DNA of 64,000 nt from an uncultured Planctomycetota bacterium (lineage in GTDB: Bacteria; Planctomycetota; Planctomycetia; Isosphaerales; Isosphaeraceae). The notes below the pieces were generated by a model. That model made no database searches. It was given only the letters and a program-made list of their open reading frames with translations, and was not told where the DNA came from. Where the stretch lies: NCBI GenBank assembly GCA_963823665.1, contig CAWGMQ010000008.1:1824001-1888000 (forward strand), read 5' to 3'. Shown piece by piece: positions 1 through 64,000 of the stretch. How positions within the stretch are numbered: position 1 is the stretch's first letter; each line of letters starts with the position of its first letter. The position numbers were made by a program, and so were the translations under genes.

Positions 1-648
1 GTACATCCAGGCCACGAGCCGGGTTGGTCGAAAACACCCTGGCTTGGTTTTCACCGTGTACAACTGGACCAGGCCGCGGGACCTTTCGCACTACGAACGG
101 TTCGAGCACTACCATGCGACGTTTTACAATCACGTGGAGGCGCTGTCCGTGACGCCGTTTGCGCCGGGGCGCTGAGCCGGGGGCTGACGGCGCTTCTGGT
201 CTCGTGCATCCGGTTGCAGGGGACGGAGTTCAACGCCAACAAGAGGGCGAGCAAGATCGACCGGAACCATCCATACGTCAAGGAGGCGATCAAGACGATC
301 GTGCGGCGGGCAGAGCTGGTGGGAAGCGGCGACGGGGACGAGTCGTTTGTAGCGAACCTCAAGACCGAATTGAACGAGCGGCTTGACCAGTGGCTGGCCG
401 AATCGCAGAAGACGGCGGGCGGGCGCGTGCTTGGCTATGACGAGGAGCGCGACGGGATCACCGTGGGGCTGCTCCACCGGCCGGGGCTCGAGCCCTGGGA
501 TGATTTCACGTGCCTGAACTCGCTGCGCGATGTTGAGCCGAACGTGGGATTGATCCTGCATGACGGCGGGCTCGACGCGGACCCGGGTTTCGTCGGCGAG
601 GCTCGCGATGACGAAGACGGAGAGAACGACGAGGAGGAAGCGGAATGA
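1..648 (+). CDS. drmA: DISARM helicase DrmA, C-terminal part (5' truncated by window; 1-bp frameshift near 168)
   Basis: Frame 2 from base 2 reads [38 protein letters not shown]...[12 protein letters not shown] (SF2 helicase motif VI plus DrmA-type tail). Adding one G to the GGGG run near 168 joins it to ORF 214..648. Stop overlaps drmB start (ATGA). Confidence 0.88.
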
Positions 649-2609
649 CCGGGTCGTCTACGACAGAGCGGCGCAAGATCGGCGACATCCGGCCGAACCA
701 GTTGCTGTTCACGGGCGGTGTGGGGGCGATTGTCGAGCTGCCGAATCTGTCGGTGATGGTGATGGGTCTTGATGATTGGCCCGTTGATCAGGGTGTGGCG
801 GAGATCAGCGAGCCGCGACTGCTCAAGGCTGTGCAGTATGAGCTTGGTCCGCAGGTTGCGAAGCTGCTCACGCCGCCGGTTGCGAACGAGTCGGTGGGTG
901 TCGCGGCGAGCCCGTTTGATGATACGGCGAACCTGGGCGTTCCGGTGGCGCCGTTTCCGCGCTGGCAGGTTTGCCCGCACTGCCGGCTGCTGGCGCCGAT
1001 CCAGTCGGGTCTGTTCGAGCTGCGGCTGGACCCTTATCGCAAGGACCGGAGCCGGTATGTGCATCGCAACTGCCACAAGAAGGGGAAGCCTCCGTCGGTC
1101 GTGCCTGCCCGGTTCCTCGTGGCGTGTGAGCGCGGGCACCTGGATGATTTTCCGTGGGTGGAGTTTGTCCATCGTGGGCATACTGATTGCCGCTATGAAC
1201 TGCGGCTCTACGAGCTAGGTGCCTCGGGAGAGGTGGCCGATGTCCAGGTGGAATGTGTTCGGTGCGAGCAACGGCGGCGAATGAGCGATGCGTTCAGCGA
1301 GGAGGGGCGACTTGAGCTGCAACGATGCCGAGGCCGATGGCCGCATCTGCGAAAATACGACGAGGCCCCTTGCGAGGGAACTCAACGAGCGATTCTCTCG
1401 GGCGCGTCGAATAGCTGGTTCCCGATCTTGCTGACGGTGCTGTACATTCCAAGCACGCCCGACAGGCTGAGCCAGCAGATCGAATTGAACTGGGCGGAGC
1501 TGGAGGAATGCGAATCGGCGCGGGATATCAAGCTCAAGCGGAAATTGCTCAAGGGGCTGGCGACGTTCTCCGAGGAGCAGATCTGGGAGGCGGTCGTCAA
1601 ACGGAAAGCGGGGACCGACGACGGGGCTGTAGAAGTGCCCGATTTGCGCGAGCCGGAATGGGCGGTGTTCTCGAACCCTGACCCGAATTTGAATAGCCGG
1701 GATTTCAAGTTGCGGGTCGTCGAGCCGCCGGCTGCGTACAAGAAGGTGATCAGCAAGGTGGTGCTGGCGGAGCGGTTGCGGGAAGTGCGGGCGCTCGTCG
1801 GGTTTACTCGAATCGAGTCGCCCGGCGACTATACGGACATCGGCGATTTTCCGAGGGACCAGCGGGTGTCGCTCAGCCGGTCCGCGCCCAAGTGGGTGCC
1901 GACGTGCGAAGTGCGTGGCGAAGGGATTTTCCTGCAGTTTTCCGAGCAGGCGATTGGGGAGTGGATCAAGGAGACAAGGGAGCGCGAGGCCGAGTTTTTC
2001 GAGGGGCACCGGAGGTGGCGGCAGAAACGGGGACTGGAGCCCGACGATGGGTTTCCGACGATGCGGTACGTTCTGCTGCATTCGCTGGCACATGCCTTGA
2101 TCCGGCAGTTTGCGATCGAGTGTGGGTATACGACGGCGAGCATTCGCGAGAGGATTTACTCGCAGGCCCCGGGGGGCGATGCGGAGCCGATGCCGGGAAT
2201 TTTGCTCTATACCGCCGCGCCGGACAGCGAGGGGACGCTTGGCGGCCTGGTGGCGCTGGGTGGGCCGAAGGTCTTGGGGCGGCATCTGGATCAGGCGCTG
2301 GACTCGATGCGGCTGTGCGCGTCGGATCCTCTCTGCGCCGAGCATCGCCCGATGAAGGATGGGCTGACCTTGCATGGCGCGGCGTGTCATGCGTGCCTGT
2401 TCCTGCCAGAGACGAGCTGCGAGCGCGGCAACAAGTATCTGGACCGGAGTGTGCTAGTCTCGACCGTCGAGTCGGACGGCTTGGCCTTTTTCACTGAATC
2501 TTCCGAGCCGCTTCCGAAGGCAACGATCATTGCGCACACGGATGAGCTGATCACGCCGCCGAAGCCGATCGAGGTGGGTGTCACCGAAGGCGATGAGCCG
2601 GGAGAGTGA
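645..2609 (+). CDS. drmB: DISARM DrmB, DUF1998 domain protein
   Basis: 654 aa; HSLAHALIR-ECGY-ASIRERIY, ILLYTAAPDSEGTLGGL, and Cys cluster CASDPLC...ACHAC...ETSCERGN-LDR typical of DUF1998/DrmB; lies between helicase and PLD genes. Confidence 0.92.
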   Translation: MTGSSTTERRKIGDIRPNQLLFTGGVGAIVELPNLSVMVMGLDDWPVDQGVAEISEPRLLKAVQYELGPQVAKLLTPPVANESVGVAASPFDDTANLGVPVAPFPRWQVCPHCRLLAPIQSGLFELRLDPYRKDRSRYVHRNCHKKGKPPSVVPARFLVACERGHLDDFPWVEFVHRGHTDCRYELRLYELGASGEVADVQVECVRCEQRRRMSDAFSEEGRLELQRCRGRWPHLRKYDEAPCEGTQRAILSGASNSWFPILLTVLYIPSTPDRLSQQIELNWAELEECESARDIKLKRKLLKGLATFSEEQIWEAVVKRKAGTDDGAVEVPDLREPEWAVFSNPDPNLNSRDFKLRVVEPPAAYKKVISKVVLAERLREVRALVGFTRIESPGDYTDIGDFPRDQRVSLSRSAPKWVPTCEVRGEGIFLQFSEQAIGEWIKETREREAEFFEGHRRWRQKRGLEPDDGFPTMRYVLLHSLAHALIRQFAIECGYTTASIRERIYSQAPGGDAEPMPGILLYTAAPDSEGTLGGLVALGGPKVLGRHLDQALDSMRLCASDPLCAEHRPMKDGLTLHGAACHACLFLPETSCERGNKYLDRSVLVSTVESDGLAFFTESSEPLPKATIIAHTDELITPPKPIEVGVTEGDEPGE

Positions 2610-3415
2610 CGATGTCGAACGGGCTTTCCCTGGTCGCCGGGCGTGCGGTCACGCTCGTCAAGAGTTTGCCGATGGGCCTGGTCGAGACGCTTGTGGCGCG
2701 GCTGGAAATTGGTGATGCTCAGGATCGGAAAACGCTGAGCGAGCGGGTTCTGCTGGCAATTCCCGGAGCTCATCAGCGGGAACTCGTCGGCGATTTCTTT
2801 CGGGAGTGGAGGACCCACGCAGCTGAAGTGAATCCGTCTTCGGTTGCCGCCGCGCTGCTCACCGCATCTTTGGCGAACGACAACAGGCGCGAGGAAGAGT
2901 CTCTTGAGTTGGTCTGGACGGGGCCGGATGCGGATGCGGGCCCGATCCGGAGGACCGAGCAGGTGATTCTGGAGGTCATCGATTCGGCCAGCCAGCGGGC
3001 GACGATTGTGAGTTACGCAGTGTATTCGATCCCTCATATTTGTGGATCGCTTGTGCGCGCGGCGGGCCGTGGCGTTCGGATCAATGTGATCGTCGAGACG
3101 CCGGACAAGCTCGAGGGCAGGAACGAGTACAGCACGCTTCGAGCGCTCGGTGCCGAAGTGGCGGATTGTTCGACCGTCTATTACTGGCCGAAGCAGAATC
3201 GTGGGGTCGATCGGAATGGCAAGCTCGGAAGCCTGCATGTCAAGTGCGTGGCCGCCGACGGTCGATGGCTGTTCCTCTCGTCGGCTAATCTGACCGACTA
3301 TGCGTTTTCGATCAACATGGAGCTGGGATTGCTGGCGCGGGGTGGGGACTTGCCCGGGAGGGTTGAGAAGCATTTCGACCGGCTGATCGAGCGCGGGGTG
3401 CTGGCGAAGCTGTGA
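2606..3415 (+). CDS. drmC: DISARM phospholipase D-family nuclease DrmC
   Basis: 269 aa; ELVWTGP motif and a single HKD motif (LHVKCVAAD...SSANLT...NMELG); start overlaps drmB stop. Confidence 0.9.
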   Translation: MTMSNGLSLVAGRAVTLVKSLPMGLVETLVARLEIGDAQDRKTLSERVLLAIPGAHQRELVGDFFREWRTHAAEVNPSSVAAALLTASLANDNRREEESLELVWTGPDADAGPIRRTEQVILEVIDSASQRATIVSYAVYSIPHICGSLVRAAGRGVRINVIVETPDKLEGRNEYSTLRALGAEVADCSTVYYWPKQNRGVDRNGKLGSLHVKCVAADGRWLFLSSANLTDYAFSINMELGLLARGGDLPGRVEKHFDRLIERGVLAKL

Positions 3416-3695
3416 AATGAATTCGTTCCCTTAATCGTTGCAGGGTAAGGGCGCGCGACGGATTTACAAAGCGAACGGTGATGTCTAAAGGGGGGGTCAC
3501 CTAGCCCCATGAAAGTGCGCGAATGCACGATCCAGCCGCGGGAGCTCAATTTTCAGAGTAACTTGCCCTAACATTAGGACGGAGGGCGGAGGGCCGAGGA
3601 ATCTCACTCGAAATGGACGAATTCCACACCTTCGGCGTAAACGGATCAGGGGTTTTGTAAAGCGTGTGTGCGAATTGCGGTCGTGTTCGGAGGGT

Positions 3696-3756
3696 CCCTC
3701 ACCCCGGCGGTCTCCCGGAGGGGCCCTCACCCTGGCCCTCTCCCAACGGGAGAGGG
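3696..3756. repeat. Tandem pair of CCCTCACCC...CCCTCTCCC-N3-GGGAGAGGG REP-like palindromes (first copy degenerate)
   Basis: Perfect 9-bp stem ccctctccc-aac-gggagaggg at 3736-3756; ccctcaccc leader present at both 3696 and 3724. Confidence 0.75.
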
Positions 3757-3827
3757 TGCGGTTGGTCGTCGCCGGATTCCTCAACAGGTCTTGGATTTTG
3801 TGGCACGTTGGATTCGCAGACACGCTC

Positions 3828-4115
3828 TCAGGAATTTCGGCGGTCTCGCCTCATTTCGTTTGCCATCGCGTACTCCGCCGCAAGGTCGAATCCAATGTCG
3901 GCGGTTGGATCGGTGATTTTGAACGCCGCGTACATCAGGCAGACCATGTGCAAGCCGCTGAAATGCCCCGGCAGGGTGCGGAGCTGGTATTTCTGAGTGG
4001 AGTCGTTGACGTCGAAGCCCTTCATTCCCAGCGTTGCGACCTCCACGTGAACAGGACAGCCCGTCAGGGATTCGACTTCTTCCACAGTTCGCTTGACGGC
4101 GGTCTGTAGGTCCAT
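3828..4115 (-). pseudogene. 95-aa ORF, probable internally deleted remnant of a larger conserved (TPR-associated) protein
   Basis: The C-terminal 70 aa (EVATLGMKGFDVND...KYQLRTLPGHFSGLHMVCLMYAAF...DIGFDLAAEY) recall the C-terminal domain of a larger family; the first 24 aa recall that family's N-terminus. Recognised from memory only. Confidence 0.5.
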
Positions 4116-4282
4116 CTTGCTATTATCGCCGGCGTACCGGCTTTTTCCCAGACTGGGCTATGAACGGGGCGGGCTTCGTCGGCTCTAACTTGGATTGTGC
4201 GATTTCGTTGCGGCGGGTCGTCGTCGAGGTTGTCGTCGCCCGCGATTAATCGGGGGACGGGGCTGGAGCGGTGGTGGTTCGA

Positions 4283-4365
4283 GCGGATCACTGGCGGGTG
4301 ACGCCCTTCACCCCCCCTGGGCCCCCCTTTGCAAGGGGGGGGAAAGGGACGGGCGGGGCTTTCTT
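4283..4365 (+). repeat. Left copy of an ~83-bp direct repeat containing a poly-C/poly-G hairpin
   Basis: 4283-4320 matches 6883-6920 at 36/38 nt; 4315-4365 closely matches 7118-7166; internal hairpin cccccctt-tgc-aagggggg. Confidence 0.85.
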
Positions 4366-4583
4366 TTGCCGGCTTCTTAGCCGCGGCGCGCGCAAATTCG
4401 CAGGTTCGATCGAATTGGTCGTTGCATGCGTTGCGACGTGAAAAAAATTCCAGGTTTTCTGGTCGACGAAATGGCTAAATCCGGGAAACCCGTCGCATAT
4501 TATCTGTAGCTCAAAGTCGATTGCCGACACTGGTGTCGGCGCGATGGGCACCCACGTCTCTACATCCGAGAATTGACACTGAT

Positions 4584-6860
4584 ATGGCCTCTGATGCACA
4601 AATCAATGCGAACCGGCGCAATGCGTTACGCTCGACCGGGCCTAAAACTCCGGAATCCCGGGCGAAAAGCGCTCGCAATAGTCGGAAGCACGGTATTCGG
4701 TCGGAGCGGGAGAAGCTCGCGCGGGAGGAAAGCATCGCGTATGAAGCGCGATACTTTCGCTGGTCCGCGCATTATGGGGTGGAGAGTGACCCCGAGGAGT
4801 TTCTATTAAATGCCAACCTGTTCCTGGCGTCCGACATGGATCGGGTGAGGGGTGCCTACCTGGAACTCACTCAAAGCCAGATCGACAATGCCGAGGACGA
4901 CGAGATCAAAGAGGTGCGCGAGACGGGCGACTTGCTGTTCACCGATTCACGAGGCGTGCCGGTTTCGTTGTATGGCACCCGTCGGTTTAACAACAAGAAA
5001 CCAGGGGGACCGTCATGGGGTAGCGAAACTGCGCCGGCGATCAAGCCCGACGAACTCATGCGCAAACTGGAATCGAGCGCGATGGGGTGCTACTGGATCC
5101 TTGAGGTTCTTGAGGAACTGCTGGAACGGGCTCGCAAACGTTTTTGGTCCTCCGGCGATCGGCTGATGATGCTACGGTTGCTGGGGCGGCATCCTGTCGA
5201 TGGCCCCACAGACCGGCGGGTCGCTGAGGTTTTCGCGGCGAGCCACGCGCTTCGGCCGATGGGCAAGCCGTTTGACGATCTGCTCAGCGATATGAACGAG
5301 CTGATGCTCGAGGCCCACGTGAAGGCGGTCGTGGCGTTGTGGCCTGACCTATCGCAGCGCGGTGAAAAGGAGAAGGCCAGGCAGAGCCTGATCGAGCTGG
5401 TGGAGGGCGAGATCGAGCGGGTGTGGGCCATTGCGGCGGAACATGACACCCATATCAAGGATGAACCTGCGCGGACGAGGCGACGCAAGGGATTTGTTTA
5501 TACCAAGGAAGCTGAGGCGATGCGGCGATGGTTCGCGCGCGCCAAGGGGTCGGTGGAGCGAGGGGGCAAGGTAATTCGGCAGGAGGTACGGGCGCGGAAG
5601 GCGGATAACCATGCGGAGACTTTGCCGCCGGTGCCTGGGAAAGATGTTAGCCCGTATGATGGGCGGCCGGCGGCCTGGTGGGCGGAGAGTGTGGGTGGCG
5701 GGAAGAAGGGAGACCTGCGGTCGCGGGGAGGGCGGGGTCAGGAGAACCCGCGCCCAACACGGCGGGCCGGGGCGGGATGTGGAGACTCGCGACCAACATG
5801 GTGAGACCCGCGCCCAACATGTTGACGGAGGGACGGGGCGGGAGAGTGGCGATCAGCTCGCTGAGTTTGGGGGGACGGGAGACCTGCGGTCGGGTGGAGG
5901 GCGGCGACCCTTCGGGTGCCTGGAGACCCGCGCCCAACACGCGGATGGGGAGGCGGATTCGGGTGAGTGTGGGAGCGGCGGGCCACTCGCTGATGGTGGT
6001 TCGGGCGCGGCGGTTGAGATTGGCCGTGAGGCTTGGGCGGGCGGCACACGGAGTGTGCCTGCTACTCCAATTAGTGCGGACGGCACACGGAGTGTGCCTG
6101 CTACTTCGAATGAGAAGCGCCGCGGGTGGGATTCGGTCGTGGTGGAGGAATCGGACGTTCTGACGTGTGGGGGGTATCTTCCGGAGAAGTACGTTCGCGG
6201 TGAGGGCGATGGCGGCCGTGAGGAGGAGGCTCCGGCTGCGCTTGAGGACGGGGTTCCGACTGCGATTGAGGACGAGGCTCCGGCTGCGCTTGAGGACGAA
6301 GTGCCGAGTCTTGAAACCTTGGGTTCCGAATCTGAGGACGCCAAGCGAGTCGACATGGATCTGAATGCAGGAAGTGTGAGTGAAGTCACGCAGGAGGGGA
6401 TGGCGGAAACGGTTGATCGGCGCGGGAGGATGGGCGTGCCGCGGGCGGCGACGAGGGTCAAACCGGTGAAAAAGCGCCGAACGAAGCCAATTTGCGTGAT
6501 GACGTGTGCATAGCACAACCTCAAGAGATTATTGGTGTTCCGACGAATTCCGGTCGTGATTCGGGACTTGACGGTTGTCAAACGAAGCCAATTTTGCAAA
6601 CGAAGCCAATTCCGGCGGGCGGTGCGGAGATGGGCGCATCTGGAGGTTCGACTCAGCCGGTTCGACGGGCATTGACGGATAACGAGAAACGGGACGCGTG
6701 GAAGGAGAGAAGGCGGCGGGAGTGGATTCGTGCACGTGCGGAGAAGGCGGCGCGGGAGCGGGAGGGCTTGGCGAGGTTGAATGGGGGCGTAGCGAATCCT
6801 GGGACGACTTCGTCGCCAGCGGGGGAAGCCGTGCCGCCGCACGATGTGCGGGGGCCTTGA
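4584..6860 (+). CDS. Hypothetical protein of ~760 aa with N-terminal ANRRNA-xx-STGPKT...KHG motif and low-complexity repeat-derived tail; frameshifts near 5745 and 6425
   Basis: ORFs 4521..5804, 5611..6513 and 6492..6860 join if the extra A in ggagaAcccg (other repeat copies read ggagacccg) is removed and a second indel near 6425 is corrected, giving ...EKAPNEANLRDD...QTKPILQTKPI. Confidence 0.7.
5709..5940 (+). repeat. Intragenic repeat family GGAGACCTGCGGTCG...GGAGACCCGCGCCCAACAC: two full units and two half units
   Basis: Full units at 5709-5760 and 5878-5940; gagacYcgcgMccaaca half units at ~5782 and ~5803; translate as GDLRS...ETRAQH. Confidence 0.8.
6042..6105 (-). repeat. Two identical 25-nt GTAG-type REP palindromes, 39 bp apart, inside the CDS
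   Basis: cggcacacggagtgtgcctgctact at 6042-6066 and 6081-6105; minus strand reads GTAG-CA-GGCACAC-TCC-GTGTGCC. Confidence 0.85.
6226..6297 (+). repeat. 24-bp tandem repeat, three copies (EAPAALED/GVPTAIED/EAPAALED)
   Basis: gaggctccggctgcgcttgaggac occurs twice with a variant copy between. Confidence 0.8.
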
Positions 6861-6882
6861 TGTGGGATCTTGTGCGCGGCGG

Positions 6883-7166
6883 GCGGATCACTGGCGGGCG
6901 GCGCCCTTCACCCCCCCTGGCCCTGGGCGGATCAAAAGCGGGCCGTATTGGCGAATTTCGCCGTGGACGATTCGGCGTTTTCTGTTGCGCGGCGGTTTGG
7001 TGCTGGCGGCCGCCGGGACGGACCCCCCCTGGCCCCCCCTTCTTAAGGGGGGAAGCTTGGCGCAACATTCGCGGGGGGAAATCTCCGCTCCATACTCTGC
7101 AAGTTTTCAACAGGCCACCCTGGCCCCCCTTTGAGAGGGGGGGAAAGGGACGTGTGGGGCTTTCTT
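6883..7166 (+). repeat. Right copy of the direct repeat, split by ~200 bp that contain a further poly-C/poly-G hairpin (7022-7054)
   Basis: First half at 6883-6920 and second half at 7118-7166 match 4283-4365. Confidence 0.8.
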
Positions 7167-7259
7167 GATTGAGACGCGGCGGGGTATTCTCCAATAACTT
7201 CGGGCGTCGTGGAAACTTGAGGTTGGTCCAACGAGTGGGAGTATAGTAGACTTTTCCAC

Positions 7260-8965
7260 ATGAGATACCGCATGAACGGCGTAATGGTTGGTCGACTGCG
7301 GGAGCGGTGCGGCCGAATTTGGCTCGTCCTGGTTGTCGCTGGGCTGTTTCTGCTCGAGCCGACGGCTCGTGCGCAGAAGGCGGCGCGGAGCTCCGGGAAC
7401 GAGGCGGTGTCGCAGCGGGTTGAGGCGGTGCTCAGCACACCCGGGTATCAGAAGGGGCATTGGGGGGTTCTGGTCGTCGACCGCAAGACGGGCGAGGTGA
7501 TTTACGAACGAAACGCCGATCAGCTTTTCGCGCCGGCGTCGGTCACGAAGCTGTTCACTACGGCCGCCGCGCTCGTCGAGCTTGGGCCCGGGTACCGGTT
7601 CCAGACGCCCGTGGTGCGACACGGCGAGGTGGATGCGGCGGGCAAGCTGAACGGAGACTTGATTCTGGTGGCGTCGGGCGACCTGTGCATGGGCGGGCGC
7701 ACGGGTCCTGAGGGAGTGCTCCTGTTCAAGGACGAAGACCACACGTACTCCGGCGGTAATTTGAAGAGTGAAATCGTCGGGACCAATCCGCTTGCGGGAT
7801 TGGACCATCTGGCGCGCGAGGTGGAAGCCTCGGGAATCCGCGAGATTGCCGGCGATGTGATCGTGGATGACCGACTCTTCGCTCCGGCGCTTTCGAGCGG
7901 GAGCGGCCCTAGCCGGGTCAGCCCAATTCTGATCAACGACAACGTCATCGATGTTCTGGCGCGGCCGGCGGGCAAGGCAGGTGAGCCGGCAGTGGTCACG
8001 TTTCAGCCGGCGACACAGTTTGTTGCGGTCGACGCATTGGTGGAGACGGTTCCAGAAGGCAAGCCGGCGTCGCTCACGGTCGGGCGGATTGGTTCAGCGA
8101 AGTACGCGGTGCGCGGGCAGTTGCCTGTCGGGCACGGGCAAGTCGTCAAGATCGGCGAGATCGAGCAGCCAGCCTCGTTTGCCCGCGCGCTGTTCATCGA
8201 GGCGCTGCGGCGGCATCGAGTGCGGGTTACGGCGTCGCCGCTGGAGTCGAACAACACTGGCGGCCTGGCGGCGCGCGGCGACGTTCTCAAGCTGCCGAAG
8301 GTAGCCGAGTACACGTCGCCCCCGCTCAGCGAGTATGCGCGAGTGATCCTGAAGGTGAGCCACAATCTCCATGCCAGCACGCTGCCGCTTCTGATCGCCG
8401 CACATCATGGCGAGCGCACTCTCGAGGAGGGGTTGAAGCGCGAGGGGAAAATTCTCAAGGGCCTGGGACTGGAGCCGGGTACAGTCTCGTTCGGTGGCGG
8501 GGCCGGCGGGTCGCGATCGGATCTGGTCACTCCGAGGGCGACCGTCACGTTGTTGCGTGCGATGGCGACGCGACCGGAATTTGCGGCATTCGACCCGGCG
8601 CTGCCGGTGCTTGGCCGCGACGGGACCCTTGCCAAGTCGGTTGCAGCCGATAGCCCGTGCGCGGGCATGCGCACGCCAAGACCGGCACGTACTTCGTTGA
8701 GAACGAACTGGAGGGAACCACCGTGCTGACAAGCAAGGCGCTGGCGGGCTACCTTGAAACGGCATCCGGGCGATCGCTTGTGTTTGCCGCGTTCGTGAAC
8801 AACGTGCCGCTCGACGCACCGAAGCCCACGAAGTCGGTTTCCGACGCGACAGCGGAGGCCGGCCGATTGCTGGGCAAGCTGTGCGAGGCCCTTTACACGG
8901 ATTCAGGCGACCGAGCTGGGGAGCCGAAGGACAAACGAGCCGCGATCAGTGGTGCAGGTCGCTAA
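7260..8965 (+). CDS. dacB: D-alanyl-D-alanine carboxypeptidase/endopeptidase (PBP4, peptidase S13); frameshift near 8657
   Basis: Signal peptide; SxxK (PASVTKL) and SxN (KVSHN) in ORF 7260..8729; KTG (HAKTGT) in overlapping ORF 8657..8965; one missing G restores DSPVRGHAHAKTG. Confidence 0.88.
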
Positions 8966-10992
8966 TCGTGCAGGTCGAGATCGCCGGGGCCGCAAACTGG
9001 GAGCGGTTCTTGAGCGTCGGGCCAAGGGCTCGAATTGGCGGCCAGTGCAGGGCGGCCGTGTGTGCGGCGTGTGCGCTTGCCGAAACGGGCCTCCTGGGCG
9101 ATGACTGCGGCGGCGTCAATCTCTTTCATCTTGGAGCGGAAGAGATCGAGCATGTGCGATTGTTCATGCGAGGCGACGAGATTGCGTTTTTCGGAAGGGT
9201 CGAGCTTGTGGTCGTAGAGTTCTTCGCTGCCGTCTTTATTGCGGACGTATACCTTGCCGCGATGGAGCAGGGCTCGAGCCCTGGTTGCGCTGGCGGGCGT
9301 TCTGCTCAATTCGTCGGAGGTCTCGGTGAGCAGAAATTCGTCAAGGGCCGGCTGCGCGGACCCGGGCGCCCAGCGGCTTGCGAGAGAGCGGCCGGGGAAC
9401 GGCGAGCGGCCTTCGAAGCCCAGGAGGTCGACGACAGTCGTGGGGAGATCGCGCAGGCTGACTGGCTCGGCAACGGTCGTGCCGCGAGGAACGGGCGTGG
9501 GGCCGACGACCAAGAGGGGGACGCGGGCCACTTCGCGATAGAGGTGCGAGCCGTGGCCGTAGGCGGCATGTTCGCCGTGCAGCTCACCGTGGTCGGATGT
9601 GATGATGATCAGGGTGTTGGCGAGGAGCTCGCGAGATTCGAGCGCGGCGAAGAGCTGGCCCAGGTGGTCGTCGAGGTAAGCGATGCCGTCGTCGTATCCA
9701 TCAATCGCCATCTGCAAGAGCCTGCTCGGGACCTTGGTCTTATCGACATGGAGCCAGTCGCGGAGCGCGGCGACTTCCTGGGGGGTCTCGGGCCGCAAGC
9801 CGAAGTGCCGCTTGGCTCCTGCTGCGGAAATATAGGGGTCATGAGCATCGTAGTAGTTCAAGAAGGCGAAGAAAGGCTGTCCCTTGGGCTGGGCTGCGAG
9901 CCAGGCGAGCATGTCGTGATTGATCGTTGCGGCATCCTTGCGATTGAAGTAGGCATACGGTCGGTCGCGGGTGAAGATCGAGGGAGCGATCCTCGAGGTG
10001 AGAAGCCTGCCCATATCGGAGCTGCGGAGAACCTCAACGAGGCAGACGGCGACGTCTTCGTAATGGAGGAAGCCGCGGGCGAGGCCGAACCAACGGTTAC
10101 AGAAGTAGGTATTGCCGACGAAGCCCGCGGTGTTGTAGCCGCGGTCGCGGAGAAACTCGGCAAGGGTGGGGAACGCGGTATCGAGGGGGTGATCGGGTCG
10201 GGTGGAGAGCTCGTAGGGCCAGCGACCGGTGAACATGCTGGCGTGCGAGGGGAGGGTCCAGGCGGCGGCCGTGCGGGCACTGTCGAAGCGCACTCCGCGC
10301 TGCGCGAGTTTTGTGAGGTTGGGCGAGGTGTCGCGCTCGTAGCCGTAGAGGCTCAAGCTCTCGGCGCGAACGGTGTCGAGGACGATGAAGAGAACGTTCG
10401 GCGACCCCGCGGGTGCAGGAGCGGGCCGATGCTCGGCAAACTTTTCGCGTCCAAAGCCCAGGCAGGCGAAGGTGGCCGCCAGCGCCAGGGATGCGGGCAA
10501 GCCGAACCGCACGAGACGATCAGCGCGGCCCAAGCGAGCCAGGAGCCGGTTTTTGAGCTGAATAGCCAGGCCGGCAGCGAAAGTCGAACAAGCGAGGAAG
10601 GACAGGCCGCGGAGCGTGAGCAGCACGGCGAGCGCGGACAAGAAGAAGAGCCCGAAGACACCGACGGCGCAGAGCCTGCGGGAGCGGACGAGGGCCGCGG
10701 CGAGCAGGGGAAGGCCAGCTACTCCGAAGAGGATGAGGTTGGAAACAGGGACCATCCAGTAGGCTTGCGGATTCAACTGAAGCGGGCCCATCGAAGTCGG
10801 GTTGATGAACTGTCTGCGGACGAAATGCATGACCAGCTCGATCAAAGCGGTGGCGAGGGCGAGCATCACCGCCAAGCCCAGCGCTGTGAGGGGATGGGGC
10901 AAACCGCCGCCGGCGCTCTTCGGTTCTGCGCGACTCGTGCGGAGGATCCGGCGGGTCAGGCGAGAGCCTCGTTCCAGAGCGAGCTGGGGCAT
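8962..10992 (-). CDS. Membrane-anchored sulfatase-like hydrolase/transferase (alkaline phosphatase superfamily)
   Basis: About five N-terminal hydrophobic segments, then PNVLFIVLDTVRA, WTLPSHASMFTG, YYDAHDPY, TSDHGE, ELYD..LDPSE. Confidence 0.88.
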   Translation of the reverse strand: MPQLALERGSRLTRRILRTSRAEPKSAGGGLPHPLTALGLAVMLALATALIELVMHFVRRQFINPTSMGPLQLNPQAYWMVPVSNLILFGVAGLPLLAAALVRSRRLCAVGVFGLFFLSALAVLLTLRGLSFLACSTFAAGLAIQLKNRLLARLGRADRLVRFGLPASLALAATFACLGFGREKFAEHRPAPAPAGSPNVLFIVLDTVRAESLSLYGYERDTSPNLTKLAQRGVRFDSARTAAAWTLPSHASMFTGRWPYELSTRPDHPLDTAFPTLAEFLRDRGYNTAGFVGNTYFCNRWFGLARGFLHYEDVAVCLVEVLRSSDMGRLLTSRIAPSIFTRDRPYAYFNRKDAATINHDMLAWLAAQPKGQPFFAFLNYYDAHDPYISAAGAKRHFGLRPETPQEVAALRDWLHVDKTKVPSRLLQMAIDGYDDGIAYLDDHLGQLFAALESRELLANTLIIITSDHGELHGEHAAYGHGSHLYREVARVPLLVVGPTPVPRGTTVAEPVSLRDLPTTVVDLLGFEGRSPFPGRSLASRWAPGSAQPALDEFLLTETSDELSRTPASATRARALLHRGKVYVRNKDGSEELYDHKLDPSEKRNLVASHEQSHMLDLFRSKMKEIDAAAVIAQEARFGKRTRRTHGRPALAANSSPWPDAQEPLPVCGPGDLDLHD

Positions 10993-11010
10993 TCGCGATC
11001 ACTCCTGCGT

Positions 11011-11313
11011 TCAAGAATCCGATTCGTCCGCTCGCATCGTGGCGTCACTGTGACTCGCCGTGGCGTAGCCGGCGCCACCTGAATCTTGCTCGCCTTGCTG
11101 CTGGAGCCGGAAGTGAGGCCGGCTCACTCCGGCGATCCAAGCGGACGGCCGAAAGACGCGCTTGAAGGAACGAATGAAGAAACGCAGAGAGCCGCGGCCC
11201 AGCATCATGACGACACCGAGGACGGTGGCCACGATCGAGCCCACCGGTAGAAGCGTTTCGGGAGAGAAATACGCGAATAAAATGTAGCTATTAAACATTT
11301 TTTCAGCACTCAT
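11011..11313 (-). CDS. Small membrane protein, hypothetical
   Basis: FAYFSPETLLPVGSIVATVLGVVMMLGR hydrophobic segment; co-oriented immediately upstream of the sulfatase-like gene. Confidence 0.6.
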   Translation of the reverse strand: MSAEKMFNSYILFAYFSPETLLPVGSIVATVLGVVMMLGRGSLRFFIRSFKRVFRPSAWIAGVSRPHFRLQQQGEQDSGGAGYATASHSDATMRADESDS

Positions 11314-11495
11314 TTATGGGAAAAGGGTTATGCGAGTGATCTTTCTTACGGGCGCGGTACACGAACGGCTGGGCAGGAACACCGGCCGCAGGCGAACGAG
11401 TGAGCGTGGACGGGATTGCGCCCTTGGCTCGGCTCTTCTGGCGAGGAACCCGTCGCGAAAACTGGGCGTTTGAGCCGCGAATCGCGCAGCGAGTC

Positions 11496-11891
11496 TCAGC
11501 AGATCATGCGGCCGAGTGAGCGGAGCGGACCTTCGACGACGGAAGGCACGCGTCGCCTGATGCGGCCAGAGAGCGAAGGCTGTTCAACCGGCTGGGCCGG
11601 CGGTAGCGTGAACGTGAGCCCGAAGACCAGCGGCGAGCCGAGATCGTTCCGGCAGGCAGCAGCAACGCGTGACGCCGATGGAGCCGGCTCGCACACGTCG
11701 TCGGGCCACTCGTCTTGTTGCAGGGGCGAATCGAGGTCGGTCAGCCCCGGTGCGATCCGTTGCAGAGCCTGAAGGGAAGCAAGATCCTGGCAATCGGGCG
11801 CGACCGACTGGATCGCGAGCGCGAACAGCAGGAGCAGAAGAGAGAGTGAACGTGATGGCCTTCCGTGGCTCATAATTGCGCCTGCTATCAA
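11496..11891 (-). CDS. Small exported hypothetical protein
   Basis: Signal-like LSLLLLLFALAIQSVAPD followed by PDDVC and a terminal LIC-like end; fills the gap between co-oriented genes. Confidence 0.45.
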   Translation of the reverse strand: MIAGAIMSHGRPSRSLSLLLLLFALAIQSVAPDCQDLASLQALQRIAPGLTDLDSPLQQDEWPDDVCEPAPSASRVAAACRNDLGSPLVFGLTFTLPPAQPVEQPSLSGRIRRRVPSVVEGPLRSLGRMIC

Positions 11892-12150
11892 TCCGCCCCA
11901 CTCCAGACGGCATTGCGGGAAAGCGGGTCCTTCCTTTCAAAGGCTATCGGCCGCCGGAGCCGACGGGCTCTACAAAGTTTGTGCGATTTTGTCCTTAATT
12001 AGTGTTAAGCCGCGGAGATGCGGAGATTTCCGGGCGGTCTGCCAGCGGCGCGATCGGCACCATCGCCGTCGAGGGAGTTTTCGGCGTTTAACTGGGTATG
12101 ATGGCGATCCAAGAGAGGACAGGTCGAATGAGCTGATCGCGGAAGAGAGG

Positions 12151-15100
12151 TCAGGAATCGATGCGATCGTGAGCTGCTGGTTCTCGGTCGGGCACGACGG
12201 CGGAGTGGAGTGGCGGGGGAACGCGTCCTGGGGGGTCGAAGCGATGGGGTGGAGTTTCGCGTTGGTCGTCGTCGCGGCGGTAGACCAAGGCGCGGGTGAG
12301 GTCGGCTGGAACGCGGTTGACGTGAAGCTCGTGGGTCGGGAAGGGCATCACGATTCCTTCGGCTACAAAACGGCGTTGCACCTCGGAGCAGAGCCGGTGT
12401 CGGACGTCGCCGACCAAACCGGGGTCGGGGACGAATGCATAGAGACCGAAGAGAAGGGCCGAATCGCCGAAGCCTTCGAGGGCGGCGGATGGCGCGGGGT
12501 TCAGCAGCACGTTGGGATCTTGGCGGGCGATGGAGAGGAGGAGGGTGACGACACGGTCGGGGTCGGTTCCGTAGGCGGCGCTGAGTTTGATTGCGACGCG
12601 AAGGATCTTGTCCTTGAGCGTCCAGTTGACGAGGTTGCCGGTGATGAATTCGCGATTGGGAACGATCATGCTCTGGTTGTCGCCGTTGACGATGGTGGTG
12701 GCCCGAATGTTGATGCGCTCGACTTTACCGGTGGTGCCCGCGACGGTGACGACATCGCCGATGCGGATTGGTCGTTCCAGGAGAAGAATGATTCCGCAAA
12801 CGAAGTTGGAGACGATTTCCTGCAGACCGAAGCCGAGACCGACGCCCAAGGCCGCGAGGACCACGCCGATCTTGGCGAGGTCGAGATGCACGGCCGAGAG
12901 TGCCGCGAGGGAACTCAGACCGAGGACGGCATACCGGCATAGAGTGACGACGGCGAAGCGGACGCCTGGGTCGTCGGGCATTCTGGGGAAGATTGTCACG
13001 GCGAAGAGGGTGCTCATGTATCGCCAGGCGAGCGCACCGAGCAACAAGAAGGTGCCGGCCTCGAAGATGTTTCCCCAGGTGACGGGGGCGGGACCGTCCG
13101 CCGACCAGACGGGCCTGGCCAGGAGGAAGCGGACGAGAGCCAAGTCGAGATCCCAGATCCAGGCGATTGCCAGCAGGGTCAGGGCGATCATTGCGTATGA
13201 GCAGAGGCGGAGGAGACCTGCGGCGAGATCTTCGAGGGGCACTGAGTCATCGACGGCGCTCGAGGAGTCGTCGGAGACTGCGGGCGCAGCGGTGAGCCCG
13301 CCGACGACTGCGCGGGAGCGGGAAGAAGCACGGAAAGCCATTGCCGAGGTCAAGGCCAGCGCCCAGGAGTGACTGGGCCGAGCCCAGCGCCAAGCGTTGC
13401 GGCTGATGGTCCGGCCGATTGCGCGATAGGCGAGGGTGGCCAGTGCGACGGCGAGCAGAGTCTGGGAGCCGCCGGCGGTGAGACGGCGGGCGGTAAAGCT
13501 ATAGCCGCGAACGTCGAGGACGATGACGGAGCCGAGAGCAGCGAGCGAGAGAGTAGCGACCAATTTGCGGCGTCGGCCGAGCCAGGCCAGACCTCTGTGC
13601 AACCTCAACGGGACGTTCCAGGAAGCGGGCGACCTTGGGGGTGGGGATGAGGTGTCTGCGTGGTCGGCAGAGGAGACGCTGGTGGCCATCCAGTCGAGCA
13701 ACGGCGACTTCCGCGAGAGCAGACGAACGAATGTTCCCCAGACCAGAAGCTCGTACAAGATGACGGCGAGACGGCCGAGCGAGGGGGCAGTGAACGGGCG
13801 CCCTTCAGGGGCGATCAACTCATGTTCGAAGATATAAACCGGCAAAAGCGACAAGAATGCAGCGACGAGAAGGAACCGGCCCGAGTGATGGAGCTGCGCG
13901 CGACGGACTCGGGGACCTTGAACAAGCGCTCGGATTCGGTCGACGGCCAGACGAGCCATCGCAACATATCACGAGCAAAGAATCCGATCGCGGCGGCGGT
14001 GAGAAGTGCAGAAACGAGGATGGCCAGGCTGCGGGGCCAAGGTGCGATCCTCGAGGTGTAGGCCAGCAGCAGGAAATACGAGGGCCAGAGGAACGCTCTG
14101 GCCAGCTTGAGAGCGAGCGATTGGAGGGCTTTCATCCGGTTGCTTCTCCCATTCCGCGGCGGATGAGCACTCCGAGTGCCCGGCGTAGTTTCACGAGACC
14201 AACGGGCAGGACCAGCATGGCGAGGGCGGTGACCATGAATTCACCGGAGGGCCGGGTCCAGAGAGCGGGCTTCATTGTTTCCGCTGCCAGCTTGAGGAGC
14301 GCCTTGAGCAGAATATTGAACTCACGGGCCCCCTGGACGAAGGTGCCGGCGGCGACTGGGTCCTGGTCGCGGACCCAGAAGATCTGGGTGCGGATGAAGC
14401 CGTATTCCTGGTCGAGGATCGTGAGGCGGCGAGCGATCTGTTGATGGGTTTTCGAGGCTTGCTCGGCGAGCTTCTCGAGGGCCTTCCGGCGGCGTACGAG
14501 GACTTCGCGGTGTTTGCGCTCGAGGTCGAGGAGGAGGGTTTCGCCGACCAACCAGCGCTCGGCGGAGACACGTTCTTTCAAGAGATCGCGTTCCAAGCGA
14601 TCGTGGAGTGAGTCCTGGAAGAGCTGGATCTCGACCTTGGTCAAGTCGTCTTCAAAGAACTGCAAGCGAGCTTCGACGAGGGCCATTTCGTTGCGGACCA
14701 ATCGCTCGCGCTCGGGCGCGATGCGTCGGAATTCGTTATTCAGACGGATCGCGTCGAGGCGGCTGACCTCGCCGTCGTCAAGGAGCTCCTTGATCTGAGC
14801 GAAATCCTTGTCGGCGTGGTCAGCCAGGGATTGCTGCTCCTCGAACGACGGCGTAGGGTTGGTTGCGAGGGCCTGTTCGATCTTGAGGACCTGCGACTCG
14901 AGCTCGAGCAACTCAGCCGTCCGGCGGGCGCGAAAGCGTTCGAGCGGATCGTCGGACGACTGTTCCTTGTTTTTTTCGTCGGCGGCATCGCGAATCAAGT
15001 TATTTTCCTGTTTTTCGGATTCGGCGCGAAAGTGAAGTCGCATTTGCTCGAGCGAGCGTTCAGCGAGCGAGATGTGGGCGTGATACAGATGACCCTGGAG

Positions 15101-16090
15101 CTCGTGGATTCCGGTCAGTTTGGCCTCAAGGGCGATCTGGGCTTCGATCACCTTGAGCCTGAGGGATTCGACTCGAACCTCCCACTGATGATTGACGAGT
15201 TTTTCCTGGGCGAGGCGACCGTCGACCGCGCTGCCGGCCTCGGCCGCGGCTTTTTCGTATTCAACGCTCTTGGCGGTCAAGCTCGTGACCAGCTTGAAGA
15301 GATTATCTCGCTCGGCGGCGCGTGCCTTATTCTTGGTCTCGCGATCGGTGCGAGCGCTTCTGAGGGTCTCGATCTTCCTTTTCCATTCACCGAGCTCGTG
15401 CGTGGTCGCATCAATCGAGTCTTTCAACTCGGAGACAAGAGCCGAACGGTCTTTCCCGGCGGATTTGTGAAATGCGGCAGGCAGCATTGTGTCGGGATGT
15501 TCGTCGGCTTGCTCGAGCACCGCGTTGACCTGGCTCAGCTCGGCCTGAAGCTGCTCGGTCTGGCGCTCGGGGGAGAGTTCGGGGCTGATCGCTTTTTTAA
15601 GAGCCAGCGTGAGCTTTGCGTGCTCGTCGAGCAATTGCAGCCTAGTCTGGAGGAGCTTCTGGAGCGGCTGCTGGACGACGAGATCGCTCGCCATCGCGGA
15701 AAGACCGGGCGATCGCGCCGGCGCGTCGGCCTTGGTGGCGGCCGAATCGGACGGGGCGTGCGCGGGGTCGGGAGCCGGTGCGGCACCGAGGCCCCTCAAT
15801 CTTTCGATCGTCTCGGCGCGCACCGTGGCCGCCTCCGATTCCGACGTGGAATTGCTCGAGGCCGCCGGAGTTGAGGGGGCCTGAGCTGGGGGTAGCTGGG
15901 AATTCACGGGGGCGGCGAGCGACTGGCGCTCCTGTCCGCGGCCGGTCGAGCCGAGGATGATTCCGCCTGCGATCAGGGCGGCGACGACGCGCTTCAGGAA
16001 GTTCTCACCGACGCGTGGCCGGCGAGCGAGGGTTCCCGAGAAGGCCGTTGGGGCCTTCGTTCGGAGCGAATTGCACGTTTCCCTTGGCAT
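12151..16090 (-). CDS. MscK-like mechanosensitive channel (periplasmic coiled coil, membrane region, MscS domain), in three pieces: 14132..16090, 13815..14135, 12151..13959
   Basis: LGVGLGFGLQEIVSNFVCGIILLLERPIRIGD and IVPNREFIT...NWT MscS motifs; upstream piece has a signal peptide, long coiled coil and IFWVRD. A frameshift near 13900 is clear; the break at 14132-14135 is an ATGA overlap and may be real. Confidence 0.85.
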
Positions 16091-16252
16091 TGCGCGGGCT
16101 CCATCCCGACCAGACCGCCGGCCGCGCTGGAGATCGACTCCGGCGGGGGGCGTAAGGTAGCTTGAGTAGCGAGAAGCGGCAAGGTGAAATCGAGCGTGTG
16201 AAGAACGCTGTTTGGAGTGAGCGCGGTGGAATCCGAGGAAGGTGAATCACTC

Positions 16253-16280
16253 TTGACCTAGCCTTTCCCGGCGCTATTAT
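16253..16280 (+). promoter_or_regulatory. Putative sigma70-type promoter upstream of the CobB-like gene
   Basis: TTGACC (16253-58), 16-bp spacer, TATTAT (16275-80) in an intergenic region. Confidence 0.45.
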
Positions 16281-16562
16281 TGGGACGAGCAGATTGCATC
16301 AATTGAGCCGATGGAGGAAGAGCTTCCACGCGGCCAATCCCCCGCTTATACGAATTCATTCGACGTTCGCCCGCGATTGCATGCTCCTCATCGTCCCGAT
16401 GCGGCGCTGGGGTGGTATTGCGCTCCCGATTGTCATCCATTCGAGACGTGAGTTCGGCACTAGGTTGCTCGCAATCCGATCTCACGGAAAAGTCGTTCAA
16501 AGGAGCAAGTGGGGGCGGACGGATCGCGCCAAAACATTTACGGGACGGGCTTCGGAACGGTC

Positions 16563-17931
16563 ATGAATGAGTTTCCGCGCTTGGCTCTTGCGACACCAGC
16601 CGAGGGTGCTGAACCCTCGGTGGCCTGCCTGGCAATGCTGGCTGGGTTGACCGAACGACGATGGCGTGTGCAGCATTTTCGCACTCGTGCGTGCCCGACC
16701 GCCACAGAAGCGGTGGGGCAAGTGACGGGATTGCCCGGGCGGCATCTGGACGCCTGGCTGATGCCGCCAGCCGTTTGCCGCGGGCTGTTCGCCCGAGCAG
16801 CGATGTCGGCAGAACTATCGATTGTGGAAGGGACGCTCGGCGAGCCAAAGGGTAGCATTTCGTACACTTCGTGCGATACGTCGGGAGACTTGCTTCCGGT
16901 TGCGCAGGCGCTGGATCTGCCGGTGGTCGCCGTCGTGTCGTGTCGAGCGAGCGCGTCCGAGTCGCTGCACCTACCGCGGCTGCCGGACGGAATCGACGCG
17001 GTGCTGATCGACGAGCTGACCGATCCCAACGCGCTTCCGCAACTCAGGCGCCTGATCGGGCTCGGCGCGAATCTGCCGGTGATTGGCGCGATCGGGCTCA
17101 TGCCCGGGGTGCGAAGCGTGCTCGAGAGAGCGCCCCGAGATCGCCAGTTGCCGGAAGAATTGATCGTGGCGCTGGCTGCGGAATTCTGGAAGCACGCCAA
17201 TCTCGAGGCGATCGAGGCACTGGCGCAGCCGGCCGTTTTCGGAGGGGCTGGAAGTGGATCAACCCTGTCGTGGTCGAACGCGGCGCGGGTTTCGCGTGGC
17301 GTATGCGCAGGACGAGGCGTTCGGACGCTATTTTCCTGACACGATGGAGGCACTCGAGGCTCTCGGGGCCGACCTGCTCGAATTCTCGCCGATCCGGGAC
17401 GAACGGCTCCCAGACGGTGTCGACCTGGTGATGATCGGCTGCGGGATGCCCGATCCCCACGCGGATGTGCTGGCATCCAACGACAGCATGATGGCCGCAC
17501 TTCGTCAGCACGTGTGCCACGGTCAGCGGATCTATTGCGAAGGGGGCGGGGCGGCTTACCTGGGTCGGAGCATGATCATCGGCGGGAGGCGGGTTCCGGG
17601 TGCGGGGATTTTTCCGTTCGATGCCGAGCTGCTGGCGGATCCTCTGCCTCCGGTCCCGGTTACGCGCACATTGCTGCACGACACGTGGCTGGGCGCTCGA
17701 GGGACGGAAGTGCGCGGATACCGAAGCGGACGATGGCGACTGACGCCCAGAATGGAGCGATTTGAATGCCCGGAATGCGTGGGACCGCTCTCGGCGGAGG
17801 GCGACTGGTACTTCCACCACCACGCGGTTGGCAGCCTGCTTCACCTGCACCTGGGAGCGCTGCCGGAAGTTGTTGATGCTTTCGCATGCCCACACCCACC
17901 GTCGCTGCGCCGTCCGTCGACACACGGATGA
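16563..17931 (+). CDS. Cobyrinate a,c-diamide synthase (CobB/CbiA)-like protein with degenerate active sites; frameshift near 17225
   Basis: TGLPGRHLDAWLM, SIVEG, LDLPVVAV, RVAYAQDEAFGRYFPD..EALEALGADLLEFSP, IYCEGGG, LHLHL follow the CobB layout. Confidence 0.75.
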
Positions 17932-17947
17932 AGCGTGTGGTGTGGTC

Positions 17948-18754
17948 TTAACGCTGGCCGTCGGAATTGATCTCGGTCTCGAGCATTCGGATGAACTCGC
18001 GGAGGGGCGGGTGGTGCGGCTGGATCTTGAGGCCGCGCTTGAGCGATTTGAGGGCGTCTTGCGGACGCCTTAGCTGGACTTGCGACTGGGCCATGCCGGA
18101 GATTGCGCCGAAGTGATAGGGATTGCGAGCGAGGACACGCTCGCAATCCTGGATGCTCTCGGCGAACCGGCCCTGAAGGAAATAGATGATGGCCCTCTGG
18201 TTGTATGCTTCGGCGAAATTGGGAGCAGTCGCGATCAGGCGGGTGACCAAGATCTCGGCGTGGTCGAGCTGATCGCGGCTGATTGCCAGCGCCACCTGGC
18301 TGAGCGTCTGATTGTGCTCGAATGTATCGGCGCGGAACCAGATTGCCCAGAGCGCGTCTTCAGCCATGCCGCGCACGATGGGATCGTCGTCGCTCAAGGC
18401 TCGACCCAATACCGTGTTGCTGTGAGCAAAGCTCCCGACGATCCCGAGCGATAACACGGCGGCACGGCGTGCGGCGACGTCGTTCGAGTCTGAGAGAATC
18501 CGGCCGAGGGTTCCCTCGTTGTAACGTGCGCTCACGCGGCTACGAAATGAGTCGAGATCGCGGTCGGTCAAGAACGCTTTGAAATACTCGATCAAGAGCG
18601 ACCGATTATGCGCTTCGGACATGGCAGAGACCCCCATTCCCGGATGCGAGGCCCCGGCTCCATCAGAGGCGCTGGAACACGTGTCGAACGACAGCGACGA
18701 GAGCCACAAGCACGCGGCCCATTTTATCCAACGGCAAGGCTGCACTCCCGTCAT
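17948..18754 (-). CDS. HEAT-repeat plus tetratricopeptide-repeat protein (true start possibly 18622)
   Basis: ARRAAVLSLG and ALSDDDPIVRGMAEDALWAIW (HEAT); PNFAEAYNQRA and NPYHFGAISG (TPR). Confidence 0.85.
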   Translation of the reverse strand: MTGVQPCRWIKWAACLWLSSLSFDTCSSASDGAGASHPGMGVSAMSEAHNRSLLIEYFKAFLTDRDLDSFRSRVSARYNEGTLGRILSDSNDVAARRAAVLSLGIVGSFAHSNTVLGRALSDDDPIVRGMAEDALWAIWFRADTFEHNQTLSQVALAISRDQLDHAEILVTRLIATAPNFAEAYNQRAIIYFLQGRFAESIQDCERVLARNPYHFGAISGMAQSQVQLRRPQDALKSLKRGLKIQPHHPPLREFIRMLETEINSDGQR

Positions 18755-18849
18755 GGTACTCTCCGCACACTCGGTCGGCCCGTGATCGTGGAGAACTGGT
18801 CTCAGTCTAACACCGCAGGCCGGGCGGTTCCAGTTCCTGTCTCATGCGG

Positions 18850-19914
18850 TTACGGATGGTGCTCTGCTGCGAAATGGTTTTCCTGAAAAGGCTCAATGGT
18901 GCGAATGTCGGCCAATGGGAGCGAGGTCACGCGGGGAAGCTCACCTTCTGATTCAGCAGAGCTCAGCTCGAGCGTCACTCCTGTGCAAAGGCTGAGATCG
19001 ACCAGGCGGCCGACGACACGATTTCGAGGCGTTGAGACCACGATCAGGCAGCCGCGATGCTCGCTGCGCTGGAACCAAACAGCGCTCACGGATTCGGGGC
19101 CGAGCGCCCGGATTCGGTCGTACCAATGATCGAGGCGGCGAATCAGGTCGCGAGCCAGCTCGGAGCGATCGACGCCGGCACCGTCACGCTCGATCTGGAG
19201 GGACGTGGCGAGCTCGGCGAGCTCGGGCGTGAAGTCGTCATGTCGCAGGTTTGCGTTCAAGCCGATGCCGATCACGGCGCCCCAGGCCGGCTCGGCGATA
19301 GCCGCGCGGTTGGGCGCCCGGGAGCGCTCCACCAAGATGCCGGCGATCTTTCGGCCGTCGACCCGGACGTCGTTGGGCCATTTGATGAGGGCGGTCCGGC
19401 CGGTCCAGTCGGAGACGACTTCGGCCGTAGCGATGGCGCCCAGTGCCGTCAACCAAGCCAGTCCGGATCCGCCGGAAGAGTCGCCGGGCATCAACTCGGG
19501 CGGCGGGAAGAGCAACACTGACATCAGGATGGACGTACGTGGCGGGGCCGTCCAGGACCGGCCCTGGCGGCCTCTGCCGGCGGTCTGTTCCTCGGCCAGG
19601 ATGACCAGGCCATCGTTGGACCGGGAGTCTCCAGCCCGACTCGCGAGGTCATTCGTGCTGGTGACCCGGTTCCAGACCACGATACGCCGCCCGACCCGAC
19701 GCGCCGCCAGGTCGTGTTCGATCTGATCGGGACAGAGCCGCTCGGCGGGAGCCACATAGGAGGCACCTCGGTACGGGTGCTGCTCGATCCCGAACCCAAA
19801 ATCGACCAAGGATCTCAGGTCGCCTCGGACTTGATCCAGGTTTGGACCCAACTCGCAGAGCGGCACGTAATCACCCGGGACCGCGCGGAGGCGGTCGAGC
19901 AGTCGAATATTCAA
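18850..19914 (-). CDS. birA: Biotin--[acetyl-CoA-carboxylase] ligase
   Basis: STND, AEEQTAGRGRQGRSW, KWPNDV, KIAGILVE, GIGLN. Confidence 0.95.
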   Translation of the reverse strand: MNIRLLDRLRAVPGDYVPLCELGPNLDQVRGDLRSLVDFGFGIEQHPYRGASYVAPAERLCPDQIEHDLAARRVGRRIVVWNRVTSTNDLASRAGDSRSNDGLVILAEEQTAGRGRQGRSWTAPPRTSILMSVLLFPPPELMPGDSSGGSGLAWLTALGAIATAEVVSDWTGRTALIKWPNDVRVDGRKIAGILVERSRAPNRAAIAEPAWGAVIGIGLNANLRHDDFTPELAELATSLQIERDGAGVDRSELARDLIRRLDHWYDRIRALGPESVSAVWFQRSEHRGCLIVVSTPRNRVVGRLVDLSLCTGVTLELSSAESEGELPRVTSLPLADIRTIEPFQENHFAAEHHP

Positions 19915-19973
19915 GCCCGATTCTCCGTGACAGAAAAGATTGATTCTCCGCTTGGTGTGAATGAAACGATGAC

Positions 19974-20891
19974 TCAGGGGACCGATCGATCGTGATCGTA
20001 ATCGAGTGCGATGTCGAGTGCGGGAGCGGAATGGGTGAGTGCTCCGACGCTGATGCGATCGACACCGGTCTCGGCCAGGGCGCGCACGGCATGGAGGTTG
20101 ACACCACCGGAGGCCTCGAGCTTGATCTGCGGGGCGGCGGCATCACGACGCCGGACGGCCTCGGCGAGCTGGTCGGGCCCAAGGTTGTCGATCAGGATGA
20201 GATCGGGAGAGCACTCGAGCGCGCGATCGAACTGTTCGAGGGAATCGACTTCGATTTCGATGGTGGTGCCGGGGGGGGTGAAAGTAAGGGCGGACGTGAT
20301 CGCGGTTGCGACCGGATCACGGCCGGAAGCTTGGGCGGCTTCCTTGATCCAAGCCAGATGATTGTCCTTGATAAGAACCGCGTCGTAGAGGCCGAATCGG
20401 TGATTGGATCCGCCGCCGCAGCGGACTGCGTATTTTTCGAGGAAACGCCAGCCCGGGGTTGTCTTGCGCGTGTCGAAGATGGCCGCGTGGGTGCCGTGGA
20501 CTTCCGCGACGTAGCGCGCGGTCAAAGAGGCGATTCCGCTCAATCGCTGGAGGAAATTGAGTGCGGTACGCTCCATGGCGAGCAGCGAGCGCATGGGACC
20601 GGCGAGGCGCCCGATCAGGCTACCAGTTTCGAGGCGGTCGCCATCGGCCATTCGCGGTGTCCAGATCGGATTCGGCTCGAACTTCCTGGAGAGCATCTCG
20701 ACGGCGGGCAGCCCGGCGAGCACGCCAGGGGATCGGGCGACGAGCCGGGCGGCTCCTCGGGCACTCGCGGGAATTGTCGCCAGGGACGTTATATCGCCTC
20801 GCTCGAGGAGATCTTCCTCGAGCGCAGCGCTGATCAAGAACTCAAGGTTTTGCCGCTCGCGCTCGCCGAACGAGTGACGCAAATCGCTCAC
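19974..20891 (-). CDS. nadC: Nicotinate-nucleotide diphosphorylase (carboxylating)
   Basis: ERTALNFLQRLSGIA, DTRKTTPG, HRFGLYDAVLIKDNH, EIEVD, EASGG, ISVGALTHS. Confidence 0.97.
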   Translation of the reverse strand: MSDLRHSFGERERQNLEFLISAALEEDLLERGDITSLATIPASARGAARLVARSPGVLAGLPAVEMLSRKFEPNPIWTPRMADGDRLETGSLIGRLAGPMRSLLAMERTALNFLQRLSGIASLTARYVAEVHGTHAAIFDTRKTTPGWRFLEKYAVRCGGGSNHRFGLYDAVLIKDNHLAWIKEAAQASGRDPVATAITSALTFTPPGTTIEIEVDSLEQFDRALECSPDLILIDNLGPDQLAEAVRRRDAAAPQIKLEASGGVNLHAVRALAETGVDRISVGALTHSAPALDIALDYDHDRSVP

Positions 20892-20951
20892 GAGGCGCCC
20901 TCCTCCCTCAAACGCACAGCACCGGAAAAGGCCAGCGTGTGCGAGTCGTGG

Positions 20952-22321
20952 TCAGGGGGCTGTTTTCGCATTCGGACCCGATCTGGTTTTTTTGTAGTAG
21001 ACCGGCGACTGCGGCGTGGTCGATTTTTCGTCCGAGTCGTAAAATTCGACGGGAACGTCGACGCGGGCGGGCACGCTATGGCCCTGGGAGAGGCTGACCG
21101 CGGTGGAGATCGCTTTACGCACGACCCGATTCGGGGAGTACGCGGCGACGGCGGCGAAATCGGCGATCCTGATCATATCCGTGTAGTTTCCGTCTGATGG
21201 AAACGCAGCCTGGACGTAGAGACGATCCGGAATCAACTGAGCCATCACCTGCCGGGCAGCGGTCGTGCTCAGCCCGTCGGTCGCGAAGACCAGGACGGGC
21301 TTGGGATTCGTGGTGAGTTTCTGTTTCAGCAGTTTTGCGCCGGCCTCGGCTGATTTCGAGAAGCTGATTTCTTCGACGCTGGTGATTCCAGCGTCCTTGA
21401 GGCGCTCCGGATGGCCGTGATTCGCTCGAGGGCGAAGAGATCGCCGAATTGATTGACCAGAAGCACTGCGCCGCCTTTGGGATCGAGCCGCGCGTTCGTG
21501 GCGTTGCGGATCGCCGAAGCCACGAGCTGACGGGCGGACGGCGCGAACGACGGCGGAGCGACCAGAACGAGACTGCCAAAACCGGCAGACTCAGGGGTGC
21601 CGGATGGGCCTGGTCGCGCCGCGGCTGCAGGCGCGGTGGATTCCTTCAGGGCGGCACCGGTTGCTTTCGCGGCATCGGCATTTGAAGCTGTCGTGGCGAG
21701 CGGCCGGTTGAGCAGGACCACGGGGATTCCATCCGCTCGAGCTTTCCGGATGACTTCGGCCATGCGGGTGTCGGAGGGGTCAGCGGGCTCGACGATCAGC
21801 GCCAGCGGATGGCGCGCGAGCGCCTCGCGGACGAATTCGACCTGTTGTGAAGGCGGGTCGGCATCGCCCAAGACTTTGGGTCTGAGCCGGATCTTATCGA
21901 GCCCCGCCTGCGTGCGAGCAGCGGTCAGGACGATATCGATCTCACTGGGATCGCGGTGGTCCAGGATCATTTCGACCGAACGAGCGCCGGAGGCGGAGCC
22001 GTCGAGTGCCTCCGGGGCGGGCACGTCGATCGAATCTTCGGACGCGGAACCGCGGAGACCGTCGGGCGGCGGCGGGAGGAATGTGCTATTTGAATCGCAG
22101 CCGATCGAGACGAAGGCGGCGGAAACGGCCAACACGGCTCGTGCGAGAACGACGAACAGCCTGGGCAACGGGGATTGGCGTGGCTTGTACGCACTCGAGG
22201 GGAGCCGGAAATACCCGAACATGGGATTCTCTCTTTCTGCAGATTCAGCGAGACGCTCGTGGACGGTCGGCAAAAAAGATACCGATGATGGCGTTACCAG
22301 GAGATGCTCGCGGATTGACAC
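20952..22321 (-). CDS. Periplasmic sugar-binding-like lipoprotein; frameshift near 21401; start uncertain
   Basis: Lipobox-like VSIGC; ALIVEPAD...KARADGIPVVLLNR (type I periplasmic binding fold); one missing C joins ORF 21326..22321 to the frame of 20952..21248 (AIRSALKDAGI...VFATDG). Confidence 0.7.
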
Positions 22322-22401
22322 TTCGAGTTGATTCTACTGCGAAACCGGGTGGGATGGCCACCGAATTGAGGGACGGGGACGAAGCGAACCGGGGGATGCC
22401 G

Positions 22402-24456
22402 CTACTGTTTTCGGCGGGCGGTGCGGGCCTTGGCGCGGCCGCGTTTGCTCTGGGCCTGGGGGCTTGCCGCGGGAAGTGGCGGGCCGCCCGAGCCGGCGGA
22501 GCGGAGCTCGAGGATCTTGTCGCGCAGGGCGGCGGCCCGCTCGAATTCGAGCTTTTCCGCGGCCTCGAGCATTTCGGCTTCCAAGGCGCTCAGATATTCC
22601 TCGGTGTTGTCGGTGGTTTCGTCGCGGCCGACGGCGCGTCGAGCGATGCTTCGTGCCTGTATTTCTTCCTCGATTCCGCGGCGAATGGCTTTCTTGATCG
22701 TTTCGGGGGTGATTCCGTGCTCAGCATTGTACTTGAGCTGGAGCAATCGCCGCCGCTGGGTCTCGTCGATCGCACGCTGCATGGAATTCGTGACCTTATC
22801 GGCGTATAGAACGACTTCTGCATTGACGTGGCGGGCGGAGCGGCCGATGGTCTGGATCAGCGACGTGTCGCTGCGCAGGAAGCCCTCCTTGTCGGCGTCC
22901 AAGATGCAGACCATCGAGACCTCGGGGAGGTCGAGGCCCTCGCGGAGGAGGTTTACGCCCACCAGGGTATCGAAGGCACCTTCGCGCAGCTCGCGAAGGA
23001 TTGTCACTCGCTCGAAGGCGTCGAGCTCGGAGTGCAGCCATTTGCAGCGAATCCCCTGTTCCTTCAAGTAACGTGAGAGATCTTCGGCCAGCCGTTTGGT
23101 GAGCGTGGTGATCAGCACACGCTCGCCGCGGGCGGCCCGCGCCTTGACCTCCTGGACCAAGGCGGGAACCTGGCCGCGGGCCGGCTCCACGCGTACAACC
23201 GGGTCGACCAGACCGGTGGGGCGGATGACCTGTTCGACGACCTCGCCGCCGGAGACGGCGACTTCGTACTCGCTGGGGGTCGCCGAAACGAAGAGCCGCC
23301 TGTGGAATTTGCGCTCCCACTCGTCGAAGCGCAAGGGGCGGTTGTCGATTGCGCTGGGGAGACGGAAGCCGTGCTCGACCAGCGTGCTCTTGCGGCTGAA
23401 ATCGCCGGCGAACATTCCGCGAATCTGAGGCACCGAGACGTGCGACTCATCGAGGATGAGCAGGCTGTCCTGGGGAAAAAAGTCGAGCAGCGTGGTGGGA
23501 GTCTCACCTGGCGCGCGGCCCGCCAGATGGCGCGAATAATTCTCGATACCCGAGCAGTAGCCGACTTCCATGAGCATTTCCATGTCGTAGCGCGTGCGTG
23601 CGGCGAGCCGCTGAGCTTCGAGGAGCTTCCCCTGTTCCTTGAGCACCTGGAGCCTTTCTTCGAGCTCGGCGGCGATGCTCTCGACGGCGCCTTTGATCCG
23701 TTCCTCGGGCAAGACGAAGTGCTTCGCCGGATAGACGTACATTTCCTGGTGAGTTTCGAGCACGCTGCCGGAAAGCGGGTCGATGATCCCGAGACGCTCG
23801 ACCTCGTCACCGAAGAGCTCGATCCGGTAGGCGATTTCGTCGTAAGCAGGCCAGAGCTCAATCACATCGCCGCGGACGCGGAATTTACCGCGCTCGAACG
23901 AGACGTCGTTGCGGTCATACTGGATGTCGACGAATTTGAGAAGGACCTCGTCGCGGTCGATCATGTCGCCGACCTGGAGGCGCACCATCATCTTGCGGTA
24001 ATCATCGGGTGAACCCAAGCCGTAGATGCACGAAACGCTGGCCACCACCACGACGTCTTCGCGGCTGACGAGCGCGCTTGTGCATGCCAGCCTGAGGCGC
24101 TCGATCTCGTCGTTGACCGCGGCGTCCTTCTCGATGTAAATGTCGCGCTGGGGGATGTATGCCTCGGGCTGATAGTAGTCGTAATAGCTGACGAAGTAGC
24201 GAACGGCATTGCGAGGGAAGAAATCCTTGAATTCCGCGTAAAGCTGGGCGGCCAGCGTCTTGTTGTGCGACATCACGAGCGCGGGCTGCCCGTATTGTGC
24301 GATCACATTGGCCATCGTGTACGTCTTGCCGGAGCCGGTGACGCCCATGAGTGTTTGATTCGACTGGCCCAGACGCAATCCCTCGACCAGGCGCTCGATC
24401 GCCTGCGGTTGATCGCCGGCGGGCTGAAACGGACTGACAAGCTCGAATGCAGGCAT
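22402..24456 (-). CDS. uvrB: Excinuclease ABC subunit B
   Basis: [37 protein letters not shown]-terminal UVR domain [11 protein letters not shown]. Confidence 0.99.
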
Positions 24457-24656
24457 GAATCGTCCTATCGAATCGCGAGAAGCGGGGATCCGGTCGAATC
24501 TTATTATTCTCGACGACCGTGAAAGAGGCTAGGGGGGCCGGGCTGAGGGGTCTTGGGAGCGGGGACCCCTTGAGAGCCGCGTCTGGGGGAGCTAAGTTGC
24601 ATTCAGGCCTTTGCCGAAACACCAAGTCAACTGGTCAAGAACCAAGGAGATCTGAC

Positions 24657-25217
24657 ATGCCGATCAAGAAATGCGTTGCCGCAGTGGCGACTGGCGCGGC
24701 TCTTTGCTTTATTGTGCTGGGGCTTCGCAGCCTGGACGCGGCACAGCATGACGACACCAAGGCGGAAGGGGACATCACCAAAGCGGTCGCCCAATTGCAT
24801 TCTGCATCGGGCAGCGAGGTTACAGGCACGGTGACCTTCACCAAATCGGCTTCGGGAATTCATGTGCACGCCGAAATCAGCGGGTTGAAACCTGGCGAGC
24901 ACGGCTTCCACGTCCATGAATTTGGCGTGTGGTCGAAGGACGGCATGTCGTCAGGGTCGCATTTCAACCCCGGCAAGGCGCCGCATGGCAGCATTGACAG
25001 CAAGAAACGCCATGTCGGTGATCTTGGCAATATCACGGCGAACTCCAACGGGAACGCGACGCTGGACGTGGATGACTCGCACTTGAGCTTCCACGGTGCT
25101 CACTCGATCATTGGCCGGGGCGTGGTTGTCCATGAAAAGGTCGACGACTTCTCGCAGCCGGTAGGCAATGCCGGTGCGCGGCTGGCCGTTGGCGTGGTGG
25201 GGATCGCCAAGCCTTGA
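24657..25217 (+). CDS. sodC: Cu/Zn superoxide dismutase, exported
   Basis: AAGGAG RBS, signal peptide, HGFHVHE, GSHFNP, RHVGDLGN, GRGVVVH, GNAGARLA. Confidence 0.95.
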   Translation: MPIKKCVAAVATGAALCFIVLGLRSLDAAQHDDTKAEGDITKAVAQLHSASGSEVTGTVTFTKSASGIHVHAEISGLKPGEHGFHVHEFGVWSKDGMSSGSHFNPGKAPHGSIDSKKRHVGDLGNITANSNGNATLDVDDSHLSFHGAHSIIGRGVVVHEKVDDFSQPVGNAGARLAVGVVGIAKP

Positions 25218-25291
25218 AAAGATGACGCGATTGCGGCGAGTGAATCAGGCGACTTCGTAGGTTGCAGTTGGTCGCTTTGATCACTCGCCGT

Positions 25292-26887
25292 TCACGATGC
25301 GCCCGAGGCGCGCTCGATATCCGACAGGACGTCGGCGACGGTTTCAAAGCCCGGCAAGAGGACGATCCGTTTCTCGGAATTGAGCCATTTATTTACTTTT
25401 CTTTCGGCGGCGATGACCGTCGTGTGATTGCGCCCACCGAAGTAACGACCGATCTCGCTGTAGGCTGCGCGTGTGTGCTTACGGCAGAGGTACATGGCGA
25501 TCATCCGCGGGTAGGCCAATGCCTGGGCTCGGCCCTCCGCTTTGAGCGCTTCGGCTTTCACCTGGAAGAGATTGCACACCACTCGCTCGACGTCGCGCAC
25601 GCCGATGGACACGGTCGTGTGGCGAATCGAATCCCGCAGGGCGGACTGGGCGAGGGTCAGGTCAAGGCGCCGGCCGGTGAGAGCGGCCTGAGTGATCACG
25701 GTGTGGAGGGCCCCTTCGAGCTCGCGAACGCTGGCCCGGAGGTGCTCGGCGATGTAAGCGACCACCGCCTCGGGCACTTCAACGCCGTGTGCGGATGCTT
25801 TCGCCTGGAGTATGGCCTGGCGCGTCATCAAATCTGGAGACTCGATCCGGACTACCATGCCGGCCAGGAAACGCGTCACCAGCTCATCGGTCAGGCGCGA
25901 AATCTGGCGCGGGTGTTGATCGGCCGAGAGGATAATCGGTGCTCCCTTGTCGTACAGAGCATTGAAGGTGTAGAGGAATTCGACCATTGTGGCTCGTTTG
26001 GCCGCGAGGAATTGAATGTCGTCGACGATCAATCCGCCGGCGCCGCGGAACCGGGTGCGGAAACCACTCAGGGTTCCGGAGCGCATCGACTCAAGAAAGC
26101 CATTGGTGAATGCCTCGGCGCTCATCTGAACGATCTGCAATCTCGGGTGCAGTTGCCTCAGGCTGAGGTTGATTCCTTCGAGCAGATGGCTTTTCCCCAG
26201 GCCGATTGCGCTGTGGATCATGAGCGGATTAAACGTTTGTCCAGCGATTCGCGACATTTCAGCGGCGGCGGCATGTGCCATGCGGTTGCCCGGCCCCGTG
26301 ACGAAATCTTCGAGCCGACGAAGCGGCCGGCGAGACAAGCCCGGTAGGATCAAGCCGGCGGGGGCAGCACTGGATTCACCTCGCCTGGGTTGGTGGATTT
26401 CGGAGCGGTTGAGCGGTTGATTTCGCACGGCGGCTAGACCGTTCGATGCGGCGGGCAGCGGCACCGGGTAAGTGGGTTCAACGGGCAGCGGAAGTGGAGT
26501 TTTCGCGAGCAGGCTTGGACACTTGCCGGTTTCCGGAGGACTCGATGGCGGCGCTGGCACATCGGCCGGGTGCTGGTCGCACACCCCAGCGACCTCGATC
26601 GAGACGCGGAGCCGCTGGCCGATGACGGCCTCGACGGCATCGAGCAGGCTGGGGGTATAGTGGCGCTCGATCCAATCGCGGAAGAACGAATCGGGAACCC
26701 GAACGATCAAGGAGTCGCCTTCGCGGTTGAGCCCGAGCCGGACGTTGCCGCCGAACCAGAGTGCGAATCGTGTGGCACCCACGCGGTCGGAAACAGCCAA
26801 CCGTAGCGCTTCCTCAAGTCTTGCCGGAGTGTGAGCGCCGGCGTCCGGACCGATTTGATCCCGGCCCTCTGTCGAGTGCACCGCCAT
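25292..26887 (-). CDS. dnaA: Chromosomal replication initiator DnaA (probably one of two paralogues)
   Basis: FVTGPGNRMA, FNPLMIH...GLGKSHL, DDIQF, VRELEGAL, domain IV PRMIAMYL...EIGRYFGGRNHTTV. Confidence 0.93.
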   Translation of the reverse strand: MAVHSTEGRDQIGPDAGAHTPARLEEALRLAVSDRVGATRFALWFGGNVRLGLNREGDSLIVRVPDSFFRDWIERHYTPSLLDAVEAVIGQRLRVSIEVAGVCDQHPADVPAPPSSPPETGKCPSLLAKTPLPLPVEPTYPVPLPAASNGLAAVRNQPLNRSEIHQPRRGESSAAPAGLILPGLSRRPLRRLEDFVTGPGNRMAHAAAAEMSRIAGQTFNPLMIHSAIGLGKSHLLEGINLSLRQLHPRLQIVQMSAEAFTNGFLESMRSGTLSGFRTRFRGAGGLIVDDIQFLAAKRATMVEFLYTFNALYDKGAPIILSADQHPRQISRLTDELVTRFLAGMVVRIESPDLMTRQAILQAKASAHGVEVPEAVVAYIAEHLRASVRELEGALHTVITQAALTGRRLDLTLAQSALRDSIRHTTVSIGVRDVERVVCNLFQVKAEALKAEGRAQALAYPRMIAMYLCRKHTRAAYSEIGRYFGGRNHTTVIAAERKVNKWLNSEKRIVLLPGFETVADVLSDIERASGAS

Positions 26888-27173
26888 GCTGCGTTACCTT
26901 GGGGAGCCACAAAGCTCGGCGCGATTAACCAGCCTCAGGCTTATGCGCTCTGGCAGCAGGGTTGTCAAAGAAAGCAGGGCGCTATCTCGGAAAATAGTCT
27001 GAGCAATAAGCAAGCCTTAGCGGATCTATCGGCGAGGGCAAGCGAGCATCGTTGCTTCGGAATGCTTCGAAAATGTTGAGGGGAGTGATTGAGCGCCGCG
27101 GAGAGCCACCCGTGAGATGAGAAGCGCGAGGCGGTCGATCAGCAAATTTTGGGAATCTGCGCGATCGATCGAT

Positions 27174-27773
27174 TCAATCGGCGAGCCAGATTCTCCGGAT
27201 CACAGCTAGCTTGCGCTCGACCGAGCGCAAGCCGCGACCTAGGCGGCGGGCGATCTCGTCGTTGCTCTCCCCCTCGAGCTTCCAGATTGCGATGCGGCGA
27301 AGGTCGTGGTCGCGAAGGCGGTCGAGCCTGCGCCGGCAGTCCTCGTCCTGAAGCAATGCGGTGTCCGGAGCGGGCTCACGGTCGACGGCCTGGGCGAGGG
27401 CGTCGTGTCCGTGCTGGTCGACAGCCGGGCAATCGCGACCGCCGCCGCGTTTGCGGCGCCGATTGTGGCGCAGTTGATCGACGGCTTTCTGACCGGCGAT
27501 GGCCGCAAGCAAGCGCCAGAGGTCATTCCTGCTGGCGAATTGCGGGAACCGGCCGGCGGTAGCGCCTCGCCACAGGCAGTGGAAGGCGCTCAGGGCGACG
27601 TCTTCCTCGTCGCTGACTGTGCGCGGGGCACTGCCCAGGCGCTTGCGAGAGAAACGAACCAGGCTGGCGGAGAATCGGCTCCAGATGGTGTCAGCCGCGT
27701 TTTGATCGCCAGCCTTCAACAATCGAAATGCTAGCGTGACTGAACCCGTTCGGGTGTCATTGTTTGTGTTCAT
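27174..27773 (-). CDS. ECF-type RNA polymerase sigma factor
   Basis: GSVT...LKAGDQNAA, DEEDVALSAF, LWRLL..I...KA, C-terminal HTH KLEGESNDEIARRLGRGLRSVERKL. Confidence 0.9.
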   Translation of the reverse strand: MNTNNDTRTGSVTLAFRLLKAGDQNAADTIWSRFSASLVRFSRKRLGSAPRTVSDEEDVALSAFHCLWRGATAGRFPQFASRNDLWRLLAAIAGQKAVDQLRHNRRRKRGGGRDCPAVDQHGHDALAQAVDREPAPDTALLQDEDCRRRLDRLRDHDLRRIAIWKLEGESNDEIARRLGRGLRSVERKLAVIRRIWLAD

Positions 27774-28069
27774 TGGAGGCTCCGACGCCGCGGTGGGTGC
27801 GCGGCTCAGCACGGTGCGGGTTTCCGATCCGCGTTAAAGTTCTCATCGCTCGCGACAGCGCGAACCTTAATCGATCTTTCGCTCGCTCGGCCCCGGTCGG
27901 GGCCGAAAGCCAGCAGGCGAGGCGGCGACGCTTGGCCGCTCGCTGCTGCTGGCTGGGACGGGCTGTGTCGTCCGGCGGAAGGGTGCGCGGCAGGCGTCTT
28001 TGCCGGTCGCATCGGGCTGGCGACGTGGATCGGCCGGGTGGCCGATTCCGCACGGCGTTGCCCCGCGTG

Positions 28070-28824
28070 TCATTTCGCCAAACCGGTGGGATGTGACACG
28101 CCGTAAACGAATTTGGCGGTGGGGAGGGGATCGCCGCCGATGATGATCTTGGCGGTAGGACGGGGATTGGTAGGAAGCGGGTCGCCGTCGTTGGTGGCCG
28201 TTGCTTTGGCCGAGGAGTCCGGGTCGCCTTGTTGAATCGCATCCGCGACGAACACGCCCGTAGGCCGCGGTTCACTGCTCAGGACGGCCTTGGCTGTGGG
28301 CAGCGGATTGGTCGGCAGCGGGTCGCCAGCCAGGACGGCCTTGGCTGTGGGCAGCGGATTGGTCGGCAGCGGGTCGCCTTCGTGGGTTGCATTCACGAAC
28401 AATATGCCAGTAGGCCGGGGGTCGCCGCTCAGGATGGCCTTGGCTGTGGGCAGCGGATTGGTCGGCAGCGGGTCACCAGCCAGGACGGCCTTGGCTGTGG
28501 GCAGCGGATTGGTCGGCAGCGGGTCGCCTTCGTGGGTTGCATTCACGAACAATATGCCAGTAGGCCGGGGGTCGCCGCTCAGGATGGCCTTGGCTGTGGG
28601 CAGCGGATTGGTCGGCAGCGGGTCACCAGCCAGGACGGCCTTGGCGGTTGGGAGCGGGTCGCCGGCAAAGATGCCGGTGAATTCGACCTGGGCAACAGGA
28701 CGGGTGCCGGCGGGTCGACCGCGACCGCGATAGGGGCCATTGCGACAGAGGGAATCGTGCTCATCACGACCTTGGTTTCGCACTGTTCGAGCACGACGGT
28801 GCGACGGCGGCGGTTGGCGTTCAT
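28070..28824 (-). CDS. GDPLPT-repeat protein of ~250 aa with planctomycete-type N-terminal leader; frameshift near 28700
   Basis: AAGGAG RBS then MNANRRRRTVVLEQCETKVVMS (ORF 28579..28824); repeat body in frame 28070..28924 has ten GDP[LR]PT units. Confidence 0.7.
28261..28645. repeat. 150-bp tandem repeat (~2.5 copies) containing 51-bp sub-repeats
   Basis: taggcc anchor recurs at 28261, 28411 and 28561; the units are near-identical. Confidence 0.92.
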
Positions 28825-28863
28825 GACGACTTTTCTCCTTGGATTGGTTGAGGGTTCTCGATG

Positions 28864-28893
28864 CGCCCCGAACGGTCGGGGCGTCGTGTTTTT
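28864..28893. terminator. GC hairpin between the kinase and repeat-protein genes
   Basis: cgccccga-acgg-tcggggcg, followed on the + strand by gtgtttttcc. Confidence 0.4.
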
Positions 28894-28927
28894 CCGCGAG
28901 TGACGTCCGCGGAATACCCTTCAACCG

Positions 28928-31900
28928 TCAACGAGCTGGGCGAGCCGCCATGCCGGATGAGCGATCTTCCTGCCGGGAGCCGGATGGTGCTTCTGGGGGT
29001 GCTGGGTGTGGTGCTTGCTGGCGCTCTCCGGGTGAGCGTGAATCCCAGATGCGGACGGTCCAGTCTCCAGAGCCGGAGACGAGCATGGTTCCATCAGGGC
29101 TGAACGCGACGGCGTGCACGTAAGCGGAATGGCCACGGAGCTCGATGACCTCGTCGGATGTTTCCGTGTCCCAGAGGCGGACAATGTTGTCGATGCAGCC
29201 GGTGGCCAGCCGGGAGCCTTGGGGGTCGAACGCGGCGCAGAAGACAACGCCCGGGTGTTTGAGTACGGCGATGCTCGAGAAGGACCTGGCATCCCAGAGC
29301 CTGGCCGTCGAGTCGAACGACGCGGACGCGAGCTTGCTGCCGTCGGCGCTCCAGGCAACGCGGACGACGGATTTTGCGTGGCCGTGTAATTCCGCGGCTA
29401 CGGTGCGCAGGGGGACGTCCCAGATCCGGATAGATCCGTCGGAGTAGCCACAAACCAAGCGGGAACCGTCGGGACTGAACGCCACGTCATTGGCGCCGGC
29501 GCCCGGCCCGACGAGGTCGAAAGGGGGTGATCCTCCCGAGGTCGTGAAGAGCTGCACCGATCCGTCCTGACCGCCGGTCGATGCCGCCAGATTGCCGTAG
29601 GGGGCGAAGGCGACCCGGTGTTCGACGAGTGGTCCGCCGGCCATTGGAGCGCTTGTGCTGCTCTGCCCGGTGGCGAGGTCCCAGATGCGGATGCGCCGGT
29701 CGCGGGCGACCGAAGCGAGTCGCCGGCCGTCGGGATGGAACGCGATCGCGTGCACAATCTCGACGGGGTGGTGGTTCAGGACCTGAAGGGCGTGGTTGGT
29801 CTGCGGGTCCCAGAGCCGCACGGCGCCGTCCCATCCGGCGGAAGCGACCTGGCGGCCCGACGGACTGAACGCGACGTCGTAGACGAAGCTGGCATGTCGA
29901 CCCAGCACGCCCGCGCTTTTCACGCGATCAAGATTCCAGATGTGAACCGATCCGCTCGAGCCGATGGTGCCCAGGAGCGAGCCATCGGGCCTGGAGAGTG
30001 CGAAATTCTGCAAGTCGGTTTCGCCGAGGAAAACTCCGACGAATTCGCGGGCGTGCGTGTCCCAGAGCCGAAGTGTGCCATCGAGAGAAGCAGAGACGAG
30101 ATGACGGCCGTCGGGATGAAAGGAAGCACCCGTGACGGTGGCTGCATGGCCTTGCAGTCTGGATATCGATTGGCCGGTCGCGCCGTCCCAGAGCCGCACG
30201 GTCTGGTCGAAGGATGTCGAGACGATCCTGCGGCCATCGGGGCTGAATTCGACGCCGCAGACGATATTCGTATGCCCGTCCATCGTGGCGAGGAGCCGGC
30301 CGGTGGCGGTTTCCCAGAGCCAGACGCGATTCTGAGGGTAATCAGTTCCGGCAGCGAGCCGAGCGCCATCGCGACTGAATGCCAGGGCGAACACTGCGGC
30401 GTTGCCGAAGCTCAGCGGAGGGCGCTCAACACCGGAGTCGACATCCCAGAGCCGAACCCGATGGCGGCCGCCGAACGCGAGTCGCTTCCCGTCCGGACTG
30501 AACGTCACGACATCCGATTCGTTCGCGCCCCGCAGTGTGCTTTGCAACGTGCGGTGGGCCAGGTTCCAGACTTGCACATCGGGGCTCGTGGATCGGATCG
30601 CCAGGCGCGACGCGTCAGCGCTTGAGTACATCTTGACGACAGGCCGGGCGTGGTCGCGGAGAACGGCGATCGGCTGGCCGGTCGTTCCGTCCCAGAGCCG
30701 TAAGGTTGCGTCGGCCGATGACGATGCGACACGGCTGCCGTCCTTGCTCCACGCGATGGACTGGACTTCGGCCTCGTGGCCGACCAAAGTGGCAACCTCG
30801 CGGCCGGGGATGACGTCACGGAGGTGAAGAACCGAATCGCCCCCGGCGGCGTAGAGCACGCGGGTACAGTCGGGACTGATGAGGACCACGGCGGGGGGAG
30901 CATGGGGCGGTTTGAAGGCAGCCAGGGAGTTGTCGAGCTGACCGGTCAGATACCGCCACTCCCAGTTGCGTAATTCGCCTGGGCTGGCCTCGAGCAGGCG
31001 GCGGGCGGTTTCGGTCTGGTTCAACTGCAATGCGGCGGCGGCGGCGGTGATATCGGCCCGATAGCGAGCCCGGCGCTCGGCATTGCCGCTGCGGCGGGCG
31101 AGGACATTCGCGCGTTCAGCCGCCAGCCAGAGCGTGGTGAGGCCCGCAAGCGCGAACGCCGTGACGAGAGCCAGAGACGCGGCCAACGCGGCAAGACCAG
31201 GCTGGCGGCGAGCCCACTTGAGCAAGCGCTCCCAAACGCGGGGCGGCCGCGCGTGGATGGGTTCGCGCGCGAGGAAGCGACGGAGGTCTTCGCCCAGCGC
31301 CGAAGCAGTGCGATAGCGGTGTGCGGGGTCTTTCTCGATCGATTTGAGCACGATGGTGTCAAGGTCGCGAGGGATGCGGCGGTTGATGCGGCGCGGTGCG
31401 ACCGGCGGGTCGGACGCCGAGACACGGAGGACGGCTGCCGGGCTCTCGGCCCGGAACGGGGTCCGACCCGTCAAGAGCTGATAGAGGATCACGCCGAGCG
31501 CGTAAATATCGACCGCGGGGCCGACCTTTCGCGAGTCTCCGGCGGCTTGCTCGGGAGCCATGTACTCGGGCGTACCGACGACGAATCCGGTCCTGGTGGA
31601 GACCGGATTGATCGCGGAGGCTGCGTGCGAGGCCGAAGTCGGTGATCTTGGGGGTAATTCCGGCGAGGGGGCTGGCCGTCCCGGGCGGCTTTTCGCGAGA
31701 GGGTTCGGCTTGATCGCCGGTCTGCATGAGGATATTCGCGGGCTTGAGATCGCGGTGGATGACTCCCTGGCGGTGTGCGGCGTCGATGGCCAGGGCGAGC
31801 GTTCCAACCAGGTGCGCCACCTGATCCGGGGGCCAGGGGGTGCCGTCGAGCCGGTCGGCGAGCGTGCCGCCGTCGACCCACTCCATCGAGAGATAGGGAC

Positions 31901-32486
31901 GGCCCTCCAGATGGCCGATCTCGTGCACCTGGACGATATTGACGTGCTTGATGCGGGCGGGCAGCTCGGCTTCGCGGAGGAAGCGGACTCTCTCCGATTC
32001 GGCGGCAAACTCGCCGGCGAGAATCATCTTGAGGGCGACCAGGCGGTTCAGGCGACGGTGCCGGGCCTTGTAAACGACGCCCATGCCGCCGCGTCCGACT
32101 TCGGAGAGGATCTCGTAATCGCCGACCCACCAAGGCGCGGTCGCCGGCGACGCGTCGTCGTGGGTGGGCGCGGTTGGCTGGGGAGTTGGACCAAGAGGTG
32201 CCGATCTACGACCGGTCATGGCCTCGCGCAGGCGGCCTCGCTGCAGGGCACGGACGGCGGAAATGCGACCGGCGGGGTCGTCGGGCGCGTGGACATCAGG
32301 AGATGTCGCTTCCCTTAGCCGATTCACGATCGGATCGGGTGCGGCGAGACGCTCGAGGGTGGCGCAGCAAGACTCACATAAGTCCAGATGAGCAGCGAGC
32401 CATTCGAGATCCGCCCGGGCGACCATTCCGAGGGAGAATGCGTGCAATTGTTCGGGAGTGGGATGGCCGGAGGCCGGCTCGGGCAT
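28928..32486 (-). CDS. Hanks-type Ser/Thr protein kinase with C-terminal WD40 repeats; frameshift near 31600
   Basis: GRGGMGVVY, VALK, HRDLKPAN and DFGLA in ORF 31359..32486; GTPEYMAPEQ, DIYALG, one TM segment and more than ten GH...WD repeats in ORF 28928..32008; N-terminal HPT..QL...HLDLCESC anti-sigma-like zinc motif. Confidence 0.93.
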
Positions 32487-32555
32487 GACGGGAACTCGGA
32501 TAAGCGAATGGAATCGTCTCGTTGCAGTTGAAAGCGGGCTCGGGGGGTGCGAAGC

Positions 32556-33158
32556 TCAGACGAATTCTTCGCCGCTGCAATCGATCAAGCCCGCGGCCTC
32601 TTCGCGTATGCGCTGCAGCACACGTGATTTGGCCACGTAGACCGCCCCGACGCTCATTCCGAGCTCGGCGGCCACCTCGGCGCCGGTGGCATTGTCCAGG
32701 GTGAGGCGGCGAAAGGCGCGGAAAGTCACCGGCTCGAATTCTTGCTCGACCAGGTCGAAGAGGCATCGGAGGACGTAGCGGTCGTGTTCCTCGTTCCACT
32801 GGCGATTGAGCGCGCTATTGGGGTCGGCGACCTCGTTCAAGATATCGGCCACGGTGCTGCCACCGGTGAGCGGCGGCCCTGAAGCGCGGGACCGCCAGTA
32901 ATCGCTGAAACGGTTCGCGGCGATGCTGCGGAGCCAGGACCGGAAGGCGCCGGGATGGCCGGGGTGCTGGAACGACGGCAGGGATTTCACGACCGAGACG
33001 AGGATTTCCTGGGTGAGGTCGTCTCGGTCGTGCTCGGGGAGATTCTGCTGCCTCAGCCAGCCGGCGAGGAAGGGGCGATACAGACCGGCGAGGTCTTTCC
33101 AGGAAGACTCATCGCCTGCCTGCGCCCGGATCAGAAGGCTCTGTCGAGTAACGCCCAT
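32556..33158 (-). CDS. ECF-type sigma factor paired with the kinase
   Basis: TRQSLLIR, DDLTQEIL, GAFRSWLRSI, EVAAELGMSVGAVYVAKSRVLQRIREE. Confidence 0.93.
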   Translation of the reverse strand: MGVTRQSLLIRAQAGDESSWKDLAGLYRPFLAGWLRQQNLPEHDRDDLTQEILVSVVKSLPSFQHPGHPGAFRSWLRSIAANRFSDYWRSRASGPPLTGGSTVADILNEVADPNSALNRQWNEEHDRYVLRCLFDLVEQEFEPVTFRAFRRLTLDNATGAEVAAELGMSVGAVYVAKSRVLQRIREEAAGLIDCSGEEFV

Positions 33159-33422
33159 ATTGTTGGATCGACCCTCGTCGGATGGTCAATTGTAACAGTT
33201 TCCGGCAGCGAGGGCAGGCTGGCGGAAATCTTGCACCGCCTGGCTGGCGATGGCGCCTGTTTGCGCGCGGCGCCGAACTGCTGAAAGGTTTGCGAGGTCG
33301 CCAACGCTTAAGTATGCATGCGGATCGGTCGTCAACGTGAGCGCGACCGGAACGACGCTTTCTGGCGTCGGGGGGATCCGCGATTTGCCTGCTCTGTCTC
33401 CAATTCATCGCGGAGCCACGAC

Positions 33423-33788
33423 GTGAAAAGCTGCTATTCCCGTTTCAGCTTCGAGTATCGGATGGAATCCAGCGCGGACGAGCTGCGCGTTTACCTGCGC
33501 GGCCAGCTTGTTTACGAGACGCTGCAAGCGACCGAGTCTTGCTGGGGAGCCGTGCGCGCCGGAGCGATGCCGAGAGTGGTCCTCGATCTCTCCGAGGTGA
33601 GCTTCATGGCGAGCGCGGCGCTGGGGTCGCTGCTCTCGCTTCGGCATTCGCTTGCGTCGCGAGGGTGTTCTCTGGGGATCTCGGCGATGAGCGACGATGT
33701 GCGCGAGATCATGGAGGTGAGCGGACTGAAACGGCTGTTCACAATCGATGCGGCGATTGACGAGAAAGTGCACGAATCCGCGGCGTGA
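33423..33788 (+). CDS. STAS domain protein (anti-sigma factor antagonist)
   Basis: VVLDLSEVSFMASAALGSLL, VREIMEVSGL; GGAG precedes the GTG at 33423. Confidence 0.85.
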   Translation: MKSCYSRFSFEYRMESSADELRVYLRGQLVYETLQATESCWGAVRAGAMPRVVLDLSEVSFMASAALGSLLSLRHSLASRGCSLGISAMSDDVREIMEVSGLKRLFTIDAAIDEKVHESAA

Positions 33789-33871
33789 GCGGTCGCGCGT
33801 GAAATGAGGGAAAGCGGCGTTCCACTCTTCGTTTCGAAGAGAATCCCTGGTGAGCAGAGGGGCTGGATTCG

Positions 33872-34999
33872 ATGATCCGGATTGCACTGCGGATGATTTT
33901 CGGTGCACGCGGCCGGTATGCGACGCTGGTGCTCGGGCTGGCGTTCGCAGTGTTGTTGAGCACGCAGCAGGTCGCCATCTTGCTGGGCGTTCTGGAGCGG
34001 GCTACAGGACCGCTTCAAAACATCGGTGTTGCCGATCTGTGGGTAGTCTCGAGGGACACGATTTCCATTGATTTCCTGCGCGACATGCACGTGCGTGAGC
34101 TGATGCGGGTGCGGTCGGTGTCCGGCGTCGAATGGGCCGAACCGCTCTTGAGCTACAAGGCCGCGGCCAACCTGCCGGGCGGAGAGTATTTCAACATGCA
34201 TCTGATCGGGATCGACCGATCGAGCCGGATCGGCAGGCCTCCGGAGGTGCTCAGCGGCGACCTGGCGAGTCTTGATCTGCCCGACACGGTCTTCGTCGAC
34301 GTGGCGGATGGCAGGAGCGTGCCGCGGCTCGGGATCGGGGACGTGGTCCATATCGGCGGGCGGCGCGTCCGGGTGGCCGGCACGTGCCGAGCCCGGGGCG
34401 GGCTGGAGGGGCGAGTTATCCTGTTCACATCGGTCGAGAATCTCAGACGTTTCATTCCGCCGATCGCGCAAAGCATCAGCATGATCCTGGTCAAGACGAG
34501 GCCGGGGATTGACGTGGGAGTGGTGGCCGAGCGGATCGGCAAGCTGCCGGACATCGTCGCCTTGCGGGCGGGCGAATTCCGGTGGCGGTCGATGAAATTT
34601 CTGATGGTCCGGACTGGGGTCGGGCTGAACTTCGCGATCACCGCCTTGCTCGGCTTCGTGGTGGGAGTGGTGCTGGCCACGGTCGGCTTTTACCAATTTG
34701 CGTCGGACAATCTCCCTTACTTCGCCATGATGCGTGCGGTGGGTGCGCGGAATTCCACATTGGCGGGCGTGGTGCTGGTGCAGGCGGTTGTGGCCGGACT
34801 CATCGGCTACGGGGCCGGCATTGGCCTGGCGGCCCTGGCCACGCTTCCGGGACTGGCTCCGGGCGCGGTGCTGACGTCCCGCTTTCCGTGGCCGCTCGTG
34901 TTTTTCGGCATGGTGCCGATGCTGGCGTGTATCAGCGCGGGGAGTCTGATCAATCTTCGTCGGGTGCTCAAGGTCGACCCTGTGATCCTTTTTCAGTGA
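33872..34999 (+). CDS. ABC exporter permease (FtsX/DevC-like)
   Basis: N-terminal TM, ADLWV periplasmic domain, three C-terminal TMs, MRAVGA, KVDPVILF. Confidence 0.88.
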   Translation: MIRIALRMIFGARGRYATLVLGLAFAVLLSTQQVAILLGVLERATGPLQNIGVADLWVVSRDTISIDFLRDMHVRELMRVRSVSGVEWAEPLLSYKAAANLPGGEYFNMHLIGIDRSSRIGRPPEVLSGDLASLDLPDTVFVDVADGRSVPRLGIGDVVHIGGRRVRVAGTCRARGGLEGRVILFTSVENLRRFIPPIAQSISMILVKTRPGIDVGVVAERIGKLPDIVALRAGEFRWRSMKFLMVRTGVGLNFAITALLGFVVGVVLATVGFYQFASDNLPYFAMMRAVGARNSTLAGVVLVQAVVAGLIGYGAGIGLAALATLPGLAPGAVLTSRFPWPLVFFGMVPMLACISAGSLINLRRVLKVDPVILFQ

Positions 35000-35009
35000 A
35001 AGCTCAACA

Positions 35010-35756
35010 ATGAGTGGCGAAGCTTCGGCGCTCCAGCTCAGCAAGATCACCAAGGTTTACGGGTCGGGACCGCGCGCGGTGCACGCACTGCGCGGGGTTG
35101 ACCTGCGGGTGGAACCGGGCCGGCTGGTGATGCTGGTCGGGCCCAGCGGGCGCGGCAAGACGACGCTGCTTTCGATCATCAGCGGCCTGCTCAAACCCAG
35201 CGGCGGCGAAGTCGAGATCTTCGGCCAGTCGTGGAGCAAGTGGGGTCGCAACGGATGCGCGAGGGGGTCGATGGTCGGCATGGTGTTTCAGAAATTCTAT
35301 CTGATCCCCACGATCACGACGCTCGACAACGTCGCGATGGCGTTGCTCGTGCGCGGACTGGGGCGGCGCGAGGCGGAGACGAGGGCATCGCGGACGCTCG
35401 AACGAGTGCGGCTCGGCGGCAAGCTGCTCGCGATGCCGGGCGAGCTTTCCGGAGGCATGCAGCAACGGGTGGCGCTGGCACGGGCGATCGTGGGCGAGCC
35501 GCGACTTCTGGTCTGCGACGAGCCGACGGCGAACCTCGATTCGGAAACCGGACACGCGATCATGGAGCTGATCCTCGAGGCGAATCGGGGCAGCGACGAG
35601 CGCGGCCGGCCGCGGAGCGTGCTCGTCGTGACCCATGACCCTCGGGTGCTGCGATTCGCGGATGTGATCTATCACCTTGAAGACGGCAGGCTTCGCCCGG
35701 CGGGCGAGGACATGCTGTTGCGGGTGTGGCAATCGGGTCTGGCTCTCGCTCAATGA
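35010..35756 (+). CDS. ABC exporter ATP-binding protein
   Basis: GPSGRGKTT, LSGGMQQR, VCDEPTANLD, VTHD. Confidence 0.93.
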   Translation: MSGEASALQLSKITKVYGSGPRAVHALRGVDLRVEPGRLVMLVGPSGRGKTTLLSIISGLLKPSGGEVEIFGQSWSKWGRNGCARGSMVGMVFQKFYLIPTITTLDNVAMALLVRGLGRREAETRASRTLERVRLGGKLLAMPGELSGGMQQRVALARAIVGEPRLLVCDEPTANLDSETGHAIMELILEANRGSDERGRPRSVLVVTHDPRVLRFADVIYHLEDGRLRPAGEDMLLRVWQSGLALAQ

Positions 35757-35807
35757 CGCACTTTTTCCGCCGGCTTGCGCCGGGCCAACACAACTGGAGT
35801 GACAGCG

Positions 35808-36884
35808 ATGATCAAGTGGACGACCATAATCGCGGCCTTGCTGGGAATTCCTCTGACCTGGTGGGCGGTGCAGGCGTCGACCGTGCCGCCGCCGGTACTG
35901 GCACCTGATGAATCTCCCCCCGTCAACCCGTTTTCGAATGGGATTGCCGCGCCGGGAACGGTGGAGGCGGCCAGCCGGAACATCCGGGTGGCGGCTCCTG
36001 AGCCCGGTCAGATCGCAACGGTGTTTGTCCGCGTGGGCGAGCAGGTCAAGGCCGGAGACCCGCTCTTTCGGCTCGACACCCTGTTGACTGAAGCCGAGCT
36101 AGCCAAGGCCGAAGCGGCGGTGGCTGTCGCCGAGCGAGAGGTGGAACGGCTGCGCGGCATGCCTCGCCCAGAAGAGATTGCGAGGCTCCAGGCGGCATTG
36201 GACGAAGCAACGGCGAGGCTCGCGCACAAACGTCTGGAGCACGAACGAGCCCTGCGGCTTTATTCACGCAACGTTCTGAGCCATCAAGAGCTCGGTGACG
36301 CGATCCTGGCGCTCGACGTGGCGGCGGCCGGGCAAAGGCAGGCGCAAGCAGACCTGAAGCGCGCACAGGCGGGGCCGTGGAAGCACGATCTGGCTGTTAC
36401 CGAGGCCGCGAGCCGGCGTGCCCAGGCCGAGGCCGACATGATCCGGGTGCGACTCGATCGTTTGACGGTGCGGTCGCCGATTGCCGGAACGGTGCTGAAG
36501 TGCTACGTGGAACCCGGTGAGATTGCGCCGATGGGCGACAAGCCCGCGATCGTCGTCGGAGACCTTTCGGTGTTGCATATCCGGGCGCAGGTTGACGAGC
36601 GGGATGCGCCGAGGCTCGCGGCTAATTGTCGCGCCTTCGCGTTCGTGCCGGAGGAGGCCGGGCAGTCGCGCAAGCTGAACCTCCAGATTCTGCGCATCGA
36701 ACCGCTGGCCGTGCCCAAGAACCTGGCGACGGCCTCCAACGCTGAGGTGGTCGAAACTCGCGTGGTCGAAGTTCTGTTCCGTCTGGAACCCGGCAAGGCG
36801 ATGCTGCAGCTCTATCCAGGTCAGGTGATCGACGTATTCATCAAGGCGGCGAGCCCGGCAGGACGGGAGAGCATGGGGCAGTGA
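35808..36884 (+). CDS. HlyD/DevB-type periplasmic adaptor
   Basis: N-terminal anchor, lipoyl half-motifs (GEQVKAGDPLF, VRSPIAGTVL), coiled coil, LYPGQVIDVFI. Confidence 0.9.
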   Translation: MIKWTTIIAALLGIPLTWWAVQASTVPPPVLAPDESPPVNPFSNGIAAPGTVEAASRNIRVAAPEPGQIATVFVRVGEQVKAGDPLFRLDTLLTEAELAKAEAAVAVAEREVERLRGMPRPEEIARLQAALDEATARLAHKRLEHERALRLYSRNVLSHQELGDAILALDVAAAGQRQAQADLKRAQAGPWKHDLAVTEAASRRAQAEADMIRVRLDRLTVRSPIAGTVLKCYVEPGEIAPMGDKPAIVVGDLSVLHIRAQVDERDAPRLAANCRAFAFVPEEAGQSRKLNLQILRIEPLAVPKNLATASNAEVVETRVVEVLFRLEPGKAMLQLYPGQVIDVFIKAASPAGRESMGQ

Positions 36885-36916
36885 CCAAAGGTATAATATC
36901 CAGGAAACGGACTACC

Positions 36917-37933
36917 ATGCAGATCACGGGCCCGCGTCCTGAAGAGTGGCTGCGCATCACGCCGGATGGGCTCTATTGCTCGCCCGGAGATTTCCTGATC
37001 GACCCGGTTCGCCCAGCAAGCCGGGCACTGATCACGCACGGGCATGCAGACCACGCGCGTCCGGGTCACGGCGCTGTGCTGGCGACGGCGGGAACACTCG
37101 CCATCATGCGAAGCCGGTTCGGAGAGAATGCAGGCGAGGGCCAGGCAATAGCTTACGGCGAGAAGACCGGCGTGAACGGGGTGGATGTCACGTTCCTGCC
37201 GGCCGGTCATGTGCTGGGAAGCGCCCAGATCGTGCTCGAATACGGCGGCAGCCGTGTTGTTGTTTCGGGCGATTACAAGCGGCGGCGCGACCCGACGTGC
37301 GAGGAATTCACACCGCGATCATGCGATGTGTTCATCTCGGAAGCGACGTTTGGACTGCCCGTTTTTCACCATCCGCCAGACTCGACGCAAATCTCGAAGA
37401 TTCTGGAGGCTCTCGAGCGCGAGCCGGAGCGCTGCGTGCTGGTTGGCGCTTATGCACTGGGCAAGTGCCAGCGCGTGATCTGCCTGCTGCGCGAGGCAGG
37501 TTATGATGACACCATCTACCTGCACGGGGCGGTGACGGCCTTATGCGAACTATACCGCCGGGCGGGCGTCGAGCTTGGCTCGATCGAGCCGGTTCAAGAT
37601 CTCGATAAGTCTTCGCTGCAAGGCAAGATCGTCATGGCTCCGCCTGGGGCGCTTGCCGATCGCTGGTCAAGGCGTCTGCCTGATCCGATCTGCGCGATGG
37701 CTTCCGGGTGGATGGCGATTCGCGCGCGGGCGCGGCAGCGAGGGGTCGAGCTGCCGCTCGTCATTTCCGATCACGCGGATTGGGATGAGCTCACGCAGAC
37801 GATCAGGGATGTGGGTGCATCCGAAGTATGGATTACACACGGGCGCGAAGACGCGATCGTTTACTGGGCGACGCAAAACGGTTTGAAGGCGAGGCCGCTC
37901 GACATTCAGGGCTACGAGGATGAGGGAGATTGA
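36917..37933 (+). CDS. Ligase-associated DNA damage response exonuclease (metallo-beta-lactamase fold)
   Basis: THGHADH, PAGHVLGSAQ, SGDYKR, EATFGLP, ISDHADW, THG. Confidence 0.93.
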   Translation: MQITGPRPEEWLRITPDGLYCSPGDFLIDPVRPASRALITHGHADHARPGHGAVLATAGTLAIMRSRFGENAGEGQAIAYGEKTGVNGVDVTFLPAGHVLGSAQIVLEYGGSRVVVSGDYKRRRDPTCEEFTPRSCDVFISEATFGLPVFHHPPDSTQISKILEALEREPERCVLVGAYALGKCQRVICLLREAGYDDTIYLHGAVTALCELYRRAGVELGSIEPVQDLDKSSLQGKIVMAPPGALADRWSRRLPDPICAMASGWMAIRARARQRGVELPLVISDHADWDELTQTIRDVGASEVWITHGREDAIVYWATQNGLKARPLDIQGYEDEGD

Positions 37934-39519
37934 TGGAGGCCTTCGCGAAGCTTCTGGATAGCCTGTCCACGAGCGGCTCGACTCTGGCCAAGCGGCGTCT
38001 GATGGCTGATTACTTCAAGGCGACGCAAGATCCCGAGCGGGGCTGGGCGCTGGCGGCGCTTGCAGGCACGCTCTCCTTTCCGACGGCGAAGCCTAACGTG
38101 ATACGCGAGCTGGTCGCGAGCCGTATTGATCCGGTGCTCTACGCGCTTTCGCGCGACTATGTGGGCGACATGGCCGAGACCGTGGCGCTCATCTGGCCCA
38201 ACGATCGACGTCGCGAAGAGCCGCTGCGCCTGAGCCAGATCGCTCTTGTCCAGTCGCAAACCGATCGGAAGGCGTTGCAAGCCGAGCTTGGTACGTGGCT
38301 CGATCAAATCGATCCCGTCGGCCGTTGGGCGTTGCTCAAGCTGATCACCGGCAACATCCGCATCGGTGTTTCCGCACGGCTGGCGAAGACGGCCTTGGCG
38401 GACGGGTTCGGGAAGGACCTCGATCAAATCGAGCAGCTCTGGCATGGCCTGGCGCCTCCTTATCAATCACTGTTCGCGTGGCTCGAAGGCCATGCGGAAA
38501 TGCCGGTGCCGGCGCGGTGCGCGGCATTCCTGCCGATGATGCTTTCTCATCCGATTGAAGACAGCGAGCTTGAGGCGATTGATCTGCACGCGTTTCAAGT
38601 CGAGCCAAAGTGGGATGGCGTGCGGGTGCAGCTTGCGCGATCGGGCGAGCACATTGCGCTCTACTCGCGAACAGGCGACGACATCAGCGAGACGTTTCCG
38701 GACATCGTCAAGGCTACGCTGGCCATCGATGAGCAGGAGTTCGTGCTCGACGGTGAATTGTTGACCAAGGACCAAGACGAGATTGCGCCGTTCAATGCGC
38801 TGCAGCAACGACTTAACCGGAAGAAGGTCACGCAGGCCATGCTCGCGGATTACCCCGCGCATATCCGGCTTTACGATATCCTGATTGATCGGGGTGAGGA
38901 CATCCGGGGCCTGCCGCTGCGTGAGCGGCGGGAGCGGCTGGAAGGCTGGTATATGCGGTATACTTCGCGGTCGATGGATCTATCGCCGGTGCTCTCGCTT
39001 CGAAGCAAGGATGAGCTGCAAGCATTCCGGGAAGAGGCGCGAGCGAATCCACAGAGCGGGGTCGAGGGCGTGATGATCAAGAGGCTGGAGAGCCCTTACA
39101 TCGCGGGCCGGCCGCGCGGACATTGGTTCAAGTGGAAGCGGAACACGCTGACGCTCGATTGCGTGTTGCTTTATGCGCAGCGTGGCAGCGGCAAGCGATC
39201 TTCGTTCTATTCGGATTACACATTCGGGGTCTGGCATGAAGGCATGCTGCTGCCGATCGGCAAAGCGTATTCGGGATTTACCGATGAAGAGCTTTTCAAG
39301 CTGGACAAGTGGATCCGGGCCAACACGATCAATCGGTTCGGGCCGGTGCGCGAGGTGAAGCACGAGCTGGTGTTCGAGATCGAGTTTGATTCGATCCACG
39401 AGTCGAGCCGGCACAAGTCGGGGCTGGCCATGCGGTTTCCGCGGGTGCAGCGGATCCGGTGGGACAAGCCGGCTGGCGAGGCGGATTCGCTTGAGAATGC
39501 GCGGAAGCTGGCGGTTTGA
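37933..39519 (+). CDS. ATP-dependent DNA ligase (cisplatin damage response type)
   Basis: YVGDMAETVAL, EPKWDG, LDGEL, EGVMIK, WFKWK, RHKSGLAMRFPR; TGATG coupling to the exonuclease. Confidence 0.95.
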   Translation: MEAFAKLLDSLSTSGSTLAKRRLMADYFKATQDPERGWALAALAGTLSFPTAKPNVIRELVASRIDPVLYALSRDYVGDMAETVALIWPNDRRREEPLRLSQIALVQSQTDRKALQAELGTWLDQIDPVGRWALLKLITGNIRIGVSARLAKTALADGFGKDLDQIEQLWHGLAPPYQSLFAWLEGHAEMPVPARCAAFLPMMLSHPIEDSELEAIDLHAFQVEPKWDGVRVQLARSGEHIALYSRTGDDISETFPDIVKATLAIDEQEFVLDGELLTKDQDEIAPFNALQQRLNRKKVTQAMLADYPAHIRLYDILIDRGEDIRGLPLRERRERLEGWYMRYTSRSMDLSPVLSLRSKDELQAFREEARANPQSGVEGVMIKRLESPYIAGRPRGHWFKWKRNTLTLDCVLLYAQRGSGKRSSFYSDYTFGVWHEGMLLPIGKAYSGFTDEELFKLDKWIRANTINRFGPVREVKHELVFEIEFDSIHESSRHKSGLAMRFPRVQRIRWDKPAGEADSLENARKLAV

Positions 39520-39559
39520 AGCGGGGGGGCGGCGGGCCCCTGGTCATGGCAGCTCGGCG

Positions 39560-39823
39560 TTAGAAGCCGCGCTCGGCGATCTTGTCGGCCACGAAGGCGA
39601 GCATGTGGGCAACGAAGTTCGTCTTATCGGCGCTTGAGGCACTGCTCTGGTTGATGATGTGGGCGGCTGCCAGGCCTGCGAGTAATCCGGCGTTGAAGTC
39701 GTCCGATTGCAGCCCGGTGAAGTTCTCGTCGTAGAGCTGGCGCTCTAGGTCGGAGAGATGCTCGACCTGACTCGCAAATTGCTGGATCTGCTTGGCGTCG
39801 AAGCGGGTGTCGATGGTGAACAC
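39560..39823 (-). CDS. Hypothetical protein, 87 aa
   Basis: GGAGG RBS before GTG at 39823; plausible composition (FTIDTRFDAKQIQQF...KIAERGF); directly downstream of ynfA. Confidence 0.6.
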   Translation of the reverse strand: MFTIDTRFDAKQIQQFASQVEHLSDLERQLYDENFTGLQSDDFNAGLLAGLAAAHIINQSSASSADKTNFVAHMLAFVADKIAERGF

Positions 39824-39840
39824 GGTGCCTCCAGAATTCG

Positions 39841-40167
39841 TCAGCTCGTTCGCGGGGCGAAGAGGATGAGGGCTGCGCCAGCGAGGCAGATGGATGCGCC
39901 GAGCAGATCCCAGCGGTCGGGGCGAATGCCTTCGGCGGCCCAGAGCCAACCGACTGACGCGAGGATGTAGATACCGCCATAGGCGGCATAAGCGCGGCCG
40001 GCGTGGCTTGAGTCGATGCGGGTGAGGGCCAGGGCGAAAATGATCAGAGCCGCAAGACCCGGGAGAATCCAGAGCGGGCTCTTCTGCATTCTGAGCCACG
40101 CCCAGAACGCGAAGCAGCCGCTGATTTCGCCTGCTGCGGCCAGGAGATACCAAAGAAGCGATCTCAA
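39841..40167 (-). CDS. ynfA: YnfA family (UPF0060) small membrane protein
   Basis: [39 protein letters not shown]. Confidence 0.93.
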
Positions 40168-40184
40168 TTGTGTTCAGCCGGCGC

Positions 40185-41003
40185 CTAAGCAATGGATTCA
40201 AGAGTCAGCACGAAGATCAGGGTCGAGTGTCCGGGAATGGGTCCGTTCGCCTGATTGCCGTAGCCTTCGGCCGGAGGGATCAACACGATTCGCGTTTCTC
40301 CGACCTGCATGCCGGTTGCTCCTTCGTCAAAGCCGGGAATGACCTGTCCCGTGCCGAGTGTGAAGCTAAAGGGCGCTCCACCGTCGTTGAGGGAGTCGTC
40401 GAAGATGTGGCCATTTTTCGCGAGATAGCCCGTGTAGAGCACACTGGCCGTTTGGCCTGACTGGATTTCGGGACCAGATCCTTGCGCGATCGTCTCAATC
40501 TTCACGCCACCGGCGAGCGTAGTGTAGGCGGGCTTGCTGACCACGAAGGACTTATTCGCGCGGCTCTTCGAGTACGCACCGACGGGGTTGAAGGATGCAG
40601 TGATCGGGTATTTGCCGAAGAAGAATGCGGGCCCGCCGGGCGGTTGTGTCAGAGTGTATGTGGCGTCGCTGAAGGCAAACTTGGGGTTCGTCGACGTTTC
40701 CGGCGACAGGGTGAGCGACTGAATGATCGCGCCGTGCTCAGTGATATTCACGGTTCCTTGCGGCGAACCCGCGCTGGCGGGTGCCCGCACCGTTACCGTG
40801 AACGTAATGGGTTGGCCCAGGGTTCCGGCGCTCACCGCAATCGATGTCTGTGTTTTCGCCGCACGCGCAGTCCGCGCGGCGATCTCCGCAGCGGATTGAT
40901 GAATGATGCTGGCAGGGGCAATTCCTGAGAGAACAACGCGGCTTTCAAGGACATTGGTCGCGAGCGAAAGAGCCGGCGCGAATTGCAATCGTCTTTTGTT
41001 CAT
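40185..41003 (-). CDS. FKBP-type peptidyl-prolyl isomerase with planctomycete leader and Ig-like domain
   Basis: NVLESRVVLS leader; GQPITFTVTV...PQGTV Ig-like segment; YTGYL, FDDS, GQVIPGFDEG, IPPAEGYG, IPGHSTLIF. Confidence 0.9.
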   Translation of the reverse strand: MNKRRLQFAPALSLATNVLESRVVLSGIAPASIIHQSAAEIAARTARAAKTQTSIAVSAGTLGQPITFTVTVRAPASAGSPQGTVNITEHGAIIQSLTLSPETSTNPKFAFSDATYTLTQPPGGPAFFFGKYPITASFNPVGAYSKSRANKSFVVSKPAYTTLAGGVKIETIAQGSGPEIQSGQTASVLYTGYLAKNGHIFDDSLNDGGAPFSFTLGTGQVIPGFDEGATGMQVGETRIVLIPPAEGYGNQANGPIPGHSTLIFVLTLESIA

Positions 41004-41123
41004 GCGAATGGTCCTGCGGAACAGATTGGGAACTCCGTGCGTCAAGAGTATACAGAACGCTCGAAAACGGAAAACCGAGCTTTTGGAAACGCGCGCCGGA
41101 CAATGTTAAGGGAGGGAAGATAG

Positions 41124-42162
41124 ATGCGAAGTCGTTTGATGCTTTCTGTCGTTGGTTGTCACGCCGAGGGTGAAGTGGGCGACGTGATTATCGGGGGCTT
41201 TCTGGCGCCCGCGGGCGCGACGATGTTCGAGCGGATGAGGACGATGGAGCGCGACTTTGACCATGTGCGCCGATTTCTGCTGTGTGAGCCGCGAGGAAGC
41301 GTGTGCCGGCATGTGAACTTGCTGACGCCCCCGATCAATACCGGTTGTGACGTCGGCGTGATCATCATGGAGCCGACGGAATATGTGCCGATGTCGGGGT
41401 CAAACCTGATCTGTACGGTTACGGTGATCCTGGAGACCGGAATCGTTCCGATCAAGGAGCCCGAGACCATCGTGATGGTCGATACACCCGCCGGGGCGGT
41501 GAAGGCTGTTGCGGAATGTCGAGATGGGCGGTGCCTGTCAGTGGAATTCGAGAATGTGCCGAGCTTTGTCGATCGCCTGGATGCGGCGATCGACGTGGCG
41601 GGACTGGGGACTGTCAGCGCGGACATTGCCTACGGGGGAATGTTCTACGCGATCGTTGATGCGACGAAACTGGGATTCCGCGTGGACGCCTCGGAGGCGC
41701 GGGAGCTTGCTGTCGCGGGTGAAGAGATCCGGCTGGCGGCACGCGAACAACTGGAGGTCATCCACCCTGAGAACCCGGGAATTCGGGGTGTCTCCATCGT
41801 CCAGCTCGCGCGACCGTTCGAGGGAGCCGGCAACGTGACGCGAAACACGTGTATCGTCGCGCCGGACGGTCGGACCGGAGCCCGACCGGCACCGGCACGT
41901 GGCGCGAATGGCCGTTCTTCATGCCCGCGGCCAGATGGCTGTCGGCGATTCGATGATCCACGAATCCCTGATCGGAACGCAGTTTCGCGGGCGGATCGTC
42001 TCGACGACGTCAGCCGGAGGCCGGTCGGCGATCATTCCCGCCATCAAAGGACGAGCCTGGATCACCGGGTTCAGCACGTACCTCCTCGACCCGGATGACC
42101 CGTTCCCCGAGGGCTATTTCCTCCGCGATAGCTGGGGCGTGACTGGCGAGATCACACAGTAA
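41124..42162 (+). CDS. Proline racemase superfamily protein with Ser/Thr active-site pair; two 1-bp deletions near 41863 and 41900
   Basis: HAEGEVG, EPRG, PMSGSN, NVPSF, DIAYGG; DRSPTGTG is readable in a shifted frame at ~41872-41896; C-terminus ESLIGTQF...GRAWITG in ORF 41899..42162. Confidence 0.88.
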
Positions 42163-42185
42163 AAAGTCGGGAGTAGAGTGCCTCA

Positions 42186-42219
42186 TTGACATTTGTCGGA
42201 AGACTCTTACAATTGTCGT
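42186..42219 (+). promoter_or_regulatory. Sigma70-type promoter overlapped by two ACA-N2-TGT boxes (BlaI/MecI/CopY-like operators)
   Basis: TTGACA 42186-91, 16-bp spacer, TACAAT 42208-13; GACAttTGTC 42188-97 and TACAatTGTC 42208-17. Confidence 0.6.
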
Positions 42220-42261
42220 GAGAGACTCACTTCGTCCCCTATTTCATGTAGGAGGCCGCCG

Positions 42262-42639
42262 ATGAAACGATCGATGATCGCGGTGTGCTTGCTGCTTCTG
42301 TCACCGGGCACGGTGATCGCGTGTTTCGAGGATCACAACGCGGGTGCGGGCTGGTTCGATGCACAATCAGTGCGTTTTGCGGGCTACGGGAATGATGGCC
42401 GAGCGATGCAGCGGGATCGGCTGATGGAGATGGCGCTGATTGCCGCAGGGTCGGGGGCGTTGATCGTGTTCTGCGTGCTGGGCCGCGCGATGTTTCGTTC
42501 GGCCCGGCGCAGGGAGATTTCACCGTTCGAGGAGAGCGAGCGAGTACCGCTGGGGGTGCCATTTGACGAGCCGCCGTGGGATCCAAGCTGTGAATGGTCG
42601 CCGGGGGACAGACTTGCGCCTAGCTCGCCGGGAGTGTGA
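42262..42639 (+). CDS. Small exported/membrane hypothetical protein
   Basis: GGAGG RBS, signal peptide MKRSMIAVCLLLLSPGTVIAC, one TM segment, promoter upstream. Confidence 0.6.
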   Translation: MKRSMIAVCLLLLSPGTVIACFEDHNAGAGWFDAQSVRFAGYGNDGRAMQRDRLMEMALIAAGSGALIVFCVLGRAMFRSARRREISPFEESERVPLGVPFDEPPWDPSCEWSPGDRLAPSSPGV

Positions 42640-43286
42640 GCCTGGTTGCCTGGCCGCTTTTGAGCTCGATGGCAAGCGGCTTGCTGCCTTGGTTGGCGCT
42701 CGAGGGATTGGGGCGGCCACGGATCACGTAGCGGCCCGCGGGCACGTCGCGGAACATGACCTGATTGGCGGCATCGATATTCGAGGAGCCGCCCCACGAT
42801 CCGACGACGGATCCGCCCTCGGGCAGCATTTCCACGATGTTTGTGCAGGTGCTCCCAGTTCTTCGGTTGCCAAACCATGAAGACCCTGTCCATTCTTGCG
42901 CCTTGCCGTTTGGCTGGCTCGCGGTTCATGTTGAGCCAGAAGCTCGCTCCGACGCCGTCGTGGAGAATCACACGTTTGTTCTTGACTTCGAGCGTGGCGA
43001 AGCCGGCCAGGATTTCGCTTAGCGCCCTGGCGTCACCGCGACACTCAGAATGCCACTGGCCGCCGCCATACGGCGGGCCCTCCCACCAAGCGATCCGGCT
43101 TTCGGTGTTGAAGATTGCGGCGGCGCCTTTGGGCCAACCGGGATCGGCGAGACGTTTGTTGCCTTCGCCTCCGGTGATCGATGCCAGCGCGCTCGGTGAA
43201 GATAACGACGTAATCGCCGCGATGAGCAGTAGTAAAGTGACGGTAGGAGAGAACCTGTGGGCGAGATTCTTCAAGAAATTCGGCAT
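42620..43286 (-). pseudogene. Internally deleted remnant of an exported planctomycete protein (carboxypeptidase-regulatory-like family)
   Basis: Signal peptide and conserved-looking N-terminus (ITGGEGN...DPGWPKGA...RIAWWEGPP..GGQWHSECRGD) joined out of frame near 42840 to a C-terminal piece (EGGSVVGSWGGS...FRDVPAGRYVIRGRPNP). Confidence 0.55.
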
Positions 43287-43422
43287 GGCAGGAATCTCCG
43301 CTGGTCGAAAGGGTTTCGCCGGCCCCATTCTAGCAAACGATCGTCGAGATGCTTTCTTAGGAACGGGTCGGGAACGAGTGCTGCCGATTTATGTCAAGCA
43401 CGCTGCGGAGCGGAACAAACGC

Positions 43423-43450
43423 CGTTCCGACGCGGAGCGTCGGAACGAGG
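43423..43450. repeat. REP-like palindrome CGTTCCGACGC-GGA-GCGTCGGAACG
   Basis: Perfect 11-bp stem with 3-nt loop, intergenic; a loop-less relative ttccgacgtcggaa lies at 50472-50485. Confidence 0.7.
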
Positions 43451-43644
43451 GCGTTCAGTCGTGGTGGAGTAGATACCGAAATCGGGAAGTTAATTCCGGC
43501 GTGTTCCTTATCAGAAGGCACGAGTGACCGGTGTCGATGCGTTCGTTCTTGGTGTATTCTGGTTCGTCTGAAGCGTGTGTGTGCTTTTTTGCCTCGGGAA
43601 GAGACCGATCGCCGGGGCGACTGTCAATTCTCGGAGCTCGGAAC

Positions 43645-44260
43645 ATGACACCCGTCTTTGCACTGTCCACCGTGGCCACAGCTCTTCTGGGTGTGGCGCT
43701 GGTTGTGGTCTTTTTCGTTTTTTACGGGATATCTACGTTCAATACACTGGTCGCGTTACGGAACCGCTACAAGAACGCGTTCAGCCAGATTGATGTGCAG
43801 CTCAAGCGGCGGTACGACTTGATTCCAAACCTTGTGGAAACTGCCAAGGGATACATGAGTCACGAGAGGGAGACGCTGGAGGCGGTCATTCACGCGCGGA
43901 ACCAGGCGGTCACGGCACAGCAAAAGGCTGCGACGAGCCCTGGTGATCCGTCGGCGATGACGGGTCTAGGCGCGGCGGAGGGCCAACTGACCGGCGCACT
44001 AGGCCGCCTGTTCGCGCTGGCGGAAAGTTATCCCGATCTGAAGGCCAACACGACTATGCTGGCGCTTCAAGAGGAGCTGACTTCGACCGAAAACAAAGTC
44101 GCGTTCTCGCGGCAATCGTTCAACGACGCGGTCATGACTTATAACACGCAGGTGGAACGATTCCCGGCATCACTGATTGCGGGGATCGGCGGTTTTGCGC
44201 GCGCAGCTTTTCGAGCTGGAATCGCCCAAGGAACGCGAGGCGCCGCGCGTTTCGTTTTGA
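43645..44260 (+). CDS. lemA: LemA family protein; frameshift near 44200
   Basis: NAFSQIDVQLKRRYDLIPNLVE, AESYPDLKAN, TENKVAFSRQ.FND; the expected C-terminus QLFELESPKEREAPRVSF* is in a shifted frame. Confidence 0.93.
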
Positions 44261-44336
44261 CGGGTGCTCATCGGCGTAGATTGACTGAAATCGTTGAAGG
44301 CACCGATCAGGGAAAGCTCCAGGAGACGGGTCGTCG

Positions 44337-46283
44337 ATGGACTTTTTTCAGAATCAGGAGGTCGCGAGGAAGAAGACCGGCCGGTTGATCGTGTACTTCT
44401 TGCTCGCGGTCATCTTGATCATCGTGACGGTGTATCTGGCGATTGCGGCGGTGCTGCACTGGGCGGAGCCTGCGGCCCGGGAAGGCGGCGTGGTCGATCT
44501 TCCCTCGCTGTGGGATCCCCAACTTTTCGTGGTGGTTGCCGCGGGAACTGCCGCGCTTATCTCCGGGGGAAGCCTGTACAAGATCGCATCGCTCTCGGGT
44601 GGCGGGCACACGGTGGCCGAATTGATGGGCGGGCGACTCTTGCACCCCCAGACGAGCGATCTTGACGAGCGGAAGATTCTGAACGTCGTCGAGGAGATGG
44701 CGATCGCGGCGGGCACGCCGGTCCCGGCGGTGTATTTGCTCGAGAACGAGGAGGGTATCAACGCGTTTGCTGCGGGGCATTCTCCCAATGACGCCGTGAT
44801 CGGAGTGACGCGGGGCTGCGTGCGGACTCTTTCGCGCGACGAGCTGCAAGGCGTGATCGGGCATGAGTTCAGCCACATTCTGAACGGGGATATGAAGCTC
44901 AACCTTCGACTCATGGGGGTGCTCTTCGGCATCTTGTTGATCGGGCTTTCGGGGTACATCCTCTTGCGAAGCACGTCGGGTTACAGGGTGCGGGCGAGCG
45001 ACCGTGAGGGCGATCGGGGCGGGCGCAATATCCTGCCTTTGATCGGGCTGGCGCTGTACGTGATCGGGTACGTCGGTGTGTTCTTTGCAAACCTGATCAA
45101 AGCCGCGGTCTCGCGACAGCGGGAGTTTTTGGCCGACGCCTCCGCGGTGCAGTTCACGCGCAATCCCGACGGTATCGCCGGGGCGCTCAAGAAGATCGGG
45201 GCGATTGAACAGGGCTCGGCGATCCGCGAGCCGCGGGCCGCGGAGGCCAGCCACATGTTCTTCGGCAATGCCGGGACGGCGGGTCAACTTTTTGGACTGC
45301 TGGAAACGCACCCGCCACTGGTCGAGCGAATACGGCGGCTGGACCCATCGTTCGACGGGGATTTCTCGAAGGTTCGGCTCGATTCACCGGGGGACGAGCC
45401 GCAACGAAGCTTGAAGCCGGATCGCCAAGCTCGGCCGAGGTCGTTTTCATTCAACCCGGCGGAAGCGGTGGCGCGGGTGGGGACGATTGGCGCTCCTCAA
45501 TTGCTTCATGCTGCGGGGTTGCTCGAGGACTTGGCGCCGGCAATTTCGACGCAGATTCAGGACCCGCTTGGAGCGCAGGCCACGGTTTTCGCGATGCTGC
45601 TGGACCCGAGTGAGGCAGTTCTGCAGCAGCAGCTTGCGTGGCTCAACCAGTTTGCTCATCCGGCCGTGGTGCGGCAGATGCGTGTCGTGTTGCCCGAAGT
45701 GAGGAAGCTTTCGCCCGAGGAGCGGCTGCCACTTGTGGAGCGGGCCATTCCGGCGCTGCGGCAAATGACGCCGGCTCAGATGCGTGAATTCTTGAGCGGA
45801 GTGAAGGCACTTGTCGAAGCCGACAACAATCTGGCGATTTTCGAGTATGCGCTGCAGCGGCTGCTGTTGCGCCATCTGGTCGCGTATTTTGTGAAGCGCC
45901 CGTCGAATTCGCCGAAGTACGCGACGGCCGAGCCGCTGGTCGAGTCTGTCAAAGTTGTTCTCTGCACTCTGGCTCGCGGCGGTCAATCGTCGTCTGAGGC
46001 GGTTGCGGCGGCACTTTCCTCCGGTGTGAAGGCGCTCGGCTGGCCGGGGGCGCGATTCGAGGTATCGGCTGAGTACGCGACGGACCTGATTCGACTTGAC
46101 GCTGCGCTTCGCACGCTTGACCAGGCAAGCAAGCCGCTCAAGAAACAAATCTTGCTGGCGTGTGCGGCGACGGTCGGCGCCGACGGCCGAGTGACAGTCG
46201 AAGAGGGCGAGCTGCTGCGAGCGATCTCTGATTCGCTCGATTGCCCTATGCCGCCGCTTCTGGACGCAGAGGAGCGAAGTTGA
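44337..46283 (+). CDS. M48 family (HtpX-like) zinc metallopeptidase with C-terminal extension
   Basis: MDFF..Q..ARKKT, NVVEEMAIAAG, INAFAAG, HEFSH, SRQREFLADA, THPPL; follows lemA. Confidence 0.93.
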   Translation: MDFFQNQEVARKKTGRLIVYFLLAVILIIVTVYLAIAAVLHWAEPAAREGGVVDLPSLWDPQLFVVVAAGTAALISGGSLYKIASLSGGGHTVAELMGGRLLHPQTSDLDERKILNVVEEMAIAAGTPVPAVYLLENEEGINAFAAGHSPNDAVIGVTRGCVRTLSRDELQGVIGHEFSHILNGDMKLNLRLMGVLFGILLIGLSGYILLRSTSGYRVRASDREGDRGGRNILPLIGLALYVIGYVGVFFANLIKAAVSRQREFLADASAVQFTRNPDGIAGALKKIGAIEQGSAIREPRAAEASHMFFGNAGTAGQLFGLLETHPPLVERIRRLDPSFDGDFSKVRLDSPGDEPQRSLKPDRQARPRSFSFNPAEAVARVGTIGAPQLLHAAGLLEDLAPAISTQIQDPLGAQATVFAMLLDPSEAVLQQQLAWLNQFAHPAVVRQMRVVLPEVRKLSPEERLPLVERAIPALRQMTPAQMREFLSGVKALVEADNNLAIFEYALQRLLLRHLVAYFVKRPSNSPKYATAEPLVESVKVVLCTLARGGQSSSEAVAAALSSGVKALGWPGARFEVSAEYATDLIRLDAALRTLDQASKPLKKQILLACAATVGADGRVTVEEGELLRAISDSLDCPMPPLLDAEERS

Positions 46284-46328
46284 ACAGGACGTAGAGGCGA
46301 GAACTCGGTTTCCGACTGGAGGTTCAAG

Positions 46329-46541
46329 GTGCGACTCAGGAAACTCATCGAGGCCCTCACGGAGCTATCGGTTCAGCGTGGGCCTGATGTCGATATCAAG
46401 ACCATGCCAGTTTTCATGTTTGATCCGTCCAAGGGAAGGAAACCTGGCGTCTGCTCGTTCTACGTGGGTGAGCAGACGGGTTTATCCAGCCAGTCGAAGC
46501 GCGTCAGAACGACTCGAAGTGTCATCATGGAGGTGTCGTGA
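46329..46541 (+). CDS. Hypothetical protein, 70 aa
   Basis: GGAGG upstream; stop overlaps the fwdB start (GTGA); no family recognised. Confidence 0.35.
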   Translation: MRLRKLIEALTELSVQRGPDVDIKTMPVFMFDPSKGRKPGVCSFYVGEQTGLSSQSKRVRTTRSVIMEVS

Positions 46542-47812
46542 ATTTGCACGAGCATATCGCCTGTACGGTTTGCGGCTGCGTCTGCGACGATCTGCGGATC
46601 ACGGTCGACCGCGGACGGATCAGCAAGGCCGAGGGCGCTTGCCGGCTGGCAGAACCGTGGTTTCTTGGTCAGGAGAGCCGCCAACCTCCGGTTGCTGTGA
46701 TCGAAGACGAGTCAGCCCCGCTCGAAGTCGCTGCGGTTCGGGCCGCAGCTCTCCTTCGAGCGGCTTCCTCACCCCTGATCTACGGCATGTCGCGCAGCAG
46801 CACCGAGGGACAGCGTGCCGCCATCGCCCTGGGTGAGCGGATCGGAGCCACCATCGATACAACCGCCTCCTTGTGCCACGCCCCATCTGTCATCGCGGTG
46901 CAAGAGGTCGGTGAAGTGACCTGCACCTTGGGTGAGGTCAGGAATCGAGCTGATCTGGTGATTTTCTGGGGATCGAACCCGGTTGCCAGCCACCCCCGCC
47001 ACTTCGAGCGCTACTCACTTTTACCCCAAGGCCGAAATATCCCTGGCGGACGGGCTGACCGTACACTCGTCGTGGTCGACGTGAAACCGACCGCCACCAC
47101 GGAAGTGGCGGATTTTTTCTTGTCGATCGAACCAGGCAAGGATTTTGAAGCGCTCACGACGCTACGTACCCTTGTCCGGGGTGAGTCCGTGGACGCAAGC
47201 TGCTCGACCGGCGCGCCTTTGCGCGTGCTGGAAGACCTGGCCGAACGGATGAAGACGTGCCGGTACGGGATCGTCTTCTTCGGCCTGGGCCTGAGCATGA
47301 CGGGCTTGGGGCAGCACAACGTCGAGGCGCTTCTCTTGTTAGTGCGTGACCTGAATCGCTACACCCGCTTCAGTGCCCGAAAGATGCGTGTTCCTGGTGA
47401 CGTGACCGGGGCCGACATGGTTCTGACATGGCAGACCGGCTACCCGTTCAGTGTGAACTTTTCAAGGGGCTTTCCCCGATACAACCCCGGCGAATTCTCC
47501 GCCCAGGCGATGCTGGAGCGGGGTGAAGTTGATGTTTGCTTGCTCGTGGGCAGCGAGGGACTCACTCGGTTTTCCGAGAAGGCAATCGCTTGCTTGTGCC
47601 GGATACCCACGATCGTCCTGGATTACCCCACAGTCGAGTCGTTGATCGTACCCACCATCGGCTTCACAACGGCGGTCTACGGCATCCACCGGCCTGGCAC
47701 GGCCTACCGAATGGACGGAGTCCCGATCCCGCTCCGGGCGTTCCTTCCCAGCGACTATCCGAGTGACTGCGAGGTACTGACGATGATCAACGACCAGTTC
47801 AAGGAGGACTAA
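46538..47812 (+). CDS. fwdB: Formylmethanofuran dehydrogenase subunit B
   Basis: CTVCGCVCDDL...C Fe-S motif, CHAPS, TCTLGEVRNRADLVIFWGSNP..SHPRH..RY, WQTGYPF, GTAYRMDGVPI. Confidence 0.92.
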   Translation: MNLHEHIACTVCGCVCDDLRITVDRGRISKAEGACRLAEPWFLGQESRQPPVAVIEDESAPLEVAAVRAAALLRAASSPLIYGMSRSSTEGQRAAIALGERIGATIDTTASLCHAPSVIAVQEVGEVTCTLGEVRNRADLVIFWGSNPVASHPRHFERYSLLPQGRNIPGGRADRTLVVVDVKPTATTEVADFFLSIEPGKDFEALTTLRTLVRGESVDASCSTGAPLRVLEDLAERMKTCRYGIVFFGLGLSMTGLGQHNVEALLLLVRDLNRYTRFSARKMRVPGDVTGADMVLTWQTGYPFSVNFSRGFPRYNPGEFSAQAMLERGEVDVCLLVGSEGLTRFSEKAIACLCRIPTIVLDYPTVESLIVPTIGFTTAVYGIHRPGTAYRMDGVPIPLRAFLPSDYPSDCEVLTMINDQFKED

Positions 47813-47924
47813 CTTGCTGCGGTCGATTCGAAGGCCCTGCCGCAGTCGATCGGCGCCGTCTGAGCTGAATGGCACGTCCTGAGATCTCAAGGCCAGAGAG
47901 GAGACCCGGCCAAAGACCGGCGAT

Positions 47925-49475
47925 TCAGGGCGACTCGAGCACGACGCGGATCGTCGCGGACCGGGGGGCGTCGCAGGTCAGGAGCCGGCGCGAGGGGTCC
48001 CAAAGGCAGGTTGCGTCTCCGGGCTCGGCCCTCGGCCGTGAGCCAGGCGGGAACAGCCCGGCCGGCACGATGATCTCCGTGGGCCCCAGTCCGGGGCGGT
48101 GTGCCCAGACGAACTCGAGGCGCGGACCTCCCCGTGGCGGCGCCGTTGCCTCGAATCGGAAGCACACGGGCACGCCGGCTACCCGATGCGGATAGGGGCG
48201 TGGCCGGTAGTTCGGCCGCGGCCGACCGGCGGCGTCGAGCAGGCTGAAGTCTTCGCGGTTCCACCCCTCGCCGGCCTGGAGCGCCAGGCGGGCCGAGATG
48301 GTCCACTGCATCCCCGAGGCGAGCGCCGCGTCGAGTCGGTCGTAGTGATAGTCGACGTAGACGCCGGCCCGCCGCGCGCCGCCCGGGATGCCGAACTCGC
48401 CGAGCAGTAGCGGCACGCCCCATTCCGACGCCTTCGTCTCCATCCGAGCGAAGGCCCGGTCGATCACGGCTGTCCGACCACCCCCGTCCTCTCGCACGAT
48501 CGCCAGGGGCCTGTAATAGTGCGGTGCGAACGCGATGTTGTCCAAGTCCGGGGGCGGCAGCCGGGTCCGGAAGCCCGTGGCGGTCGGCCCGCGCCCCTCG
48601 AGGAACAGGATGGCCGTCGGGTGTCGGGCGCGCAGCGCAGAGGCGGCGGCGCAATACAGCGGGGCAATCTCCCGCCGCTCGTCTCCCCAGGGCTCGTTCA
48701 GCGGGTCGTAGCCGACGACCCCCGGGACCGCGACGAAGGCCCCCGCGACTCGCCCGAGCATGGTGAGGTAGCGCGTGCGGACGCCGTACGCATCGGCGTA
48801 GAAGTCTGCGAACGAGCGGTACACGCCCGGGTCCAAAAGCTCGAGGAGTGGCCAGCGCTTGCAGCCGCAGCCGTTGTCGGGCGGGTGCGGCGTGGCGCGG
48901 GGCGAAACGGCCCACAAGGGGAAGCCGGCGCCGCAGCCGTAGCAAAGGGTGCGGGCGAAGCCGTCTTGGTGAATGTCGATGATCACGTAGAGCCCGCGCG
49001 CCCAGGCCATTTCGGCGACGGCGACCAGCCGCGCGAGATACGCCTCGTCATAGCGGCCCGGCTCCGGTTCGTACGCCTCCCAGATGAAAGGGAGGCGGAT
49101 CGCATTGAAGCCCAGCTCGGTTAACCGGTCGATGAGGACCGGGTCGTCCGGCGTGGGGAAAGGGGGGAGTTTGCCATCGCCGCCGAGGTTGACCCCGCGG
49201 AGCAGGACGACGCGGCCATCCGGGCCGACGAAGTGCCGGCCCACGACCCGGAGCACGGCCGAGTCTGCGGCGTGGCGCGCCGGGCCCGGGGATGCGGACT
49301 GGGCCGCGGCGACGGATTCGCTAGGGGAGATGCTCGCCATCGGGCAGGCCGCACAGGCGAACAAGAACAGGGCCGAAACCGAGCCCCGCGCCCCGCGGTG
49401 TCGGCCAGCCTCAAGCCGCATGGGCATCGGCAAGGGGAGATCCATGTGAGAGGCAGCGCTCCCCCACTCCGGCAC
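47925..49475 (-). CDS. Glycoside hydrolase family 5 (endoglycoceramidase-like); start uncertain
   Basis: GRVVLLRGVN, GFNAIRL..IWEAYEPEPG.YD, DIHQD, acid/base NEP, PHYY, nucleophile LGEFG, RPYP.RVAG. Confidence 0.88.
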   Translation of the reverse strand: MPEWGSAASHMDLPLPMPMRLEAGRHRGARGSVSALFLFACAACPMASISPSESVAAAQSASPGPARHAADSAVLRVVGRHFVGPDGRVVLLRGVNLGGDGKLPPFPTPDDPVLIDRLTELGFNAIRLPFIWEAYEPEPGRYDEAYLARLVAVAEMAWARGLYVIIDIHQDGFARTLCYGCGAGFPLWAVSPRATPHPPDNGCGCKRWPLLELLDPGVYRSFADFYADAYGVRTRYLTMLGRVAGAFVAVPGVVGYDPLNEPWGDERREIAPLYCAAASALRARHPTAILFLEGRGPTATGFRTRLPPPDLDNIAFAPHYYRPLAIVREDGGGRTAVIDRAFARMETKASEWGVPLLLGEFGIPGGARRAGVYVDYHYDRLDAALASGMQWTISARLALQAGEGWNREDFSLLDAAGRPRPNYRPRPYPHRVAGVPVCFRFEATAPPRGGPRLEFVWAHRPGLGPTEIIVPAGLFPPGSRPRAEPGDATCLWDPSRRLLTCDAPRSATIRVVLESP

Positions 49476-49724
49476 TCCGCCCCTCGGCCATTCAATTCAT
49501 CCCGCCTGCGGGACCCGCCCCCGGGGCTATGGGCGCGTGACTACATCTAACTCGGAATTCGATCGAGTGGAAGACCAATTCCCGGGGGCGGGAAGGCCGA
49601 ACGGCTTGGCTCTCAGCGGTTAATTCATGCGTATTCCGGGAATTTTTGCACGCGGCCGGCGAATCTCCCTGCGCAGCGACTAAACGGGTGAAACCAGAGC
49701 CTCGTTGTTAACCAGGGTGAAGCC

Positions 49725-50110
49725 GTGAATTGGTTCCTGCACAATTCGATCGCCGATCTATACGGCCCCTATTTCCTCGTTTTTTACGCCGGTACAATCG
49801 TGACGCTGGTCGTGACGTGCTTTCGCTCGGTTCGCGGGGTTGACCGAACGATTGAGCTCGATCTATCGAAGATCACCAGCAAGGTCGAGCCATACGAGAT
49901 CGCGTAGGGAGCGTGGCTGTGGTGTTTCGGCACCGTCGTGATTGTTGGTCTCGGAGGTTAAAAGTTGATGGTCGCAATCGCCAAAGGTCACCGCAACGTC
50001 GCATTCCTGGTGATTTTCGCGGGAATCGGACTGATCGCGCAGGCCATCGTGTGCTTCGCCCAACCCCGCGCCAGCCGTCTGGGCAAGGCCCATCTGGCGC
50101 GGGCGGCGTG
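49725..50110 (+). pseudogene. TIGR04222-type membrane protein remnant
   Basis: LYGPYFLVFY...EPYEIA* then GLGG*KLMVAIAKGHRNVAFL...RASRLGKAHL: two in-frame stops where Tyr is expected and the middle of the gene is missing. Confidence 0.65.
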
Positions 50111-50460
50111 TCCATCGGACATCTCGCCCCACCCCCTGGACTCGCGAAGCCGTCGATGTCGTCGCGCGGAATGTGGAGCGCGTGAAGTCTCGAATTCACT
50201 GTCCGCTCATCCTCGAGAACATCACGTCGCCAATGATCGTGCCCGGCAGCGAAATGGATGAGGTCGAATTCCTGACTGCCGTGCTCGATCGCACAGGATG
50301 CGGCCTTCTTTGCGACGAGCCCGCACGATCGGGAGGCAACACGCGCGATGGGACTAGCCGAGGTCCAGAAGGTGATGGCCAACTGCACCCCGCCCGACTC
50401 TAGCGATCTGGTGGAGACCACCGTGGCGGAAGAGCGTCCGACACATCGTGATTTCTGCGC
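50111..50460 (+). pseudogene. DUF692 (multinuclear non-heme iron oxidase) fragment plus remnant of its downstream partner gene
   Basis: SIGHLAP..TREAVDVVARNVERVK...PLILENIT...EMDEVEFL..VLDRTGCGLLCD, then TIGRQHARWD* overlapping MGLAEVQKVMA, followed by PTLAIWWRP. Confidence 0.65.
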
Positions 50461-50647
50461 CGGTGTGGCGGTTCCGACGTCGGAATGCATGCTCGAGGCC
50501 CTCCGCGTAGCCGAAAGTGGACGAGTATCTGCTTTAGAGGCGGCAGGCGGCGCGAGTCGCTATAATCGAGCTTGTTGTGCGAATGGTTCGGATTCAGTGC
50601 CGGTCTCACGGAGCTCTTCGTTCACTCACTTCAACAGGGGATTGCCG

Positions 50648-52431
50648 ATGAGGCTTCGCGCGGCGTGGCTTGGCGCGGTCGTCATAATTGGCCCGCTCAT
50701 GGGTTCGGTTGTCGCCAAGACGATTGCGATCGGTGAGGTCGTTCCGAACCTCGAATTCAAAGACATCCGCTACTTGCGACGGACACTGTCTGACCTAGGT
50801 GCGCACAAAGGTCTTGCACTGGTCTTTCTGAGTACCGATTGCCCCGTTTCCAAACGCTTTCTCCCCAAGTTGCGAGAGCTTTCTGAGTTCTACAGCCAGA
50901 AAGACATTCAGTTCGTGGGCGTTTTTTGTTCGACCCAAGATACCGTCATGGAGATCGCCTCTTTTGCGCTTGAAAATGACTTACGATTCGCGGTGGTGAA
51001 GGATGAGGAGAACGAGGCTTGCGGCGCCCTGGGCATTGATCGCGTGCCGCAAGTCGCCGTCCTCGATCGTGAGAACCGGCTGGCGTATCGCGGTCGGATC
51101 AACGATCAATACCGGGTCAGCGGCACGCAGCCAAGCGCCAGCCGCGAAGACCTCGCTACAGCGCTCGACGAGCTGTTAGCCGGTAAGCCGATCTCTGTAA
51201 AGGAGACCCCCGTCGACGGCTGCAAGGTAACGCCACCTTCTGCCCGTAAGTTTGAGCCACCGCCAACCTTTCACGGCGACGTCGCGGCGATCCTCGAGCG
51301 GCGGTGCCAGCGCTGCCATCATGCGGGAACGCCGGCGCCATTCGCTCTCTGACCAACTACGACGAAGTCAAAAGCCACAGCGAGATGGTGGCCGAAGTTG
51401 TGCGCGATCAGCGAATGCCCCCTTGGTACGCGGACCCGAAGTACGGGCATTTCATCAATGCGCCCGGGATGACGGCGGACGAACGCGACAAGGTCGTGGC
51501 CTGGGTGAACGCGGACTGCCCCGCGGGCGATGAGGCGCGCGCGCCAGCGCCACGGGTCTTCGCCAAGACCGAATGGCGCATCGGTGAACCCGATTTGAAG
51601 GTCACCATGAACGCGCCCGAGAAGATCCCGGCGCAGGGGTTCATTCCCTACAAGTACGTGGTCTTGCCGCACGTTTTCAAAGAGGACACGTATGTCAGCG
51701 CGATTGAAATCTTGCCGCACAACCGCAAAGTTGTGCACCATTGCAACATGGCCTATGTCAGCGTCGCGAAGATGAAGGGGGGCGACGACACTTTCATCAC
51801 CGGCTATGTACCGGGCGGACAACCGATGGACTTGCGGCCGCAGCAACCATCCGACCCTGAGGTCGCATACAAGATCCCCGGCGGTTCGACGCTGGTGCTG
51901 CAAATCCACTACACGACGACGGGCAAGGAGGAACAGTCGCTCATCTCGGTCGGCTTCCGCTACCCGCAAAAGGGCGTCGACAAGATTTCGCATCACTTTG
52001 TTCTGGATCCGCACGATATCGCGATCCCGCCCGGGGACCCGATGTGGCGGATGTCAGCGGCGAAGACGATTCCCCAGAGCGCGACGCTGCTCGGCATGTT
52101 CACGCACATGCACGTCCGCGGACGCGACATGACATTCATCGCGGAATACCCCGACGGCAAGCGCGACACGCTGCTGGAGATCCCCAACTTCAATTTCAAC
52201 TGGCAGCTTGCCTATCTATGCCGCAACCGCCTACCTGCCGGCACCAAGATCGAAGCCGTAGCCCATTTCGACAACTCGAGATTCAACCCGTATAACCCCG
52301 ACCCCACCCGCACCGTCCCGTACGGTCCTCAAACATACGATGAAATGTTCAACGGGTTTGTCTTCTGGACAAACGACGACGAAGATCTCAAGCTGAACAT
52401 CGATGCCAAAACGGGTCGCGTTGTAAAGTGA
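50648..52431 (+). CDS. Exported redoxin + c-type heme + copper type II monooxygenase-like protein; frameshift near 51345
   Basis: Signal peptide; DCPVS and YRGRINDQY redoxin; CQRCH; MPPW; VHH, QIHY, HMH, DEM; an extra CT in gctctctga splits ORFs 50348..51352 and 51304..52431. Confidence 0.85.
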
Positions 52432-52441
52432 GGGCCGGACG

Positions 52442-54451
52442 ATGGGCGGTACGGGTTTGGTCGGGGTCATGGCGCTCTACAGCCTACTTGGGACGGGCGA
52501 ACCGGCGAAGCCGACGGTGAGTTTCCGACTGCAGGACCATCGGGGAGCCTGGCACACGCTCGACGAGGCGCGCGACCGAAAGGTCGTCGTCCTGGCCTTC
52601 CTCGGGACCGAGTGTCCGCTCGCCGAGGCATATGCTCCCAGGCTCGCCGAGCTTGCCCGCGATTTCTCTAAGCGAGGTGTCGCCTTCTTCGGCGTCGACG
52701 CCAACGAGCAGGATGGGCCGGTCGCGATGGGTCGGTTTGCGGAGAGGCATGGCCTACCATTTCCGATGCTGAAGGACGTCGGCAACGGCCTGGCCGACCA
52801 GGTCGGGGCCGAACGGACGCCCGAGGTCTTCGTCCTGGATGGGTCGCGGGCCGTCGTCTACCGCGGCCGGATCGACGACCAGTACGCCATCGGCATCCAT
52901 CGACCCTCGTCCACCCGGCACGACCTGGTCGACGCCCTCGATGCGGTTCTCGCCGAGCGGCCGGTCGCGACGCCGAGGACGGACGCGGTCGGGTGCAAGA
53001 TCGGCCGGGTTGCGAAGCCGGCCAAGGGCGGCGCCGTGACGTACGCGAAGGAGGTCGCTCGCATCCTCCAATCGCACTGCGTGACCTGCCACCGACCCGG
53101 CGAGATCGCTCCGTTCTCGCTGACCGACTACCGCCAGGCGGCCGGCTGGTCGAGCATGATCGAGGAGGTCGTCGATGATGGTCGAATGCCCCCATGGCAC
53201 GCCTCGCCCAAGCATGGCAAGTTCGCCAACGACGCCCGGCTTTCAGCCGAGGAGAAGAAGGCGATTCGCGACTGGGTCGCCGCCGGCTCGCCCGAAGGAG
53301 ACCCGGCAGATCTACCCCCGCCGCCTCATTTTGTCGAGGGATGGCAGATTCCCCGGCCCGACGTTGTCCTGGAAATGCCCCGTGAGATCGAGATCCCTGC
53401 CGAGGGATCGATGCCTTACGAGCTGGTCGAGATCGACCCGAAGCTCACGCACGACGTCTGGGTGCGCACCTCGCAGGTCCGGCCGGGGAACACCGCGGTC
53501 GTCCACCACGTTGTCGCCTTCGCCCTGCCTCCCGGTGTCGAGAAGATCGACGAGGCCGGCGGCGATTTCCTCGCCGCCTACGCACCCGGCATGCCGGCCC
53601 GCGTCATGCCTGAAGGCGTGGCCAAGCGCATCCCGGCCGGGTCGAAGATCGTCCTCCAGCTCCACTACACTCCCCGGGGAACGAAGCAGGTCGACCGCAG
53701 CCGGATCGGCCTCGTCTTCGCCGACCCGGCGACCGTCCACAAAGAACTGATGTCGGGCATGGCGCTTAACCTCCGCCTCCAGATCCCGCCCGGAGCGACC
53801 GACTACGTCTCGCGGGCCGATTTCCGGTTCTCGCAGCCCTCGTTGCTCCTCTCGCTCTTTCCGCACATGCACCTGCGGGGCAAGTCGATGAGGTTCGTCG
53901 CCGAATACCCCGACGGCCGCCGCGAGGTCATCCTGGACGTACCCCGATACGAGTTCGACTGGCAGAACCTGTACGCCCTCGACCAGCCCAAGCCGATGCC
54001 GGAAGGGACGATCCTCCACACCGAAGCCCGCTTCGACAACTCGGCCGAGAATCCGAACAACCCGGATCCAAGACGCGCCGTCACCTTCGGTGAGCAAACG
54101 CGCGATGAGATGCACGTCGGATACCTCAACTTCGCCCTCGCCGACCAGGACCTCACCCTCGGCATGCCCACCTCGAAGCGACTCGCGAACGGCCAGTACG
54201 AGGTCACCTTCCACCACCGGCCCGCAGCGCGGGCAAAATCGGTCGCACTCGTCGGCACCTTCACGGACTGGAAGGAACGGCCTCTCGCGATGACCGGTCC
54301 GGATGCCCTGGGGAACTACTCGACGACAATCGCGCTCGACGCCGGGTCGCACGAGTACAAGTTTCTGATCGATGGGGAGACCTTTTGCCATGACCTGGGC
54401 AACCCTGAATCGGCCGGGTTCTTTCTTAACAGCTTGATCCGGCTGCCCTGA
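52442..54451 (+). CDS. Second redoxin + c-type heme + copper monooxygenase-like protein, with C-terminal CBM48-like domain
   Basis: ECPLA, YRGRIDDQY, CVTCH, MPPW, VHH, QLHY, HMH, DEM; tail AKSVALVGTFTDW...HEYKFLIDG. Confidence 0.88.
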   Translation: MGGTGLVGVMALYSLLGTGEPAKPTVSFRLQDHRGAWHTLDEARDRKVVVLAFLGTECPLAEAYAPRLAELARDFSKRGVAFFGVDANEQDGPVAMGRFAERHGLPFPMLKDVGNGLADQVGAERTPEVFVLDGSRAVVYRGRIDDQYAIGIHRPSSTRHDLVDALDAVLAERPVATPRTDAVGCKIGRVAKPAKGGAVTYAKEVARILQSHCVTCHRPGEIAPFSLTDYRQAAGWSSMIEEVVDDGRMPPWHASPKHGKFANDARLSAEEKKAIRDWVAAGSPEGDPADLPPPPHFVEGWQIPRPDVVLEMPREIEIPAEGSMPYELVEIDPKLTHDVWVRTSQVRPGNTAVVHHVVAFALPPGVEKIDEAGGDFLAAYAPGMPARVMPEGVAKRIPAGSKIVLQLHYTPRGTKQVDRSRIGLVFADPATVHKELMSGMALNLRLQIPPGATDYVSRADFRFSQPSLLLSLFPHMHLRGKSMRFVAEYPDGRREVILDVPRYEFDWQNLYALDQPKPMPEGTILHTEARFDNSAENPNNPDPRRAVTFGEQTRDEMHVGYLNFALADQDLTLGMPTSKRLANGQYEVTFHHRPAARAKSVALVGTFTDWKERPLAMTGPDALGNYSTTIALDAGSHEYKFLIDGETFCHDLGNPESAGFFLNSLIRLP

Positions 54452-54465
54452 GCGAGCGTGGCCGA

Positions 54466-56024
54466 TCAGTCGTGCCGGAGCGCCGAGACGGGGTCGAGCT
54501 TCGCCGCGCGCCGGGCGGGATAAACTGCCGCGACGATCGTCACGCCGACGGTGAATACGAGGACCGTCACGCCGATCCAGCGCGGGAAGGCGAAGATCGA
54601 GCCCGAGAGCTCGATGTTCATGTCGCGGTGGATCATCGAGCGGACCCACGCGTCGCCCGGGAACGAGATTAACCAGGCCAGAAGCAGGCCGAGCAACCCG
54701 CCGATCAGGCCAATCAAGCCCCCCTCGATGACATACAGGGCCTGGAGCTGCCAGTTTGCCGCGCCGACGGCCTTCATGATGCCGATCTCCCTCCGCCGTT
54801 CAAGGACGCTCATCAGCATCGTGTTGGCGATCCCGAGCGACGACACGAGCAGGGCCACCCCGGCCACGCACGTCATCCCGCCGAAGATGAGCAGGTAAGT
54901 CAGCCGCTCTCGCTCGATGCGTTCGACGATCGACGAGCCCTGCATGCCGAGCGCTTCGACGTTCTTGACGACCTCCTTGGCGTTCCTCATGTCGTCGACG
55001 AACAGTACTACCTGGTCGACACCCTCCTCGCGACGGGCCGGATCGCGGAACATCAGCTCGACCGCAGTTCGCCGGGGCAGCACAAGGTCCGTGTAGGCGG
55101 GGAATTGGCTCCAGGCTTCCTTGCGCTCATCGTCGGTCAACTCGCGGAAGATGCCGACGACCCGGAAGTCGTCGACGACGACGACCGAGTCAACCTTCGC
55201 CGATTCTCGCCGGATCGCTTTCCGCAAGGCTGCACTCTCCTCCGTGGTCAGGCTAAATCTGTCGAGCGCCCCGGGATCTGCCAGGCAAGCTGGCGGAGCG
55301 CCGCATGCTCCTCGGGGCTGCCGCTGGATTTCGACCGATCAGATAGCATGACACTCACGCTCGGCCCATCTTCCTGGCCTCGAATCTCGATCCGCAGGGG
55401 CTTGCCGAGGACCTGGTCCAGGTCTGCGTCGTCGATCAGCCCGATGCGGTGCGCGAACATCTCCGAGAGTAAAACCGATCGCTCGTCGTCCGAGTCAAAC
55501 GACCGGCCGAAGACGACCCGCTTACGGAACTCCGGGTCCTCGCCGGCGCCGGAGGAGACGCTCGCCTCCTCGGGCCGGTTGCCCAGCGTCGCGACGACCA
55601 TGCTTCCGACGATCGGAACCATCCGCCCGACATGCGCAATGCGCGAAAGCTTTTCCAGCCGGTCCTGGTTCAGGCTGATGCGCTCCTCGCGGGAACGAGT
55701 GTGTCTGGCACGCTGGGCGAGGACCTTGTGGATCCGCTCGCGGCGATCCGGCGACATCCGCCCGGCAACCTTCACGTCGCCAGCCGCCGCGGTCTCGACT
55801 GCCCGCCACCCCGGAGAGACCGTCACCTTCCGCAGGGCGTCTCCCTTGTTCGACTCGCGCTCTATCGTCTGCTGGACCCCCTCGTCGATCGACAGGCTCG
55901 CGGCGAGAACAAACGCGCCGAAGACGACACCCAGGGTCGTCAGGCACGTGCGCAACTTCTGCTGGCCGAGCGAGGCCAGGGGCAACCGGAGCAGGTCGAT
56001 CCACGGCACGAGGCGATCCTCCAA
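54466..56024 (-). CDS. ABC exporter permease (MacB/FtsX-like); frameshift near 55270
   Basis: KLRTCLTTLGVVFG N-terminus; GIANTMLMSVLERRREIGIMKAVGA; YPARRAAKLDPVSALR. Confidence 0.88.
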
Positions 56025-56034
56025 CCAATCCCGA

Positions 56035-56796
56035 TCAAATGCCCCCTGCCGCGATCTGGCCGTCGACCAGCCGTACGATCCGGTCGGTGCAGCTCGCGGC
56101 CAGCTCCTCGTCGTGGGTGACGAGCACGAGGGTGGCGGCGTGCTCGCGGACGTGGTCGAGGATCAGGGCCATGACCTGCCGCGCCGTCTGGCTGTCAAGG
56201 TTCCCGGTCGGCTCGTCGGCCAGAATGACGCGAGGCCGGTTGACGAGCGCCCGCGCAATGGCGACCCGCTGGCTCTCGCCTCCGCTCAGTTGAGCCGGTC
56301 GATGATTCAGCCTCGCCCCGAGCCCGACCGCCTCGAGGGCGACCCGGGCCGCGGCGAGCCGTTCGCGAGACGATCGGCCCGCGAAGACCATCGGCAATTC
56401 GACGTTCTGGAGAGCCGACCTGGAGCCGATCAGATTGAACGACTGGAAGATCATGCCAACGGTCGTCGACCGGAACCGGGCCATCTGGCGCCCCGAGAGC
56501 TGGTGGAGGTCCCGACCGCCGACCCGCAGTCCGCCCGAGCTGGGCCGGTCGAGACCGCCCAGGAGGTTCAATAATGTCGACTTCCCCGACCCCGACTTGC
56601 CCAAGAGCGCCACGCGCTGCCCGCCGGCGATCTCGATCGAGATCCCCCGCAGCGCGTCGACCTGGGCTTCCTTCGTCCCGTAGACCTTCCGTACGTCGAC
56701 TGCCCGGATCGCCACTCCATCCCCTCCGTTGCGATCCGATCCCATCGCGGTTGCATCCTGATCCGAGCGGCCTGTCTGACACCTGTCAACGGCCAA
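56035..56796 (-). CDS. ABC exporter ATP-binding protein (start possibly ~56745)
   Basis: GKSGSGKST, LSGGESQR, LADEPTGNLD, VTHD. Confidence 0.93.
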   Translation of the reverse strand: MAVDRCQTGRSDQDATAMGSDRNGGDGVAIRAVDVRKVYGTKEAQVDALRGISIEIAGGQRVALLGKSGSGKSTLLNLLGGLDRPSSGGLRVGGRDLHQLSGRQMARFRSTTVGMIFQSFNLIGSRSALQNVELPMVFAGRSSRERLAAARVALEAVGLGARLNHRPAQLSGGESQRVAIARALVNRPRVILADEPTGNLDSQTARQVMALILDHVREHAATLVLVTHDEELAASCTDRIVRLVDGQIAAGGI

Positions 56797-57321
56797 TCAT
56801 CGTACCAGATTAGCCTATCGCCGCCAGAGGCGGGCCATCACGAAAGAGGGCCGGGCGGATCGGTAACTGATCGCGATGCTGGCCGAGGGCCGATTAGTCC
56901 GTTTCTCGTGGGTCAAATAGGTTGGCGGCAGCCATGTAATCGCCCCAGAGATGGCTGGGGCTGGTAAGGGCCGGACAGTGTGGATTTCTGACGTTCAGGC
57001 AGCGTGCCCAGGTTCAAGCGCGTCGGAAAGGCCCGGCAGGAGCACCACAGCGCCAATTTTCGCAAGACGCGTTAGCGGATGGACCGAGGAGTAAGGATAA
57101 TCGGTCAGGCGGCCCGCGATTGTCTGGACCTAAGCAGGCGCTGAGGGACCGCCTGGTGGCGTGATTAGGATTGAGATGGGTGTCCGGAGAAGACCTCAAG
57201 CGAAGGCATTGTCTCCGTAGCGCGCGTCGGTATGGTCGACCAAAGCGTCGGAAGGACTCTTCCGCCTAACCGGCACGCGGCGAGGTCGGCACTTGCCGCA
57301 TCACACGCTCCAGACCGGTCG

Positions 57322-57885
57322 TCATGTGTCGCGAGACTCCGCCGCGACATACTTGTAAAGCGTCGGCCTTGAGATGCCGACCGCTTTGCATATTTCGTCA
57401 ATCGCGTGTTTCTTCTGCCGGTAAGGATTGACGGCCACGGCACGCTGCTTGTCGCCGAGCTTTTTTCGCCTGCCGCCTTGCCTGCCGCGTGTTCTCGCGG
57501 CTGCAAGCCCTCCGTTCGTCCGTTTGCGGATCAGGTTACGCTCGAACTCCGCAAGCGCCGGAAAGATAGGAGACACGAGCTTGCCGCCCGGCGTGGTCGT
57601 TTCGATGGATTCGGTGACGCTCTGGAATCCGATCCGCTCGGCCTACAGCTCGGCCATCAGCTCGATCGGTTACTTCAGCGACCACCCCAGCCGGTCGAGC
57701 CGCCAGACCGCCAGTATGTCGCCAGATCGGAGCGTATCGTGCACTCGCTCCAGGGCGGGGCGTTGTGCCTTGCCGCCAATGAGCGTGTTCTCGATGATCT
57801 TCTCGCACCTGGCCCGCTTCAGGGCGTCACGCTGCAAGTCAGGATTCTGCTCTGTCGTTGATACTCTCGCGTAGCCGATGATCAT
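57322..57885 (-). pseudogene. Serine recombinase (resolvase/invertase) with multiple frameshifts
   Basis: MIIGYARVST.EQN..LQRDAL and VWRLDRLG; IGFQSVTESIETTTPGGKL; ALAEFERNLI..RT..GLAAAR.RGR.GGR and HTH GISRPTLYKY; spread over three frames with substitutions in conserved positions. Confidence 0.88.
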
Positions 57886-57972
57886 GCCCCACCCCCTTGC
57901 CGCTCGAGTTGAGAAACCCGTCGGAATGTTTGGGAGCGGGCTTTTTGCGATCACGCCGCCAAGTCACCGGCG

Positions 57973-58000
57973 TGTAAAGAGAACCTCGGTTTGATTTACA
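57973..58000. promoter_or_regulatory. Putative 28-bp serine-recombinase crossover site (res site I / hix-like)
   Basis: TGTAAA-GAG-AACC-TC-GGTT-TGA-TTTACA, ~90 bp upstream of the recombinase start. Confidence 0.6.
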
Positions 58001-58299
58001 GCCGGTCAGGGCTGTCACCGCCGACCGTTCCTGAGGTCGAGTGATGATTCGAGCTCCTTTCCGTCGTCGCGTGGGACATCATGCGCGCGTCGGTATCGTC
58101 GGACCGAAGCGCGCAACGCGAGAGCCCGAACTTTCCCTCGGCCGCGCTCAGCAACCGAGATGTCCACCGTGCGGCTCCGCCGGCTGCGGGAGCCGGGCGG
58201 TATGGTGTGGTCGTCATGATCCCCCCTCGAAAGCCGCGCACCTTTTTGAGCAGCCCGTGCGACGTTGGGCGCGTCGATGCAGGGTTGTCAGTACATCGC

Positions 58300-59910
58300 C
58301 TACTCCGCCCCGATGTGCTGCCCCGGCTCGGCCACGGATCGCTTCATCAGGAGCACGAGGAGCACGAGCCCCAGGCTCAGGACGGCGAACAGCCAGAAGA
58401 CGTCGAAGTAGGCCAGGGACGCCGCCTGCTGCTGACGGAGGTCGGCTAGCGACTGGAGGGTCATCCCCTGCGACCGGGCCGGATCGCCCGTCCGCTGCAT
58501 GAAGTAGGCCCTGCCAGCTCGGAAGAAGGTCTGCACGTGTGGGTTCAGGGGGCCGAGGTTGTCGCCAACGCGGGCCAGGTGAAATTGCTCGCGCCGCTGC
58601 TCGATGATCTTGTTGATCGACATGCCCACGCTGCCCCCCTCGTTGCGCAGCAGGGCGAACAGGCCCACGGCGGCCGCGCGCAGGTGCGGGGGCGTGTAGC
58701 GGAACGCCGCCACGTTGATCGGGGCGAAGATCATCGAGAGGCCGACGATCAACACCACCCGCGGCCAGATCACCTGCCCGGGGCTGATGTACAGGTTCAT
58801 CCGCGCCATCCAGTAGTTTCCGGCCGCCATCACGAGCAGGCCCGCGGCGATCAGCCAGCGGGCATCAGTGCCCCGACTGATGAGGATGCCCACCACAAGC
58901 ATCATCAGGATGGAAAAGACGCCCGAGGGTGACATCACCAGGCCGGAGACGAAGGCGTCGTAGCCGAACAGGGACTGGAGCAAGGACGGCAGGCACACGC
59001 TGGCGCCGTAGAGGACGCCGTAGGCGCAGAAGATGATGACGCTGGAGGCCGCAAGGTTGCGCTCGCCCATCGGCCGGAAGTCGACCACCGGGTTGGCGAT
59101 CGTCAGCTCCCGGAAGACCAGGGCGCCCAGGCAGACGACGAACAGGACGGCCAACGTCTGGGCCTGCCAGAAGGGGTCGTTGTACCAGTCCCACTCCTGT
59201 CCCTTGCTGAGCAGGATCTCCCAGCACGCCATCATCAGGGTGAGCAGCCCCAGGCCGATGTAGTCGAAGTTGAGCGGCTGGCGACGCAACTCCGCCCGCT
59301 CCTTCTTGAGGTAATCGGGGTCTGTGACCAGGAGGTAACTCGCCAGAAAGCCGATTGCGCCGATCGGTAGGTTGATGAGGAACACCCAGCGCCAGTTGTA
59401 ATTGACCGTGATGTAGCCGCCCAGCGTCGGTCCGATGACCGGGGCGATCAGTCCCGCCACACCGAACAGCGTCATGGCTGTGCCCTGCTTCTCGGGCGGG
59501 AAGCTGTCGATCAGGATCCCCTGGCTGGCGGGCTGGAGGCCGCCGCCGGCGATGCCCTGGATCACCCGGAAGAGGATCAGTTGTTCGAGGCTGGTGGCCA
59601 TGCCGCAGAACACCGAGGCGACAGTGAAGACGGCGATGGAGAGGAGGAAGTAGTTGCGGCGGCCCAGGCGGGCCGAGATCCAGCCCGTAATGGGCAGGAT
59701 GGTGGCATTGGCGGCCAGGTAGCTGGTCATGACCCAGTCGCTGTCGTTCATTGTCGCCGACAGGCCGCCGGCGATGTACCGCAGCGAGGCCGTAGCGATC
59801 GTGGTGTCCAGGATCTCCATGAACGTGGGCACAACCACGGCGACGCCGACAAGCCAGGGGTTGACCGCCGGACGGCTGACCGCGGTCAAGTTGACGGCCG
59901 CGGTGCTCAT
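58300..59910 (-). CDS. DHA2 family (EmrB-like) MFS efflux permease
   Basis: FMEILDTTI, WVMTSYL, RLGRR, FRVIQGIAGGGL.P, APVIGPTLGGYI, WRWVFLINLPIG. Confidence 0.95.
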   Translation of the reverse strand: MSTAAVNLTAVSRPAVNPWLVGVAVVVPTFMEILDTTIATASLRYIAGGLSATMNDSDWVMTSYLAANATILPITGWISARLGRRNYFLLSIAVFTVASVFCGMATSLEQLILFRVIQGIAGGGLQPASQGILIDSFPPEKQGTAMTLFGVAGLIAPVIGPTLGGYITVNYNWRWVFLINLPIGAIGFLASYLLVTDPDYLKKERAELRRQPLNFDYIGLGLLTLMMACWEILLSKGQEWDWYNDPFWQAQTLAVLFVVCLGALVFRELTIANPVVDFRPMGERNLAASSVIIFCAYGVLYGASVCLPSLLQSLFGYDAFVSGLVMSPSGVFSILMMLVVGILISRGTDARWLIAAGLLVMAAGNYWMARMNLYISPGQVIWPRVVLIVGLSMIFAPINVAAFRYTPPHLRAAAVGLFALLRNEGGSVGMSINKIIEQRREQFHLARVGDNLGPLNPHVQTFFRAGRAYFMQRTGDPARSQGMTLQSLADLRQQQAASLAYFDVFWLFAVLSLGLVLLVLLMKRSVAEPGQHIGAE

Positions 59911-59981
59911 ACAGGTACTCCTTCGGAATGGTCGAGGGTTAAGGGTGAATCGTCATCCACGCCCGTTGGATCCTCGGTCCG

Positions 59982-61619
59982 TCACGAGCCGGGGCGGCCA
60001 TTGGGGAGAGGTCCCGCCGGTTGCGAGGCGCTCCCGGCGCTGGCCACGGCGGGGCCTGGCCGCAGCGGGCGAAGCGGCTGCAAGACAGCACCGGCATTCG
60101 GCCCGGTCGCCGGCTCTTTGACGTAGACGTAGGGGACCACCGACAGCCCGGCGAACAGGGGGGCCTTGTCGGGGTCGTAGTCGGCCAGCTCGATGCGGAC
60201 CGGCAGCCGCTGGACGATCTTTACGTAGTTGCCGGTGGCGTTCTGCGGCGGCAGCAGGGAGAGGGTCTGGCCGGTCCCCATGGTGAAGCCGGTGATGCGG
60301 CCCTCGAACTCCTTCCGGCCGCCGTACATGTCGACCTCGCAGCGCACCCGCTGGCCGATGCGCAGGTCCGCGAGCTGCGTCTCCTTGAAGTTGGCATCGA
60401 TCCAGATCTCGGTGAGCGAGCGGACGGCCATGAGGCTCTGCCCCGCGGAGAGGTGGTTGCCGGGGTTGACGCTGCGGCTGGTCACCACGCCGTCGATCTC
60501 GCTGACGATGTCGCAGTAGCGGAGGTCCAGCTCGGCCTCGGCGAGGTCGCGCACGGCCTGGAGTCGCTTCGCCTCGGCCCGCCGGACCGCGGGCGCCTCC
60601 GGCACCATCCGCTCCAGGATCCGATCGATGTTCCCGTCCCGGTCGCGCTGGACAAACTCGTCGAGGGCCTGCTGGGGGGTCTGGGAAGCGGAGACGAGGG
60701 GGAAGCCGAGCTGCGCCATGCTCTGGTTGACATCGGCCAGCGCCTGGCGGACCCCGGAGAAGGTCTGGTTGATGTCGGCGGGGACGTCCGTCAGCTCGCC
60801 CGTCTCGGGGTGCGGGCGCAGGCCGAGCGCGACCCGCGCTTCATGGACTTCCTCGAGGGCCTGCTTGACCCCGGCCGCGGCCGTCCGCTCGGTCTCGACG
60901 TATTTGTCGTACTCTTCGCGGGCGATGGCGTTGCGGCTGAAGAGGCCCCGGGCCCGCAGCAGGTCGGCGCGGGCGCGCTCGAAGGACGCCTCCTTGCTCC
61001 GCAGGGCCGCGACCCGGGCCCGCAGCATCGCCACCGAGTCGTCGACATCCTCGATCGACCTCTGGAGCTTCCAGCGCAGGCTCCCGGCCTGGGCCAGGAT
61101 GCCCCGGACCTGGGCCCGGGCGGACATCAGGTCGGCCTCGGCGGCGACCAGGGCCGCGTTCTTGATGTCGACCTGGACCTGGTACGGCTCGTTGTCGAGC
61201 TGGACCAGCAGGTCCCCCTTCTTCACCCGTTCGTTGTCGTCCACCAGGACGCGGCTCACCTGTCCGGCGACCCGGGGGGCCACGTAAGTCACGTGGCCGT
61301 TGACATAGGCGTCATCGGTGGTGACCGTGTCCAGCATCGTTTTCACGGTCGGGGCCAGGTAGTATCCCCCGAGCGCCAATCCGGCCACCACCCCCGTCCA
61401 CAGCAGCACCTTCCGCCAGGGATGCGTTCTTCCCCCTGTCATGGCGAGCGAAGTCGCCGAGGGGGGCTCGATTGCCCGGTCCGCGGCTCGGTCGCCGGGG
61501 CGAGCGGCCGCGTCGGCTGGCGGCCGACCTGACCCATCAGGCGCCTCCGCCTCTGCAGCCCCGAGGGCAGTCGGCCTTGCCGCGATTGCAGTCTCATAGC
61601 CGAGATCAGTGCTTTCCAT
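59982..61619 (-). CDS. EmrA-like HlyD family membrane fusion protein
   Basis: TTDDAYV, VKKGDLLVQLD, ANFKETQL, LLPPQNATGNYVKIVQRLPVRI. Confidence 0.95.
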   Translation of the reverse strand: MESTDLGYETAIAARPTALGAAEAEAPDGSGRPPADAAARPGDRAADRAIEPPSATSLAMTGGRTHPWRKVLLWTGVVAGLALGGYYLAPTVKTMLDTVTTDDAYVNGHVTYVAPRVAGQVSRVLVDDNERVKKGDLLVQLDNEPYQVQVDIKNAALVAAEADLMSARAQVRGILAQAGSLRWKLQRSIEDVDDSVAMLRARVAALRSKEASFERARADLLRARGLFSRNAIAREEYDKYVETERTAAAGVKQALEEVHEARVALGLRPHPETGELTDVPADINQTFSGVRQALADVNQSMAQLGFPLVSASQTPQQALDEFVQRDRDGNIDRILERMVPEAPAVRRAEAKRLQAVRDLAEAELDLRYCDIVSEIDGVVTSRSVNPGNHLSAGQSLMAVRSLTEIWIDANFKETQLADLRIGQRVRCEVDMYGGRKEFEGRITGFTMGTGQTLSLLPPQNATGNYVKIVQRLPVRIELADYDPDKAPLFAGLSVVPYVYVKEPATGPNAGAVLQPLRPLRPGPAVASAGSASQPAGPLPNGRPGS

Positions 61620-61692
61620 GTTGATGCTTCCTCTTCAAATCGGCTCGTACCGCGACCTGGGTGCCAGGGACCAGTATCAGCCGCGGACGGCT

Positions 61693-61755
61693 AAGTAAAC
61701 CGCCGTTGACTTAATCCTAGATGGCTTGACTCTCGAAGTCAACCGTTGTTTACTT
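61693..61755. promoter_or_regulatory. Two 20-bp palindromic operators (AAGTMAAC-N4-GTTKACTT), probable TetR sites
   Basis: AAGTAAACCGCCGTTGACTT 61693-61712 and AAGTCAACCGTTGTTTACTT 61736-61755, between divergent efflux and tetR genes; TTGACT at 61726. Confidence 0.8.
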
Positions 61756-61790
61756 GGAATGGAAGGGAAATAATTCAGAGGGACCAACCC

Positions 61791-62375
61791 ATGCCCGAGC
61801 GTCGAGTTAGTGCCACGCCGAGACGGCGGCGGGATGCCGCCGCAACCCGGGATGCCATCCTTGAGGCGGCTACCCGCCGCTTTGCCAGCCACGGCTACGA
61901 GCGTGCTGGGGTCCGAGAGATTGCCGCGGACGCCGGCGTGACCGCCGCGCTCGTCAACCGCTACTTCGGCTCCAAGGAGGGGCTGTTCGCCGAGGTGGTC
62001 CGGCGCGCCCTCGACATGGGGCACCTGCTCCAGGGCCCACGGGACGACCTGGCCGACCATCTCGCCCGGCGCGTGGTGTACGGAGGGGGCGACGCACGGG
62101 ACGGGGTACTGACGCCGCTCTTGCTCCTCTTGCATTCCGCCACGGCGCCCGGCGCCGTCAAGCTGTTCCGGCGGGACCTCGACCGCACCGAGCTTCCGCT
62201 CCTCGCCGAGCAGATCGGCGGCGACGATTCCGCGGTCCGGGCTGTCATGGTCATGGCACAGCTCACGGGGTTCGCGATCATGTATCACGTGCTCCGGCCC
62301 AAGGCGTTCGCGAATGCCCGCGGCGAAGAACTGGTAACCCTCCTGTCCGCGGCGCTCGCCGCTTGCATCAAGTGA
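61791..62375 (+). CDS. TetR family transcriptional regulator
   Basis: TRDAILEAA..RFA..GY....VREIAADAGV..ALVNRYFGSKEGLF. Confidence 0.95.
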   Translation: MPERRVSATPRRRRDAAATRDAILEAATRRFASHGYERAGVREIAADAGVTAALVNRYFGSKEGLFAEVVRRALDMGHLLQGPRDDLADHLARRVVYGGGDARDGVLTPLLLLLHSATAPGAVKLFRRDLDRTELPLLAEQIGGDDSAVRAVMVMAQLTGFAIMYHVLRPKAFANARGEELVTLLSAALAACIK

Positions 62376-62492
62376 GGCCCTAGGGGTACGGCTCCGGTTC
62401 CTTATTTGCAGCGCCCAGCGCCCGACGACCTTGATCACGGAAAGGCGGTCACTCTTGGTCTGGCTGTTCATCGTCGCATCCCATGTTGTGAG

Positions 62493-63095
62493 TCACCCCG
62501 GGGCTGGATTGTTTTCCGGTGCGAAGCGGTGCGGTCTAGTCTGGATTCGAATCGGCAACGGATCGACGGGCCTCTCATCCGGATTCGGACCGGACCGCTG
62601 GCCGGACACCTCCGTGGACACGCCACCCCGATAGACCTGGCCGGGGGGAAGGACTTCGGAGCGATCCATCGACACACGACCGATCTTGGGCGTGGCATTG
62701 ACGGCGTCGTTGGCGATGGTGTTGCGTGTGACCGGCGGGACCACAGGGGCGCTGCCGTCGTCGGCTCCCGAGCCGACGATGATCGTCACGGCGGCTCCCC
62801 TATTCGATCCGGTCGGCGCCATCGTGGCGGAACCGTGGACACCGGTACTGTTCGCCGGCAACAGGCCGGAGACGCCCCCCGAGCCCGTCATGGCGGATGG
62901 CGTGAGGAAACCGGGGCTGCCCGACGCGCCGTTAGGATCGGCGACGCTGACGGGGAAGGCACTCATCACGAGGACGTAACCGCCCGTCGTCAGCACGATC
63001 GTGCCCACACCGAGGTTGGGGCCGACCGGCACGAGACGATCCTCCAGCACGCAAGCCCGGAGGTCGGGACAGTACTTCAATTTCGCCTTCATCAT
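62493..63095 (-). CDS. Gly/Ser/Thr/Pro-rich hypothetical protein with planctomycete-type leader
   Basis: MMKAKLKYCPDLRACVLEDRLVPV start; divergent from an ECF sigma gene. Confidence 0.65.
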   Translation of the reverse strand: MMKAKLKYCPDLRACVLEDRLVPVGPNLGVGTIVLTTGGYVLVMSAFPVSVADPNGASGSPGFLTPSAMTGSGGVSGLLPANSTGVHGSATMAPTGSNRGAAVTIIVGSGADDGSAPVVPPVTRNTIANDAVNATPKIGRVSMDRSEVLPPGQVYRGGVSTEVSGQRSGPNPDERPVDPLPIRIQTRPHRFAPENNPAPG

Positions 63096-63250
63096 TACAT
63101 CTCCGGAGGAAACCCTCCCGCGTGATTCATCGCCAGCCGATCGGGTTACCGGGACGTCGGTGATCCCTCTACCGCTCTGGGCGTGGCCCCTGGACAGCGG
63201 AACTGTTAGAATCCGGTGCGGCGCCCCGATACGTGTGCTGGGCATTCGCC

Positions 63251-63847
63251 ATGAACACGGAACACACCACTGCCATCGTGCAGCGTTACCTGGAGGCGCT
63301 CGGCGGGGACGAGCCCGCCGAGCCGATCGTCCGCGCGCTCTTGGACCGCTCGGTCCGGCGCCTGCAGTTGCTCTGCGGAAATCTCCTGTACCGCGAGTAC
63401 CGCCGCCTGACGCAGCCGCCGCTGAACCTGCAGCCGGACGAGATGCTGTCCGCCGTGGTGGAGCGGCTGCTCAAGGCGATGCGTTCAGCCCGCCCCCGGA
63501 CCGTGCGCCAGTTCTTCGCCATGGTCAACCAGCATATGCGCTGGGAGCTTAATGACCTGGCCCGGCGCCTAGATCATCAGCCGGTCGCGGCGCAACTGAG
63601 TGAGTGGCTGGTGCCGGCGCCTGAAAGCAGTGGCTCGGCTCTCTCGCCGGAGGGCCGCCGCATGCTCGAGGCGATCGACAGCCTCCCCGAGGAGGAGCGC
63701 GAGGTCTTCGAGCTGGTCCGGGTGCAGGGCCTGACCCAGCCGGAAGCGGCCGGGGTCCTGGGCGTCGTACCCAAGACCGTACAAAGGCGACTCAATCGCT
63801 CGCTCTTGCTGCTGGCGAAAGAGCTGGATCACCTCCGTCCGTCGTAA
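63251..63847 (+). CDS. ECF-type RNA polymerase sigma factor
   Basis: RWELNDLARR; region 4 AIDSLPEEEREVFELVRVQGLTQPEAAGVLGV..KTVQRRL. Confidence 0.92.
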   Translation: MNTEHTTAIVQRYLEALGGDEPAEPIVRALLDRSVRRLQLLCGNLLYREYRRLTQPPLNLQPDEMLSAVVERLLKAMRSARPRTVRQFFAMVNQHMRWELNDLARRLDHQPVAAQLSEWLVPAPESSGSALSPEGRRMLEAIDSLPEEEREVFELVRVQGLTQPEAAGVLGVVPKTVQRRLNRSLLLLAKELDHLRPS

Positions 63848-63860
63848 GGGGCGGCCCGCG

Positions 63861-64000
63861 ATGACCGACGACCCGCGCGTGGAGCGACTGCTGGAGGAGC
63901 TGCTCGAGTCGGGCGGCAGCCCCGAGGAGGCGTGTCGGTCGTGCCCCGAGCTGCTGCCGCAAGTCCGCGCCGACCTGCAGCGGCTGCGGCGCCTGGAGGG
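63861..64000 (+). CDS. Probable Ser/Thr protein kinase, N-terminus only (runs off the window)
   Basis: MTDDPRVERLLEELLESGGSPEEACRSCPELLPQVR, 13 bp after the ECF stop, resembles the N-termini of planctomycete ECF-linked kinases; the kinase domain itself is not visible. Confidence 0.6.
   Translation, partial: MTDDPRVERLLEELLESGGSPEEACRSCPELLPQVRADLQRLRRLE

What the first reader, a model, noticed from the sequence alone, without database searches (positions are those of the whole stretch)
4283..7166. STGPKT-motif gene bracketed by direct repeats: candidate unrecognised mobile cassette
Seen: an ~83-bp element ends ~220 bp before the start codon. Its first 38 bp recur exactly 2600 bp later (36/38 identical), just after the reconstructed stop at 6860, and its second half recurs at 7118-7166. 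The single enclosed gene starts MASDAQINANRRNALRSTGPKTPESRAKSARNSRKHG. Recalled: this motif marks multi-copy uncharacterised planctomycete proteins and resembles the STGPxT...KHG part of HGGxSTG-domain proteins. No DDE, tyrosine or serine recombinase motif is recognisable. Inference: a repeat-bounded one-gene unit that inserts or excises by recombination between palindromic repeats, possibly encoding its own repeat-binding protein. This is my best candidate for an undescribed system.
Basis: partly seen in the sequence, partly recalled or inferred. Interest (0 to 1): 0.72.

Follow-up and report, generated by a model that had tools for sequence, protein, structure and literature searches.

The report
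Multicopy gene marking polar variability hotspots
This is not a repeat-bracketed cassette but one of about fifty copies of an unclassified gene that sit between stable core genes and rapidly changing defence and mobile DNA, and whose protein likely binds a short DNA signal inside its own gene and would help swap the DNA on one side of it.

Summary
The repeats are real (36/38), but they are copies of a genome-wide REP-like element (24-37 arm copies, 65 hairpins). The arm follows the stop in 9 of 15 close paralogues and precedes the gene only here; the sister species has no empty site at dacB. So the excising-cassette idea fails. What is there is larger. The gene belongs to a family with no Pfam/NCBIfam hit (36,665 clusters), present at about 48 sites in this genome. 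Twenty sites share their 3' core flank with an occupied site in the sister species; 5' flanks are variable and rich in toxin-antitoxin, IS and defence genes (DISARM here). Occupants are swapped and homogenised by gene conversion, with dN/dS 0.09-0.47. A DNA motif, AACRAASCCA, lies in the 3' tail in 63 of 72 loci across several phyla, in any frame or strand. The N-terminal 43 residues are shared with phage small-terminase-position proteins. Best reading (inferred): a DNA-binding protein plus its cis site anchoring one-sided ectopic recombination hotspots. No catalytic partner was found; binding is untested.

The parts
1..3415 (+). DISARM-like drmA (3' end), drmB, drmC: accessory cargo on the variable 5' side
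   Evidence: PADLOC DrmA/B/C hits; not syntenic with the sister species' dacB locus
3424..3756 (+). Mosaic of non-coding modules shared with other hotspot sites, ending in a CCCTCACCC-type hairpin at 3724-3756
   Evidence: BLAST to L165, L169, L079; regex
3828..4115 (-). 95-aa ORF, no family hit; small cargo gene
4048..4265 (+). Module also found upstream of a distant-subfamily copy (76% identity)
   Evidence: L025
4283..4365 (+). Left REP-like element: arm plus G/C hairpin; genome-wide repeat, upstream of the gene only in this copy
4364..4583 (+). Leader module, used by 7 of 15 close copies and also found without the gene
4584..4718 (+). N-terminal STGP..KHG module shared with phage small-terminase-position proteins; predicted DNA-binding arm
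   Evidence: hhalign 43 columns, probability 99.25, E 4.9e-20 via short forms
4584..5600 (+). Conserved all-helical domain (339 aa), under purifying selection, patchwork of paralogue blocks
   Evidence: AF2 pLDDT 94.5; dN/dS and block pattern; no family hit
5601..6860 (+). Variable low-complexity tail built of REP-like and tandem repeats, ending DVRGP-stop; single-base breaks near 5745 and 6418 are likely assembly errors
6478..6611 (+). Three direct copies of the cis motif (6480, 6581, 6599; spacing 101 and 18 nt); no conserved RNA structure
6883..7166 (+). 3' REP cluster: arm (6883-6920) and hairpins (7023-7052, 7118-7166), the usual trailer of this subfamily
7193..8965 (+). Start of conserved core flank: dacB promoter region and dacB (Peptidase_S13), 83% identical and syntenic in the sister species

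Best explanation
The gene is one of about 48 copies that sit at fixed borders between core genes (3') and variable accessory DNA (5') and exchange sequence with each other, and its protein likely binds the AACRAASCCA motif in its own gene tail and would thereby anchor one-sided recombination that swaps the gene and the cargo upstream of it. Shown: multicopy family, shared sites, polarity, mosaic copies, purifying selection, cross-phylum cis motif, N-terminal module shared with terminase-small-subunit-position phage proteins. Inferred: the module binds DNA; its site is the motif; bound sites are paired or exposed so that host recombination (RecA-type gene conversion, no own catalyst) starts in the gene or tail and runs 5'-wards, ending in any shared module or raggedly. 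The flanking arm/hairpin repeats are REP-like passengers of these hotspots; the bracket in this copy is a by-product of such exchange.
For: Sites: 20 of 48 G000 loci share the flank directly 3' with one of 35 G001 family loci; only 3 of those 20 also show 5' synteny within the 3-6 kb held, and then with different DNA in between. Polarity: GC and long-ORF cover higher 3' than 5' in G000 (37 of 48; 43 vs 5), G001 (32 of 35; 28 vs 7), other long forms (25 of 33; 24 vs 8) and short forms of other phyla (17 of 24; 19 vs 3); none in 92 control genes. Transposase, group II intron, toxin-antitoxin or SIR2 genes among the nearest upstream genes of 17 of 47 loci (100 proteins, E<=1e-5); no transposase or TA toxin among 47 of 85 listed downstream proteins, which include gyrA, tuf, groEL, selA, recQ, holB, mutM, nuoA/B (E<=1e-8). 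Swapping: in 15 of 17 alignable syntenic pairs the G000 copy is closer to a G000 paralogue than to the sister occupant; 4 of 17 are another subfamily (23-30% identity); copies cluster by genome in the tree (quick tree). Conversion: this copy is identical to L064/L065 at nt 121-360 and differs by 14-15 per 120 nt at 481-840; five G001 copies are 0.98-1.00 identical in the domain, 0.72 at -182, 0.33 at -318. Motif: 79 sense + 18 antisense hits downstream vs 1 upstream in 77 GTDB loci, 0.3 expected per strand, frames 0/1/2 = 38/5/10 and 26 past the stop; relaxed form 63 of 72 vs 2 of 72 upstream; 36 of 37 strict G000 hits lie in family tails; motif count tracks copy count over 41 genomes, rho 0.61 (kin not independent). 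Polarity follows motif strand: sense 31 vs 6, antisense-only 4 vs 3. N-terminal module.
Against: No binding, expression or recombination data. No catalytic partner found. All 20 motif sites checked away from known copies (19 in G001, 1 in G000) lack the gene, so the motif spreads without it and the gene may be a passenger of the hotspots rather than their organiser. Antisense-only loci (n=8, mostly Acidobacteriota) and motif-less loci (n=5) show no polarity, so polarity may not be general. Only two genomes of the genus could be compared; 5' synteny beyond 3-6 kb was not visible; upstream and downstream Pfam scans used different cut-offs and gene numbers. Plain RecA conversion among repeats explains the mosaics without any role for the protein. 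Subfamily C has lost the STGP half of the module.
Confidence: 0.42

Rival explanations
1. Passive hotspot residents: the protein is a nucleoid-type or autoregulatory DNA binder, the motif its operator or an independent repeat, and copies are homogenised by ordinary RecA recombination; polarity comes from selection to keep the neighbouring core promoter, not from a directed mechanism.
For: Gradual decay of identity at 5' ends and block mosaics; motif and modules occur without the gene; solo arm/hairpins lie between core genes like ordinary REPs; no catalytic motif; purifying selection.
Against: Does not explain why core is on the gene's 3' side at nearly all sites in four data sets whatever the strand of the neighbour, why all modules lie on the sense strand, or why different subfamilies replace each other at one site.
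Confidence: 0.22
2. Orphan small terminase plus pac-like site: the protein would recruit a helper phage's large terminase to the motif and package DNA in one direction, moving the gene and upstream cargo between cells and sites, as PICI terminases do.
For: Same N-terminal module in phage genes directly before a large terminase (10 of 21 next ORFs tested hit phrog_2; one passes Pfam Terminase_4); cis site inside the gene, as pac sites in terS (recalled); unidirectional packaging from island pac and pseudo-pac sites and transfer of defence hotspots are described (PMC6687093, PMC12829572; passages).
Against: Homology covers 43 residues only; no Terminase_4 domain in 5 short-form proteins or 24 long-form members; the motif is near only 1 of 23 terminase-position phage genes; no terminase or capsid gene among flanking proteins scanned; within-genome homogenisation needs ectopic recombination anyway.
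Confidence: 0.17
3. Non-autonomous single-strand or rolling-circle element (IS91/ISCR- or RAYT-like) moved by a trans-acting HUH enzyme from a 3' origin, with read-through capturing upstream DNA and preferring REP clusters as targets.
For: 3'-anchored, 5'-ragged geometry; strict strand bias of hairpin modules; 5'-truncated copies duplicated (L120/L130) and a 50-nt 3'-end remnant beside a Y1 gene (L011/L280); 11 Y1_Tnp genes in the genome; sites occupied in one species only.
Against: No sharp 3' end: junctions vary 50-350 nt past the stop; the Y1 genes carry another repeat and only 1 of 11 has the hairpin nearby; most sites are old and shared; no HUH gene among flanks scanned.
Confidence: 0.14
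4. One reading: one-gene cassette that excises and inserts by recombination between its flanking palindromic repeats.
For: Direct repeats flank this copy; a hairpin lies within 650 nt upstream in 5 loci (this one, L064, L067, L087, L096), more than chance.
Against: Arm upstream in 1 of 15; dacB site occupied in the sister species; no precise empty-site or circle joint in 7 runs of contigs; repeats abundant and mostly away from the gene.
Confidence: 0.04

Closest known systems
Phage small terminase (Terminase_4 / P27-like, incl. HGGxSTG-bearing forms) and PICI terminase-pac modules
   Same: Shared 43-residue STGP..KHG N-terminal module; long antiparallel helices; a cis site within the gene would parallel pac in terS (recalled).
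   Different: Chromosomal, up to about 50 copies, no adjacent large terminase, no Terminase_4 domain, own motif absent from the phage genes, long repeat-built tail.
REP/BIME elements and RAYT transposases
   Same: G/C hairpins in tens of extragenic copies, tandem arrays, intragenic copies in tails (REPs in Planctomycetes and inside ORFs: PMC3733652, passages).
   Different: All on one strand rather than in inverted dimers; not flanking the genome's Y1 genes; they accompany a non-HUH gene.
Chromosomal accessory-gene (defence) hotspots
   Same: Fixed core neighbour, variable TA/IS/defence content (PMC12829572, passages).
   Different: Here each hotspot edge carries a member of one protein family and a cis motif, oriented, and occupants are exchanged between sites.
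ISCR/IS91 one-ended rolling-circle elements and integrons (recalled)
   Same: Gene at the fixed edge, cargo accumulating on its 5' side.
   Different: No HUH or tyrosine-recombinase family hit, no sharp ends, cargo genes not co-oriented (146 vs 106).

Membership tests
Repeat-bounded excising cassette | Same repeat on both sides in most copies | tested here: not met
   arm upstream 1 of 15, downstream 9 of 15
Repeat-bounded excising cassette | Empty site or circle junction | tested here: inconclusive
   sister site occupied; 7 one-species sites not cleanly empty; only contigs of low cover available; metagenome scan empty
Insertion sequence / transposon | Sharp ends with terminal repeats or target duplication | tested here: not met
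   identity decays over about 300 nt at 5' ends; 3' junctions vary
Insertion sequence / transposon | Transposase family hit (DDE, HUH, serine, tyrosine, DEDD) | tested here: not met
   0 Pfam hits for the window protein; none for 24 members in NCBIfam or PHROG
Insertion sequence / transposon | Transposase fold | tested here: inconclusive
   all-helical model; no match above background
HGGxSTG domain (NF041373) | HMM match / HGG before STG | tested here: not met
   0 matches in G000 at E<=0.1, 150 of 378 candidates scored; 0 of 24 members
Phage small terminase | N-terminal module homologous to terminase-position proteins | tested here: met
Phage small terminase | Gene directly before a large terminase; Terminase_4 domain | tested here: not met
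   weak phrog_9231 hit E 0.004 for one member
Phage small terminase | Directs packaging from a pac site | not testable with these tools
   needs virion DNA sequencing
REP elements (arm/hairpin repeat) | Short palindrome in many extragenic copies | tested here: met
   65 hairpins; solo copies between core genes
REP elements (arm/hairpin repeat) | Cognate RAYT flanked by the same repeat | tested here: not met
   1 of 11 Y1_Tnp loci has one hairpin nearby
Integron | IntI tyrosine recombinase and co-oriented cassettes | tested here: not met
   no family hit; upstream genes 146 sense vs 106 antisense
tRNA-integrating genomic island | tRNA/tmRNA at the border | tested here: not met
   1 of 47 loci

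The most novel reading that the evidence does not exclude
A widespread, unnamed system in which bacteria have recruited a small-terminase DNA-binding module and its cis site into dozens of oriented chromosomal anchors that actively and directionally capture and shuffle defence and accessory genes, by site-bridged recombination or by hijacked phage packaging: an integron-like diversity generator without an integrase.
Probability: 0.25. Interest if true: 0.92.

Novelty: categorically new. Interest (0 to 1): 0.74.

Why it matters
How foreign and defence genes come to accumulate at particular chromosomal hotspots that lack integrases is an open question. Here a very large unclassified family (36,665 clusters at 50% identity) with a conserved cis motif marks the edge of such hotspots with fixed orientation, in two 16-Mb planctomycete genomes and, by composition, in other phyla. 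That gives a protein, a 10-13 bp site and a direction to test. It may also bear on how the largest soil bacterial genomes grow and rearrange, and on why their assemblies break (two of this genome's contigs end inside copies).

Tried and rejected
Fold searches of the 339-aa model and of the 187-aa insert domain gave nothing above background (Foldseek PDB and viral, VIA wide: best Z 9.1 coiled coils, 5.3 for the insert; HK97 small terminase Z 7.9, rmsd 3.5, 82 aligned, within noise). PDB sequence search: best E 0.12. Homodimer prediction: no verdict. Rfam: only a sub-threshold hit on the hairpin. No consensus RNA structure for the motif module (three of its 12 rows were out of register). Promoter/terminator scan at chance level. 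No RNA holder listed. Protein Atlas unavailable. Named phage genomes: no match; plasmids: 4 records. Metagenome scan for the dacB junction: 0. NCBIfam scan of short-form neighbours was too sparse to judge (5 of 35 upstream, 8 of 29 downstream proteins hit). Replichore orientation rejected by eye: copies 27 kb apart lie on opposite strands. A catalytic tyrosine rejected: the RYE position varies. Read joints 7127>4340, 4341>6872, 7054>4272 rejected as excision evidence: foreign bases between, no unique flanks, matching paralogue L064 or tandem hairpin-arm arrays. Earlier-findings searches were empty. Literature searches for the peptide and DNA motifs or such a family found nothing relevant (open-access library only, supplements not read, so a description in closed papers or supplements is not excluded).

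Full report
Observation. The direct repeat is there: 4283-4320 and 6883-6920 agree at 36 of 38 bases, 2600 bp apart, and the hairpin half recurs at 7124-7166. The ORF starting at 4584 is in three pieces in the window; short-read contigs show the opposite single-base indels at 5745 and 6418, so it is likely one 758-aa gene ending at 6860, like intact paralogues of 664-800 aa.

The repeat. It is a genome-wide REP-like element: 24 exact and 37 near-exact arm copies and 65 hairpins in 16.5 Mb; many solo copies lie between ordinary genes. It is the usual 3' trailer of this subfamily (9 of 15 close copies) but lies upstream only here (1 of 15); a hairpin alone lies within 650 nt upstream in five loci. 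Leaders and trailers are patchworks of exchangeable modules, nearly all on the gene's sense strand. The 11 Y1/RAYT-type genes carry a different repeat. At dacB the sister species G001 has no empty site but a 5'-truncated family copy, 70% identical against 83% for the flank; three more distant genomes show no window-like DNA upstream of dacB. Contig joints between the repeats carry foreign bases and match tandem REP arrays. The excising-cassette model is therefore not supported.

The gene family. G000 has 55 matches by protein and 62 by profile, G001 45 and 52; I studied 48 and 35 loci. Matches were found in 19 of 24 other genomes of the family and 0 of 16 outside it with this query, but a profile finds 36,665 clusters (1,082 at E<=1e-30) and shorter forms occur in Phycisphaerae, Pirellulales, Acidobacteriota, Ignavibacteriales and Deltaproteobacteria. 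No Pfam, NCBIfam or PHROG family fits, nor the HGGxSTG model. The model is all-helical, pLDDT 94.5, with no fold match above background. dN/dS is 0.09-0.47 in 18 pairs.

Fixed sites, one variable side. Twenty of the 48 G000 loci share the flank directly 3' of the gene with an occupied G001 locus; synteny starts about 50-350 nt past the stop, often at a core promoter. Only 3 of the 20 show 5' synteny within the 3-6 kb held; four further matches join one site's 5' flank to another site's, which suggests rearrangement at copies. Upstream lie IS, group II intron, toxin-antitoxin and SIR2 genes at 17 of 47 loci and DISARM here; downstream lie gyrA, tuf with tRNAs, groEL, selA, recQ, holB, mutM (47 of 85 listed proteins scanned, stricter cut-off). 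An annotation-free test gives the same polarity in G000, G001, other long forms and short forms of other phyla, and none in 92 control genes. Seven sites held by one species only have other accessory DNA and the same junk modules in the other species, not a clean empty site.

Occupants are swapped. In 15 of 17 alignable syntenic pairs (20 pairs; one lacked a long piece, two gave no alignment) the G000 copy is nearer to a G000 paralogue than to the occupant in G001; four pairs are different subfamilies; copies cluster by genome (quick tree, 80 of 83 rows). The window's copy switches nearest neighbour block by block, and five G001 copies with identical domains lose identity gradually over 300 nt upstream. 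This is the signature of ectopic gene conversion rather than cut-out transposition.

A cis motif. AACGAASCCA occurs three times in the tail here (6480, 6581, 6599). In G000/G001 loci it is 120 sense to 1 antisense, in two reading frames. In 77 of the 80 GTDB loci (three overlapping loci already used were dropped) it gives 79 sense and 18 antisense hits downstream, 1 upstream, 0.3 expected per strand, in all three frames and past the stop; the relaxed form is in 63 of 72 loci. Phycisphaerae often have an inverted pair, Acidobacteriota often the antisense copy only. So it is a DNA site, not a peptide; it has no conserved RNA fold. Against a simple picture: all 20 motif sites checked away from known copies lack the gene, and polarity is absent where the motif is antisense only (8 loci) or missing (5 loci), which fits a direction-setting site but is confounded with taxon.

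Origin of the N-terminus. Viral contigs gave 37 loci. Many encode the same STGP..KHG start directly before a 550-660-aa ORF; 10 of 21 such ORFs tested (27 found) are large terminases, two of the small genes hit small-terminase PHROGs and one passes Pfam Terminase_4. Profile alignment shows homology over 43 residues only. The motif is near 1 of 23 of these phage genes. That small-terminase N-termini bind DNA and that pac sites lie in terS genes is recalled, not tested.

Mechanism. I commit, at 0.42, to a DNA-binding protein plus its own cis site anchoring one-sided ectopic recombination by host enzymes; shown and inferred steps are separated in Best explanation.

Novelty. Nine literature searches (listings only, plus passages of PMC3174227 and PMC3733652; no supplements) found no description of the family, the motif or the polarity. 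It fails the membership tests for IS, integron, REP-RAYT, HGGxSTG and small terminase while sharing parts with several. The descriptive result is solid for two genomes and suggestive across phyla; the mechanism is untested.

Noticed in passing
window 1-3415: DISARM drmA/drmB/drmC on the variable side of the gene, absent at the sister species' dacB locus.
   Followed up: partly
window 7260-8965: dacB is split near 8657-8729 into two frames; probably another single-base assembly error.
   Followed up: no
L140-L144 (G001): Five copies with identical N-terminal domains and tails of up to 1,300 aa made of shuffled 126-510-nt repeats that differ in number and order between copies.
   Followed up: partly
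L120 and L130 (G001): Two sites hold the same 5'-truncated copy, starting at codon 148 right behind a short palindromic repeat; both sites are syntenic with full copies in G000.
   Followed up: partly
L011/L280 (G000:C8:1768807-1769400): A Y1/RAYT-type gene abuts a 50-nt remnant of the family's 3' end plus arm and hairpin.
   Followed up: partly
L075 (G000:C4:254500-255000): Internally deleted copy made of leader, 120 nt of coding sequence and the 3' end.
   Followed up: no
G000:C7:1116200-1117272 and C8:2183000-2184492: Two contigs end inside family copies; the family seems to break the assembly.
   Followed up: no
L255-L274: Twenty gene-less motif sites, some in tandem units (770-nt units in L264), within the same mosaics of non-coding modules; hotspots outnumber genes.
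   Followed up: partly
L080, L092, L098, L100, L102: One 431-aa DDE insertion sequence sits upstream of several family copies, always on the opposite strand; possible target preference.
   Followed up: no
L290-L322 (viral contigs): A group of small-terminase-position proteins with an STGP..KHG start and a cysteine-rich (likely metal-binding) segment, mostly unnamed in Pfam and PHROG.
   Followed up: partly
L103 4860-5378: One copy ends just before the tRNA-Thr/Tyr/Gly/Thr-tuf operon in both species.
   Followed up: no
L193, L194, L203: Motif in tandem arrays with 36-, 42- and 75-nt periods inside coding tails.
   Followed up: no
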